Below are positions 1 to 64,000 of a stretch of DNA of 64,000 nucleotides, piece after piece. The notes under the pieces are model-generated. The model was given only the letters and a program-made list of their open reading frames with translations. It did not search any database and had not been told where the DNA came from. Within the stretch, counting starts at the first letter, position 1, and the number at the start of each line of letters is the position of its first letter. Origin of the DNA: Balanoglossus misakiensis (Eukaryota > Animalia > Hemichordata); the NCBI GenBank assembly GCA_040954595.2, contig CM082598.2:1488001-1552000 (forward strand). Reading direction: 5' to 3'. The translations under genes and the position numbers were made by a program.

Positions 1-3000
1 CTTCAGAGGTCCTCTCGAAGTTTACATGCATGTACAGACGAATTTCCAAATACATGTGCATATGTGTTTAAAAACGCGACATGTTAGTTTTTCTTATTAG
101 CTCCTCTCTTTCTGATTCATTTGAAATATTCATATTGCAGCTGTATCTATAACAAGGATATACACTCGATGTGGGTTACGTATTCAGAATGGCGACAATG
201 ATTTACAGCTAAAGAGACGTTAAAAGTCTTGAAAATAAAGAAAGTTGTCGATGTCAGTTCAGCAAAGAAGACGTTTAAAATATATAGGCTATCACAAGAA
301 GTCAGTGTTTTTGTCAGCATACTTATCAAGTCTTGACATGACGGATTGCACAATCATACATGTCCACACTACATAATGTTTACAAGAGGAATAGTGCGTC
401 AAACTCAAATTCCCTTTTATCACGGAAATTACCAATCACCATTTTGCTCCTGCAATTGCATCATACATCACCATCCTTTTACAATGATAAATGAACTCAG
501 TTTTCCACCGATAGTTTCTTTCCGTCGACCTTAACATTTAGGGGTCACAGTGCGTAGGAAAGTAAAACGACTTGATGTAATTAATTCTTTCGTCGGCGTT
601 TTCAATTCTCCTAAATTTCTTAAGAACTCTCTGGCGACTTTGTGGTTAGTACATGTGCCGCATCGCTTGATGACACAGGCCAAGTCACCCACTGAAAATT
701 GTCGTCTGCTCACATGCTTCTGGCGCCAATAAACCTTTTAAAATAAAATTTACTTCTTCTCGGGAGACCTGGTCTGACTTCATAAGCCTGTTTCCTAAAT
801 AAGTGAGCATTCTCAGGTACAGCAAAGGGTAAAGGTCTCTCTATTCATGAGTATTTGAATTGTACACATTCAAGGTAATAGTCGCCGAAGATTATAGATT
901 TTAGAATTATTTATTATTTAGACTAATCATAAAGGAGACAGACTGTCAGTCAATCAGTCGGTCGTTCACTAGACAAACAATAACTAACTCACTCACTCAC
1001 CAGAAATATTTGTGAACTATCTTTACATGTTTTGTCCTTAGGGCAAGTTAGATTTTTATCAGAAATCAAGGCATTGAAAAGAAAAAGGAGATATTCTTAT
1101 TCCTTGGAATCGATGCATCATCATTCACGAAATAAAGCCTTTGATTTTTCCCATGTGTTAGCTAGTCTATATCGTCAATTTCCGTTGCCTTTGGGTTTGT
1201 AGGCGCAACATGTATTAAACTAAACTGCGTTAAATGTTTCAGAATATCATTGCGAACTAGAATGTAGGTAGTGAACCTTTTAATATATCGATCTGGGTGA
1301 GCAATTAAATAGATGGTAGCTATCCAGGTGCCAATGACCTAATTTATCATTCCGTGTTGTATTGTACTTTCCAATGAATATTGTATAGATCAAATTCCCA
1401 AGTATAGAAAGAATTTGATTAATTTATAGATCTCAAAAATTAGGACAATAGCTAGACGACAAGTTAGACTTAATACGCATCTTGCAAGAGTGGTTTTTAT
1501 ATTCGATTGCTTTTTGACAAAAATATGTGTTCATGTTCCAAGTAGCAGATGGTGAAAATGTGAATTCAAATTATTTTCAGCTAAGATTTTACTCTGAGCT
1601 CTAATAACAAGATCGCTTCACATCTTACTCTGATGAAACAGTATATAGGCTCTGATATATTCTATACTTGGGGCTAAACATAACATTCTTTTGTGGATGT
1701 TGAAGAATAACTTCAGAGTGACTTCACAGGCGCGGCGAATCACGCTGTGTGTGGAGGAACAACAATGGCCGGCGCATATAAATTGACGATGTCTTATGAA
1801 AAAGTACGAACCGACAGGGCTGATTTGAGTTCCTGGGGGTACCCTTAAGGGCTGGCGCTGTATTTGAAAGTTGCCGACATGTTTCAAACGGTGCACTGAG
1901 ATTGGACAGGGATTTTTTCTCAAGCCTGGCAGCTACACTGCTTTATCAGGGATGAGCGAGCGAGCACACCGCATGTTGATTATAATGGTTGTTGTTATTT
2001 CTGGCACTGTGAGAGTAAGAGCTATCTCCTTTGTATATAGCTTCAAACTAGAAAGGGACTTTATGTGAATATCTTTCAAAACGCACGGATGGTATTTAAG
2101 TAAGTGACTACATAATTCAACATAATTGATGCTGATTATCTCGTCAGAAATCGTGATGATATGATCCACAGGTAAATCTTCTGTTGTAATTCATATCCTG
2201 CCGAATACAATTTGAAACATCAATTTTTTCACCATTGCAGATACGCGTGCATTGTATTATTATGACTTGGCTTTAATTTGTTTCACTAAACATGCATAGA
2301 AAAGTATAACCACAGTGAAACAAAAATGCCTGGTTCTTAAACTTTCTGTTGGAAAACACATTAATAAATGTTTCTCAGATTTTCAAGCCATCTTGGTAAT
2401 AACAACAGAATGACCTAGATTATAGCAAGGGAGCATTTTGACAACCATGAATAGGGACGTTGAACAGTCAAGTCGTTCAAAAACCGTTTTGTTGACCCCT
2501 GGAGGAAACCGGGCTTCATAAAAAATACACAGTGATGCACTCCCATGCCTTTTGGTCATCATTTAAGACTGTCAGAAAAATTCCAGATGGTAGATTTGTC
2601 GAGTCCATCAGTCTTTATAATAACCTCAAGCTATCATCGAGATACTCATATTTTATACAAAACAATACTTAGAAGTTACCTTCTTGTCAGTAATAATGTA
2701 TGAAGTGCTAGCCTTGATTTTCGCTTTTTGTATCTTTGTGTGTCATCTTTTACCTAGAATCCATGAATGTGTTCCGAATACATATGTTACTTTTGAATTA
2801 TTATTAGCCAACAACTGAAGTGAACTGTATAATTACAGACGGCACTGCATGTTCAATGTGTACTTCATTTCAAAGTCATTTTTCTCATCAAAGCTAACGT
2901 ACGAACCCATACAAACCATCTGTTTTCATAAATCAGAGTTTGTAGACTTTACTTTGTAATGTTTCGGTCACTCGTACCGGAAATTAAAAACCCTTTTTTG

Positions 3001-5774
3001 AATTATTACTCAAAAGAAAAGAATAGGGAATGTAACTGCCACTTCCTAAAGATAGCATCTTATTCTAAATACTAGAACTTGCCAAAATGTTTAATCATAG
3101 TTTTGGCGCTGCATACTCTCATTCTACATTAACAGGTGAAATATTTTTTTAAGAAATTCAGGTTGGACCGGTTTACGTTGAAACTTTTTCACACTGTGAG
3201 TAATTCTTCGACAAACAAAACTTTCTTGCACAGTCGCATAAAATCACATTTTGCATTGAAATGAACCAGTCCATCCCTTCATTTGATAACAACTGGAAAT
3301 TCTATCGCTGTCTGACACCGAGCAAGGAATTAGAAGGAGTTTTTTTCTTTTTAAAATGCATTTACAAGTCATCAGCTTTTACATATTGTTGACCCAAAAA
3401 TATGTCACCCAACTACGCTTAATGTAAGCTCGACACAACCATCGAATGGCATGATTTCAACGTAAGGGCATGATGTCTCTTACTTTTAAAATGGTTTATG
3501 TCCCCGGGTAAAACTAAAAATATATGACCAGCTGCGTCGATCACGAACAAAGTCTTCAGAGATGGACATTTAAATGATGCTTACAGTTTGATATATCCTT
3601 CTGGAATTTCAAACCCGTCGTCTATGAAAGAGGCATTGCGCAATTCATAAATTGCACATCGCAGAACGAATAATAAGCCATTTGACTGATGTAACGACAT
3701 CTGACATACCAGGGTGTAGGTTGACTATATGCTACAGCAGAAGAAGACATCGTGGGAAAATTCCAACTACAATGAAAATCTATGTACACGTTTCAAACAC
3801 AAGTTGTATTCAGGCTTACAAGGATTCATCCAACTTTCATCTAAAAATAGATACCACATTCATGAGATTGGAGAGTGATAAATTAATGCAAATACACAGA
3901 CAAGGGGCCTTTGACCAGTTATCTTTCAAAACGAATCAAAATCCACTAGTTTTACAGCGGGGCTATTTGACGCTACCCTGGGGCGAGTGTATATCATTTT
4001 AATTAGTTGTCCAGTATTAGCTCGTCCTTCACATATCCCTGGGCTCTCTTGCTCAAGCACTCAAGGTTTTATGTCGGAAGTGATCACTTTTAAACCCAAA
4101 CGCTGAGACAACAGCCATTTTCCTCATGCATTTATTGAGCGATCCTGTCCACCAGCTGATGGTGCACTCTATTCACACACTCAATAACAATGCATTAAGA
4201 TGAAAATTTGCCTTAGGGTCCCTTTGATGATGCATATGAAACACTGATCAAGGTGACCTCGCACACAAAATATAAACTGAACAGACACCATACTAGTATA
4301 CACTACATACAAAGTTAGAAACACTTCACAATTCTTTACCTGTTTGTATCTAAAACCTTGCAACAAATGTACAGGTTCGTGCTTGCTATAAAACGAAACT
4401 AATGATCGATCGAAACATATCTTTATAAAGCTTTTTATCAGAAGTGTTGGCCGAAAATAGACACTGTGAGTGATGATTAAAGTCCTTATATTCTTGAATG
4501 TTTGTGCTCAATAGCAGGCTAGCCTATACAGGGCCATATTGAAGTACCACTGACTTCAAAGATGACCTCTCGATTTAGTTTTTATGCGGGTTTATGATGT
4601 CTGTTGTCCTTGTTCGGTTCACTGAACCATTAAGTCGATTTGATCGTTGCCAAAGAAGACAGCCCATGAGATAAGTCACTGTCTATAGGGATCATTCTGT
4701 TTGCTGGAGCCACGGTTTGCACTTCTTTATGCGAACATGTATATAAGAGCCCTTCACAATCAATATGAACATATATACAAATGCAGTCCCTTAGTTAATG
4801 CGATCACTGTTGTTAATGTGAATGTTCTAAAGGTTGCGAGTTCTACACAGTGCACAAATGCAGTGTTGGGTGATCATTGTCTGGTCTTGTATAGAAAAGA
4901 ATATATTTTTTCACAAGGCACTTTATTGGTTAATTGAAGTAGCCTGGATTTGGATTTACATACTTCTTTTTCTCCGGGTATTTTTTGGACCAGTTCTTCT
5001 TATCAATACATTTTATTTTCTGCTTAGATTAGCTATAAAAATTATTACATTAAATTAATTAGAAACCAAGACAGCCTTTTCTACTAATCCCATATTACTG
5101 ATGAAATGTTTTCCTTTCCAAATTATGCTGCGAGCAAGCCATTTGAAATGTTGCGACTTGGCGTCTGGATCTCGTTTGCGTAATTACTAAACATGCGCGG
5201 ATTACCACCCTTGGTTATTTGTGGCGTTGATAGCAATGCGCATGTGTCTTCTTTGAAATCCTCCAAGCCAGTAATGAAAGAAGTCGTGACTTTTGAGTCT
5301 ATGACTCCGGGTCGATGTTGTTACTCAGTCAGCAGACAGTTCAACGAAGTAATGCATTCTGTAGATCGATAAACATTCCAGCAGTTTTTTGTTTTTAATG
5401 CATAGACCTTGCGCATTAGGCTGTGTTTGTGTGGACATATCCCCTGTGTGCGGTTGGGAAATTACACTTGATAGATTCCGACTGTGACGTTCACGTATGA
5501 CATTTGCAAAGTACACGTCAAGGCAATCTGTTTCCACATGGAGTTTCATCAATCATAGTTGATGTAGTGCCCCTTTAAGGTGTACGGTAATCCAGACAAA
5601 GACTGGCAAGCCAGCCAGCATAAACTCGTCAAATCCATCTACTTGTCGTAAAAGTTGTTAGATGGCCTGTACACAGGTTAAAACAAACAGTATCAGTGTA
5701 CCGGTACATGTAATTACTACTTTGTGAGATTCAACTGCGTTCTGACTCTTCACCTATCTGGATTGTGCGCGCGA

Positions 5775-5782
5775 TGACGTCA
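5775..5782. promoter_or_regulatory. Full palindromic CRE (TGACGTCA)
   Basis: Exact TGACGTCA about 1.2 kb upstream of the putative SYT12 first exon. A single 8-mer can occur by chance. Confidence 0.25.
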
Positions 5783-6989
5783 ATTCTCGGTGGAATCGCA
5801 GACACTTACGAAAATGTCAAAGTTATTAGGGTCGTTCTCTTCCGGATGATCATCCTGCCAATGAGCAGATGGATCAATTCTACTTAGTAACGATGTCTCT
5901 GAAAAATCGCCAGGACAATAATAGGCTAATAGATATAAGCTATGGATTTGTAATTTGTCACGAACCAGTAAGGGCAATCGTACGTTTTGCCTGTGAGGGC
6001 TTCTGTACATGTGTTCCCAGGTACATGTCCAACCTTTAGACCAACTCGTAGCCGTACCAATAGTTCTAAATACTCACTCATCAACAAGTGCATATGTAGT
6101 TTTAACGACCTGGTACATTCTCATCCGAATATTAATATTTTCAATAATCATGCTTAGTTTAAAAAAGATTAAAAAAATTCAGGCTTCATATGTGGAGGTT
6201 ACATTATGCAAATCGGTATTTGTCACAGTAAAATACTACTGTAAGAATAGTTTTGGGCCAAAGTGCACATTTAAGGATAAAGCCCTAGTTCATATAATGT
6301 TAAATGGAAACCCATGAAAAAATGACATAGACATTCATCGATGAGGGCGTTGTGCAAGTGTGCTACTTAGACTCTGGGCAAAAGCATCGATATACTTAAG
6401 ATAATATCATCAAGTTCTCACTTCAACCAATTTAAATCGACGGTTCAACGATAAGGTCATTTGTAGTGCTCTGCAAAACTCATTAAATCAGTGTTTCTGT
6501 CCACGCTGTCACAGACACCTCTCCATGACATATACTAAATACATTACAGTGGCTTGTAAACACCAGTGAAGCCTCGAAGTACTGCTATCATATATGCCAC
6601 CAAGAATACAATTCGCCTGTATATTCTCCTGTATCTAGAATTTGTCATTTTAATAAATATGTACAGCTTATGTGACGAATACTACATCAACGCGTCAACT
6701 AATATCACTCCATTACTGAGTGAAAACGGTGATGACATCAGCTAAGTCACGAGAACAGACTAATCACAACCCTTGGGTAACTTCCCATGATTAGTGATAT
6801 CTCTAGTGAGTTTGCCCGTGAAGCTAAAGATACGCCTATCTCCGTTGCATTGGATTTGAGGGGATCGGTTTACCCTGTAGTCAAATGGATCACACTTTAC
6901 ATGACCACGGGAGTACAAAATCATTCTAGTCGTTTTGACCTTTTAAGGCACTCGCTTATTTTCCGTGGACAACCTGTAGAAATGTAACG

Positions 6990-7294
6990 TATAAAAATAA
7001 GCTTGCATATACTGCTGGGCAGGAATAAATTCACACAGCGCACACCTATCGTCGGTGTCACAGAGAAACACCCTGAACTGTCTGCAGTCGCCTCATTGTC
7101 GATTGAACTGAGTCAGGTCCCCGCCAACGACCGTAAGATAACTAAAGCAGACAGCTTCACTCTGACACGTGCTCTGGGCTTCAAAGCGCTAAGATTTCGT
7201 CCCGGTACTGCTACGTTCAGAAAGACCTACTCCACCTCAACACCACCCGTTGCCTCGACGACTTAAACTGAAAAACCGCTGCAGTTCTTTACAG
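6990..7294 (+). promoter_or_regulatory. Candidate TATA box and first non-coding exon of SYT12
   Basis: TATAAAA at 6990-6996, then a C-rich ~270-nt stretch ending in ACAG|GTATAT (donor at 7295). Inferred only. Confidence 0.3.
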
Positions 7295-7798
7295 GTATAT
7301 ATCTGTTCTTCTGAACACACTTTTTATTGAGTATTTCACGATATTTTTATCGAAGACAGGCTTGGGTGTGAACCGGCGAACTAGGCCAGTCTTAATATCC
7401 TCATGTCTGTTTTGAAGAGCTTCATTTTTTTTACATTCAGCGCAGAGGAATAGTCTCTTGACAACACATTCTATTTCCGATGCACTGGCGTTGTTTGACC
7501 TGACACTATTTAGCTGAAACCATGGAAAGGTGACTACATTTGAACACAATCGTGATGAATCAAAGAATTTTAGTCGTTCGTATATCCACCCTTTAAGTGT
7601 TACATTTACACATATACACATACATGTTTGCAATCATTTGCCGGAAAATGTCGCTTAAATTGCCCAAAGCTGAATTGTGCACGCGCCAGAGGAATCCTTT
7701 GTGTACAAATGCCCGCAATGACATTTCCAAAATTACGCAGCCATGACGACCAGTCTCCGCCTACAGACAACACTTGATTCTCACCCGATCAACCTTGA

Positions 7799-7820
7799 AT
7801 GTTAAAACGTCGCAGGCAAG
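7799..7820 (+). CDS. SYT12: Candidate first coding exon of SYT12 (MLKRRRQ, phase-1 donor)
   Basis: Acceptor CTACAG at 7761-7766, ATG at 7799, donor CAAG|GTGAGC at 7821. Phase 1 matches the exon at 12583 and gives a 428-aa protein. A basic N-terminus before the TM helix is atypical, so the assignment is uncertain. Confidence 0.35.
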
Positions 7821-10800
7821 GTGAGCACTTGAAGCCACGTCGAGACACTATTGTCCTCTGCAATGATTTTTCAGTGATTACGCACATTTTATTCCAAACA
7901 GTAAAAATTTCTTAAGTTGTCGTGTTCTTGGGTTCAAGTAGTCATTGCCGGTGTTTTGTGACATGGTTTATTTGTGGCACGACCGTGTCATGCTGATGTA
8001 GAAGAAAATAAGTTACTCCATGATGCGTCAATGTTACACTATTCTAAATGCAGAAAGACGCCATATTCTTCAACTGCATAAAGTCTTATCTCAAGGAAAT
8101 GGGCGAATTTTAACAAATTTTGCAGCACACATGTACAGCACACGTCGAATTAAAGCGACACTCTGTCTGTGTCATGGTTGCTAGGGTCATGGTTGCTAAG
8201 AGAGACTAATGTGTATGCAGATAAAATGTAAATATTTGCAACTCAATAATATTTTACAGTATTGAGATCTTGCGTGCTTAATTGGCGGTTATGTCTTCAT
8301 CAAATAGACTGTCACTGTCCTAAATATTTATTTTGGGATTTTACAAAGATAGCTTTAAAATGAATATTAATAAATTTGATAAGGTAGGCATGTAAATCTA
8401 ACTCTTATTTGATTTGCACCGTACATTCATAGCTGCGAAGATGGACTATATCTTCGTTTTGGCGTTCACAACATTTCTGAACAAAAGATGTAGGAGTGAT
8501 ATGAAAACATATTCGGTCAGTATGATCGATGGAAGTTAAGTTAGAAACTAGGCGGGTTTAATTTACAGTATACAGGATTACCCTCATGCACATTGCTAAA
8601 TATAATAAACACTGTATGCAAATTATTGAGTCTATGTTAAACGTGTGCTAACAATGAGAAGTACTGTCATATAGAATTAGTGTACCTGCATACTGTTGTG
8701 TTTCTAATTTTGTATCAGGCATAATTAGAAAGGTGATAAGCGGTTGGTCACACGGTTAGACATTTATGCGGGATGGGTCCCACACGAACAGGTGACTCAG
8801 TCTGACTCTATACGTAGAATTATACATTGGGAGACGGCTGCAACAGCTTTTTGTGTGAAAGGTAGGTGTGGATTTGCACTTTCTTCTGGGTTGTAGTTTG
8901 AGAGTAATAGCGAGGCAAGAATGTGGACATGGCGATACGAATACTATCTCAAAACAGCATTCTTATGATATTACACCAACTGACACTGAGTTTGGAATTG
9001 TGAATATGTCTGGTCTTCCGTTTTAACATCTTGTGGCACTGTGACACATCTAACAGACTAAACCAACCTGTCCAGATAGTGAACATGATAGTGTTAACGT
9101 TGGAAAGAAATGTTCCAATGTAATAGAGGACTATATTCTGTCAATGTCTGCATGAGGCTGTGGTGTGTCCAAAACGTGGGTACACAATAACCAACACTGA
9201 AATGCTATACTTGATAGGTATGTACAGCTCACAGCAATTTAAAAATTTGACAGCTTTCCAAGATACATGTGAAACTAATATCACAGTGATGTAAGGAGTA
9301 ATTGGAAAGGTATGCAGGCTGTACAAATCACCATGAAACGTTCGGAAAATAGAAACTTGTGACGTTTCCTTTATTGAAACGAGAAACTAATAGCATTGGA
9401 AAGCAAACACCAGGGACGGCTAGTATGGGTTTTTCATACAACTTAGCATGTCGGTAACAGACAAGACATACTGCTCCATGGGTTATTTAACCTTATCGAA
9501 TTTCAAGATGGCTAGATGTTGTCAGCAGGGCCCTTATAGGAGCATGGCTAAATTCACTGTAGTTAACTACATTGCACTATTCCGCCACGTATGGTTATTA
9601 GGTTTTGCATCAAATGGAAAGAAAAACAATACCATTATTTCGGTAATAAGTTTTACGCACGAGTAGAATGTCAATGACTGACATGGCTATGACGTGGAAT
9701 ATTCAACTCAACCTTATCAAATTGCCATGCATGGTTTTTTGAGAAAAATGCTACTGAAAAGGTTTTTGTAATAATTGTACTAATATTTGGTTTGCTTAAA
9801 TTGCACATTTAAATTAGGTTGCGTACTCGTATTGAATTTTCCTTTGTTGTCACACACTCATTTAAAAAAATCGTTGAGTTATTACAGCTCATGAAACGTG
9901 GCAAGAAAGAACGAAATGTCTGGTCTTTCTATAAAAGTTATTAACATCACTGAGTGTGGGGCTTTATATAAATTAACTATTTATAAATTTCTCATAGGCA
10001 AATCCATTTTAACTGAAGCTTCATTGTACAGAAACAGTAAATGTATGGCATTATTTTAGTTTAGTAACCAGGAACAAACCAGGCTCTCAGATCGAGATGA
10101 TGGTTAAAACAACTATATTCAAAATGCGAATGTGTTTGTTGACATATCTTTGCAATTACACAGAACCATGGGTGTTCATATGATAAATTAAATTTCCAAA
10201 TTTAGGTTAAGGTCGCTTTCATTCCTATTAATGTATTACGAGTTTCAATATATCATCATCTATGCACCTGCCGCATTTATATTTTTCTCAAAGTTAACGA
10301 CGTGTTTGATCACCCCATTGAAGCATTTACTGTTATAGTAAAACATGACGTCTATATTCCAAAAATATTTAATGCCGTATGTTTTACGAAAAACTGTTAT
10401 TTCAGTTGCGATCTTAAGTATCATCACTTTTATCAAATTAATCAACCATATAAGATGAGTTAGTAGAACACATTAAAATATAATAATTAACAACAAAAAC
10501 AACCATAATAGGTTGGATTTTGAACAAAATTCCCTAAAAGAGTATTTCGACCGGGAAGAATAACTTGTATGTATATTTCCGCATCATGTTTCTATAGACG
10601 TTATTTTGGGGGCTTCTGCAATGGGTGGGAATATGCGCATGCGCCAATATCTGGTGAATGACCTGTCGAAATGATCGGTGCCAATCGTAGTTGTGAGATG
10701 AATTAAGGCCGAGTGTTCACCACAAGAAAAGCATGAGTATAATATAGCATGGACGGCAAGTGAGGCCAGTTAATCGGGTATTTATGCTTTCCTCGCGACC

Positions 10801-12582
10801 TTCGACTGACCGGTGTTCATAAATTTTGTGCATTTCCCTGATATTAAAAAACCAACAGGAAAAAGCTTTCAGTTTCACCTTGTGACTGGATGCATGACAT
10901 TGGCTTTTATTTAAACGATCAGATGGCTTTCACACATTCAAGATTAGATTTTCTTCTCCGGTAATTATCAAATAAAGAGAAACAGTCCTAAGTTATTACC
11001 TGTGCATTAACTTGAAATGCACACTAGTATAAATGTAATACGATTCATTACAGTGCACAATAGACGTGCATGTTATTCATTATGGTTCAAATATCAACAT
11101 GATAATGATCTATAGAATGCAGTATTCTATCTGGAATTAGTACACCTCAAATTAGTGATATCCTTTTCTTTGCAAACAAAGAACTGCATTAAGATATCTG
11201 GCACTGAAGTGATTCATTTTTGTTCGGCTGTCTGATATGTACACCAGGTGGTACTTCAAGCGGCATTTATTAACCTTTGAGAATTCTTGGAAATTGCCTT
11301 TGAATATCCATTATCGCACTTTCCATGGAAACAAAATTGGTTTGGTGCTAGATGTAAAGGGTGACATCTTGTGTACTAATTTGATTACCAGTTTTCAGAG
11401 TTTCAAATCCAAATCATCATTATCGTTCACTACATTTTTACAAGACCATTCGTCATAATACAGTTAACATTGCCTATTTTTAAAAATTTGACCTGATGAA
11501 TATGATGTTCAGTATCTTTTTCTACACATAAAACGTTGATGAAATTTTCGGTCTTTATAAAAATGCAGTTTGTTGAAACTGTGATCAGCATGGGATTTTT
11601 AAACCCGCAACATGACCACGGAGATTTACTGCGCGGATGAAAAGCATTCACCCACTTTATCTGTTCGAGAAAAGTCATTCTGAGTCTTTGAAATGGTTGC
11701 TATAGATACGGTGCACGTGAACACAGAAAGCCTGAAGGGAAACAAAACCTCGACTACAGGAGATGAAGGAAACTGGCCATCCTCAATCTTAACAGTTGCG
11801 ACGACATGTGCCAGTCAGTATAACTATAAGTACTTTCTAAGGCAATATAACATGATCATAACCGTGTAGAAACTACATAAACCCCCAGTAAATCCCAGAA
11901 AACATCAAACCACATAATTTCTTGTCTATACTTCAGTTACTGTGTCCCATTTTACTTTACTATACCGACAAACACACATTAAACCTGCAACACAGCGGAA
12001 TAAATGTACAGGTCCAAATTAACCCATTGTAAATTAACCCCACGTATATGGAAAGTTGACATGGACAGGATCGGTTTGTCACTCTGCATGGTGCGCTTTC
12101 TTTAAAATTCAACATGTGTAGTTGAGTCTCCACCTACACAGTACAGTCAGATGAATGAGCGATCGTGAAGTGCGTCGAGCTAGCCACATTTAAATAACGC
12201 CAACGCCTAGGATTAAGACAACAATTAATGCTCATCTGTGTTCAGTTGAGACACTGAGAGAATTGAATCAGGTGAAGTGAGATGAACACGTAGGGACGGA
12301 TTGAAATGCGTGACTTGGTACAGTCTGAGCCCCTGTCACGTAGATTGAGGCTTATAAGTGGATGTCACTTGATAAAACATTGGCTTTTTGCATCTTTAGA
12401 ATTTTCTCCGATAAATACTGTTGACCTAACCGCCGATGTAGAAAATCGCGTTAAGAGAAATCGGAGGCAATATCTTCTATTGTTGGAAGTCACGCTCGGC
12501 ATAGCGCATTGATAGTCTAGCAGTGATGGATGTGATCAGCGGACGTGTTTCTTGATCAGATTTTTATTCCTTTCTGTTTCAG

Positions 12583-15500
12583 TGTTATCGTTACTGCAAA
12601 CCGGGTTGGTGATTTCTGGAGCTAGCATCGTTGTCGCCGCTGTCATCGCGGTGTGGTGGAAGTACTGTAGTACTTGTGATCCGGAGAAGTGCCGGAAGAA
12701 ACCCGGACTTGAAGAGAAGATACCAATCGCTCCGGGGGTTACACCTTCCTCAAGCGGGTATAAGGTGAGGCTACTTCTAATGATTACTGATGGTGGCGAT
12801 GGGATCTTGTCGTAACAGTCATCTCTCCCTATAAATTTGCATATTTATAGTAGTACTCCCCTCAGTGGAAAGATTTTCAGAAAATTGCAGTCCTTCAAAT
12901 CATTTAATTTTTGCTAAATTAAAGTTGGCGAGAAGTCTTTTTGAAATCAAAGAAGAAAGCATGGTGTTCACCATACTAGTGTTCACACAAAAGTTGCCAG
13001 GCCAGTTTGAATTTCAAATCTAAAGTTACATTAAACAAAATATGAGAAAAAGTTTATGACTTTCATTTTCAAAGCTTATACTACCTTACGTGCAACCACC
13101 ATCTAAACGCTTCTGTCAGTTGATACATTAAAGACAAGAAACCAAGTTGATATCAAATTGTTGGGGCATTGCTATTGGCAGCAAATTAAAACCATTCCAA
13201 TGATTGCATTGAGTTTATCTAATTTGGCAAGCGGTCTTAAAGCAAGCTTTTATCATTGATCGGTTTACTGTACTAACTGTAGGCTAGCTAAATATCCACA
13301 GTTAGAAAGGTTAAATAGCGATTGCCGACTAAAGCGGTACCGAAACTCTCCGTAATGGCTGTTAAGGCGCCGTCACAGAGACACTAAATAAATATCAAAC
13401 ACCGACGCTTGACGTGACTGGCAGTTTCCCTCAATTGAGATTGCATCTTGGCAAACCTATGTGCCTGATTATCGAAATCATGACTTTATAACAGAATACA
13501 GCATTGATTGTGAAAGTACCACAGGCTATCAGGTGACATGTGACATGCATCGTTAAAGGAGATCGAAGACTTTTCAATTATGTAGGGAATATTGTGGCAG
13601 TAAATGAGTTTTTTTCTTGTGTGATGATATAAAAAGGGGGAAACTTCTGCATTAAGGTAGTACTCGCCCTAGAGACAGATTTCCAAAAATCTAAGACCTT
13701 CAAACCTTTTAATTCCTTGCTATATTAAAGTGTGTGAGTCTGTTAACCATCATGTTTTCATGAAAATAGCCACTTTAATTTTTTTGTGATTCTTGATTTA
13801 TCGCCATGCAACTTCCAGAAAATCTGATAAGGTTACAATGAGGTAAAACAAGATAGAATGTAGCCGCTAGTAACATTTGTATATCGACGTGTCAGGAATA
13901 TAAGAGAAAGTATATTGACAGAACAAATATAATCAAGGCTGTGGTTCGAGAACTAGAAATCAATCGTCTCTCACCTAATTAACAGAGCGGGTGATGTGTG
14001 TCCACAATTATGAGACAGCTTTGCGATTGAGTCAGTCTATATAAAACTACTTGTAGTTAATTAGATTAAGAACAGACTTGGCAGCTTCTTTTCAAATGGG
14101 TTGACTAAACCACTTTTTGAAATCTGTAAATAACTCAATTCACATTTTCTGAAAGGGATAATTCCTGGCAGTGAATTCGGTTTAAGGATTAAGATTCCCC
14201 TGCGTAGTAGGTCTTTGAATAATATATGAAGCAATGCTGAAATGGTCGATGCAGAAATTTCAAATAAATCTATAATTCACAGAAACGATCGTGCTGTTGA
14301 AATGGTCTGAATCTCACGGCAAATTTATTGCATTTTCCATTGAGAATTTGACCTCCCATTTTTACAATTCCTGTACTTATATGGTTCAACAACAAATCAT
14401 CTGTTTTCCCCAGCGATGAATAGAACTAAAAAACACGTTGATAAATTATAACTGTAAGGATGGGAAGCGTTTGGTTGAACAAGGATCACAGTAAAAAGGA
14501 AATTACTTCAGTTCACTATGTCAGCCGCGTAGTCGAAGTAATGGCACACATCTCATAATTGGAATCAACAGAAAAGTGATGAACAGATGGCCAATGACAC
14601 TCTACGGAGTCGCATCCGTGTAAATCTAAAGGAACTGATAGAAATGTGACAGTGAGTCTAAAAAGAATTGGGACAATAGATAGAGAAACAGCACTTACAG
14701 ATATTTAAATTACACCAGGGAGAGGTCACTTACACACTAATGCTATGAGCTAATTTGATCATACCAAATTCGCAATTGCAATTCCAACCTCTTTTAATTT
14801 ACGTGATAAAGTCTTTACTTTATTAACGATAAGGATTATCATAATCCTGCACGCTTAATCCTTGAGACATTTATACATTATAACAGCTCCGCATATATTA
14901 TCAGCTCTACATCAAACACATCTACTGCAACACACTTTGACGTTGGCGGACATAACTGACATTTGTTTACAATGTAGTCAATGTTATATGCTTTAGTAAT
15001 GCTTTGAAGCACACATCCGGCGAACACAGAAATAAATACTGTATTCACCAAAATTTTGACAACATGTACACAGAGTTGCTTCATACTCGGTATACACGGA
15101 AAGGTATACCAGCCTAAAGGTACGATAGAGTCAACCTCGAATAAAAGGTCACCATTGGAATTATATACATGTATGATTAATGTAAACCCACAGCGTGTTT
15201 CCTATTCCCATTAACCCCGTCTTATCTGCCTCAATTATGAATCAGAGAGCCACTCAACTGTTCCATCGGAAACAGTAAGACATTCTTTTCGATGTTAGGA
15301 TTATTTCACTGCAGTTAAGAAATATTTTCTTATGAAGCACTATCACTTGGAAAAACTACGGCGTCACATATTGAAGGTGCATGTGTAATTTGTCATATCT
15401 ACTTCCATAATCAACGTTAGCTTGAGGATAGGGGATTTAGGTCTTAAACACATTGGGTTCTAAAGATGCAGTGATGGTGACCAACAGTGATGCAGACACA

Positions 15501-18500
15501 TGCGTGGGTTGACAGGTAAGTAGGGAGAAGTCGGCTTGTTTTGTCAGAAAGTATTATACTTGGGTGTATGGTTATATGCACATCCACTGGCTAGTTTAGG
15601 ACGTGTTAAAAGGGAATACAGGCGGGTGTGTATAGTTAGTGTTCGCACTGACAGAAACACAGATTGGCGGACAGGATCAATCACTCGCTGGCTCACTCAC
15701 TCACTCACCCATAAACCAAACAACCAACCACATTTGCACACACACCCGACCAAGCCAAGCCAACCCCACCCACCCATCCATCCATCCATTTATTCAATCA
15801 TTCATTCATCCATCCATCCATCCATCCATTCATTCATTCATTCATTCATTCATTCATTCATTCATTCATTCATTCATTCATTCATTCATTCATTCATTCA
15901 TTCATCCATCCATCCATCCATCCATCCAAACCCACCAAGCAACAAACCCATCCACCTGGCAACTCCCTCGCTCACTCACTCCAATATCTCCTTCTGTACG
16001 ACTGATAAAACTCTAGTCAGGTAAAACCGTAAATCCTGTCTTCTAATCAAGTCTGGCTAATACAGCCTGTCTTGCAACAGACATAAAACTGAATGTCAAA
16101 GGTGCAGTTGTCCATTCAGGAAGAATCTTCCCACAATTTACACGGCCAATAAACACAACCGTTCTCGGCTGGTGATCGAAGCCAATATCCGTGACATTTG
16201 GCTCTAGGCTACTAGATTTGCATATATAACAAGCTCGTTTTACTTTTACTTTATGGCGAATGTTCTTACATTTATAGTTACACACCACACGTTAAATTTC
16301 ATTTGTAACTCGGACAAGGGAAATGTACTTTGTACTTCATGTGATATTGTGGGGGTTTTATACCATGAAGGAATCAAAACTCATGACTTAAACATATCTG
16401 CAAACATACGTCATGTGTAAGACCAGTGTACACGGAACACGGAAATAACAAAAAATACCAAATTTGATTGATTTCCTCGTCTGAATCATACCCAAAGGTA
16501 TAATTCATTTAGAAAGCTAGACATGTTAAAATTCACTTAGGTAGCTAGAGACCTCAAAATTTATTTATATGTGAAAAATAAACTAGACTGCATTTCCCAG
16601 TAGAGTCACGTTAAATTATATATCATTCACTGTTCTCCGTCAAAACAACTGTGACTTATTTATTGCGGGTAATGCACGCATTTTGATCTACAACAGGTGA
16701 CGGGATCGCGAGGCTTGAGGAAAATGCAGGTAGTTTGCCTCAAAATAGAACAAGTGCCTCAATATCAATGCTTACTTGGTTATTTCTCCTACATTTTTAA
16801 TGTATCTATATTTTGAACTGAACAGGCCCTCCCCATCTGAATTTTTAAGGCCCTACAACTTGTGTGGTGTGGCCAACAACCAAACTCTGTGCAAAACGAC
16901 TCAACGGAGCGATTATATCGAGCGAAAACCTCACGGACAGTTACATTTGTAGTTTTCTTGCTGTGCTAAAGTGCTGGGAATAGATTATATTGACACAGCA
17001 CGTATACTGGCACCAAACAGTCTCCAAAGAAAATAGCAACTCAGCTGATACTAGCAAGCAAGGATTCTCTCAGCAGGCACTCTAAGATACAGCAGGTGTT
17101 TTCTCATAAGTGGTCTCGTACCGCAGGCAGACTGCGCCACTGTGATGTCCCACAAAGAAAAGCCTTTTTTGGCAGAATAGTTTACAGACATGCTCTGTGT
17201 AAAGAGACACCACTGTGTCATTGTCTGCTGGTAGCATACAGGGCTGTTTGCCGGATCATTCGCCAATTCGCCCATGGCTCTGTGTATATTGCAGGTATTG
17301 GTTTGCACACCCTTCAAATCAGTTTTGACTGAGCAGAATTGTCTTTATAAATTTGAAATTCAAATTGGCCGCCGGTCTGTGTGTTAACTCTATGGAGAAA
17401 ATTTACAGTAGCGATTACTATGAAAACGAGACTGTGAACACCCTGTTTTCTTTTGGCTTTCAAAAACACTCCCCACATGCTTTAATATAGCAAAGAATTG
17501 GAAGGTTTTGAGGACTATTGTTTTTCTGAAAAATCTGTCCCCTGGGCACAAAGGTACCTTAAATTCAGTAATGCAATCAATCTCGGCTTTATTCTCCATT
17601 ATACATTTTCAATTGCTCACTTCCTTGCTTTTCTTTAATGTTGATTCAATTTCTGCTAGTCTGATTAATGTTTTACAGAAACACAGCGGCATTTGTCACA
17701 TACTTGTTGATTGATGAATGTCCGGAAGCAATCTCCTACTTCTCCAGCCGTCAAATCCTTCACTAACTTATCGACAGGAAATAGCCGTGCTTTTAAAACG
17801 GTGATTTGAGACAGTACGTCATTTGAAGCGCAATGTCACCTTTGGGAATTATTAGTGACACAAATTGCTTGCATATGGTCTGTCACTGCTATAGGTTTCC
17901 GTAGGCCCCGCCTCAGTAGAGGTTTGAGAACAAACTCGTTACGAAAACTAATCTTCCTTGATGGCCGGGAAAATGATTTAGGGGATGGGGCTGTTTGTAA
18001 ATGAGGCTATTATAGAACACTGAGTAGTAATTGCTGAGTATAGTTCCGATTGCCTTCTTAAAAAAGAAACTTCAATACTAGTGGTTTTTCATCTCATGAC
18101 ACCTGGTTTCTAGTATTATTCTAGTTTCTAGTATTGATGATGCTATGGCCGTCAAACAAGTCCAGACGCATATTTTGCATGCATGCCATGACTATTTGTT
18201 TATCAAATCTCAAGGACAACATTCGATTATATACCTATGTGTTTCAGTGTCTTGTGGGAGACGCGTTATTCAGTGATCACATTCATGCATTCTATTTTAA
18301 CTCAGTACTGTTTGCATGTATGTCAAATAAAATAAAAATTAAATTAGGTCAAAAAGAAGAAATTTTTCCTGTCATAAAATCAATGTTTATAATATACGCA
18401 CTAACGTTGAATGCAGACACAATCAAGTCAACAGAAGAATAAGGAACTACACAATTTTAAAGCTCAGTGTATTGATTTGTGCGATCTGGCAGTTATGTTT

Positions 18501-21500
18501 CCATGACAACAAAGGGATTTGACATTAAAAAAAGCTTTGGTGTACTGTCATACCCTTGAAAACATTGAAATTTCGATATATGTGGATAATCGTTGAACAG
18601 CAATTACTTTTCCCAGACGCATGTTTTGTTTGACTGTGGAGTATTTTGCTGGCAAGTTCATTTATATAGCGAGGAGAGCCACAATACCGTGCGATGTTCT
18701 TATAGTGATTCAACTTACAACATATTAGGAATATGACTTCATGATTAACTATTGGTTTAACAGCGAGTTGCTACTACAGTGCTTGTATGGATACATAAGT
18801 AAAAAACAGTAAACGGATGCAGTGATGTAACAATAGCAAGTAACGATAGGAAGAGTTCACCGTGAATTTGTGTTTGAGGAGAAGAGTTTCTAATAACAGT
18901 ATGTTAAAGGTATGAGAGAACATAGTATTGTAATAATTTCTTTTATCATAAGATAATTGCACATGCGCATTTTGTGTCATCATTTCAGAAGGTCACGACA
19001 ACTCGTACGCTTTTCTCATTTTAATAACACAGCAGGAGGCACATTTCCTGCTTCCGTTTTACCTACATTAGGAATTGACAATGCAGACCTGAAACCTAGA
19101 AAGGAACAACCGCCAATAAAGACCTGCTGTGATTGGCTGTCTCAAAAGAAAATGCCATCCTTGGGCAACCAGGGCCTATGAGCGAGGCCGTTTGATCAAT
19201 ACGCGATGTACATGTAAATTGATCGCTGTGTCAAAGAATAATTTATGACGAATCTCGTATTGATGCTTGTTTGGGAGAAAAAAACATACGCCTGTGTACA
19301 TTGCCTAACTGAATCTATGTTGCAACATTGTGTATATGTCGCAGCTGCCATTTATTCGCGACTGAAAATGACGTTATAGATACAACAGATCTTATATTGT
19401 CCTGAGCTTGAATTATCGAAGAATGGATTACGTAGACGAGGTAGGTGTACCTCGATTAAATTCACATCGCCTTCAATTTGCTGAAATGTCTCAAGGGATT
19501 CGACATACAGGACAGAGATTGGGGCTGTTGCTAAGAAGATAACATTCTGGCGTGATTCAGATAAATGAGAAATAAGCATTTTTTATGAATTACTCCAGTC
19601 ATGAAGAGAAGTACGCATGCAAACTAATAGATTGTAAACATGTATAAACCCAAGCCTCTTGTCACGTTCGCTGATGGATATAGCATAAGGCTATTTCAAC
19701 GGAATGTACTGTGTCATTTTTCATGGTCAAAGGCATGCATGCCATAGTCTCAACTTCACCGCCCCATAATCCAACTGCAATCCAACTGCAGTGTGTGCAG
19801 TTAACAAAGTGCAATGACCAGCGAGTATTGTCATCACATCATATTATGTTATGATAGACGTAGTGACAAATCACCGCGATAGATAACTGGATAATTTGGA
19901 AACAATCACAATATGCAAAAACTGATGTAAAGTGTATAAGGTATAATGGTTATAGCACAATGCATGCAGTGAGATATATCAAGGGACATACAAGTATGAA
20001 TATTCGTTATTATTGCATATCTATATATCATAAATTTATGTATGTATCTATCTATCCTATATAAATTTAATATCACAACTTGAGCAGTAACCGTCATTTT
20101 ACTATATGGCCACATTTTTTACTATGATTTTAACAGCAAGTAATTAATATTACTGCATCCTGCAGGGTTTTAGCTTGAATTCGCCTGTTGTGGCGAATGT
20201 AACCTTCAAACATTAGAAATGAATGAATGTTTCAGTGCCACAGCGGCCTTATTTGCATTTCTAGTGCATTGGACCGTTAGCGCATCGAGGCGAAATGCAT
20301 TGTTAACGTGTCCTTGGACCATTTTCTAACTGAATGTAGCATGTTTCCCAAGGATATGCAAGGTTGGCGCCAAATTTACAAAGCAGATTAATTAATCCCC
20401 ATAGGGGCTGGGGATAATTAAAACATGTGGTTCACAAACAGAGCAAATTGAGTTTGTCCTTTACATCCTCTCTGAAAGGATTATCTTTGGTGTAAAGTTA
20501 ATTGTTGCTTCTTTTATTTATACACAATATATCTATTCTGTGCCTATTTTAATTACATACAGCCCCTTACACAACCACAGTTGCTAGCCAGGATGAAGGC
20601 CGTTTCTTGTTGGCTAATTATAATAGTTGAAATATGAAACATTGTACAATATTTCTGACATATATCGCAAATTAAAGACGTAAATTTTTTGTCATATTTG
20701 CTCTTTGTGAAGAAAAATTAAAGTAGTGTTTTCTGTGAAAACAAGACAGTGAACACCATATTTTCTTCAGTCTTTGTGTTTTTGAAAAGACTCCTCATGC
20801 GAAGCAAAGAATGGAAATGTTTGGAGGGATATTAATTTTCCATAAATCTGTCCCCGAGGGGCCTGTACTACCTTACAAATTAATCTAGAATCTTGGCATT
20901 TTCATAATCATCGCAAATCATAGATAAAGTATGTTATGTTTTTAAGATGACATCTATTGCGCATGTGTATTACGCTAAATACGTCTTTCTCAAGAATGAA
21001 ACAAGAAACCCAATATGTTGACATGCAAATCAGGACACTTAAATCACAAATTTCCTTAATAACATATCCATATTTCATTATTTCATTATCAAGAAAGCAC
21101 TACATGTGTGGTTTGAACTTCGGCTTAATACTTTGAAAACTAATGAGTTCCTGTGGCCATAATTGCATAGAAGAAACCCTTGGATTGTATTAAAGTCTTT
21201 TTATATTAAAACAGACAAATATTATTAGCAAATATTGCGTTGATTGGATAAGCGGTTTGGCATAACCTAGTCTGACAGGTTGTGAAAACGTGAGTCGTAA
21301 GCAGAACATGTCTTTCTTGATAGAGTTCGGAGAGATTAACTGAGGTCTGCCTGCCACACTTCGGTGTATTCCTACTCCCAAGAAGACCTCACGAAGACGC
21401 TCACAAACGAAATAAAGCATCTAATAAATCTCACCGATAAACCCATCACATGGTCACCGTTATAAAAGGGTTGATTTGTTAATACCTCGTTATCATCACT

Positions 21501-24500
21501 CGGATAGAAGCAATCATATGTAATCTGGCGTCAGAGTGTCGACTCATCTGATCCGTCTAACAGGAATAGTTCCTTGTTAAAGGGGTGTGCTCACAGACCA
21601 TGATAAATGCAAATTGTTGTATTTGACCGGAGATTATTCCCGCATGGCAAATTTCTGTAAGGCATAATATTGATCAGCCTTTCTAACTCAATATATACAA
21701 TGGCTGTTGATTGTCAGGCAAAAACATTCGATCTGCCATAGTTTACTCAAGATGGATGCCATTTTCAAGTCCACAACTCGACGATTTATATCTAGTCCTT
21801 GTTTTATAAGGTGACCTGTGATTTCATCTTTTTTCTACATCAATCATTTATATAAGTCACAAACAGTGAGAGAAAATGGGAAAACTATGTTGCATACAAA
21901 CTACTGAGCTGTGTTTAAATACGTTTGATTTCCTTTTTCAGATTTCGTCCGCTACGGAAACAGGAATACCGGTATCACAACGAGACAGTTTTATTCAGTA
22001 TGAAGACATCTTTGAGAGAGCCCACAATGCTGTGGTCTCGGAGAACAAGTCTCGCCAGGTAGAACGTGATCTGGAGGTCAGTGACACCGAGACCAGAGAC
22101 GTCGTGGAAGAAGAACTTGGAGGAATTCGGAGACTTGAGCGGTGTTATTCCACGGAGTCTTTGAGTTCAACGACCTCGGAGTCGTCGATTATAGAAAACT
22201 GTTTCAACACGTAAGTTAGATCCTGCTGTACAACAGAATAAATTGGATGAGAATTCTAACGCAAAGGGTAACTAATTTGTAAATTTAGGGCAAATACTGC
22301 GTCATTCGGCTGATAAAAACGGAAGAAGTATTGATTAACTTATATTTATATCAGTAAGAAACTGTCAAATCGATGTAGTTCGGAGAATGCAAGTGACTTA
22401 AAACGCTTCTCTGCTTAAACTGCTAGATTATTGATTGGAATATCTCATTAGTATCTGTATCGTGATAATTTGTCACTGCCCCTATTATCCTCTCAACCCA
22501 GTCATCGGCACGCGTGAAGTGGTTTTTAAGTTATCTGTTCGTTTGTAATATCATGAGCCTGTTGTTAACCAGGAATCCATCAATGCCAACAGGCGCCAGT
22601 CATTCTGACAATGTACAAATATATCCTACATGCTTAATTGTCACATTTTGTTACTTGTTGCAAATTAAAATAATCACATTTTGTTTCACATCAATACTAA
22701 ACATAGTTTTGATAGATTGATTATGCAACTGTAGACAAAAATTCTTGAGCATGCGTACTAGAGAAGCATGGCTTTTTAGTACTTTCACTATTACATGCAC
22801 AATTGCAACACAACCCCCATCTCTATTGAAAGAAGCAAGCAGACCATCATGTTCCTTTGGAAACACCTGTAACATACTCTAATACAAATGTTGAGTAATT
22901 TCCCGCTTGTTTTTGTAACTTTCTAGAATGGGTCAGATTGAAATCGTGCTGGACTACCACGCTGAACTGTCGAAACTGACAGTCACCTTAGTGCAGGCTC
23001 GTGAACTGCGATCCGTAGAGGAAACCATTGGTGCTATGGATACATACGTCAAGATTTACATACTTCCTGATTCCGAACCGAAGACTCAGTCTAAGGTATT
23101 TATAATTATATACAGTAAAACCTGTCTAAAGCAAACACCAAAGGGACTGAAGAAATTGTTCGGTTTGCAGAGGTGTCCGGATTATATAGGTTCTTTCAAC
23201 ATGTGGTTCTATGTTGAAGGGACTGGAAAAGGTGTTTGGTATAGACAGGTTTCCAGATTAGACAGTGTTCAGTTTAGACAGGTTTTACTGTATATGCATG
23301 AACACGTTTTCAGTCTTACACCCAAGATGGTATCAACAGGAAGGATTCCCCCCCCCCCCCCACCCCTTGCCAGAATATTTGTAGAGGGGGGATTATGATC
23401 CATTCTGGCAAGTTGGACTGTAATATCTCCAATGCGTGAGAGTAAGAGGCACAGAACTGTGTTAGTCGATCCTACCATTAGCCACTTAACGAATGTTGAC
23501 AGTGAGGATTTCCTGACAAGGTGCGAATACAGACCCTATCAATACTTTATTACCCCATTTTTTATCTTTATCGTGCCCCATTTTATTGCCCCATTTTTCA
23601 TTTCTATAGAGTTTTACGTGCATCGCTTGAGCTAATCCCTTGCATTACGAGCGTTCTGTGCATACAATCTGACAATGATTTTTTTCTGACACCGTTCTAG
23701 GTTTTCCGGAAGAGTTCCAACCCCGTATACAACGAACGATTCGTGCTGGATGTGCCTCGCCATGAACTTGAACACAGAGCCTTGCAATTTGCTATTTACT
23801 ATTACGACAAATATTCCAGGCATGAGGTGATAGGGGAAGCTGAAATGAAGCTCAGTGACATCGATCTCATTCCTGGGCCCTTCAGTACTTGGCTAAATGT
23901 AATGGATGTTAACGACGTGAGTATATAATCATATGATGTTGGGAGAAAATCCAATTTAAGGCAGTATGCGCCTCAGGGACAAATTTTAAGAAAATTACAG
24001 TCCTCCAAAACGTTTCATATTAAAAGTGTGAGAGGAGATCTTTTTGACTGATTTTTTTACTAAAACTTATCAGTGTTCATTCTCAGTACCTCGAACAGAG
24101 CAGGTGAATCTCAAATAACATCCATAATGATTTCACCTTAATCCACGGATTAATTCTCATCCGGTACAATTTAATCGTCTTATTGGTTGCGGGGAAAATT
24201 GTAAAACGTATACCAGATGAAGTAATTTGATATCTGAATGATACTGGATTTAAGCTGTGATTATCCAAAATTTCGGAGTTCGTCCAGTGGAATATATGAA
24301 TAATGTTGATATCGTTTCTTGTTGGTGATTTTTTTTTTTTTTGGCAACACGGTTCCTTGGGTAGTGCCACGAAAGAACAGCTTAGAACATATACTGATAC
24401 TTTAAAGTATAATGTACCCCCGCTAAAGATTAATGACTTGGTGTCCAATATATAAACTTTCCTACTTTGAAATTTTTTAACCATTACTGTGATTTGTATT

Positions 24501-25493
24501 GATTTATAGAAACCTCAGGACCTTGGTGATATTATGTTCTCCCTAAGTTATCTGCCGACAGCTGAGAGACTTACAGTTGTAGTCGTGAAAGCCAGAAACT
24601 TGAAATGGGTTGACGACAAGACTGCTGCAGGTAAGAAGGGTCACTGATCTTTTATCAAATGCCTCTGCTATCTTATATTATAGTGACATACGGAATGACA
24701 ATCCCAGCTGCCCAATGGACTCACATGTGTGCCATGTCAGTACAATTACAATACACACTCCAGTAGTGTGTCGTTCGTATACAGAACAACAAAGTATCAG
24801 CAAAGGTATATAGATCCAGACATTACCCTACATCTGATGTCAATCAGATTGACTACATGGTAGAGGCGTATGCCAGCTATCAACATTGCGCAGAATTATC
24901 TGGAAATTTTTGGAATGAATGACAATTCATATGATCATCTCTTTCTCTTTACATCATAGATCCTTTCGTGAAAGTCTACTTGCTGCAAAACGGAAAGAAA
25001 ATCAGCAAGAAGAAAACTGTTGTCAAGAGAGACGACCGTTGCCCTATCTACAACGAGGCCATGATATTTTCTGTCCCGTCCAGCGTTCTACAGGTTAGTG
25101 AACGATGTGGCTTTTCTGGAACCTTCCCATGGTGCTCTGTGTCTTTCTCATAAGGGGGTGTCAAACGCGAACATCATTTGAGAACTTCGGCAGTTTTTAT
25201 ATTAGGCTTATTATATAATAGGCAGATATCATGGTTCTTTTGAGAAATCAATTTATGTACTGGTATGTATGTATGTAACTATCTATAATTGACTATTTCA
25301 TTTGTTTTTCATTTCACAGACAATCACTTTAAGGATAACTGTATCAGAGCATGCATCGGATGGTAAAAATAACAGCATTGGTCATGTGCTGGTCAGTCCC
25401 ACCTCAACAGGGTCGTCACTGACTCACTGGAATCAAATGATGACATCACTGAGGAAACCCGTGGCTATGTGGCACTCCTTGAGGAGGTATTAA
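12583..25493 (+). CDS. SYT12: Synaptotagmin-12 orthologue (TM helix, C2A, C2B); start exon uncertain
   Basis: GT-AG exons 12583-12764 (TM: [24 protein letters not shown]), 21942-22210, 22927-23095, 23701-23916, 24510-24630, 24960-25093, 25320-25493 (TAA) join in frame. C2B segments [57 protein letters not shown] and [18 protein letters not shown] closely match vertebrate SYT12. Confidence 0.93.
12848..13030 (+). mobile_element. Fragment of non-autonomous DNA transposon family A (TTAA-flanked, AGGTAGT terminus; Kolobok-like)
   Basis: TAGTACTCCCCTCAG..AGATTTTCAGAAAATTGCAGTCCTTCAAA..GGTGTTCAC is similar to copies at 13652, 17340, 20740 and 23957. Confidence 0.55.
13652..13800 (+). mobile_element. 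Family A transposon end
   Basis: TTAAGGTAGTACTCGCCCTAGAGACAGATTTCCAAAAAT..CCTTCAAACCTTTTAATTCCTTGCTATATTAAAG, shared with the other copies. Confidence 0.6.
15774..15927. repeat. Compound (CATC)n/(CATT)n microsatellite
   Basis: Directly visible tetranucleotide array; it explains the spurious IHSF/IHPS ORFs. Confidence 0.95.
17340..17562 (-). mobile_element. Family A transposon end (reverse orientation)
   Basis: GTGAACACCCTG..CTTTAATATAGCAAAGAATTGGAAGGTTTTGAGGAC..AAATCTGTCCCCTGGG..GGTACCTTAA is the reverse complement of the 13652 copy. Confidence 0.6.
20740..20874 (-). mobile_element. Family A transposon end (reverse orientation)
   Basis: CAGTGAACACCAT..AAATCTGTCCCCGAGGGG..TACTACCTTA matches the 17340 copy. 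Confidence 0.55.
23113..23290. mobile_element. Complete MITE, family B (Tc1/mariner-pogo type, TA TSD)
   Basis: Perfect 18-bp TIRs CAGTAAAACCTGTCTAAA (23113-23130) and TTTAGACAGGTTTTACTG (23273-23290), flanked by TA on both sides. Confidence 0.85.
23340..23534 (+). repeat. Probable SINE-like interspersed repeat fragment
   Basis: Its end GTTGAC..GGTGCGAATACAGACCC recurs in reverse near 62118-62145. Internal inverted repeat CTTGCCAGAAT / ATTCTGGCAAG. Family not identified. Confidence 0.3.
23957..24080 (+). mobile_element. Family A transposon end
   Basis: TTAAGGCAGTATGCGCCTCAGGGACAAATTTTAAGAAAATTACAGTCCTCCAAA..ATATTAAAAGTGTGAG. Confidence 0.55.
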
Positions 25494-27615
25494 CTGCGCA
25501 CCTTAGAAACGTTGATGGTGTATGATTCAACACGACGTCTATGGAGAAAATACTGGGAATGGTTTGACTTAGACCTTCCTTAATTAGGAATCACCAGTGT
25601 CTCCGAACGGAAGAAAATCCTGAGTAGGGTTTATACAGATTGACCAACATTTACTGAATTATATACAGATAAATAAAATCCCATATTAGAGAGGGTTAGT
25701 TTAGGAGATAGACCAAAATCGTATTAAAGTCTATATTATTACAATGTTCTTCAAACTACCAACCTAACAATGTGCCTCAAATTCCATTAAAGAAATTAAA
25801 GAGAATTCTATACGTTTATGAAATAACTTGATATCTTTGACGTTACCACACATATGAACAGTTCAGGCATCTTAACTATATTTCTATGTATAAATTCTGG
25901 TAAACTTTGTGCATATTATTTGTTCTGTACAATATTGAAAATACAGTAACTGTTGTTTTCATGTTATATGGTTTGATTTTATGATATGTCTGATATTATG
26001 AATATCCATCTTATTTGTTTGAATTAATATCACATTTTTTTCACCAATATTTCATTTTATGTGCTAGCTGTGATACCAGTTTGGTAACAAGCAACAAAAT
26101 GCACTGTGTTCCTCCCAAAAGTTAAACAACCTGCCTTGTAGTTTTAGTATCTCTGGAAATTAAGTCCTATTAACTTTGAAGTTGACCTAACATGGCACAT
26201 GGGCATCAACTGGGGAGTAATTTTTACTAGCACCAACGAATATCCTGTTGAACAGGTGTTTTCCATAGATGTTAACTTAATTTTGTGATGTTTCCATGAC
26301 AATGTTTCTACAAATGTTGCTTCCTTAGCTTTATTGAAAGGGGGGACATCATGATAGAATTGAAGTTGACGTGACGATTATCTGTTGTCGACGGAAACAC
26401 ACAATTGGATTAATGCTGGCCACCTTAAGCACAAAAGTACACCATGTTCTCTTAAGTTTGATGAAATCATTGGGGTCGACGATTCAGCCATTAAACATTT
26501 GGAATCTTTCTTAATTTATGCTTTACACTTATTTATGTATCGGGTACATTTCAACCGATAAAGGCTAGTGTCTTGACATGTAAAAAGATTCAAACAATAT
26601 TTTATTATTAATGATGATTACATTACTATCATATAGATGTGAATATATATATTCAATATCTACTGACTATTAGAAGTTTGACTGATTAACCAGTCTAGTA
26701 AGGATGCCATGAAATGAATGAATTGGGTGACGACGCAATCAAGCTTTGATATGAGAGATGACAGTTCTTAAGGAGTTTTTTTACTACCAGAATATTGCTG
26801 TGACTGTTTAGTTCTTGTATAAAATACAGGACAAAGATTAATCTTGCATCGTCCAAGGGATGGACAAGATTTACCTCAATGGTTAGATGGTACAGATCAG
26901 AAAAAGATTCAGTTTTTGAAGAGCTGGGTTAATATTTTTACCTAAATTTAAAGGAAATTTAAATTAGTTTTAATTCGTTGTTCCTTTCCGTTATTTTCAT
27001 GATCACTATTTCTGACTCACGCGTGAGGTCAACATGACCGTTTTATTTCCATGACAATTTCTTTTTATGTTGTCATGTGTTGGTAAAGTACTGTCATTTT
27101 ATTTCTGGTAACAGTACGTAGATTCTCAAATCATTTACATACATCAGTGAACTAATGAAATTAAGCCTAAAATATATCCATATCATTTTGAAGAAAAACA
27201 TTCTCTTTGATATTCTAAACTGTAGGAACGGTTTTTATATATGTTAAGGTAAAGAAGGTTTTAACTAGCACATCGTATTTGTAAAACGTACTACTCATAT
27301 TAAACTTACATATTGTGAAGTAAGCTATCGTATAATTTAAGTGTTTGTGATGAGTGTTATGTATTTTGCAAATGTATGTAAATGCTATTAGTAATAGAAA
27401 TAACTAAAACAAAAATGGCTTATTTTGTACCATCCGCGATTCTTTGCTTGTGATTTGTTCTCAAGTTTGCGAGAGTTGTGGGAGGAATGGAAACTACAGG
27501 GAAACACCTGAAGGAGAGGATGTTCGAAAGGGGGCGGGTCCAGTTTGGTTGACGCATTCACACACATGCACGCGCGCGCATACACACACATACATGCACA
27601 CGCACATTGATTAAA

Positions 27616-27759
27616 AGGTATACGGTCACCTATGCAACTTAGATAGTCACCATGGCACAGGCGAAAAAAGAGCGCCACCATTTGTTCTTTGGAACACTCA
27701 GATAATACGCCGTTCTTGCCATTTATGGAAATATGTAAATTGTAGATGACCGTGTACCT
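27616..27759. mobile_element. Small TTAA-flanked MITE with imperfect TIRs
   Basis: Left end TTAAA-AGGTATACGGTCACCTA; right end TAGATGACCGTGTACCT-TTAA. Confidence 0.6.
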
Positions 27760-27898
27760 TTAATGGCAGCTTACCTCAGATTCTTCAACACAAAGTCACT
27801 TTTTTAATTCACACACTTCTTCATGCAGCCGTCGCCATGGAAACTGGAGACAACCATGGGGGGATGTTTGGTGAGGAGGTTCCCCATTGGTTGACATA

Positions 27899-28107
27899 CT
27901 GTAAAACACTTTATTTTCGCGAGTTAAAATTTTTCGCGATATCGAGAGAGGCCACTGTTTCGTGAGTATTAATTTTCACGTTCTCTTATTTCATTCACTG
28001 CATCATTATCTTCAAAAAAAATTTACGCGACTTTTTATTTTCACGCTATTTTGGCTCTCGCGTATTTCGCGAAAATTTATTGCTCGCGAAAATAAAGTGT
28101 TTTACAG
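27899..28107. mobile_element. Complete MITE with perfect 25-bp TIRs and TA TSD
   Basis: CTGTAAAACACTTTATTTTCGCGAG (27899-27923) and CTCGCGAAAATAAAGTGTTTTACAG (28083-28107), TA on both flanks. Confidence 0.9.
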
Positions 28108-28932
28108 TACACATACAAGCACACAAATGCGCACGCGTGCACACTCGTACAAACACACATGCACTAATTACCTCAGATAACATTGACCTTTCAAGACGAG
28201 CAATCAGTTCTGTAATCGCACACTTCTTCACGCAGTCCTGTCACCATGGAAATGGCTTATTCTAAATCCTCTTCTTAGTCCGAGTCTTTGAAGATGCATA
28301 TGTTTCCTAAAGTACAGTGATTAAAACTTAATTAGAACGCAATTTCTCTAAAGCTCATCCATTTTTTTCGGTATAACATTCTGACTCTGCAGTTGTCATG
28401 GAAACATGGGTAATTTAACAATTCAAATTATAGCTAGAGTCTTAGGTATATTTAGTGCCAGTGTCATTAAAATTCCACTTTGAAAACAGAAAGTGGTTCC
28501 AATTGAATTTCTCCCACTGGTGAATATACTTTAAAGACACATGTATGTTATTTCACAGTGCATCGAGAATAGCACTAATCTATCAACTGTCAATCACTCA
28601 CCTAGAGGACACAAAACTCACGACGCTCAGTAAGAATTTTTCTCCAGAATGTAAAACAGCACAATATCTGTTGAAGAAAGCAAAAAAGCAAGTCAAAACA
28701 TACAGTGTTTTCTATGGACACCTACAGTCTGAATTAAAGTAAAATTAATAATAATTAATAATAAAAAGTGATCACCATAGGCAGAAATTGTTTGGCTGAC
28801 AGGCCTGAACCCGTTCGAAGCTTTGACCATCTTACACCTTTGTCCCAGAAAAAAGGGTATTTCAGACTACTGTAGACTATACACTCACTACAAAAAGGTC
28901 TAACTTAAATTCACAATTTTAAATCATTTGAC

Positions 28933-29310
28933 TTAGAAGCCAGTATTGTGGAATTTTTTTCTCAAATTTTTTATTAGGTTCTCCTTTTTTACATCAAAAT
29001 TGTTTTCTTTATTATCAGTAACAGGTTTAAAAATTAGCTCATTCTCAACATCTTTAGTAGAAAGGGGGAAAAGTTTCCATGGATGATTGACAGTGTTGGT
29101 AAGATAAAATTGAATCCAAAAAATCTTTATTACTGTCATCATTTAAATTATCTTTTATTATCTCAATAAATCTTCTGAGCCTGCCTTATCTCTTGTAAGT
29201 AAACCAGTTAAATTCTTTCAAGTACTTTATTAATTAAGAGTGAATTTGAGAAAACTTTTTCCCCATTGACAATCCATAGGGTATTTTTAAAAGCCAGTTA
29301 GGGAGTCCAT
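28933..29310 (-). mobile_element. Possible decayed Tx1/L1-clade LINE ORF2 fragment
   Basis: A-rich minus strand with frameshifted peptides PNWLLKIP / VNGEKVFSNSLLINKV / RLRRFIEIIKDNL..ETFPP / ELIFKP..NNFDVKKENL, reminiscent of the post-RT region of Tx1-type ORF2. Pattern recall only. Confidence 0.25.
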
Positions 29311-30804
29311 TCCATGATCAACTGTAGCCTAGCTAGGGGTCCCTTCTTGAAAGTTACCTCGTGTGACCTTTTGACCTAACGCAATGTACATATAATATGA
29401 AGAAGACTCTTAAGTCTGTCTTTTTGGAGTTTTATCCAAGAAATTTGCATTTGAATTTATACTAAAAGTTCGATTGGAGGGTTTTCAACAAAACTGAGAC
29501 TGCACAGCCGCCCGGCACAGCCGAGTGCGATATAGACGTGATATCGCAGTGTAACTTTCAATTCCCAAGAGTCTGATTGCTTGTACGTAAACTGTATCAA
29601 ATTCAACGTTAAACCTAATTTGCTACAAGTTTGCTATGGGAAGCTGTTTAATAAAACAATGCGAAGACGATTTGGCAATCGATGCCATTTGCAACTTTAT
29701 CCGCAAATCACTGAAATCAACACATGTATTCAGTTTTGGGCCAAAAGCACACAGGGACGGTAACTTCTATAGTAAACTTACCATGTGTGTCTCTTCTGTG
29801 TTCGAAACATCCATCCCGTGCTTTACTTCAATTGGTATGTCTCTAAATGATGACTGCGGAAAGAATTGAACAATTATGACTAAACAGAACAGTAGCAACA
29901 GAATTTGCATGGTTACACGTTTTCAGCAGATATGCCTTGTTCTTTTATCTGTAAATGACTATAACTTTCGATTTTCTGTGCATATTGCAGTATATTTCTA
30001 TGGCAAATAAAATCACATTCATACACACTCGCTCCTTATTTTCCTTTTACTCCTGGTTATGGCCCTTACCTAAAATGGGGAAACGAATTTCTCTAATAGT
30101 TTTTCTCGTCACGTCAGTCAACGGATGCTGTTTGCGTGTCTTGACGATCTTCCGTGGTATTTTTAGCTCGGTACTATCTATGCACTCTGTTGAGTTGAGT
30201 TATGCCTGGCCAGACACAGACAAAAAAATGGCGATGGGGTTATCAAGAGATGCACTTGCTGACCAGAGACGTTTTCTACCTCTCTCTCTTTGCTTGCCTA
30301 ATTCGCCAAGCTTATTTCGCACAATACGCAAGGAAAGGCACCGTATACATAATACTTACATCAAAATCTGAAACATCAATGTTTTGTACGTGTTTTGCCG
30401 GATCATAAACAAGATGGTATCTACACTTTGTAAAGGTAAACAGAACCTCGTGTGTCTAGTCTAGTAAGGTTGTTTTTGATTAGTCAGTTCCTTTGTAACG
30501 TCACTCTTTACAGGAGTTCAACAGGTGTGCAGTGCCCAGCTTATGATCTAAGGGTAGGCGCCGTACATTGGCCGGTGAAGAGACTATGCAAAATAATATT
30601 GGCGCAGTCCTGAAACATGTCTGCATCCAGCGGACTTTATAACAATGAATGATGCTCTTTCAATTCACACGGGTAATCCGTTTCATAAGGATGTCCTTAC
30701 CTTTAGAAAGAAGATTTCATTCTTCAGTTTTGAGGGATCCCGTTGCTTTTGCTAAATCTGCAGCAATAGCGTGCATCTTTTACACTGACCTGTGTTAAAA
30801 TGTG

Positions 30805-31065
30805 GATAAATACATCACCAGTAAACAAATGTGGCGTACTGTCTCACTTCTTCACAGCCAGGCTATGTTTATTTCGGTCAGGGGCGTCGACCTTTGGGAG
30901 ACTACGCAAGCCGATGCGACCTTGCCAAGCCAAAAGATGACAATCTCATCTCACAATTCAGTTGTCAGCACAAACTACTATGCATGGACAACCTTTACTT
31001 GTCGCCTGCTCGCCATGCGATGCTAAATCACAGGGGTAGATCCGCAAGTTGGGATGTGCACACAT
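30805..31065 (+). pseudogene. Decayed piggyBac transposase fragment
   Basis: Collinear frameshifted motifs KYITSK..KCGV, YCLTSSQPGYVY, HKLLCMDNLYLSP (MDNLYLSP at 30984-31007) and L..RG..A(V)G resemble the piggyBac motifs YIPxKPxKxG, GY and lxmDNxYtS..GT. Confidence 0.5.
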
Positions 31066-32049
31066 CCTATGTTTACCTCATATATTACATTTGACTCAAC
31101 CACGTGCATCACGCAACTGGGTATTCAACATGACATCATGAAAATAGCACAAAACGGTCCCCTGGGTCTGAAACTAACCTTAAACCTATATTCTCTCAAC
31201 ATCCATTGGTCGCTTGCTACCCCAAACTAAGAAATTGTGCAAATTTTCAGCCATAATGCGTGGAACCGGGCGGCTATGCAGCAGACGAAAAATTCAGACG
31301 GCATGACGTATAGCATGCGCGCGCATACCATGTTTATTTACCTGTACATAACGCGCGCCTGCAAATACGCGCGCGTACGTAAACAACAATCACTAGGGGA
31401 CCGCAAACGACGTAAAATTCCAAAATTACAAACTGAAGCCAGTTACATGCTTGCAGTTATTATTGGCTTTGAACTTGCGCGAGAAAAAAAACCGAAAGCA
31501 TAAATTACAGCGCCACCATGAGGCCAACAAAAAAGGCTGAGAATTCCACGTTTTCAGTGTCCCCTCTGTTTTTTGTATCAATGGTATCTGACACTATTCA
31601 TGCTGTTTGGTTCCATGGCTAAAACATCCCATGAAATCATGAAATTCAATGAGATTCCCACAGGCTAATGTATGAGGGAGGGGTGGGGGGTATGCATTAG
31701 TACAATTACACACAGACACAGTATCATAGTTTAGAACGATGTACTTTGTTTCATTCTGTGTTTCAAACCTATTACAAGTGTCTACAATACAATTTGGGAT
31801 CAACTGACATTCACATCTTCTCCTCCAATCACAGAAAGGGTTGTACCACTATCAAAATAGGGGTGGCTTTAGGCACAGTGCGGAAGAAAGGCAGAAGGCC
31901 AGGAAACTTTCCATGCAGTAATTTTGTAAAATAACATCACTTGTAGCAATTCTTGCTATAATTTGTATGTGAAACTTTTGTACAACAACACAAGGCTAAC
32001 TTCTGTGCCATGGTCATCTTAGTATTATGTAGAATATAAATACAAATCA

Positions 32050-32127
32050 TAGTTCTACTCTATAGTGGTCAAATCTCTCCATAGAAAACAATACCTTTGG
32101 ACTGAACCATTGTGGTGAAAGGGTTAA
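32050..32127 (+). mobile_element. Family C mini-MITE (~85 bp, piggyBac-like CCC..GGG ends, TTAA), partial
   Basis: ..TTTGGACTGAACCATTGTGGTGAAAGGG-TTAA, shared with copies at 37321, 46193, 48990 and 49271. Confidence 0.6.
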
Positions 32128-34459
32128 CCGAGCCTATAGACACAAACTTCTAACCTGCTACAATTTCTCTCTTCAGATATGACTACTGGTAGTATCGAAA
32201 CAAACGAAACCCAACTTAATGATCTTGACAATAAAAGATTATAATGGTTCAATGGCAAACACAGGCTCATTGAAATGTAAATAAACAATGATGAGACGAC
32301 AGGGTACTGCCAGCCTAGGTGTAGACTGAAGGTCTGAAAATTTGCAGTTTCCAGATGATATAGCTTCTCTGAAAATTTGCACTTTCTGTTACAACTGTCA
32401 CAGCTCCGTACAAAAACTGGGCATTGTCACAATGATCTACACCTGATCTGTCTCTCAGCCGAGCCAGAGTTACTCTATCTCTGTCATCTACTTTGTCCAA
32501 CTTTGACAAACACAAATTTGAATTTCCATAACTAACTTACTAGATCTTAAGTTACATATCAGACATCACGTTAGAATATTTGTCAAGTTTTATTCTTTTT
32601 CGAAACACGTTTCAGAATTTTCCACACGTTTCATTCCCAGCGACACACTTCTCATTTCCGAATGGCTTCATGAGATTTACAACTTATTTACAAGAAAAAC
32701 TACAACAGTAAACATCAGCTGATCCAGTCAAGCTACTCTATAAACCTCATGTTTAAATCTATTACTATTACTTACCCTTTTTTTCATATAAAACAGTACA
32801 AGTTAGATAATATAAATAATTTGCATATTGTTAGTCTTCTGAAATGTTTCAAGGATCATAAATATAGTCAGGTTCTGTCATACAACTGCATGTTAAAAGG
32901 GTTGCAAATAAAGCTACATCGAGATTCTACAATTCATGAGGAAATACTGAGCTGCTACTTGCAGTTTTTTCGGCCTCAACCCTGAATAGCGCCCATATGC
33001 AACAAGATATGATTTTAGTTTGGAGCTTTTTTCCTATCATGTGCCAATATTTGTACAGATTTTTTTACAGTTTTATCTTGTTTGATTTCAGCCAAACATC
33101 AACCTGTATTTTATGCAGAAAGTGATCTGACTGGTGGTTTAAACTCATATTTTCATTGACAGGCAATACATAACATACAAGGCAATGCTGTGGTTTGTAT
33201 GTGATGTTTGTCCCGCTTTCTTGAATTATGACAATTAACAATTCAGTATAACCTGAACGAGCACTCTGCAATTTAAAGATTTCAGATTGTGAAACCTCGC
33301 TACATCTTGCTGGTAGAAGAAAAAAATTAAAAACAACTGTTGCAGCATTGTGAACTTCTAATGCATACATTGGTATAAACTGACCGCTATGGATTGCATT
33401 GCAAAACCAATTAAGAAACAACCCCAATGCTGAGAAGTGTGTCCTCCAAACAAGCCTGATTTTTCAAATACTTTGAGCCAGTAGAGAATTTCCCGAAACT
33501 TATTTGTGGCAGCCCACTACCTTTACAGTATTATGGCTATTTTTTGCATCACCAGCGACTCTGCTGAGAAAGAGGCATGGCATTTTGGCTTAGAGGGCAC
33601 ACTGCTGCTACCACTGTTTTCCAAAAGAGATCGAGTTGATAAAATACAGAAATGCTCTTCATCCATAATAATCCTGCACAAAGGGCAGAAATCAAGCATT
33701 TGAGGCAACGACAAGAACCTGAACAGCCTTACACAGCTGATGCATATGTACAAAGTTTCTTCTTCTGTTTATTTTTTTTTATATAAATAATGTAAACCAC
33801 ACCCAAAATATCAAGATGATGTTTTTTCCCTATGTATGTCAATGGTTTTATATGGTCAATGATTCCTCTGGTGTTTCATTGTGCTCTGCTATGCAAGCTG
33901 GGAATGATCTGAAACCATCTTAAAACAAAATTGTCCATGGTTGGTCGATTTCATGACATTATATACTTGTCAAACCAATAGGCAAATTTGTACCATCCAG
34001 CATGCTGCATGGCAGACCCACACAGTAGTTCAAATTAATCAACTTTTTTGCATGAAAACGTAACAAGTGTGAATGCAAGGTCTTGGCAGTGCATGGAAAT
34101 GAAACATCATAGGATCACTGTTGATTATTGCCCCTCTACGTACTCTGTACAAACCCTGATGATGTTACTCATGTGGGTTAGACTATGTACTGAAAAACAG
34201 GGGTGACTGTCTGATATAGTCGACTATAAGTTCCATTAGTGTGACCTAGCTTCTAACATATTACTGCTGTGTTGGTCAACTAATTTTTTAGTTTCGAAAT
34301 GAAACTCTCAATACTGATGTGAAACAGGGATGTGATCATCCCTGTTTTGCTGATGCCCCTCTGCGAGGTGTCTTAGCACCCCTGTAATGTCTTAATGGAA
34401 TGACCCATCGAAAAAAAATGCTTGGAATATACCACGTGAAGGACTGTGGCAGGGGGGTT

Positions 34460-37512
<3,053 letters not shown>

Positions 37513-37596
37513 TGTGTTTCTCTCTTTCTAAATCTGCAAACAAATATAACAGAACAAACATAGCATTAGTCATACCACTGGATCAATTGTGATGTA

Positions 37597-37697
37597 CAGT
37601 AAAACCTGTCTAACGGGGACTTTCCTAAACTGGCTTTTATGGACAGGTGGCCTTTATAGACAGGTCAATTATGTTAACTGCACAGGGACTGTAACAA
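37597..37697 (+). mobile_element. Family B-related MITE, left part
   Basis: TA-CAGTAAAACCTGTCTAA is identical to the TIR at 23113; the interior matches the 35470 copy. Confidence 0.65.
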
Positions 37698-39364
37698 TCA
37701 CTAAATTAAAGTTCATACATACTGTAGCCGTGGAGATGATACATGATGGCAAAAACAAGTCAATGAAGAAATGACCGACTCTGAACCAGAACCGTCAAGG
37801 GTACGCATGCATGCAAATACTTAATTTAAATACAAAGCCTTTCTAATCAGATTCATTGCATTCCTGAGGCTTTGACCTACATTGTTATTGTATTGTAGTA
37901 TTACAATGTACTGTGTACACACGGACATCATGTTGAGTGGAAATGAAGCTAAACACTGTCCACTGCTTTGCTCCCATGGATTTCAATGGTAAGAGCAGCG
38001 GGGAAGTGTGAATTACTAAAACCGCATCCTTTTTCATTGTTTGTCTCGTGATTCAATGCTGATTTCCTCAGCAATGGTTTTCCTATCAGCTCATCTTCTC
38101 ACTCAGGACTGGAGCTTGCAAATTGATTATCAACTGTTTTGTTTTGCATACCCATCAAGTGGGTAAACAAAGAGGTTTCACAAACAACAACAGTCAAAGA
38201 AGATTGGCACTGTGTACATCCACAGTGGGTCAAGGCCAGCCCAGCAGTATAGGTATTGTTAATGAGGTTTGACACGTACACACAGACAGTGATACATCCT
38301 ATGCCCTACTTACATACAAGGAAGTGAAGTGTGCTCTCTTTGACTGTTGTTGTAAAATTGTTTGTCACTAGGGCTGTAATGTTTTGGTATTTGTAGTTTG
38401 GGGCATCACAGCCCAGTGGCCAGAACAGTGGACTTCAATATTTTCTGTCATGTTTAATCATAGAAATAAAAATTGTGGAAGTATGCATGAACATGATTTA
38501 CAGTAATAGGCATGTAGGTTAGGACTGTATTAGTGGAGAACTTCAAAGGTTTCCAAACACACAAAGTATGCAGGCTAGATAGAAATGCACAAAATGTTCC
38601 TTGCCTTAGAAGGAAATGTTGGTCATGGACATGATCAGTGACCTCACAGTATTTCAAATACAAGGACATGATAAATGATTGTGTGCATTGACCTTGTCAC
38701 TCATTGGACAAGATCTTGCATATTTTTATTCCATGTCATTACGCTGTTTTGCAACAATGCTGACTCAACGTGGAGTGATAACCTGATTAGTCTATATCGC
38801 TGGGGTCATGTTCTTTATCATTAGAACAGAGATTTCGATCTTTTCGCACATAAGTGCTACAATCTGCATGTGAACTATATAAGAGCTGGGAGGTATTTTC
38901 GATGACGACACAAATATATTTTTACTGCTATGCCCAGCTTCCAGTGTCCGTCTGCCAAGACGTCACATCGGCCAAGCATGATTGTGTTTACGCTATAAAC
39001 GTCACGTATATATTATTACTCACTGAGTTATCATCGATGAATTTGAAGGTGATATCGGGTCGTGTTTTTACACAACCGAAGACACAGACTGGTTAGCGTT
39101 GAATCTTTCTGGTTACCGTAGGAGAAACTTTTCATAGCATAGGTTCATCGGAATTGGATAACGACGATAGTAATCGACATCCCCCGAATCATGCACCATG
39201 TACATTACAATCTGGGCTACCGTACTGCGACGTAATATCTACTGCACACCCCCAAAACACGTCAAAATACCAATATTGCCAGACGACTGACGGTCGATTC
39301 AATGGTCTGTTAGACCCTACAGATACCACATTACCTCTACGTGATATTAAAATCAAATACTTAC

Positions 39365-39452
39365 GAACACTTCAAATTTCTGAAACGAATTCTCGCGACA
39401 CTGGTCACGGTGACGCCATCTTGGATACCTCTGGCGCGATGCTTTGTGGGAT
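39365..39452 (-). promoter_or_regulatory. Putative BTBD10 promoter and first non-coding exon (YY1-type CAAGATGGCG, ZNF143-like TCCCACAAAGC)
   Basis: Minus-strand donor TTC|GTAAGT (exon end 39365). CAAGATGGCG at 39423-39414 opens the uORF MASP*. TCCCACAAAGC lies just upstream. CpG-richer surroundings. Confidence 0.5.
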
Positions 39453-40215
39453 AGGGACTGTGTCGGTAAGTTTCGGATTAGTTCCCGAAGACCCGAAGTG
39501 ACAGGCGTGTCCCTGGGCCAAATGCATTAAAACGCCTTACATCTATACACAGTCCATCGTGGTATAACTGGTCTCATCTTAAGGCCTAATATCCACAACA
39601 AGGAAGGGAAGTCAAAAGCTTTGCTGATGATAAAATAGTATGATTGATAAACATCAAAATGCTAAGGATAAGAAACTGGACTCAAACCGAAATGTACTAA
39701 ACTGAGGTACATTATTTGAAAACTCTTATTATAACCAGTAAAATTGGAACTCAGTCATTGCCAAACTCAACGAAACATCTTTAATGTCTTCATGTGCAAT
39801 TTATGTCCTGTGAGAAATCTAAGTTATGCGCAGTGTCGGTACGTCACCCCTGGGCCTGTTTCTAAGTTATGACACCATGACAGCTCTCAGTGATAAGTTG
39901 CGACAACGCACGCACGTAGGCACTTGCAGGACCGGCCCAAATCTCGGGTAAATGAATTCTGGGGCCGGTCTATGATACCGCAAACAATAGCAAGATAAAT
40001 GTAGTATAGCAAACTGGTTTGCATACATTGACATATCTATCTACGAACAATTCGTTTTTCTGATCGCTCCATACCTGTCTCCGGGCAACGGGACAATGAC
40101 GACAAAGGCCGGGCAATGAGCGTGGGCTTCTAACGGGGATGACGGGGTCAGAGGGTTTAACATTGTTCAAATACTTGTGTGTGCGACTAAAGCATTGTAT
40201 ATCTGCGGGTCCATG

Positions 40216-40417
40216 TATATAGGCGACCGCGTGGGAAGGGCATACGCACCTATGTCTTAAAACCCGGCCGTCGCGTCACTGAGTCCTGATAATTGCAATT
40301 ACACGCTCGGCTTTGTCTCGACTATCATGGACGGACGCGCATCCAGCTGAAATATCGCGGATATGCCGATTAGGCCTAAATCTTATCGGTGACACAGCTG
40401 AGGAAAATAGGCCACAG
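40216..40417 (+). promoter_or_regulatory. Putative promoter and 5' non-coding exon of the deaminase-like gene
   Basis: CpG-rich stretch with TATATAG near 40217, consensus donor CAG|GTAAGT at 40418 and a matching strong acceptor TTTCTCTTTTTCTGTAG at 41545-41561. Confidence 0.45.
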
Positions 40418-41617
40418 GTAAGTTACTAAGCACAACAGTTTACAATAGATTTCGTCTGCCTCTGTAACCAGTGACTTCGTGACACAGTGCAAATCTTCTA
40501 GTGGTAGGCCTATACCACAGACTGACCCTCCGGACAAACTGTCACTGAAATACTCCGAATCCTGTATATTGTTTGCAAACTGAACAAACTGTACAGCGGC
40601 AACACAACTTTAATCTACTTTGGGCAGTGTAAAAAGCGTCTAATCGCTCTGCACGGTTGACAACTGTCGCTGACAGTCAATTTACCGTCTCTCCATATTA
40701 TATTCTCTACGTACAGCAGAATTTGGCCACAAGCCAAGATGTATTTCTACGTTTTTTAGCGACAACCTGGTGAATCCCTGAAGTTATAACACAAATCTTG
40801 ACTTATGCTGCCTGCCCTGGTCTCCACCGCGCCATTGGGCCAAAACCACGTCTTGTTGAATAAGCCAAGTATTAATTTTCCTGTGCAAACCCAGCCATAT
40901 CAAATTAACTCTGGGAAGAAAGGTTATTGTTAAACAGCAATTATTTAATCGGTATGTTTACCCGTAACGTAAAGTCCAAATCCCTTTGTGTCCGCGCAAT
41001 CAGAACACAGCTTTACAATTGTTCAAGCAACGACCACTGTTACTTTTTTCAGACCGCGAGATATTTCAGTAATTTGTGGGATTCAATTATGTTCTCGACG
41101 GCCAAAGTGGAAGACGCAGTCGCGCCAAGACGAACGTTTATCAAGGGCGCTGTTATATTGACACGCATAATGTTCTTTCCATGGCGAGGATCGAGTGGAC
41201 TCAGCTATGCATTGAAACTTTGTCACGAAACATGTCAGAACATGTTTTGTTTGGAGCATATTCAATACGTTTTCTCTATGTCGATTGATTTCATTGTTTG
41301 CAGTCACATTATACGACCCCGTTTATTTCTTTGGTGGCCATATCTAGCATTGCAGATTAGTCAAAGTTCAATCCTTGAAAAAAAATACTTTACTACGAGC
41401 ACACGCAAAAAGTTATTACATGCGTTTGGCTGACACACAGAGAGAGAGAGGGGGTGGGGGTGTGATTTCAACCAAATAGAACGTTTGACGGAGCGGGGAC
41501 AAAATTTAAAAGACAAAAAGTTAAATGCGAACCACTTATACCAATTTCTCTTTTTCTGTAGTGAAAAAACACAGACTTTCTGCCCAGATAATTAAAGACT
41601 CCCATCCGTCCGACAAG

Positions 41618-43348
41618 ATGATGCTGCGACAAGCTTCGATATCTTCGGATATCATCGCGTCCGTGAATCCTCAACACCCGGCAGGGGGACACGAATCCGG
41701 CCGCAACATGCGCGTCGTAACCATCGAGAAACCAATCCTGATTTGGAACGGGAATCTTGAGGGTCTCTACTACAGGGCTGAAGATTGCTCAATGGATATG
41801 TATTTGAATAAGTATACTTACATGAAGGGGGATAGGAGAATCTACTCTAAGCGACACATACATGAGGTTCTCCAGGAAATCTGTATAAAAGCCAGGTACA
41901 AATTGGATGACTCCCTCGATATGAAAGAAAGAGGCGATGGTAATCTTTGTGTCGCTGCTTTGGGCGTGATAGCGGAGAAAAGAGCGACGGAGCGGTCAGA
42001 CTCGCAGCTGGTGTATCTGTGCGCTCCCGTTACCATGAAACAGAACGGCGGTCGGAGCATGAAATTAAGCGTCAAATCCGAGCCCGGTCTTGCCCAGAAC
42101 TGCAAAGAAGCAGTGTTCTGCAACAAGCAAGAGTTGGTGGAAATCAGAGACGTGTCTGACGACCCAGAATTCTACTTTGTCGGTCGGGACAGGGCCCTGG
42201 CTACCCGGATTGAGAGGTTGAAACGGCGCATGACGAAAACGCTGATGAACGATGAAGAAGATAAGTCAGGGGAAGATGGAGATGATCTTGCGAGCGAGGA
42301 TCGTGACGATGAACCGGTCGTTTATGAGGAACATCTCTCAGAGAACGAGATTGAAGAAGGAAACTTTCTGACGGACAGTTTCAAATCCATGGCGCTTGAT
42401 GATAGCTGGTACACAAAGAAAGCTATCAAGGATTTTATCAAGCAGTTGCCGAGAACTGAATTCAGAGAATCGGCTGATATCGTCAAAGCGAAGTGCTACG
42501 CAGGGAGATTTAGCGACTCTGGGTTATCTTTCTTCATGGTCAACGGTGAACAGCTGAAACATTTCTACCAGTCTGAACAGTGGTTCTTAGAGGCGTTGAG
42601 GATGAACCCCGACCTGCCAGCCGAACTCCTACGAGAATATAAAATCAATCCGGCGAAATTTGAAATACACGCCATCATGCTTGAGATACACAGCGAACGC
42701 GACATCTGCGGGAATTGTCAAGACCATTTACACAGCTTAATAACCGACAAATCTCCGGACAATGCCATCAGAGGCGGGTTCAAGAGCTCCCTGCAGAGGT
42801 GGGGGTACAGTGTCCACTGCGCTGATCTACAAATCGGTGTGCGCGTGTCTTCACGTATGAGCAACAAGTCGGGTGGCGAGCAACAGAGAGAATGCGGTTG
42901 TCCGGACAAAGTGCCGAGACCGTTCCCTACAGAAGACACGGCAGTGCAAGATCTTATGCAAAATGGCGTCATCCTGGCACATCGGTTTGTACCGATAGCT
43001 TTCTACGACCGACAGGGCAGCAAACTCCCCGCCTGCGCCATGACAGACTGCAAGACCTGCATCAGAGACGAGAAAAACTTTCTGGTGGAGATCGGCAAGA
43101 AACTGCAAGAGATGATCTTGACTTCCGGAGTGACTGAAAACGAAGACGCCGAGGGGGAGAAAACCGTCGTACTGGACGTTCGAGACGATGTACTTGGAAA
43201 CACCAGGCACGCATGCCCATCTTCCACAAACACATTTTGTTCGTACAACTCATTGACGGCCTATGCCAGACTGGATATCAAGACAAAAGTCTGCAAGGGT
43301 GTTAAACTATACCTCACCTCATACACAACAGATAAAGTTAGTCCGTGA
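41618..43348 (+). CDS. Uncharacterised single-coding-exon protein (~576 aa), putative zinc-dependent deaminase-like fold
   Basis: Uninterrupted ORF 41525-43348; the acceptor at 41561 makes ATG 41618 (AAG ATG ATG) the likely start. Motifs GNLCVAAL, HFYQSEQWFLEAL, IMLEIHSERDICGNCQ and LQIGVRVSS. Coding status is well supported; the fold call is inference. Confidence 0.75.
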   Translation: MMLRQASISSDIIASVNPQHPAGGHESGRNMRVVTIEKPILIWNGNLEGLYYRAEDCSMDMYLNKYTYMKGDRRIYSKRHIHEVLQEICIKARYKLDDSLDMKERGDGNLCVAALGVIAEKRATERSDSQLVYLCAPVTMKQNGGRSMKLSVKSEPGLAQNCKEAVFCNKQELVEIRDVSDDPEFYFVGRDRALATRIERLKRRMTKTLMNDEEDKSGEDGDDLASEDRDDEPVVYEEHLSENEIEEGNFLTDSFKSMALDDSWYTKKAIKDFIKQLPRTEFRESADIVKAKCYAGRFSDSGLSFFMVNGEQLKHFYQSEQWFLEALRMNPDLPAELLREYKINPAKFEIHAIMLEIHSERDICGNCQDHLHSLITDKSPDNAIRGGFKSSLQRWGYSVHCADLQIGVRVSSRMSNKSGGEQQRECGCPDKVPRPFPTEDTAVQDLMQNGVILAHRFVPIAFYDRQGSKLPACAMTDCKTCIRDEKNFLVEIGKKLQEMILTSGVTENEDAEGEKTVVLDVRDDVLGNTRHACPSSTNTFCSYNSLTAYARLDIKTKVCKGVKLYLTSYTTDKVSP

Positions 43349-45596
43349 AAGTTCCCGACTAGAGAATTCTTATACATAAGTACAAAATGTACACCTATAA
43401 GATGTAGGGAAGTAACCATCTTCGCATGCAAGGCATGTTTACACACATTCATACGGGTTACAAACACATACATAGATATGCAAAGCACACTAAATATAAA
43501 CGCAATTTTATGAGAAAAAAACTCACGTTTTACTACGAAAACCCATGTGCGTCTGTTTGTAGTGAGTTGCCAAATCTTGTCAAACTTTAGTCTTTTGTAT
43601 ATTAATAGTCGAAATATTGGGAATGGACTAGAATGAATGTGAATGACTTTACTTTTATCAGATGTTTCTTAATTTATAGTTTGTGTTGTTACCTTTGTAG
43701 GGCCTATAACTTTTATACCGCGATAGGCAGGTACCCCCTGGACTTTCATCCACCAGAACCATCCAGCTTTACAAGGTGTAGACAAGATGATAGAGTTCTC
43801 AGGTTCTATATTGACAGAAGGTGAATTGGAATTAGAAATATAATGTTTGCACCAAACATTACGCAGCATTTAAGCATCAAACGCAAGCCGTATACACATA
43901 TCTGAAATTTACACTAACGGTGCGATTCTTAATCTTTATGTAGGAGTTTGTCTTCACGAGTAGTAGAACGACAATACTTACAAAGCATATGGCAGAGGTC
44001 AAAGGTTAGTTGTGTCCGACACACACATATACATGTACGCCCGTGAAACTCATCCAATATTTGTTCATGAAAGCTTTAACTTTTGCTTGTACACTTAACT
44101 GACACTTAAATCGAACTTAAAGGCGAGTTTTAACAATTTAAACAACGAATTTCGTACTTAATCAGCGCCGTAATACAGAAAAAGTACTTCGCAGATAGAT
44201 CATTGTATGTTGGTTTATTGATGCTTCCTCCAATTTGTTGTAGAGATATGCGCCCTCAGCGACAGAACTACTCGGTCTGTTGTTTATACGTACTTATATC
44301 TGTATGTGAGTTTGCAACGAAAATAGGATTATTTTTATAACGTTGTTTAGCTACTGGAAGTGTCTAACACTGTTTTTGAGTGAATCTGTTAATAAAAGTT
44401 GGTTCTAATGCAAAAACTGTTCTGTTCAGTAATTATTTTTGAGTACAATATTATTGGTTCTGTTTTATTATAGTTCTCAAATAAAAATTTCATTCAAATT
44501 AGGAACCTTCATGGTCAATACATTGTTTGAATTCCTGTATGCATAGAGGGCAAAGCTTGGCATTTTAATGACAAGGCAAACATATAAAGTAAACATTCAC
44601 TGTGTATCTTTATTTTCCATACAACTAAAACTGCATGAACTCAACAATGAGAGCGAAGTATGTTGTATGTAACCTTTTTTTTAAAAGTCATGAAGCTCTT
44701 TGTTACATTCAATGGAAGTACTTGATCAATTGTACATAATTTTATATGAAATTCTAAAATATCCCCATTTGTATAGTCAACTTCAGGATATATAAATGCT
44801 TTGAAAAATATTAAGCGGTCTAATAAATTTCCACATAATTCTTTATGTAATGTTTCTGGTTCCATGATCTATTTTACTTTGATTATTCAAATCTTGAAAC
44901 AATTTCGCTTCAAATTTGGTTAAATCATATATAAATCACATGCATGCAAATAAGTACATGTACATGGCATTGCTTAACATAACTGCAAACTCATAAGTAT
45001 CTGAATACTTAATAACTGTGTAAACATTCTTCTAGTACTATGCCTGGTGTTTTTCTCTCTGTAAACATGATTTACTGATTTGAGAAGCACAAAAAATCTT
45101 TCTGTAATTTAGACACTACTATTCTTTGGAGTTGTAGTGAGTATTTGATTTTAGCAGATTTGTCCTGTAGTTACATGTGTAAAATCTTGCTCCTATGTTG
45201 ATACACAGTGATTGTGTGTATAACTATGACAGGCAAACACTACCCTTGACTATCCCCATATGTTCAATGCAAAAAACATCACATTATGGCTAAACACATT
45301 CTGAATATTTGAGTAAAATATTCTTTAAAATCTTCATATTTGTATCATCATATATACAATCTGCCCAGAATGAAATCAACTGATTAGCTTCATTTAACTA
45401 TCATCATAATTCAATGTTCAATGTAGTACAGAAGACCCCCCTCCCGACCCCTCAAAAAGAACAATTGATAATTGAGGAAACAACATCTTTCACTATGACA
45501 ACAACCTTTGCCTACTATTGCCAAGGCCTCATCCCAACTCAGAAATCTCAACAATGACTGTTTAAAATAAAATGAGAATAGTATCCAGATGGCCTC

Positions 45597-48500
45597 CTAT
45601 TGTCTTTCTTCCACATAATTGGCCGGAAAGAGACCGGATTTTCCGCCGCATGTTCCCCTCCACCATCCAGCATCAACCTGGAATGAACAGGAGGAGATAT
45701 CAAACACTATGTATAACTTGAGTATTCAAAGATGGATTTAAAAGGATACTATAGAAATGTGAAAATAAAAAGTGTATGCCAATGCAGGGAATGAGAAGAC
45801 ACAACCAGAACCTTGACAACTTCCTTAAATTGTTTTAAGACGTTCCATGTCCTTACCTTTTCAATATTAGTGATGATGTCATCAGGGTCAAAGGACAGTT
45901 CATCGTCATCAGCTGCAAACAATTACAGGAGAATAGGGTTAAAAGCTGAAAGACCACACACCATAGAAATGGCTTCAAATTCTCTGTACTGGTACAGAGG
46001 TCACAAAGAGGTCACAGAAGAGATGAATACTCACTAGCTTGATAATCATAGACAGCAACAGCCGTGATCCCAGACCCAACACTGCCACCACCACCGCCCC
46101 CAATCTCTGCATAGGTCGAATCATCTTCCTCCTCAACTGAACACAAAACAAAAATATAATATATGTCAATGCAGTGTTTGCTTAATTTTTAACCCTTTCA
46201 CCCCCAGTTCCTTCTTTAGAGGTCCAACTGTACCACTGAAAACAATTGGTTTGGACTGAACCATGGTGGTGAAGGGGATCAAGTATCATACCAGGAGCAG
46301 GTGGAGGTGCAGCAGGCTGCCCAATTTCTGAATATGTCGTGTCTTCTTCTTCTTGATACGCTGCAGGGGGAGCGACAGGGGGTGCCACCTCGGTATCTGC
46401 ATAAGTGTCAGCCGGTTCATCGACCACTTGGGTATCTGCGTATGTGTCTTGAGGCTCTTCAGGTTCTGGTTCGTATTCAGGTTCAGGTTCGGGCTGATAT
46501 TCTGGTTCCGGCTCTGGTTGATATTCAGGCTCTGGTTCTGGTTCTGGGGCTGACCTGGCTCTCTCTGCTGCTTCTTCCTCCTCAGCTTGTCTTTTCTCCT
46601 GAAATCAAAATCACCGACATTTTGTACAAATTTCGACCACTGTGTAAATGTTCTAGCTATGTCTCTGACAATATCAGGAGTTGTACCGATGAAACGTTTA
46701 ATTTGTTATCAATGTCATACACAAAACAGCAATGAACTTGCAGCTGGCAAAATAGACATGACTTTTCAGCACATGTACTAGAATTACATTAATTTCAAAG
46801 GAGAATGCAACAATCAGAAACTGCAAGCATTACCTGTTCAAATCTCTTCGTTTCCCGTTCTCTTTCTCTCTGTTCCTTTGCCTGTCTCCTGGCTCTTTCT
46901 TCTTCAGCTCTCTTCTTTGCTTCCTGAAAAGTCACAAGAAAATATTATAGTGAGTCCCACAACGCTTGGTGCTAACCAGATTAAGTTAAATCCTAAAAAT
47001 GCAGATCCTTTCCTCATGGAATGCAGGGAAAACTGACAAACAATTCAACTAGACAGGACATACCTCCTCTTCCTGTTTGGCAAGGTTTTCAAATCTGGAT
47101 TTAAGATTTCCTGTTGCTCCGGCAGCTATGACAAGAAATTCATAGCACAGAATTTACTATATGCATAGATAATAAATCTATCGCTCAAATACCACACTTC
47201 CAGTCACCAGATTCACAATGTGTGTATTCACTCAAAAATTTTACCACCAGAGACCACAGTATGAATACAACTTACCACCTGTTGGTCGTGTTCTCTGATA
47301 GTTTGTTCCTTTCACCGCCTGCATGTCATCAAATGTTCCTGCAGATTCATCCTTTCTTTCCTCCACTCCAAACTGACCCCCGAATCCCTTCTTCATATCC
47401 GTCTGCGAGGGATGCAACTCTGTCTTTCCTTGTTCCTCATATCCTTTAGCTGATTGGTCCATTCTGTCTGCCTGTACGCCATATTTGCCTCCAAAGCCAG
47501 TAGAATAATCTGTTGTTCAAGTACAAGATTGTTCAGTATTGCATTAGGTCAACCCATGAATACCATGAGCAGTGGTACAAAGCAAGGCAGCATTGCTGAA
47601 CATGTACACGACACAAACATAGATACATACATGTATATACACAAACACACTCTGTATAATATTGTCACAGTACTATCACACACAAAACACAAAATGAAAC
47701 AAGATTTCACACGCATGGTTGACTCAATGACAGTCAACACCCTCCAAAGAAACACTCACAGTATGGTGCATGAAAGCATTTTGAGCTTCTTTGATATGGA
47801 CACGTAGGTGATTGTTAGAGTGACAGATATAAGGGAATAGCATAGTCTGCAATGCACTGCAACTGACAACCACCCTTCACATGGTGAATAGAACCACTTC
47901 TGTTACTGGTATATATTGTGCTAATGGCAGAGACTTATTATTGGTAAAAAGCACATGATGTGATGACTTGTACTATGCTAAGTTTAGACACCAGCAATGC
48001 TTATTACACGGTCACCACAGTAACAACAGCTGATTGCAGAGTATGAGTCCGTGGCTTAGCTGCTATGCAAAGTTGAGCAAGACTATAAGATGTGTCACCA
48101 TCTAATCTACAGTACATCTACTGCCAGGTTATTTCCTAGTCCACCTGTCACACATGCGTGCAGCAACACGACTAAGTAGCATCAGCCAGCTGTAGCAACT
48201 AAGCGAGTAAAGCATCCACACGAAGCCAGCGATAATGGACGTCGACGACGTACATAGCAACCGTTGTACCTTTTTGGGAATCGTGTTGTTCAAGGCCAGG
48301 CTGGTATTCATAACCGACCGCCGCCTTGTCTTGTCTCTCCTTCTGCACCCCATACTTGCCACCAAATCCCTTGGAATAGTCTGTACGACCACGGATACAA
48401 GGATCACCATGGGGACAGCAGTTGTCACGGGAACAAGGTCACCATAGGAATAGTAATTACCATAGGAACAGAGGCACAGGGTATTTACAACATATTGTTT

Positions 48501-50272
48501 AATTATAATAGAAAAGAGGATAGAGAACAATAAATTAAATGAATACAAATTATTTTTCTGGTGTCCAACACTCATTTCTGGTACAAACAAGACATTAAAT
48601 TATCACAGTACAAGTTGTGATAGAGTTGCGACAGTAAACGATTTAGCTTGCTTCACCTAACGAGGAAAAACTGCACAACTTCAAAAAGGTGAATAAATCT
48701 GAAGTAACATCAGACCTTAGTGACATCATCCCATCGCTGGGGACACAATACCAAACGGCTTTGATATCGGTTAACTCACCTTTCTGAGAGTCATGCTGTT
48801 GTAGTTTTTCTTGGTATTCATATCCCACGGCTGATTTGTCTTTTCTATCACTCTGTACACCATACTTGCCACCGAAACCCTTGGAATAGTCTTGCTGCGA
48901 TTCGTGTTTTTGTAGTTTTTCTTGATAGTCATATCCAACAGCAGCCTTCACAAAAACATCAAACGAATCAAGAATTATATTATGTTTAACCCTTTCACCA
49001 ACATAGTTTGGTCCTAATCCATTGTTTGCTATGGTCAAGGTGGACCACTATACAGGGAACTGAGGGTGAAGGGTACATGTACCCAGCATACCCAAAAAAC
49101 AAACACCGACAAAACGTGTTCTAGTGATTACATTACCTTGTCTTGTCTGTCTTTCTGGACTCCATATTTTCCACCGAACCCAGTTGTGTAGTCTGCAAGT
49201 TACAAACAATTACGTCAACGGTGAGTGCATTGCTGCTAACATACATGTGAATGTATCACTACAACAATTACCTTTTCATCATACAGATTTGGAACAGTCC
49301 CATTGATATTATAGGTTCAGTTGGACTCACACACTTAGAAATGGTGGACAAAGGGTTAAATTATATGCATAGGCCATAAACTGTTTACTCTTTACCTTTC
49401 TGTGATTCGTGTTTTTGCAATTTTTCTTGGTATTCATATCCCATGGCTGATTTGTCTTTTCTATCAGTCTGTACACCGTACTTCCCTCCGAAACCCTTGG
49501 CATAGTCTTGCTGTGATTCGTGTTTTTGTAGTTTGGCCTGGTATTCATGGCCTACAGCTGACTGGAAAGAGAAATGACAAACAATCAAACAGAAGTAAGT
49601 CCCAGTAGATTGGAAAGACAAACAAACAAACAAACAAACAAACAAACAAACAAACAAATAAACAAACAAACAGAATTGAACCAATAGAGCAATATAACAT
49701 ACTTTATCCATTCTGTCTTTCTGCACTCCGAATTCCCCACCATAACCTTCCGATGCCTTAGGTCCTGCATCAAACTGTTGTTTTTTCCACTGTGTATCAT
49801 CAGTCTTCACACCTTCTCGTAACTCTGCAATACTACATCAATCATGCAAACAAGACGAAATCTTGGATTAATACAACAGGGTGTGTACACTCAAAGTCAT
49901 GAAAAATTCACACTTTCCAGAAGTTTTTATGGCAAATGAGTGACTCATAAACTCACTTGAGTGAGGCCTGACGTCCAGATCCTTCAACACTTTTTGATCC
50001 CCATCTTTGTTCTTGCTCGGTGACATCATTCTGCGTGGAATCACAAAGACAATTGTGATGATGGCAACATCTGCTTAATCAAATCTACAGTTGAACCTGT
50101 GTTAGTGGCCACCTCTATATAGCGGCCACCTTGTTACAGTCCCTGTGCAATTTCAATGTGCATTATCTGACCTGTCTTATAAAGGCCAACTTACCACAAA
50201 GTCTGGGTCTGTTTCCCAATCATCATCATCATTCGCCTGTTCAAGTTTGACATCAACACCGGCTCTCCACAT
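45597..50272 (-). CDS. CTTN: Cortactin (~570 aa): NTA with DDW, 6.5 repeats, helix, Pro-rich region, SH3
   Basis: 14 GT-AG coding exons join in frame: 50272-50195 ([17 protein letters not shown]), 50030-49957, 49832-49703, 49561-49396, 49192-49137, 48945-48780, 48380-48270, 47509-47276, 47125-47064, 46923-46834, 46598-46292, 46136-46035, 45912-45857, 45677-45597. GFGGKYGVQ repeats; SH3 [35 protein letters not shown]. Confidence 0.97.
46193..46277 (+). mobile_element. Family C mini-MITE
   Basis: TTAA-CCCTTTCACCCCCAGTTCC..TTTGGACTGAACCATGGTGGTGAAGGGG. Confidence 0.7.
48385..48469. repeat. Five tandem ~18-bp degenerate palindromic units (X-box-like)
   Basis: ACGACCACGGATAC, ATCACCATGGGGAC, GTTGTCACGGGAAC, GTCACCATAGGAAT and ATTACCATAGGAAC start at 48385, 48403, 48421, 48438 and 48456. 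Confidence 0.55.
48990..49073 (-). mobile_element. Family C mini-MITE (reverse orientation)
   Basis: TTAA-CCCTTTCACCA..GGAACTGAGGGTGAAGGG is the reverse complement of the 46193 copy. Confidence 0.65.
49271..49355. mobile_element. Family C mini-MITE, degenerate
   Basis: CCTTTTCATCA..TTGGAC..ATGGTGGACAAAGGG-TTAA; same length and ends as the other copies. Confidence 0.45.
49617..49671. repeat. (CAAA)n microsatellite in a cortactin intron
   Basis: Directly visible. Confidence 0.9.
50088..50188 (-). mobile_element. Family B-related MITE remnant (reverse) reaching the cortactin exon donor
   Basis: TA-CAGTTGAACCTGTGTTAGTGGCCACC..TGTTACAGTCCCTGTG..CTTATAAAGGCCA is the reverse complement of the 35470-35622 copy. 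Confidence 0.6.
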
Positions 50273-51265
50273 TGTGAATGGTATGAAATCTGAATATCAA
50301 GATTCTAGTCAATGTCTTTGTTGCTGTAAACAAACAAACAAATGAATGAATAAAAAAATAAATAACTGGCCAGTATCACCTATTGCTGACTGAGTAATAT
50401 AGGGTGTCATTTTTTATACATCAGTTTCAGATTCATGGCAGTATTGTAAGTCAGTGTTCAGCCACTTTCATGACCTTACAACATCCTGCCATAGAAAATA
50501 TACTCATCATGTGATATCAAAATTTAGCAACTCAAGCATACATTGGTGTAGTTGACTGTGGTATGGATGAGTTGCTAAAATTAAAAATTAAACTCATCAC
50601 AAGAAAATTCCCATTTTAACTTATCAAAGTGAGAAAATTGTAATTCTGAAAAGACAACATACCACAGAGGGCACTAGGATACGACACAAGGTCATATCAG
50701 GGTCATGCATAACAAAGGCCAGATAACCCCCACAAGCAAGGTACCATGATTTAGATGAACTTTATGGCTGACATTGGGAAAGTTGGAGGGAGCTGGTCCA
50801 TGTTTATGCATGGATGCATACAAACTTATTGTTAGGACTGGAAAGTTTTGATGGAGATTATTATTTACTGGGAGTGACACGGACTGAAAATACACACAGG
50901 CACAGACACAAGTAAACAATGGAAGGGATGAGATGGGGGTGGGGCAGGCAGGCTAGCGTATTATACGAGACACTACGTTCGTAGTGATGTGTCTGACGGT
51001 TTTGAAAGGAATTGCGATCTGGAGAAGCAAATTATGAGTTACGTTTCCAGATCAAATCACTTCCTCGTCAACGAAAACAAGCAGCAGTTATTGTTGATCT
51101 AGCTCTCTCGAAACTTCGTGAAGTTAGTGTACGGTACGGATGGGCGGACACCATCGCCCAGCACTGGCCAAAGTACGTATAAAAAGATACGACGCCCGTA
51201 CCATCATACCAAGCCTAGCTTATATTGCAAATGATACTTCTGGCATAAATTGGACGAAAACCTAC

Positions 51266-51347
51266 CTTTCAGAACTGCGAATTCACGGGGACCAACCCTT
51301 GTGACCTGTGACTAAGTTAGTGCCACTTCCTGTTTCCCCTACTTCCG
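51266..51347 (-). promoter_or_regulatory. Putative cortactin first non-coding exon and ETS-site core promoter
   Basis: Minus-strand donor AAG|GTAGGT (exon end 51266); tandem ETS cores ACTTCCTGT (51325) and ACTTCCG (51341). Confidence 0.5.
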
Positions 51348-51579
51348 CATTCGAAACTTTATTAATAACTTGTGGGTTCGACCAATCGACCGATGGATGA
51401 CAATTTTAGAAAATGACCGTTAATTTAACTTTTTAAAGTTTTTAAAAAATACAAACAAAATATTTTACTGTGATTTTCTATTAAAATTGGAATTTCAGAC
51501 AAGTACAGGCAGAATTTGTAACCTACGTATACGTGAATATGTAATTACTTGTACGTACATAAAGCATGGTTAGTTTTTA

Positions 51580-51594
51580 CCACTAGATGGCGCC
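51580..51594 (+). promoter_or_regulatory. CTCF-type motif CCACTAGATGGCGCC
   Basis: Matches the CCASYAGRKGGCRSY core at every position; lies between divergent promoters. Confidence 0.55.
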
Positions 51595-52181
51595 ACACAT
51601 GTGCTGATAGTCCAACCACATGTACGTTTATTGTTGTGTTCTGTAGATCAAATTCGTATAAAAAAATATTTTGTGTGAAATTTGCCATAGAAAAGATGAG
51701 TGTCTGAATCATCAGTATAAATGCAGTGGCCCGCCAGCAACCACAATAGCTTACCACAGTTTATCCATAATATACTTTAGCCTAAGTGTTTGAACACAGC
51801 AGAAAGGCAACTCAAAGAGACAATGCTTCGGTCGATATGTGCAGGTGTCAGTTTGCAAGACAAATTAGTTGGCTCAGTGTGTTGTAAATCGACGTGTGGG
51901 GGTAGTTGCGCACGCGTCAAAGCAAGTTTCCCTGTCTGTTATGTACATGTACTACTTTATAAGTCAAAGACACGTGTCAAAGTTCACAAGCTTTGTAAAC
52001 TGAAGGAAGCCATTATACTGGCTGGGTGCCAGTGCAGCAGTCAGTGCAGCAGCATACAAAACGGAGCCATGAGCCACTGCAGCTACCATGGAGGTACACA
52101 CCACACAGTGCACTGTAACGTAATAACCGCACAAATGCCAATAAAGACGTCACCTTTACGAACGAGAGACTCCACACACTG

Positions 52182-52285
52182 GTTTGTTTACTGTTGCCAG
52201 GGTAACAACGGGTCTCCCCTTCAAATTTATTAATAGTAACTGACGACAGTGTCATCATACCTGTCCGGATAATTATCATAACAAA
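52182..52285 (+). promoter_or_regulatory. Forkhead + RFX X-box module upstream of death-domain gene A
   Basis: GTTTGTTTAC (52182-52191), GTTGCCAGGGTAAC (52193-52206), GGGTCTCCCC; homologous block at 55877. Confidence 0.55.
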
Positions 52286-53253
52286 AGAAGTCATGACGAA
52301 AGCAATATGCTAAACTGGAGTTGTGAAGCAAGGTGCTTGCACATGAGTATTTAATATCTTTCACCTGTATGCTTGCAATCCTTCAACTTTGGATAACTAC
52401 TACTTCAGCTTGACACAGACAGACTCTGATCTGTAGTTTACAAATGTCTGAAGTCAATCATGGATTGAAGAGCGCCAAACGTTTAGCGAGACATTCAAAA
52501 CCAATCAGGTATTCAATTTGATTGAACGTGCGCGGTGAAACGATTGCTTCGGAGTGCGCAACAGGTAAGTCAGTGGTTCATATATACTAACAAACTGTGT
52601 TTGTAAACTTCGCGAATTTTCGACCAGAATATAACATCTTCCCCTCGAACCGATTCGGAAAGGTTTAATTTATTGAAAATATAATCACGCCGGTCGAAAT
52701 ATAATACCATGGTCTCCTTCGACCGAAAAGAAAGGCGCCGGCCGGCTATTGTCATGAACACCTACGCGAAAAACCCTCCATATGGACAATGAAATTTGCT
52801 CGTCGCTTAAGCCCCTCTACGTACAATGCACAGAGCAATGCAACTAGTCGACTGCCACTTCAATAGTCTTGAGGTCAAATTGCATGAAGTACAATGAAGC
52901 GTTTGGTTCGGTATTTGTTAGTCCGCAATACATGTATTGATTTTTTAAACACTGAAATATGCGCGGACTGCACCCGTACTCATACTTGGTAACATATTTC
53001 CTTAACGACGAAGTAACCATGTCGCTGTTTTAATAAACCTTGCGCCACGAATTAATGGACTATTTGGAACTGTAAATGCGGACATAAATATTCTTCGCAC
53101 ACTTTTATATTGAGATTCCACCGTATCCTGACTGGTACAGTATTCAAACCGTGCGTCTGTCTGTCTTTCTGCCTGCCTGTCTGTCTGCATAGCCATGATA
53201 TAACTTACATTTACTGCTTCTTTGATTTTCAGATTAACAGCCGCGGGCCAAAA

Positions 53254-55137
53254 ATGACAGCATCACCAACCCGTCAGCGAGGCACGGGCACCATACAGGA
53301 AAAGACCATCTACGAAGTGTCCGAGTTCCTGGATGAAAAACTGAACAGAATAACAACTTACTGGAAAAATCTGAAAGCCAATTATGTCCATTTTTCGTCT
53401 TCCATCACATTAGCATATTCATTAAGTACATCTCCACGAGGTCTCGATGGAAACTTCTCAGAAGTGACGTCATTGGAAGACGTGATGAAGTGCTACGACG
53501 CTGTCAAGAATCGGCAGTTCACAGAAAGTGCTTTCGTCATCAGCACTTTCTTGCACACAGTGACGGAAATAAAGCAACTTTATCAGGAGGTGGAAAGATA
53601 TCGACCGACTTTGGTTGCAAGTCAGGACAGTAATAAAGCTCGGTATGTCCGTGAGTTCTGCGTCGAGTTGGAAAACTGGAGAAAGATGGTTGAAGGCTGC
53701 CTGGTCGCTAAAACTGTACATCCAGAGGTTTTATCCTTAACAAATGATGGAGACATCCAGAAACGTACAGGTCGTGTGTTTAGTGTCATACCTGTCATGC
53801 TGGACCATGCAAACTCTCTAATTAGAATTATGAAGAAAGGTTGGCCACCCAGGTTAGACACGGTACTACAACGCCCCCGCACGGCGTACATGTTAACCTC
53901 CCCGCGTATGAGCCGTTCTGCATCCATGACATCGATGCAGCCGCTCTTGCTCAGTGGCAAATCCGCGAAAACTGAGTGGCGACCGGCAGATGCGGTTGTC
54001 GGCGGGCAGACGGCAACCGAGACACTGCGCAAGTCGAAGTCCACACTCGGGTTACCGTCGCTGGAAACTGGAGCGGCTGGCTCCGGAAAGCGAGGATCAT
54101 CAGTCTGCGATATCGATGATGAAGCTCCCTTATCGAGATGCAGCAGTCCGTGGAGTACGTCAAGTGCCTACGAAACGGGACCGAATTCGCTGTCACGTGT
54201 GACCATCACAAATTCAAATGTTACAATATCATCAGGCAGTGAAGCAGATAGCTCGCAGTGGTCGCCTATTGACAGCTGTAAACATCCAATTGTAAAAGAA
54301 ATCACAGGTGAGCAAACATGAAGACACAGTTTTCTATTTTAGTGCACGAAACAATCATATGAAATTATCACCCGTTACACTGAAAACCCAACTTCAAAAA
54401 AGATGTTATACTGATTATAATATTACATGGGTCCGATATGAAGCAAACATTCCTTTGTTTGTGGTTATTTGGTTATCAGAGGTCCTTCAGTCCAAATTCG
54501 ACCAAGAACTTGACAAGGCCACAACTCGACTGGAGAAGAAGATAACAGACGCCACTGACACCTTAAGAGAAGATATACAGCACGATCTTAAGAAGAGAGA
54601 CAAGAGAATTGATAACATCAAATCTGATGTCGACCAGCTGTCGAAGTTTGTGGACGAAAAGTTCTCAGATCTCGATACTGAACTGTTAAAGCTTGATGTA
54701 TTTTTAAAAGGTTGGTTCTGTGTGCTTTTATAGCGTATGCATGCGTATATATGAATTTATGAATGGATGGATGGATGGATTGATGGATGGAAGGATGGAG
54801 GGACACTTCAGCAAGACTGATTTAAAAACGCAATCCTTTGATTTCAGATTACATCAAACCACTGGATGACGAACAGATACAGGTGATTGGTCAAAACATA
54901 GGTCCGCACGTGTACCCGAAAATGGCCAGAGCTCTCGGCATCAGCCAGACACAGATGGAGTGGATTAAAGAGAAACACAAGGACGATGAACAGGAAGTAG
55001 TCATCGCCAGTTTGCATAAATGGAGAAAAGCGTCGGACAAGCGCAAGGCGACCTTAGAAACAGTTATACGGGCGTTGGTGAATAATAATGAGCGCCAGAC
55101 AGCCAATCAAATTCTACGTGCATTTAAGGAGGAATGA
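53254..55137 (+). CDS. Uncharacterised death-domain protein A (~524 aa): helical N-domain, Ser-rich linker, coiled coil, C-terminal death domain
   Basis: Exons 53254-54307, 54480-54710 and 54848-55137 (both introns phase 1, GT-AG). 5' UTR acceptor at 53232, upstream donor CAG|GTAAGT at 52565. Last exon has a typical DD pattern: IGQNIG..KMARALGISQTQMEWI..EQEVVIASLHKWR..ATLETVIRALV. Confidence 0.85.
54761..54799. repeat. (GGAT)n microsatellite in a gene A intron
   Basis: Directly visible. Confidence 0.8.
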
Positions 55138-55876
55138 CTCCGTCCAATCATGGACGTAATAAATGCTGCAAGTTGTGTCGGCGACTTTGCAGCGTCTTTC
55201 ACAAAGACATTACTAAAAGCCTGAGAAGACAGCATTTTAGATTCATCATGACATGCGGTATGATAAGGACATCAATACAGAGGATAGTTTATGGTTTCAT
55301 GTATTATATATGGCGTGTTTTCCTGTTTGTGTATTAAAGTATTCATATGTAAAGTTAACAACTGTTTCTTGTAATCATTTTATAATCCAACTATAATCAT
55401 CACTCCTATTTGTTTGGTAGTATTTGAGCGACCGTTGTTTATATTTTTCTGGCGATGCTCTGAGAGAAAAAGGAAGCCCGGGTTTTTTATGCATTCAGTG
55501 GACGTCATCTCGACTGGCGTTCGATACAAGTATAATTCATTTACACAAAGACCTTCAATGATGATTCAAGTATCTTTGAATATTACCCATCCTCGTGCTA
55601 TTCACGTCACACTTTCATCGATCGGGACAACGTATACACCTTGGGGGAAACCCCGGGGATCTATGCAAAAGAGGTATGCGGGCGAACACCACCCGTATTC
55701 AGTGTCACGTTCTAGAAGTGGGTTATTCATCTGGGGTTCGCGTGTGAGTTTGTCAAGTTGTTTGTTCCATCGGCGACCGCACGATGGTCACGGCCATGCT
55801 TTGTCAGCCATCGGCCAAAACGTTTTCGAAGTTGGCCTTTGGACCACGTGCGACAGGGGGCAGGCATGGGGTTGAC

Positions 55877-55987
55877 GTTTGTTTACCATTGTTATGGTAA
55901 CAGTGGGTTTTCCCCCTAAGCGTCTTAAGAAAATGACGTATGGTGTCCTCGATAGATATGGTAATTACCGGCTTATTACCATAATAA
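55877..55987 (+). promoter_or_regulatory. Forkhead + RFX X-box module upstream of death-domain gene B
   Basis: GTTTGTTTAC (55877-55886), ATTGTTATGGTAAC (55888-55901), GGGTTTTCCCCC; same spacing as in gene A. Confidence 0.55.
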
Positions 55988-57136
55988 TAGGGTATTGTTG
56001 TGGACAGTTCTAACTCAAGACAACAGGTCCTGGAAGAAGAGCTTGCTACCTTGAAATGATATTGTGACGCAAGTGGCCGGCAAAGGCGAAGAGTTTGTCT
56101 TGCCGCTGTGGAGATCGGTTTGGCCGCCGGTGAGCGACTCCGAGTCAGAGATCGGGGCAAGGCTGTGAGGGTAGTTCCCTTGTGACGAGTAACACTCGTG
56201 TTCTAGGGGGTTATGCTACAAACTGAAGCACTCGTGAACTAAACTGTCCAGATCGGGAAGAAATTGGCCGTAGTTTGACGACAGGGTCATCGGGTGTGCT
56301 GTTGAACCAGGTAGGTGAACGTACGTAAGTCAACAACGGATTGGGTTCTGTACGCAGACTGTTTGTTGACTTGAGACAAACACTGACAGTGTGACAATAA
56401 CCCTATTGTCTTCTGGGATCACAATACAAACATAACTGCGTATAACAATACAGTTTCTATTGTTTTAACAGTTATATGCAGAATGAAAGTCCCGTCGCAC
56501 TTATGCTCGCGAATATAACAAGGCTCCACAGAAATCAGGCATGTGGGCCAAAAGTAAACTGAACTATCAAGCGATCTAAATCCAACTTCATTGCGATTAT
56601 CATTTTTTCTCAAATGGTGTTTGGAGTGAGCATAGAGTGGTAGCAGTAATAGTTTGATTATCTGCAGGATGACAAAATAGCACCATTAAATATTAATAAA
56701 ATAAAGCAAAATATGCATATTCTGTTTGGTGTGATAAAAGACATGGGCAGACTCAGACTGTCCGAAACTGACGAGCGATGATTTCAGACTCTAATGTGTA
56801 TAAAGTCCGCGTTACCACAGACACCCTGAAGATGTTTACAGACTCCCAGTTACGCAAGCGTGTCTACTCCTTGCTTTGTCAATATTCACAAAACGGAATC
56901 TCAGATCCGGGTGATGTTGCTTTGTATTAAAATTATAACGAGCAGTGTGCATCAATTGTCTATTTGTCTGCCTGTCTAACTCTGTCTGTCTGCGCCTTCT
57001 GCCATTCTGTTTATCTCCAACTTTCTGTATAGCTATGTACCCCTTTTATGGTCGGATAGCCAGGTTTATTTAACCAAAACAATCCTCAATTTCAATTACT
57101 TGCAGGACTGGTTCAGAGAGGAGAACCCATTCCAAC

Positions 57137-59098
57137 ATGGCGGCTTCGCCCAGACTTCGTCCGGTCACGTGGACAATACAGGAACAAACGATCCAAGAAG
57201 CGGCTGCATATCTCGGTGAAAGACTGAACAAAATCACCAATGATTGGAACAGTTTAAAAACAAGCTACGTTCACTTTTCATCGTCCATCACATTAGCATA
57301 CCCACTCTGCACGGCCGCACAAGTTCACGGCTACCCCTTTTCTGAAGTGACGTCGGTACAAGACGTCCAGAGTTGCTATGAAGCTATGGTGTGTAAAAAC
57401 TACACTGAAAGCGCCTACGTCATTGACACGTTTCTCCAGAGAGTGGAAGAGTTGAAACAAATGTATCGTGAGCTGGAAAACTGCAAGCCGACATTGGTAG
57501 CAAGTCATCATGACAGTAAAAACGTGAAAAGAGCTCGCTTCGTCCGCGATTTCTGCGTTGAGTTGGAAGTGTGGCGAAAGATGATTGAACATGACGAAGT
57601 TGCTGAAACGGTGCACCACGAAGTACTGTCGCTTACTGGAGACAAAGATGTACACAAGCGCACAGGTCGAGTCTTCAGCGTCGTTCCCGTCATGCTCGAC
57701 CACGCTAATTCTCTGGTTGAAATAATGAGCAAAGGATGGCCACCACGTGTGGATGGCTTATTACAGCGCCCGCGCCCTGGCACTGGATGCATATTGAGTA
57801 CACCTCGACTTGAGCGCTCGCTGCAGGCAGAAACTCTAAAACCATTGACACTTGACAAGAGCCTCAAAACAATGCGACCACGAGATGCACGACAAACAAC
57901 TAAGACTATATCTCATTCAAACTCTATGATACAACTACCATCGCTTGGGAATATTGCTAAACGCGAATCTATCTCGGATGACGATGATGACGGGCCGTTG
58001 TCGTCCCGATCGGTACGAAGTACTCGGTCTTTCAGTTCTTCCAGCGCCTATGAAACCGGACCGCCTTCGCTCTCTCACGTCTCCATCACAAACTCAACCG
58101 TGACGATCTCAAGCGACACAGAAAGTTCTCAGTTGTCACCAATGGACAAGCGTCCTATCGTCAAGGAAATCACAGGTGAGTTTTAAAATCTCAGTTCGCC
58201 GTTGGTGGTGCGCTATATGCGATGACTCTGGTCCGACGCTGCACTGAGCAAAACAAGTTTCTGTTTCTGTCCTATATCAGTATTTTTGTGATTCCCAAGT
58301 AAATGTTACCCATCGTGTTTTGCGGTTGATCGACTAACATGCCTTCCACTTTTCACAGAGGCCCTTCAGTCCAAATTCGACCAAGAACTTGACAAAGTCA
58401 CAACTCGACTAGAGAAGAAAATAACAGACGCCAATGATTCCCTGAGAGAAGATATACAGAACGACCTTCAACAGAGAGACAAGAGAATTGATAAAATCAA
58501 ATCGGATGTGGACCAGTTGTCGGTGTTTGTGGACGAAAAGTTCTCTGATCTCGACACCGAATTGTTAAGAACTGATGTGCTGCTAAGAGGTTCGTGTACA
58601 TATACACCTATCGAATTAGTAATATTGATAATTTTACTGAAGAGTGACTAAATTGGTGAAAGAATTGACTCACCAGGTATTTACTATCGGTAAAGTTAAC
58701 AGCGTTGTATTTCCTAATGTTCACTCCCAGAAAAAGGGACAATTTATTTCCAAAATATTTATTGAAATGCATGATTTACTCATCTTCTTCTGTATTGTCG
58801 TTTGACAGATTACATCAGACCACTAGATGACGAGCAGATACACGTGATTGCCCAGAATGTCGGTCCCAAGGTGTACCGCAAGATGGCCAGAGAACTTGGA
58901 ATGCGACAACCACAGTTGGAATGGATTCAACAGCAGTACAGGGATGACGAACACGAGGTCGTTATCGCCATTCTGCACAAATGGAAACAGATAGTAGGCA
59001 TGCGCAAATCCACCCTAGAAACGGTCATCCGGGCGTTAGTGAAGGTCGACGAACGCGAGACTGCAAATCAAATTCTTCGCGCATTCAAAGAAGCCTAA
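57137..59098 (+). CDS. Uncharacterised death-domain protein B (~519 aa), tandem paralogue of A
   Basis: Exons 57137-58175, 58359-58589 and 58809-59098. The last two exons have the same lengths (231 and 290 nt) and phases as in gene A. Shared blocks: YVHFSSSITLAY, FCVELE.WRKM, KRTGRVFSV.PVMLDHANSL, PIVKEITG. Confidence 0.87.
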
Positions 59099-61875
59099 AC
59101 GAATCCAGTATTGCAATATTTTTGTTTTATAATACATACTGCAGGACAAACCGTTTAAGACGAATCTGAGGCTTGACCAAAAACCGTCATTTACGAAAGT
59201 GGTTGATGTACATTAATTATTTTAAAAATTAACAGACTCGACCACCTGTTAGTGGCCATAAACAAATATTTTATCAGATGATGTACGGGTACTTGTCCTA
59301 ACCAAACAGTATAACTGTTATGAAATAATCGGTGATTTATCCGTCCTAGCTTGTTTTAAGCCAATATATTTACATATTATAATTCAGGGTGCACAAGTAA
59401 AGAGTATTGTGATGATGTTTTATATTTTATAAATATGTCGTCATATTTTTAAATGGTTTATAATAATGACATTTGTACAAATTTGTACCAATTATTGCTG
59501 TGTTAGAGAGAGAAAAATTCCGTCCAAAATATTCATGGCAAAGGAACTACTGTGACTACAAAATAAATGTTTGTGTCAGAACGTTTGTTCGTTTTGTCTT
59601 TATTATAAATTGAGTCATTATTCGTCTGCAGATCTCGTACGTGTGAATGCGTAACGACAATTACTAAGAGAACAACTTCAACATAACGTATCCACAGACA
59701 AATAGAAAAGACTGTCTTTTCTCTTCAACTGTGACGTATCAGAGTCAAAGCTTGCTCCAGAATGTATGATCAGCGCGACAGCTATCACAGATAGAGATCA
59801 CGCCCTCTGGAACGCAAACAAAGAACTCCTTATTCAGGCGTGTAACATAGTGAATTCAAACAGTTCGTGTTGTTGTGAAGTGACCTGCCGTGTTTGTTCG
59901 GAATTCGCGCTCGGCATGAGACAAAACAGATCTGTCGGTTCAATACTGAGGACCCTCTTTAAACGCAAACGTCATTAGGGTCCTACCTTGGCACGGACTG
60001 AACCAAGCAAGCGTGTAGAGCTAACAATGGGCTTCGCTCCGCTATGCAACCTGTACACAATATAACGGGCAGGATACCATTGTGATGGTGGCTTTTAGAT
60101 CACATATAGGCGTCCCATGATTAAATTGTTGTCCCAGGATACCAGAACACCGTGACCCGGCCCTGCAAAGAGCCAACAATAGGATAGGCACAACAGTTCG
60201 GTATCTAGAGAAACGGCTCGTAACGTCTCTGTCATTCTCGCCTTTTAATCAGGGGCAAGTGAAACTCATTGCATCGGCCGTGCGAGTAGGAAAATGTGTA
60301 CACAGAAACCCAATTTCCTATTCTTGTGAATTTACGCCTATCTTTTTTCCCTCCATTGCCTGGTGACACCAAGTCCAAATGTTGACTAGAATTTGCTGAG
60401 TGATTCTTTGGTGCTTTGATTTGGTGCCCGTGCTTTTCAAGGGGCAAAGTTTCGCAGGAGATATGCGCATTATAGAGCGAACCCTGAAAACCAATGAAGA
60501 CACAGCCCCCACGACGTATTGTCCATTTCATTGTTGATTTCAGCAGCCCTGTAACAAGAAGACCAAACGTCGTCGAATCCGTTTAGGAATACATGTACTT
60601 ATCATCAGGTAAGAGTTACTTTCAAACCTTAGTTTTGCGATCTAGCAATCAGAGTCTGAATAAGCCTGGTCTGATTGCTCTGATTTGAAACAACTCCACG
60701 ATATTTCTGTACTTCAGGAATCAAGAAAAATATGCGAATTTGCGTTTGAAACGATTGCTTTGCCAAGCAATTAAGGGGCTCACGATTAATACATTATTTC
60801 ATTAATTACAAATTACAGCACAGTAACTCAAACATTGCAAGGACTGACTTAATTAAGTTAGGTAACTCCACCAAAAGCTTTAGTTTAAAATCACTTAAAT
60901 TAATTTGTAACTGCTATATTACTGAAGTAACGCTTGAATCGAATGATCCTCAAAAGAATCCGATAAATTTCCCCGTATCTACACTGGTAATGATAACGCG
61001 TGTAGTTGTGTTAAAAACTTATATGATCTCTGATAAAATTGCGCCTGCAATCTGTCGGAGGTCTTTTGTCGGTAGAACCCCCCCCCCCCCCCATCGAAAT
61101 GACACCACCAGAGAACTGAGTCACGTGATATGAACCACATTGATCAATCGAAAGATTGGCACACAGTATAGAGTAACGTTTCACGAGGTTAAACTGTAAA
61201 TGCGACAGGGGTCAACTTTTGAATTATGCTAGGACTGAGTTATTCCAACTAAATGTAATTAACGTGTACTCAGATTTGTAACCATAGTAACGGCATCCGC
61301 GCGCTTTCAATGGTATAGTACAGGCTTGGAGTTAATGGAACTAACTGAATGTAAAGGGCGATGTGTCAAACATAAAATGAATTCAAATTCGAGTAAGGCT
61401 TATTTGAGTACACCAGTTTGATGCCACAACAATTATAAGGATGGGGCGTACATGTAGACGTTGTTTTCAGACGACAAAGTCCGAGGAAAACCTCCTTCAC
61501 GTGCAGGCTTGTGAGACCACGTCCGTATCTGACATTCCTGTCAACCAATGACGAGAGACCTCACACAGAGCTGCGTGATAACAGTGCTAATGGTGTGCAA
61601 ATTTTGCCTAATGAATTTCTTATTAATTCCAAGACGTGGTTTGGCGTTAACAATACACGAGCTCTGGGAATATGACAGAAATTCTGAAACGTTCTGAATG
61701 ACTATCTTCTGATTTACAGACCGAGACAAAATATCCGAAGATCCTATAATATAGGAACCTCACCAGGTATTTGACAAGACTTGGAATTACTCGCGAACCG
61801 GCAGCCAGTTCGAACATATTTCTCGTACCAGTGCTTGGAAGCGACGGCCGTCACCCGGCAGCCCAGCCAGCGTTT

Positions 61876-62056
61876 ATGCGAGACACTCCACATTCTTTTA
61901 AACATAGGAGCGAACTGGAGTGTTTGCATGACCTCTTGTTGTTGTTACGTCGAGTTGACAAGCAATCTAAATTGGTTTGTGGTCATTTAGCGTATCTGGG
62001 AGACAGCGGGGAAGTCAGTAGGCAAACGAGACAACCACACAACCGTTCTACAACTT
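61876..62056 (+). CDS. Possible ATG-containing exon of a gene running off the right edge
   Basis: MRDTPHSFKHRSELECLHDLLLLLRRVDKQ.. ends at T|GTAAGT (phase 1); upstream acceptor TTTACAG at 61713-61719. No homology recognised. Confidence 0.25.
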
Positions 62057-63045
62057 GTAAGTATATATTCTATTTCTTGCACAAATCACATTTATTTCTG
62101 TGTTACATATCCTAGATGGGATGTATTCGCACCGTATCAGTCAACTTTGATGGTACATGCTTGCAGACTAATCGTACGTCCGATGGTCTGATCAATATTG
62201 CTATCGAAGATTGTGACTAAAGTTTTCTTGGTAAACCAAAACAGGTTCTTCTGATAATGGACCAGTCTATCTCGTTTCTTAGTTCCCCAATCAGCAGAGT
62301 GTAATTGGTGTGTTCAACCAGTCATGGACATCGGTATTTGAGTTGTATGATTTGATAAAAACAGAGCGGTTCAAAAACTAGTCCCCAGTCCGTTCGAGAA
62401 AGCAGTATGCGGAGATTCTGGTGTCCATTCTCGGCTATGATTGACACATTAGAGCGAAACGTATACTGGCAGAGGACGAACAGTTTTGCCTTACATCCAA
62501 TCTCCACTGGCGTTGTCCGGCACCGGTGTATTCATGATTACACAGTGTACAGTTATATTTGTGTTAGCTGTTAGTTAATAAGATTATTTTGATTTCTTCA
62601 TAGACAGATGTAATTTTATTTCAATTCTGACCAACAAGAGATGCCATGATTAAAGAACACACACAACAACAAAACAAAGATCAAAATTCGTGAGCGGTCA
62701 TTCAAATTTAAAATCAAGCCGTTGAGAAAGACATCTACATTGCCAATGAAGCACAGACAGAAATAATGAATAGCGAAGAGTACAGGCATACTAAGTTCTA
62801 TGACAATTCATAAAAATAACCATTACAAATTACTTTTTAAAACTTCTACCCAAAAGACTTGTGACTGACCACATAGCTTCCAAGTTTGCTTTACACTCAC
62901 CACATTGTCTGTCACAACAATGGCGCTGCTCATAAGTGCACTTTTGCCTTGACCCGACAACCTTTTTTTGCGACGGACGAAATCAGAGACAAAATGGCGT
63001 CCCGGTTGTCCTTGTACGTGGATACGCTTGACGCGTTTACTTCGT

Positions 63046-63211
63046 GTTGCCACGGTTACGAGAACCAGATTCTAGAAAAGAGGTTCACAAAATAAAATAT
63101 AACAAAGTGTGATGCCAATTCCGGCTCTATGACATGTACTGCTTTTCTTGCAGTTTTCTTGGAGAAACGCCAATTGTCTTCCAAGTGTCTCACCAGCGTT
63201 GCCATGGTAGC
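63046..63211. promoter_or_regulatory. Two RFX X-box-like sites
   Basis: GTTGCCACGGTTAC (63046-63059) and GTTGCCATGGTAGC (63198-63211), 40-200 bp upstream of ATG 63252. Confidence 0.45.
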
Positions 63212-63251
63212 AGCGGCGTGAAATTGCTTGACGACGCGCACCGGAATCATC

Positions 63252-63408
63252 ATGACACACAACGTTGATTCTGATCGCCTGTCCCCAACAGAAGTGGGAA
63301 GTAATATTCTGGTGTTGGGGAATCATTTGAAAGAATGGGAGGTGTATTGCAAACGAGATCTTGGTGGAATTGCCAGAAAAGTTAAAGAGCTGGATTTCAG
63401 TTTGCAAG
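63252..63408 (+). CDS. Probable first coding exon of an unidentified gene (truncated by the window)
   Basis: ATC ATG start, 52 codons MTHNVDSDRLSPTEVGSNILVLGNHLKEWEVYCKRDLGGIARKVKELDFSLQ, donor CAAG|GTATAA (phase 1), X-boxes directly upstream. Confidence 0.45.
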
Positions 63409-64000
63409 GTATAAGTTTTATGCACTTAGTTGATTTAGGAAATCTGATTTGAGCAAAATCATTCTCTTTTTTCGCCAAAAAGGGGGAAAGTGAAATCACG
63501 ACCGCCCTCTATGGTACACTTTGCACCAACCTTTGTTTTTACTGGGGTCTCCTGCAATGGAAAGAATCGATTGTCTATGACAACACCACCGCTGAATGGT
63601 CTGATATTGATTATTGAAAAAAGGATTAGAAAATCGCATGATCACAACCACGGGACATTTGTTTTATCTCAAAACAATCAATACGAGGCCATACGAAGAA
63701 ATCTTTTCGTTGAGGACGTCCCTTTATGTCGTTTACATACACCAGAAACCGACGGCTTAACAGGACCAAAGTTCCAATTCCGCGAAACTAAAAACACACT
63801 AGGTATGTCCACTACACACAGATATTCTGTGTCATTTGCAATGGGTAAATAATGATCACGATATGGTGCATTATGTAATCTAAATACATTATTGATATGG
63901 CTGATCTTTGATAATTATTTTTATGCTAATTTTCGGAGATGCATAGTAACAACATGGGCGTAAATACACAAGTCAAGTGCTCGTATAAGAATTGTGCTCT

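Follow-up and report, generated by a model that had tools for sequence, protein, structure and literature searches.

A predicted zinc-deaminase-fold gene in the acorn worm Balanoglossus misakiensis, with homologues in amphioxus and possible bacterial relatives

Each known lineage of editing or mutator deaminases in eukaryotes is thought to be derived from a bacterial toxin, as described in PMC3239186. Host-directed deaminases are reported from Wolbachia, Orientia, and Rickettsia, and eukaryotes are described as having captured such enzymes more than once (PMC3239186, PMC3482391). One of the recognized groups, the Helix-4 division, includes TadA/ADAT2-3, AID/APOBEC, OTT_1508, and XOO_2897, and both inactive members and endosymbiont effectors are known within it (PMC3239186, PMC3482391). 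According to a 2023 paper, amphioxus has no identified homologue of AID/APOBEC (PMC10354150), and neither amphioxus nor acorn worms are named in the main text and supplement of a 2018 survey of animal AID/APOBEC-like deaminases. The gene family presented here occurs in both groups of animals. The supplement of PMC3239186 might list a member. No paper naming the five accessions searched was found, and a search of titles and abstracts gave nothing on the family. It is likely an undescribed deaminase family of invertebrate deuterostomes that lies outside the curated clades.

The window analysed is a stretch of 64,000 nucleotides from Balanoglossus misakiensis. At 41618-43348 on the plus strand it contains one unbroken reading frame, from ATG to TGA, that encodes a protein of 576 aa in a single exon. 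The stop-free frame around this coding sequence (CDS) is the longest in the window at 607 codons, followed by frames of 421 and 370 codons. It is not a chance frame, since whole-length orthologues are encoded by three other acorn worms, and 41618-43348 is almost certainly a real, conserved gene. The orthologues start at the second ATG (41621). The initial annotation had described an uninterrupted orphan CDS among split neighbours. The frame and the multi-exon neighbours are as it described, but long exons are not unique to this gene (two coding exons of ~1.06 kb are at 53254-54318 and 57137-58183), and the gene is no orphan given the full-length orthologues of Ptychodera, Glandiceps, and Saccoglossus and the amphioxus homologue. 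The four motifs that it listed are in place: a strand at aa 108-117 (nt 41939), QSE at 42569-42577, CxxC at 42707-42718, and a strand at aa 404-412. Its open reading frame numbers equal the protein positions plus 31 (aa 139-148 become 108-117, and Q349 becomes Q318). Q318, E320, C364, and C367 are on nt 42569, 42575, 42707, and 42716. The apparent 5' UTR intron that it had proposed can be predicted at 40418-41561 on the plus strand from sequence motifs alone, with a GT donor at 40418, a pyrimidine tract, and an AG ending at 41561. Candidate polyadenylation signals (AATAAA) are present on the same strand at 44391 and 44480 (44391-44485).

The upstream neighbour is a multi-exon gene of the BTBD10/KCTD20 type on the minus strand (Pfam BTB_3, E 1.3e-8), which appears to be head to head with the deaminase-like gene. 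The downstream neighbour, tail to tail on the minus strand, is multi-exon cortactin (HS1_rep, E 2.7e-27). A minus-strand splice donor at 39364 suggests that less than 1.1 kb separates the first exon of the BTBD10-like gene from that predicted for the deaminase-like gene. These genes may share a two-way promoter at 39364-40417. The GC content of the CDS (0.49) is like that of the other exons of the window (0.48-0.53), so there is no sign of a recent transfer. The CDS has an observed/expected CpG ratio of 1.03, and the intron of the gene has one of 0.96. A CpG-undepleted domain (ratio about 1.0) extends over 39000-44500, covering the promoter region and the entire deaminase-like gene, and sits between the CpG-depleted gene bodies of the BTBD10-like gene (0.37) and cortactin (0.39). 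In the usual reading of invertebrate methylation, a CpG-undepleted gene is unmethylated and more likely to be regulated than constitutive. The deaminase-like gene would more likely be of this unmethylated, regulated kind.

Other genes are present in the window. Tandem paralogous genes are found on the plus strand at 53254-54733 and 57137-58651, and the two long exons mentioned above are their first coding exons. They are 56% identical over 363 aa and have a weak match to SPACA9 (E 0.017 and 0.00027, both below the cut-off). After each long exon comes a further exon, which is similar in the two genes and probably encodes a coiled coil. At 21870-23398, the plus strand carries exons of a C2-domain (synaptotagmin-like) gene (Pfam C2, E 1.3e-4).

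Homologues of the 576-aa protein were found by several searches. A word-index search yielded two proteins from 7656 candidates, the full-length orthologues of Glandiceps talaboti (79% identity) and Saccoglossus kowalevskii (69%). A profile search added the orthologue of Ptychodera flava (XP_070539128.1), which is also 576 aa and is 83% identical. A full HMMER search of 1.84 billion representative proteins returned four homologues: the Saccoglossus protein, a 160-aa ENA fragment (87% identity), a 612-aa protein of the amphioxus Branchiostoma belcheri (E 6.6e-22, 32-36% identity), and a 185-aa metagenomic protein (E 1.2e-9). The profile search missed the amphioxus proteins of its own query alignment, so absence from other phyla is weak evidence. 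Several of the homologue genes have more than one accession for an identical protein, which suggests transcript-based gene models. No relevant match to the protein was found in Pfam, NCBIfam, PHROGs, or PADLOC, and the PDB sequences gave no match to single-sequence or profile queries. GTDB genomes, JGI metagenomes, and IMG/VR gave no related loci, which carries little weight as near-exact short patterns were required, and a phage search gave no match.

Pairwise identity among the acorn-worm orthologues is 67-83%. This is unlike the fast-evolving immune deaminases, and a role as a defence factor, as first suggested for this gene, is unsupported. In the four acorn worms, 59 of 96 core positions are invariant, as are 56 of 74 positions in the poorly modelled N-terminal region (aa 1-74, 41618-41839, plus strand) and 72 of 116 in the C-terminal region (aa 461-576, 42998-43345, plus strand), while the acidic tract has only 10 of 58. 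The conserved N-terminus of all animal members carries an R-x-x-S motif (41624-41644, plus strand), which we take to be a possible phosphorylation/14-3-3 site. The C-terminal region is modelled as a helix and beta-meander domain and has weak matches in the full-length model to pseudopilins and ParE/CDI-type chains (Z 3.7-5.0). It contains C473, C478, H531, C533, and C541, which, with H455, are common to acorn worms and amphioxus and form a candidate second metal site. The proteins of acorn worms and amphioxus are thus alike on both sides of the core, the C-terminal Cys/His residues included, and this sharing favours a single old acquisition.

Two of the related sequences have features of their own. 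A second product of Ptychodera flava (XP_070539405.1, 265 aa) matches the full-length protein at all but one residue and ends before the catalytic half. It is a truncated second copy, a haplotype, or an assembly error. The ENA fragment, on a contig of 583 bases, is 87% identical to aa 327-451 and continues into unrelated sequence, possibly a read-through intron in another acorn worm. If it is an intron, the CDS is not single-exon in every acorn worm.

The fold of the protein was explored through AlphaFold models. The full-length model was poor (pLDDT 43.6). In a VIA search of the PDB with it, deaminases still made up 20 of the best 50 rows, aligned within residues 78-461. The model of residues 75-465 had a pLDDT of 58.7, a pTM of 0.64, and core blocks with a pLDDT of 68-92. 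When it was compared by VIA with 48,161 PDB representatives, deaminases filled all of the top 25 rows and 34 of the best 50, and the alignments to them cover the whole split domain. The top 25 rows have a Z of 4.0-5.4, an rmsd of 3.5-5.1, and 90-136 aligned residues. ADAT2/3, TadA, dCMP and guanine deaminases, APOBEC3, AID, RibD, and DddB are among the top deaminases. Several other rows among the best 50 are FdhD, RadC, BRCC36, and ATIC, which share the fold. A few entries we take, from their titles, to be deaminases or related proteins. When 984 Foldseek candidates were re-aligned, the best 50 rows were all deaminases, led by APOBEC3G (Z 5.8, rmsd 3.8, 113 aligned), although a Z of 5.8 or less, as obtained throughout, is in the range that the structural-search tool calls common. 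Foldseek by itself, against the PDB and BFVD, gave nothing at E<=0.001 and placed APOBEC3G at rank 3-4 (E 0.3-0.5). In the ESM Atlas, all five rows shown for the window protein, unnamed clusters aside, are deaminase families, at scores of 0.75-0.78 that are below 0.9 and the recognition threshold and serve as leads. All nine rows shown for the metagenomic homologue, unnamed clusters again aside, are deaminase families as well. As a lead, the nearest of these are the bacterial toxin deaminases, with 0.87 to PF14424.

The model contains the alpha/beta core of the zinc-dependent deaminase superfamily, from helix 1 to strand 5, with modest Z values. Helix 1 and strands 1 and 2 are at aa 79-143 (41852-42046, plus strand), with the first strand motif at aa 108-117, and the structural alignments begin in this block. 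A partly acidic insertion of 173 aa follows at aa 144-316 (42047-42565, plus strand), as judged from the model and conservation. Helix 2, strand 3, helix 3, and strands 4 and 5 are at aa 317-456. Within this part, Q318-S319-E320 is encoded at 42569-42577 (plus strand) and provides the position of the first zinc ligand and the invariant Glu of catalytic type. Strand 3, S359, which is invariant, and C364-x-x-C367, where helix 3 starts, are at 42674-42718 (plus strand). Strand 4 (aa 404-412), a loop with helices, and strand 5 (aa 452-456, low confidence) are at 42827-42985 (plus strand). Helices 419-425 and 440-449 are placed between strands 405-412 and 452-456, where the pLDDT is only 36-56. From the model, the protein very probably has a deaminase fold that is split by the 173-aa insertion. 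With modest, tied Z values and no significant match from Foldseek by itself, the fold has support and no clade is singled out.

The residues of the active site differ between lineages. Of the 6 lineages with sequence covering position 318, 4 have His there: Ptychodera (HAE), Saccoglossus (HSE), amphioxus (HPE), and the metagenomic homologue (HSE). The His-form orthologue of amphioxus is XP_019631782.1. Position 318 is Gln (Q-S-E) in the Balanoglossus misakiensis copy and in Glandiceps. The [H/C/D]-x-E motif expected at the start of helix 2 is thus present in the family and absent from these two. Gln318 is not an error, since a second genus shares it. No homologue spanning the sites E320, S359, C364, and C367 departs from these residues, and C364 and C367 are at the start of helix 3 (365-376) as expected of the CxxC motif. 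The His is dispensable in the Gln lineages, which are two genera that are otherwise ~80% identical. High conservation around Gln318 indicates that the protein is under constraint and the His is not. In a phylogenetic tree, the Balanoglossus misakiensis copy is grouped with Ptychodera (90/91), and a clade of Balanoglossus misakiensis and Glandiceps is not rejected (p-AU 0.122), so the change from His to Gln could represent one or two events. In SsdA, the equivalent His both ligates zinc and stacks on the target cytosine, as described in PMC12494967, so Gln318 should weaken both roles. The copies of Balanoglossus misakiensis and Glandiceps are probable pseudo-enzymes, and we take the pattern to mean that the protein, at any rate in the Gln lineages, serves in binding and has residual catalytic activity or none. 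The retained E320 and CxxC are equally what an active enzyme would show.

These results agree in part with what the initial annotation had drawn from the letters of the DNA. It proposed a deaminase fold with a large acidic insertion, which is borne out by the model, the structural searches, and His318 in 4 of 6 lineages, and a pseudo-deaminase, which fits the two copies in which Gln replaces the His ligand. It had picked the right residues, as His318 in relatives and the invariance of E320, C364, and C367 (its E351, C395, and C398) indicate. The S-E-R-x-x-C-x-x-C motif that it noted holds for S359, C364, and C367, but E360 and R361 vary among the homologues. The toxin clade implied by this motif was not confirmed. 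The structural search that it proposed favours deaminases in 25 of the top 25 VIA rows, but with a Z of 4.0-5.4 and without a Foldseek match at E<=0.001. Horizontal acquisition, which it raised, is plausible from the strong metagenomic homologue and a borderline homologue from Rickettsiales, but the direction of transfer is not given by the tree.

The 185-aa metagenomic protein scores 74 bits with a profile built from the animal sequences only, whereas the best of 2000 shuffles reaches 7.3, and from its sequence it is firmly a homologue. It is without the acidic tract, stops after strand 5, and does not have the animal C-terminal domain. No longer relatives of it were found. A tblastn search with it returned one record in 72,556 plasmids (E 0.8), UCM94758.1 on a plasmid of Ca. 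Megaira. This bacterium belongs to the Rickettsiales and lives as an endosymbiont in an alga. Plasmid searches with the Ptychodera, amphioxus, or Megaira sequences gave no further match. UCM94758.1 is an uncharacterised, effector-like protein of 862 aa (gene L001:3162-5750, 7 cluster members) with a deaminase-like domain at its C-terminal end. Its N-terminus has a weak RickCE-like match (Pfam E 0.016, below the cut-off), and by its pattern it presumably contains an ankyrin-like repeat. Near its C-terminus are an H-S-E helix, a helix, a strand 3 that ends in Ser, a Cys pair, and a helix, which is the order of the family, with 34% identity over 80 columns. It differs from the family in six extra residues between the two Cys, a shorter insertion, the RickCE-like N-terminal region, and the lack of the animal C-terminal domain.

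The hhalign comparison of UCM94758.1 with the family gave an E of 6.5e-5 and a probability of 64%. The score is 19.9 bits when the metagenomic homologue is in the profile (best shuffle 7.2), which is not independent of how the protein was discovered, 12.7 bits with the animal-only core profile (reached by 0 of 3000 shuffles), and 9.9 bits with the full-length animal-only profile, which is under the best shuffle (11.5). Four of five segment profiles gave no support. A by-eye match of its helix 1 and strand 1 to the animal family was unsupported by the segment profile and was not counted. PF14424 and PF14441 were not found in the Ca. Megaira plasmid. No paper joining Megaira, deaminase, effector, and plasmid was found, and a term search of two papers related to Megaira returned no mention of a deaminase. 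With these borderline statistics, UCM94758.1 is probably homologous to the animal family, and its similarity hints at an origin from an endosymbiont effector. Origin of the animal family from a bacterial effector is somewhat favoured overall. The tree of eight sequences has no starred branch, long branches, and no outgroup, so it cannot give the direction of transfer.

The best explanation, to which we give a probability of about one half, is that the family belongs to the zinc-deaminase fold and came from a bacterial host-directed effector, and that the Gln copy binds nucleic acid and has weak catalytic activity or none. The block of aa 79-143, with helix 1 and strands 1-2, would pack with the elements of aa 317-456 into one deaminase domain around the 173-aa insertion. 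By the chemistry of the superfamily, the His, C364, and C367 of the His-bearing members would hold zinc, E320 would shuttle a proton, and a flipped-out base would be deaminated, most likely a cytidine in single-stranded RNA or DNA. The Glu, Ser, and CxxC kept in the Gln form would still make a base-binding pocket. DYW domains have a gating domain of 55 residues at the position of the insertion (PMC7611903), and in dCMP deaminases an insert at the same position is described as a cap that restricts access to a soluble base (PMC3239186). By analogy with these, the insertion with its acidic tract may cap the pocket. A role in the choice of targets or partners is possible for the C-terminal Cys/His domain.

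It is rather unlikely that the Balanoglossus misakiensis copy is instead an active cytidine deaminase of RNA or single-stranded DNA, with an atypical Gln-x-Glu/CxxC zinc site in which the Gln oxygen or a nearby His is the third ligand. The Gln-bearing copies, too, keep E320, S359, C364, and C367, the core is well conserved (59 of 96 positions in four acorn worms), the first ligand can be H, C, or D across the superfamily as described in PMC3482391, and H358 is kept in all animal members. However, Gln is missing from the ligands listed in the classifications of PMC3239186 and PMC3482391, the nearby H315 is missing in Glandiceps, also a bearer of Gln, and H358 is Asn in UCM94758.1. Deamination of a free base, nucleoside, or nucleotide by the family, with a cap that admits only a small substrate, is improbable. 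The dCMP, guanine/guanosine, and triazine-type deaminases are among the tied top structural rows, and the dCMP deaminase insert limits access in this way, but the metabolic enzymes tie with tRNA deaminases and APOBECs. There is also no sequence match to these well-modelled metabolic families, and the patchy distribution and the effector-like bacterial relative would fit nucleic-acid-directed clades better.

Vertical descent has a similarly low probability. In this case, the family would be a highly diverged offshoot of an AID/APOBEC-like or ADAT2/3-like protein, its relatives in other phyla would have been missed by the searches, and the bacterial resemblance would be due to chance or to reverse transfer. 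The helices modelled at low confidence between strands 4 and 5 would be as in the Helix-4 division, APOBEC3 and ADAT entries have high structural ranks, and the statistics for UCM94758.1 are borderline. The lack of matches in other phyla carries little weight here too, given that the word-index search missed amphioxus proteins in its own query alignment. Against this are the absence of the AID/APOBEC signatures (strand-3 W and SxS before PCxxC), the metagenomic homologue that scores 74 bits and stops after strand 5, lacking the C-terminal domain of the animal proteins, and the Atlas lead (0.87) that sets this homologue nearest the bacterial toxin deaminases. The least probable reading is an unrelated zinc-binding alpha/beta protein, with motifs and a low-confidence model that mimic the deaminase fold. 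No Z is above 5.8, there is no Foldseek or sequence match, and the alignments hold only 8-9 sequences. However, nearly all deaminase clades of the PDB fill the top ranks with two separate models, and H-x-E and CxxC each mark the beginning of the helix where they would be expected.

The preferred reading, a deaminase-fold family of effector origin, would add an unlisted deaminase lineage in the invertebrates most closely related to vertebrates. For C-to-U editing in acorn worms and amphioxus, the family is a candidate that can be tested directly, and it offers a new scaffold for base-editor screens. The natural His/Gln pair, in orthologues that are ~83% identical, could serve as a model for the transition from deaminase to pseudo-enzyme. 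A more far-reaching picture is tentative. Acorn worms and amphioxus, neither of them with a reported AID/APOBEC gene, might possess their own lineage of nucleic-acid-editing cytidine deaminases, captured once from an effector of Rickettsiales type near the base of the deuterostomes, with a gating insertion, a second zinc domain, and switching between His (active) and Gln (silenced) forms.

The family can be compared with several known groups. The JAB/MPN metal site of E, HxH, S, and D, as described in PMC3482391, is absent, and here a single strand-3 His is followed by CxxC. JAB chains rank below the deaminases in the VIA rows. The BURPS668_1122 / BaDTF2 clade (SsdA; PF14424) has RxxDxExK in helix 2 and CxxCxS according to Table 1 of PMC3239186, and these are absent here, as is the SGW motif; PF14424 was not matched. 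In comparison with this clade, the acorn-worm protein has a much larger insertion, extra helices, and extra N- and C-terminal regions, and it is encoded by a single conserved animal gene. The feature at aa 144-316 agrees with a trait of the clade, but it is common to several other clades and is not diagnostic. AID/APOBEC proteins have a strand-3 Trp and SxS before PCxxC in the same Table 1 (PMC3239186), which are absent here, and there was no Pfam match. The GxxK that precedes CxxC in OTT_1508-like proteins is also absent, and PF14441 was not matched. Plant DYW proteins differ in that the acorn-worm protein has no PPR array, HxEK, or terminal DYW zinc motif (it has x-S-E-Q-W), has Ser in place of Asp at the end of strand 4, and has an insertion of 173 aa rather than about 55 residues. 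DYW chains of the 7o4e type were not among the VIA rows listed. The motifs that define the BURPS668_1122, DYW, AID/APOBEC, and OTT_1508 groups are absent. The Helix-4 division gives the best structural rows (Z 4.2-5.8), and a helix is predicted at low confidence in the region where that division has helix 4, which lies between the parallel strands 4 and 5. The PCxxC proline, SxS, strand-3 Trp, and GxxK signatures of its clades are missing. ADAT3, the usual pseudo-enzyme, loses the Glu. The Balanoglossus misakiensis copy shows the opposite, with the Glu retained and the His lost.
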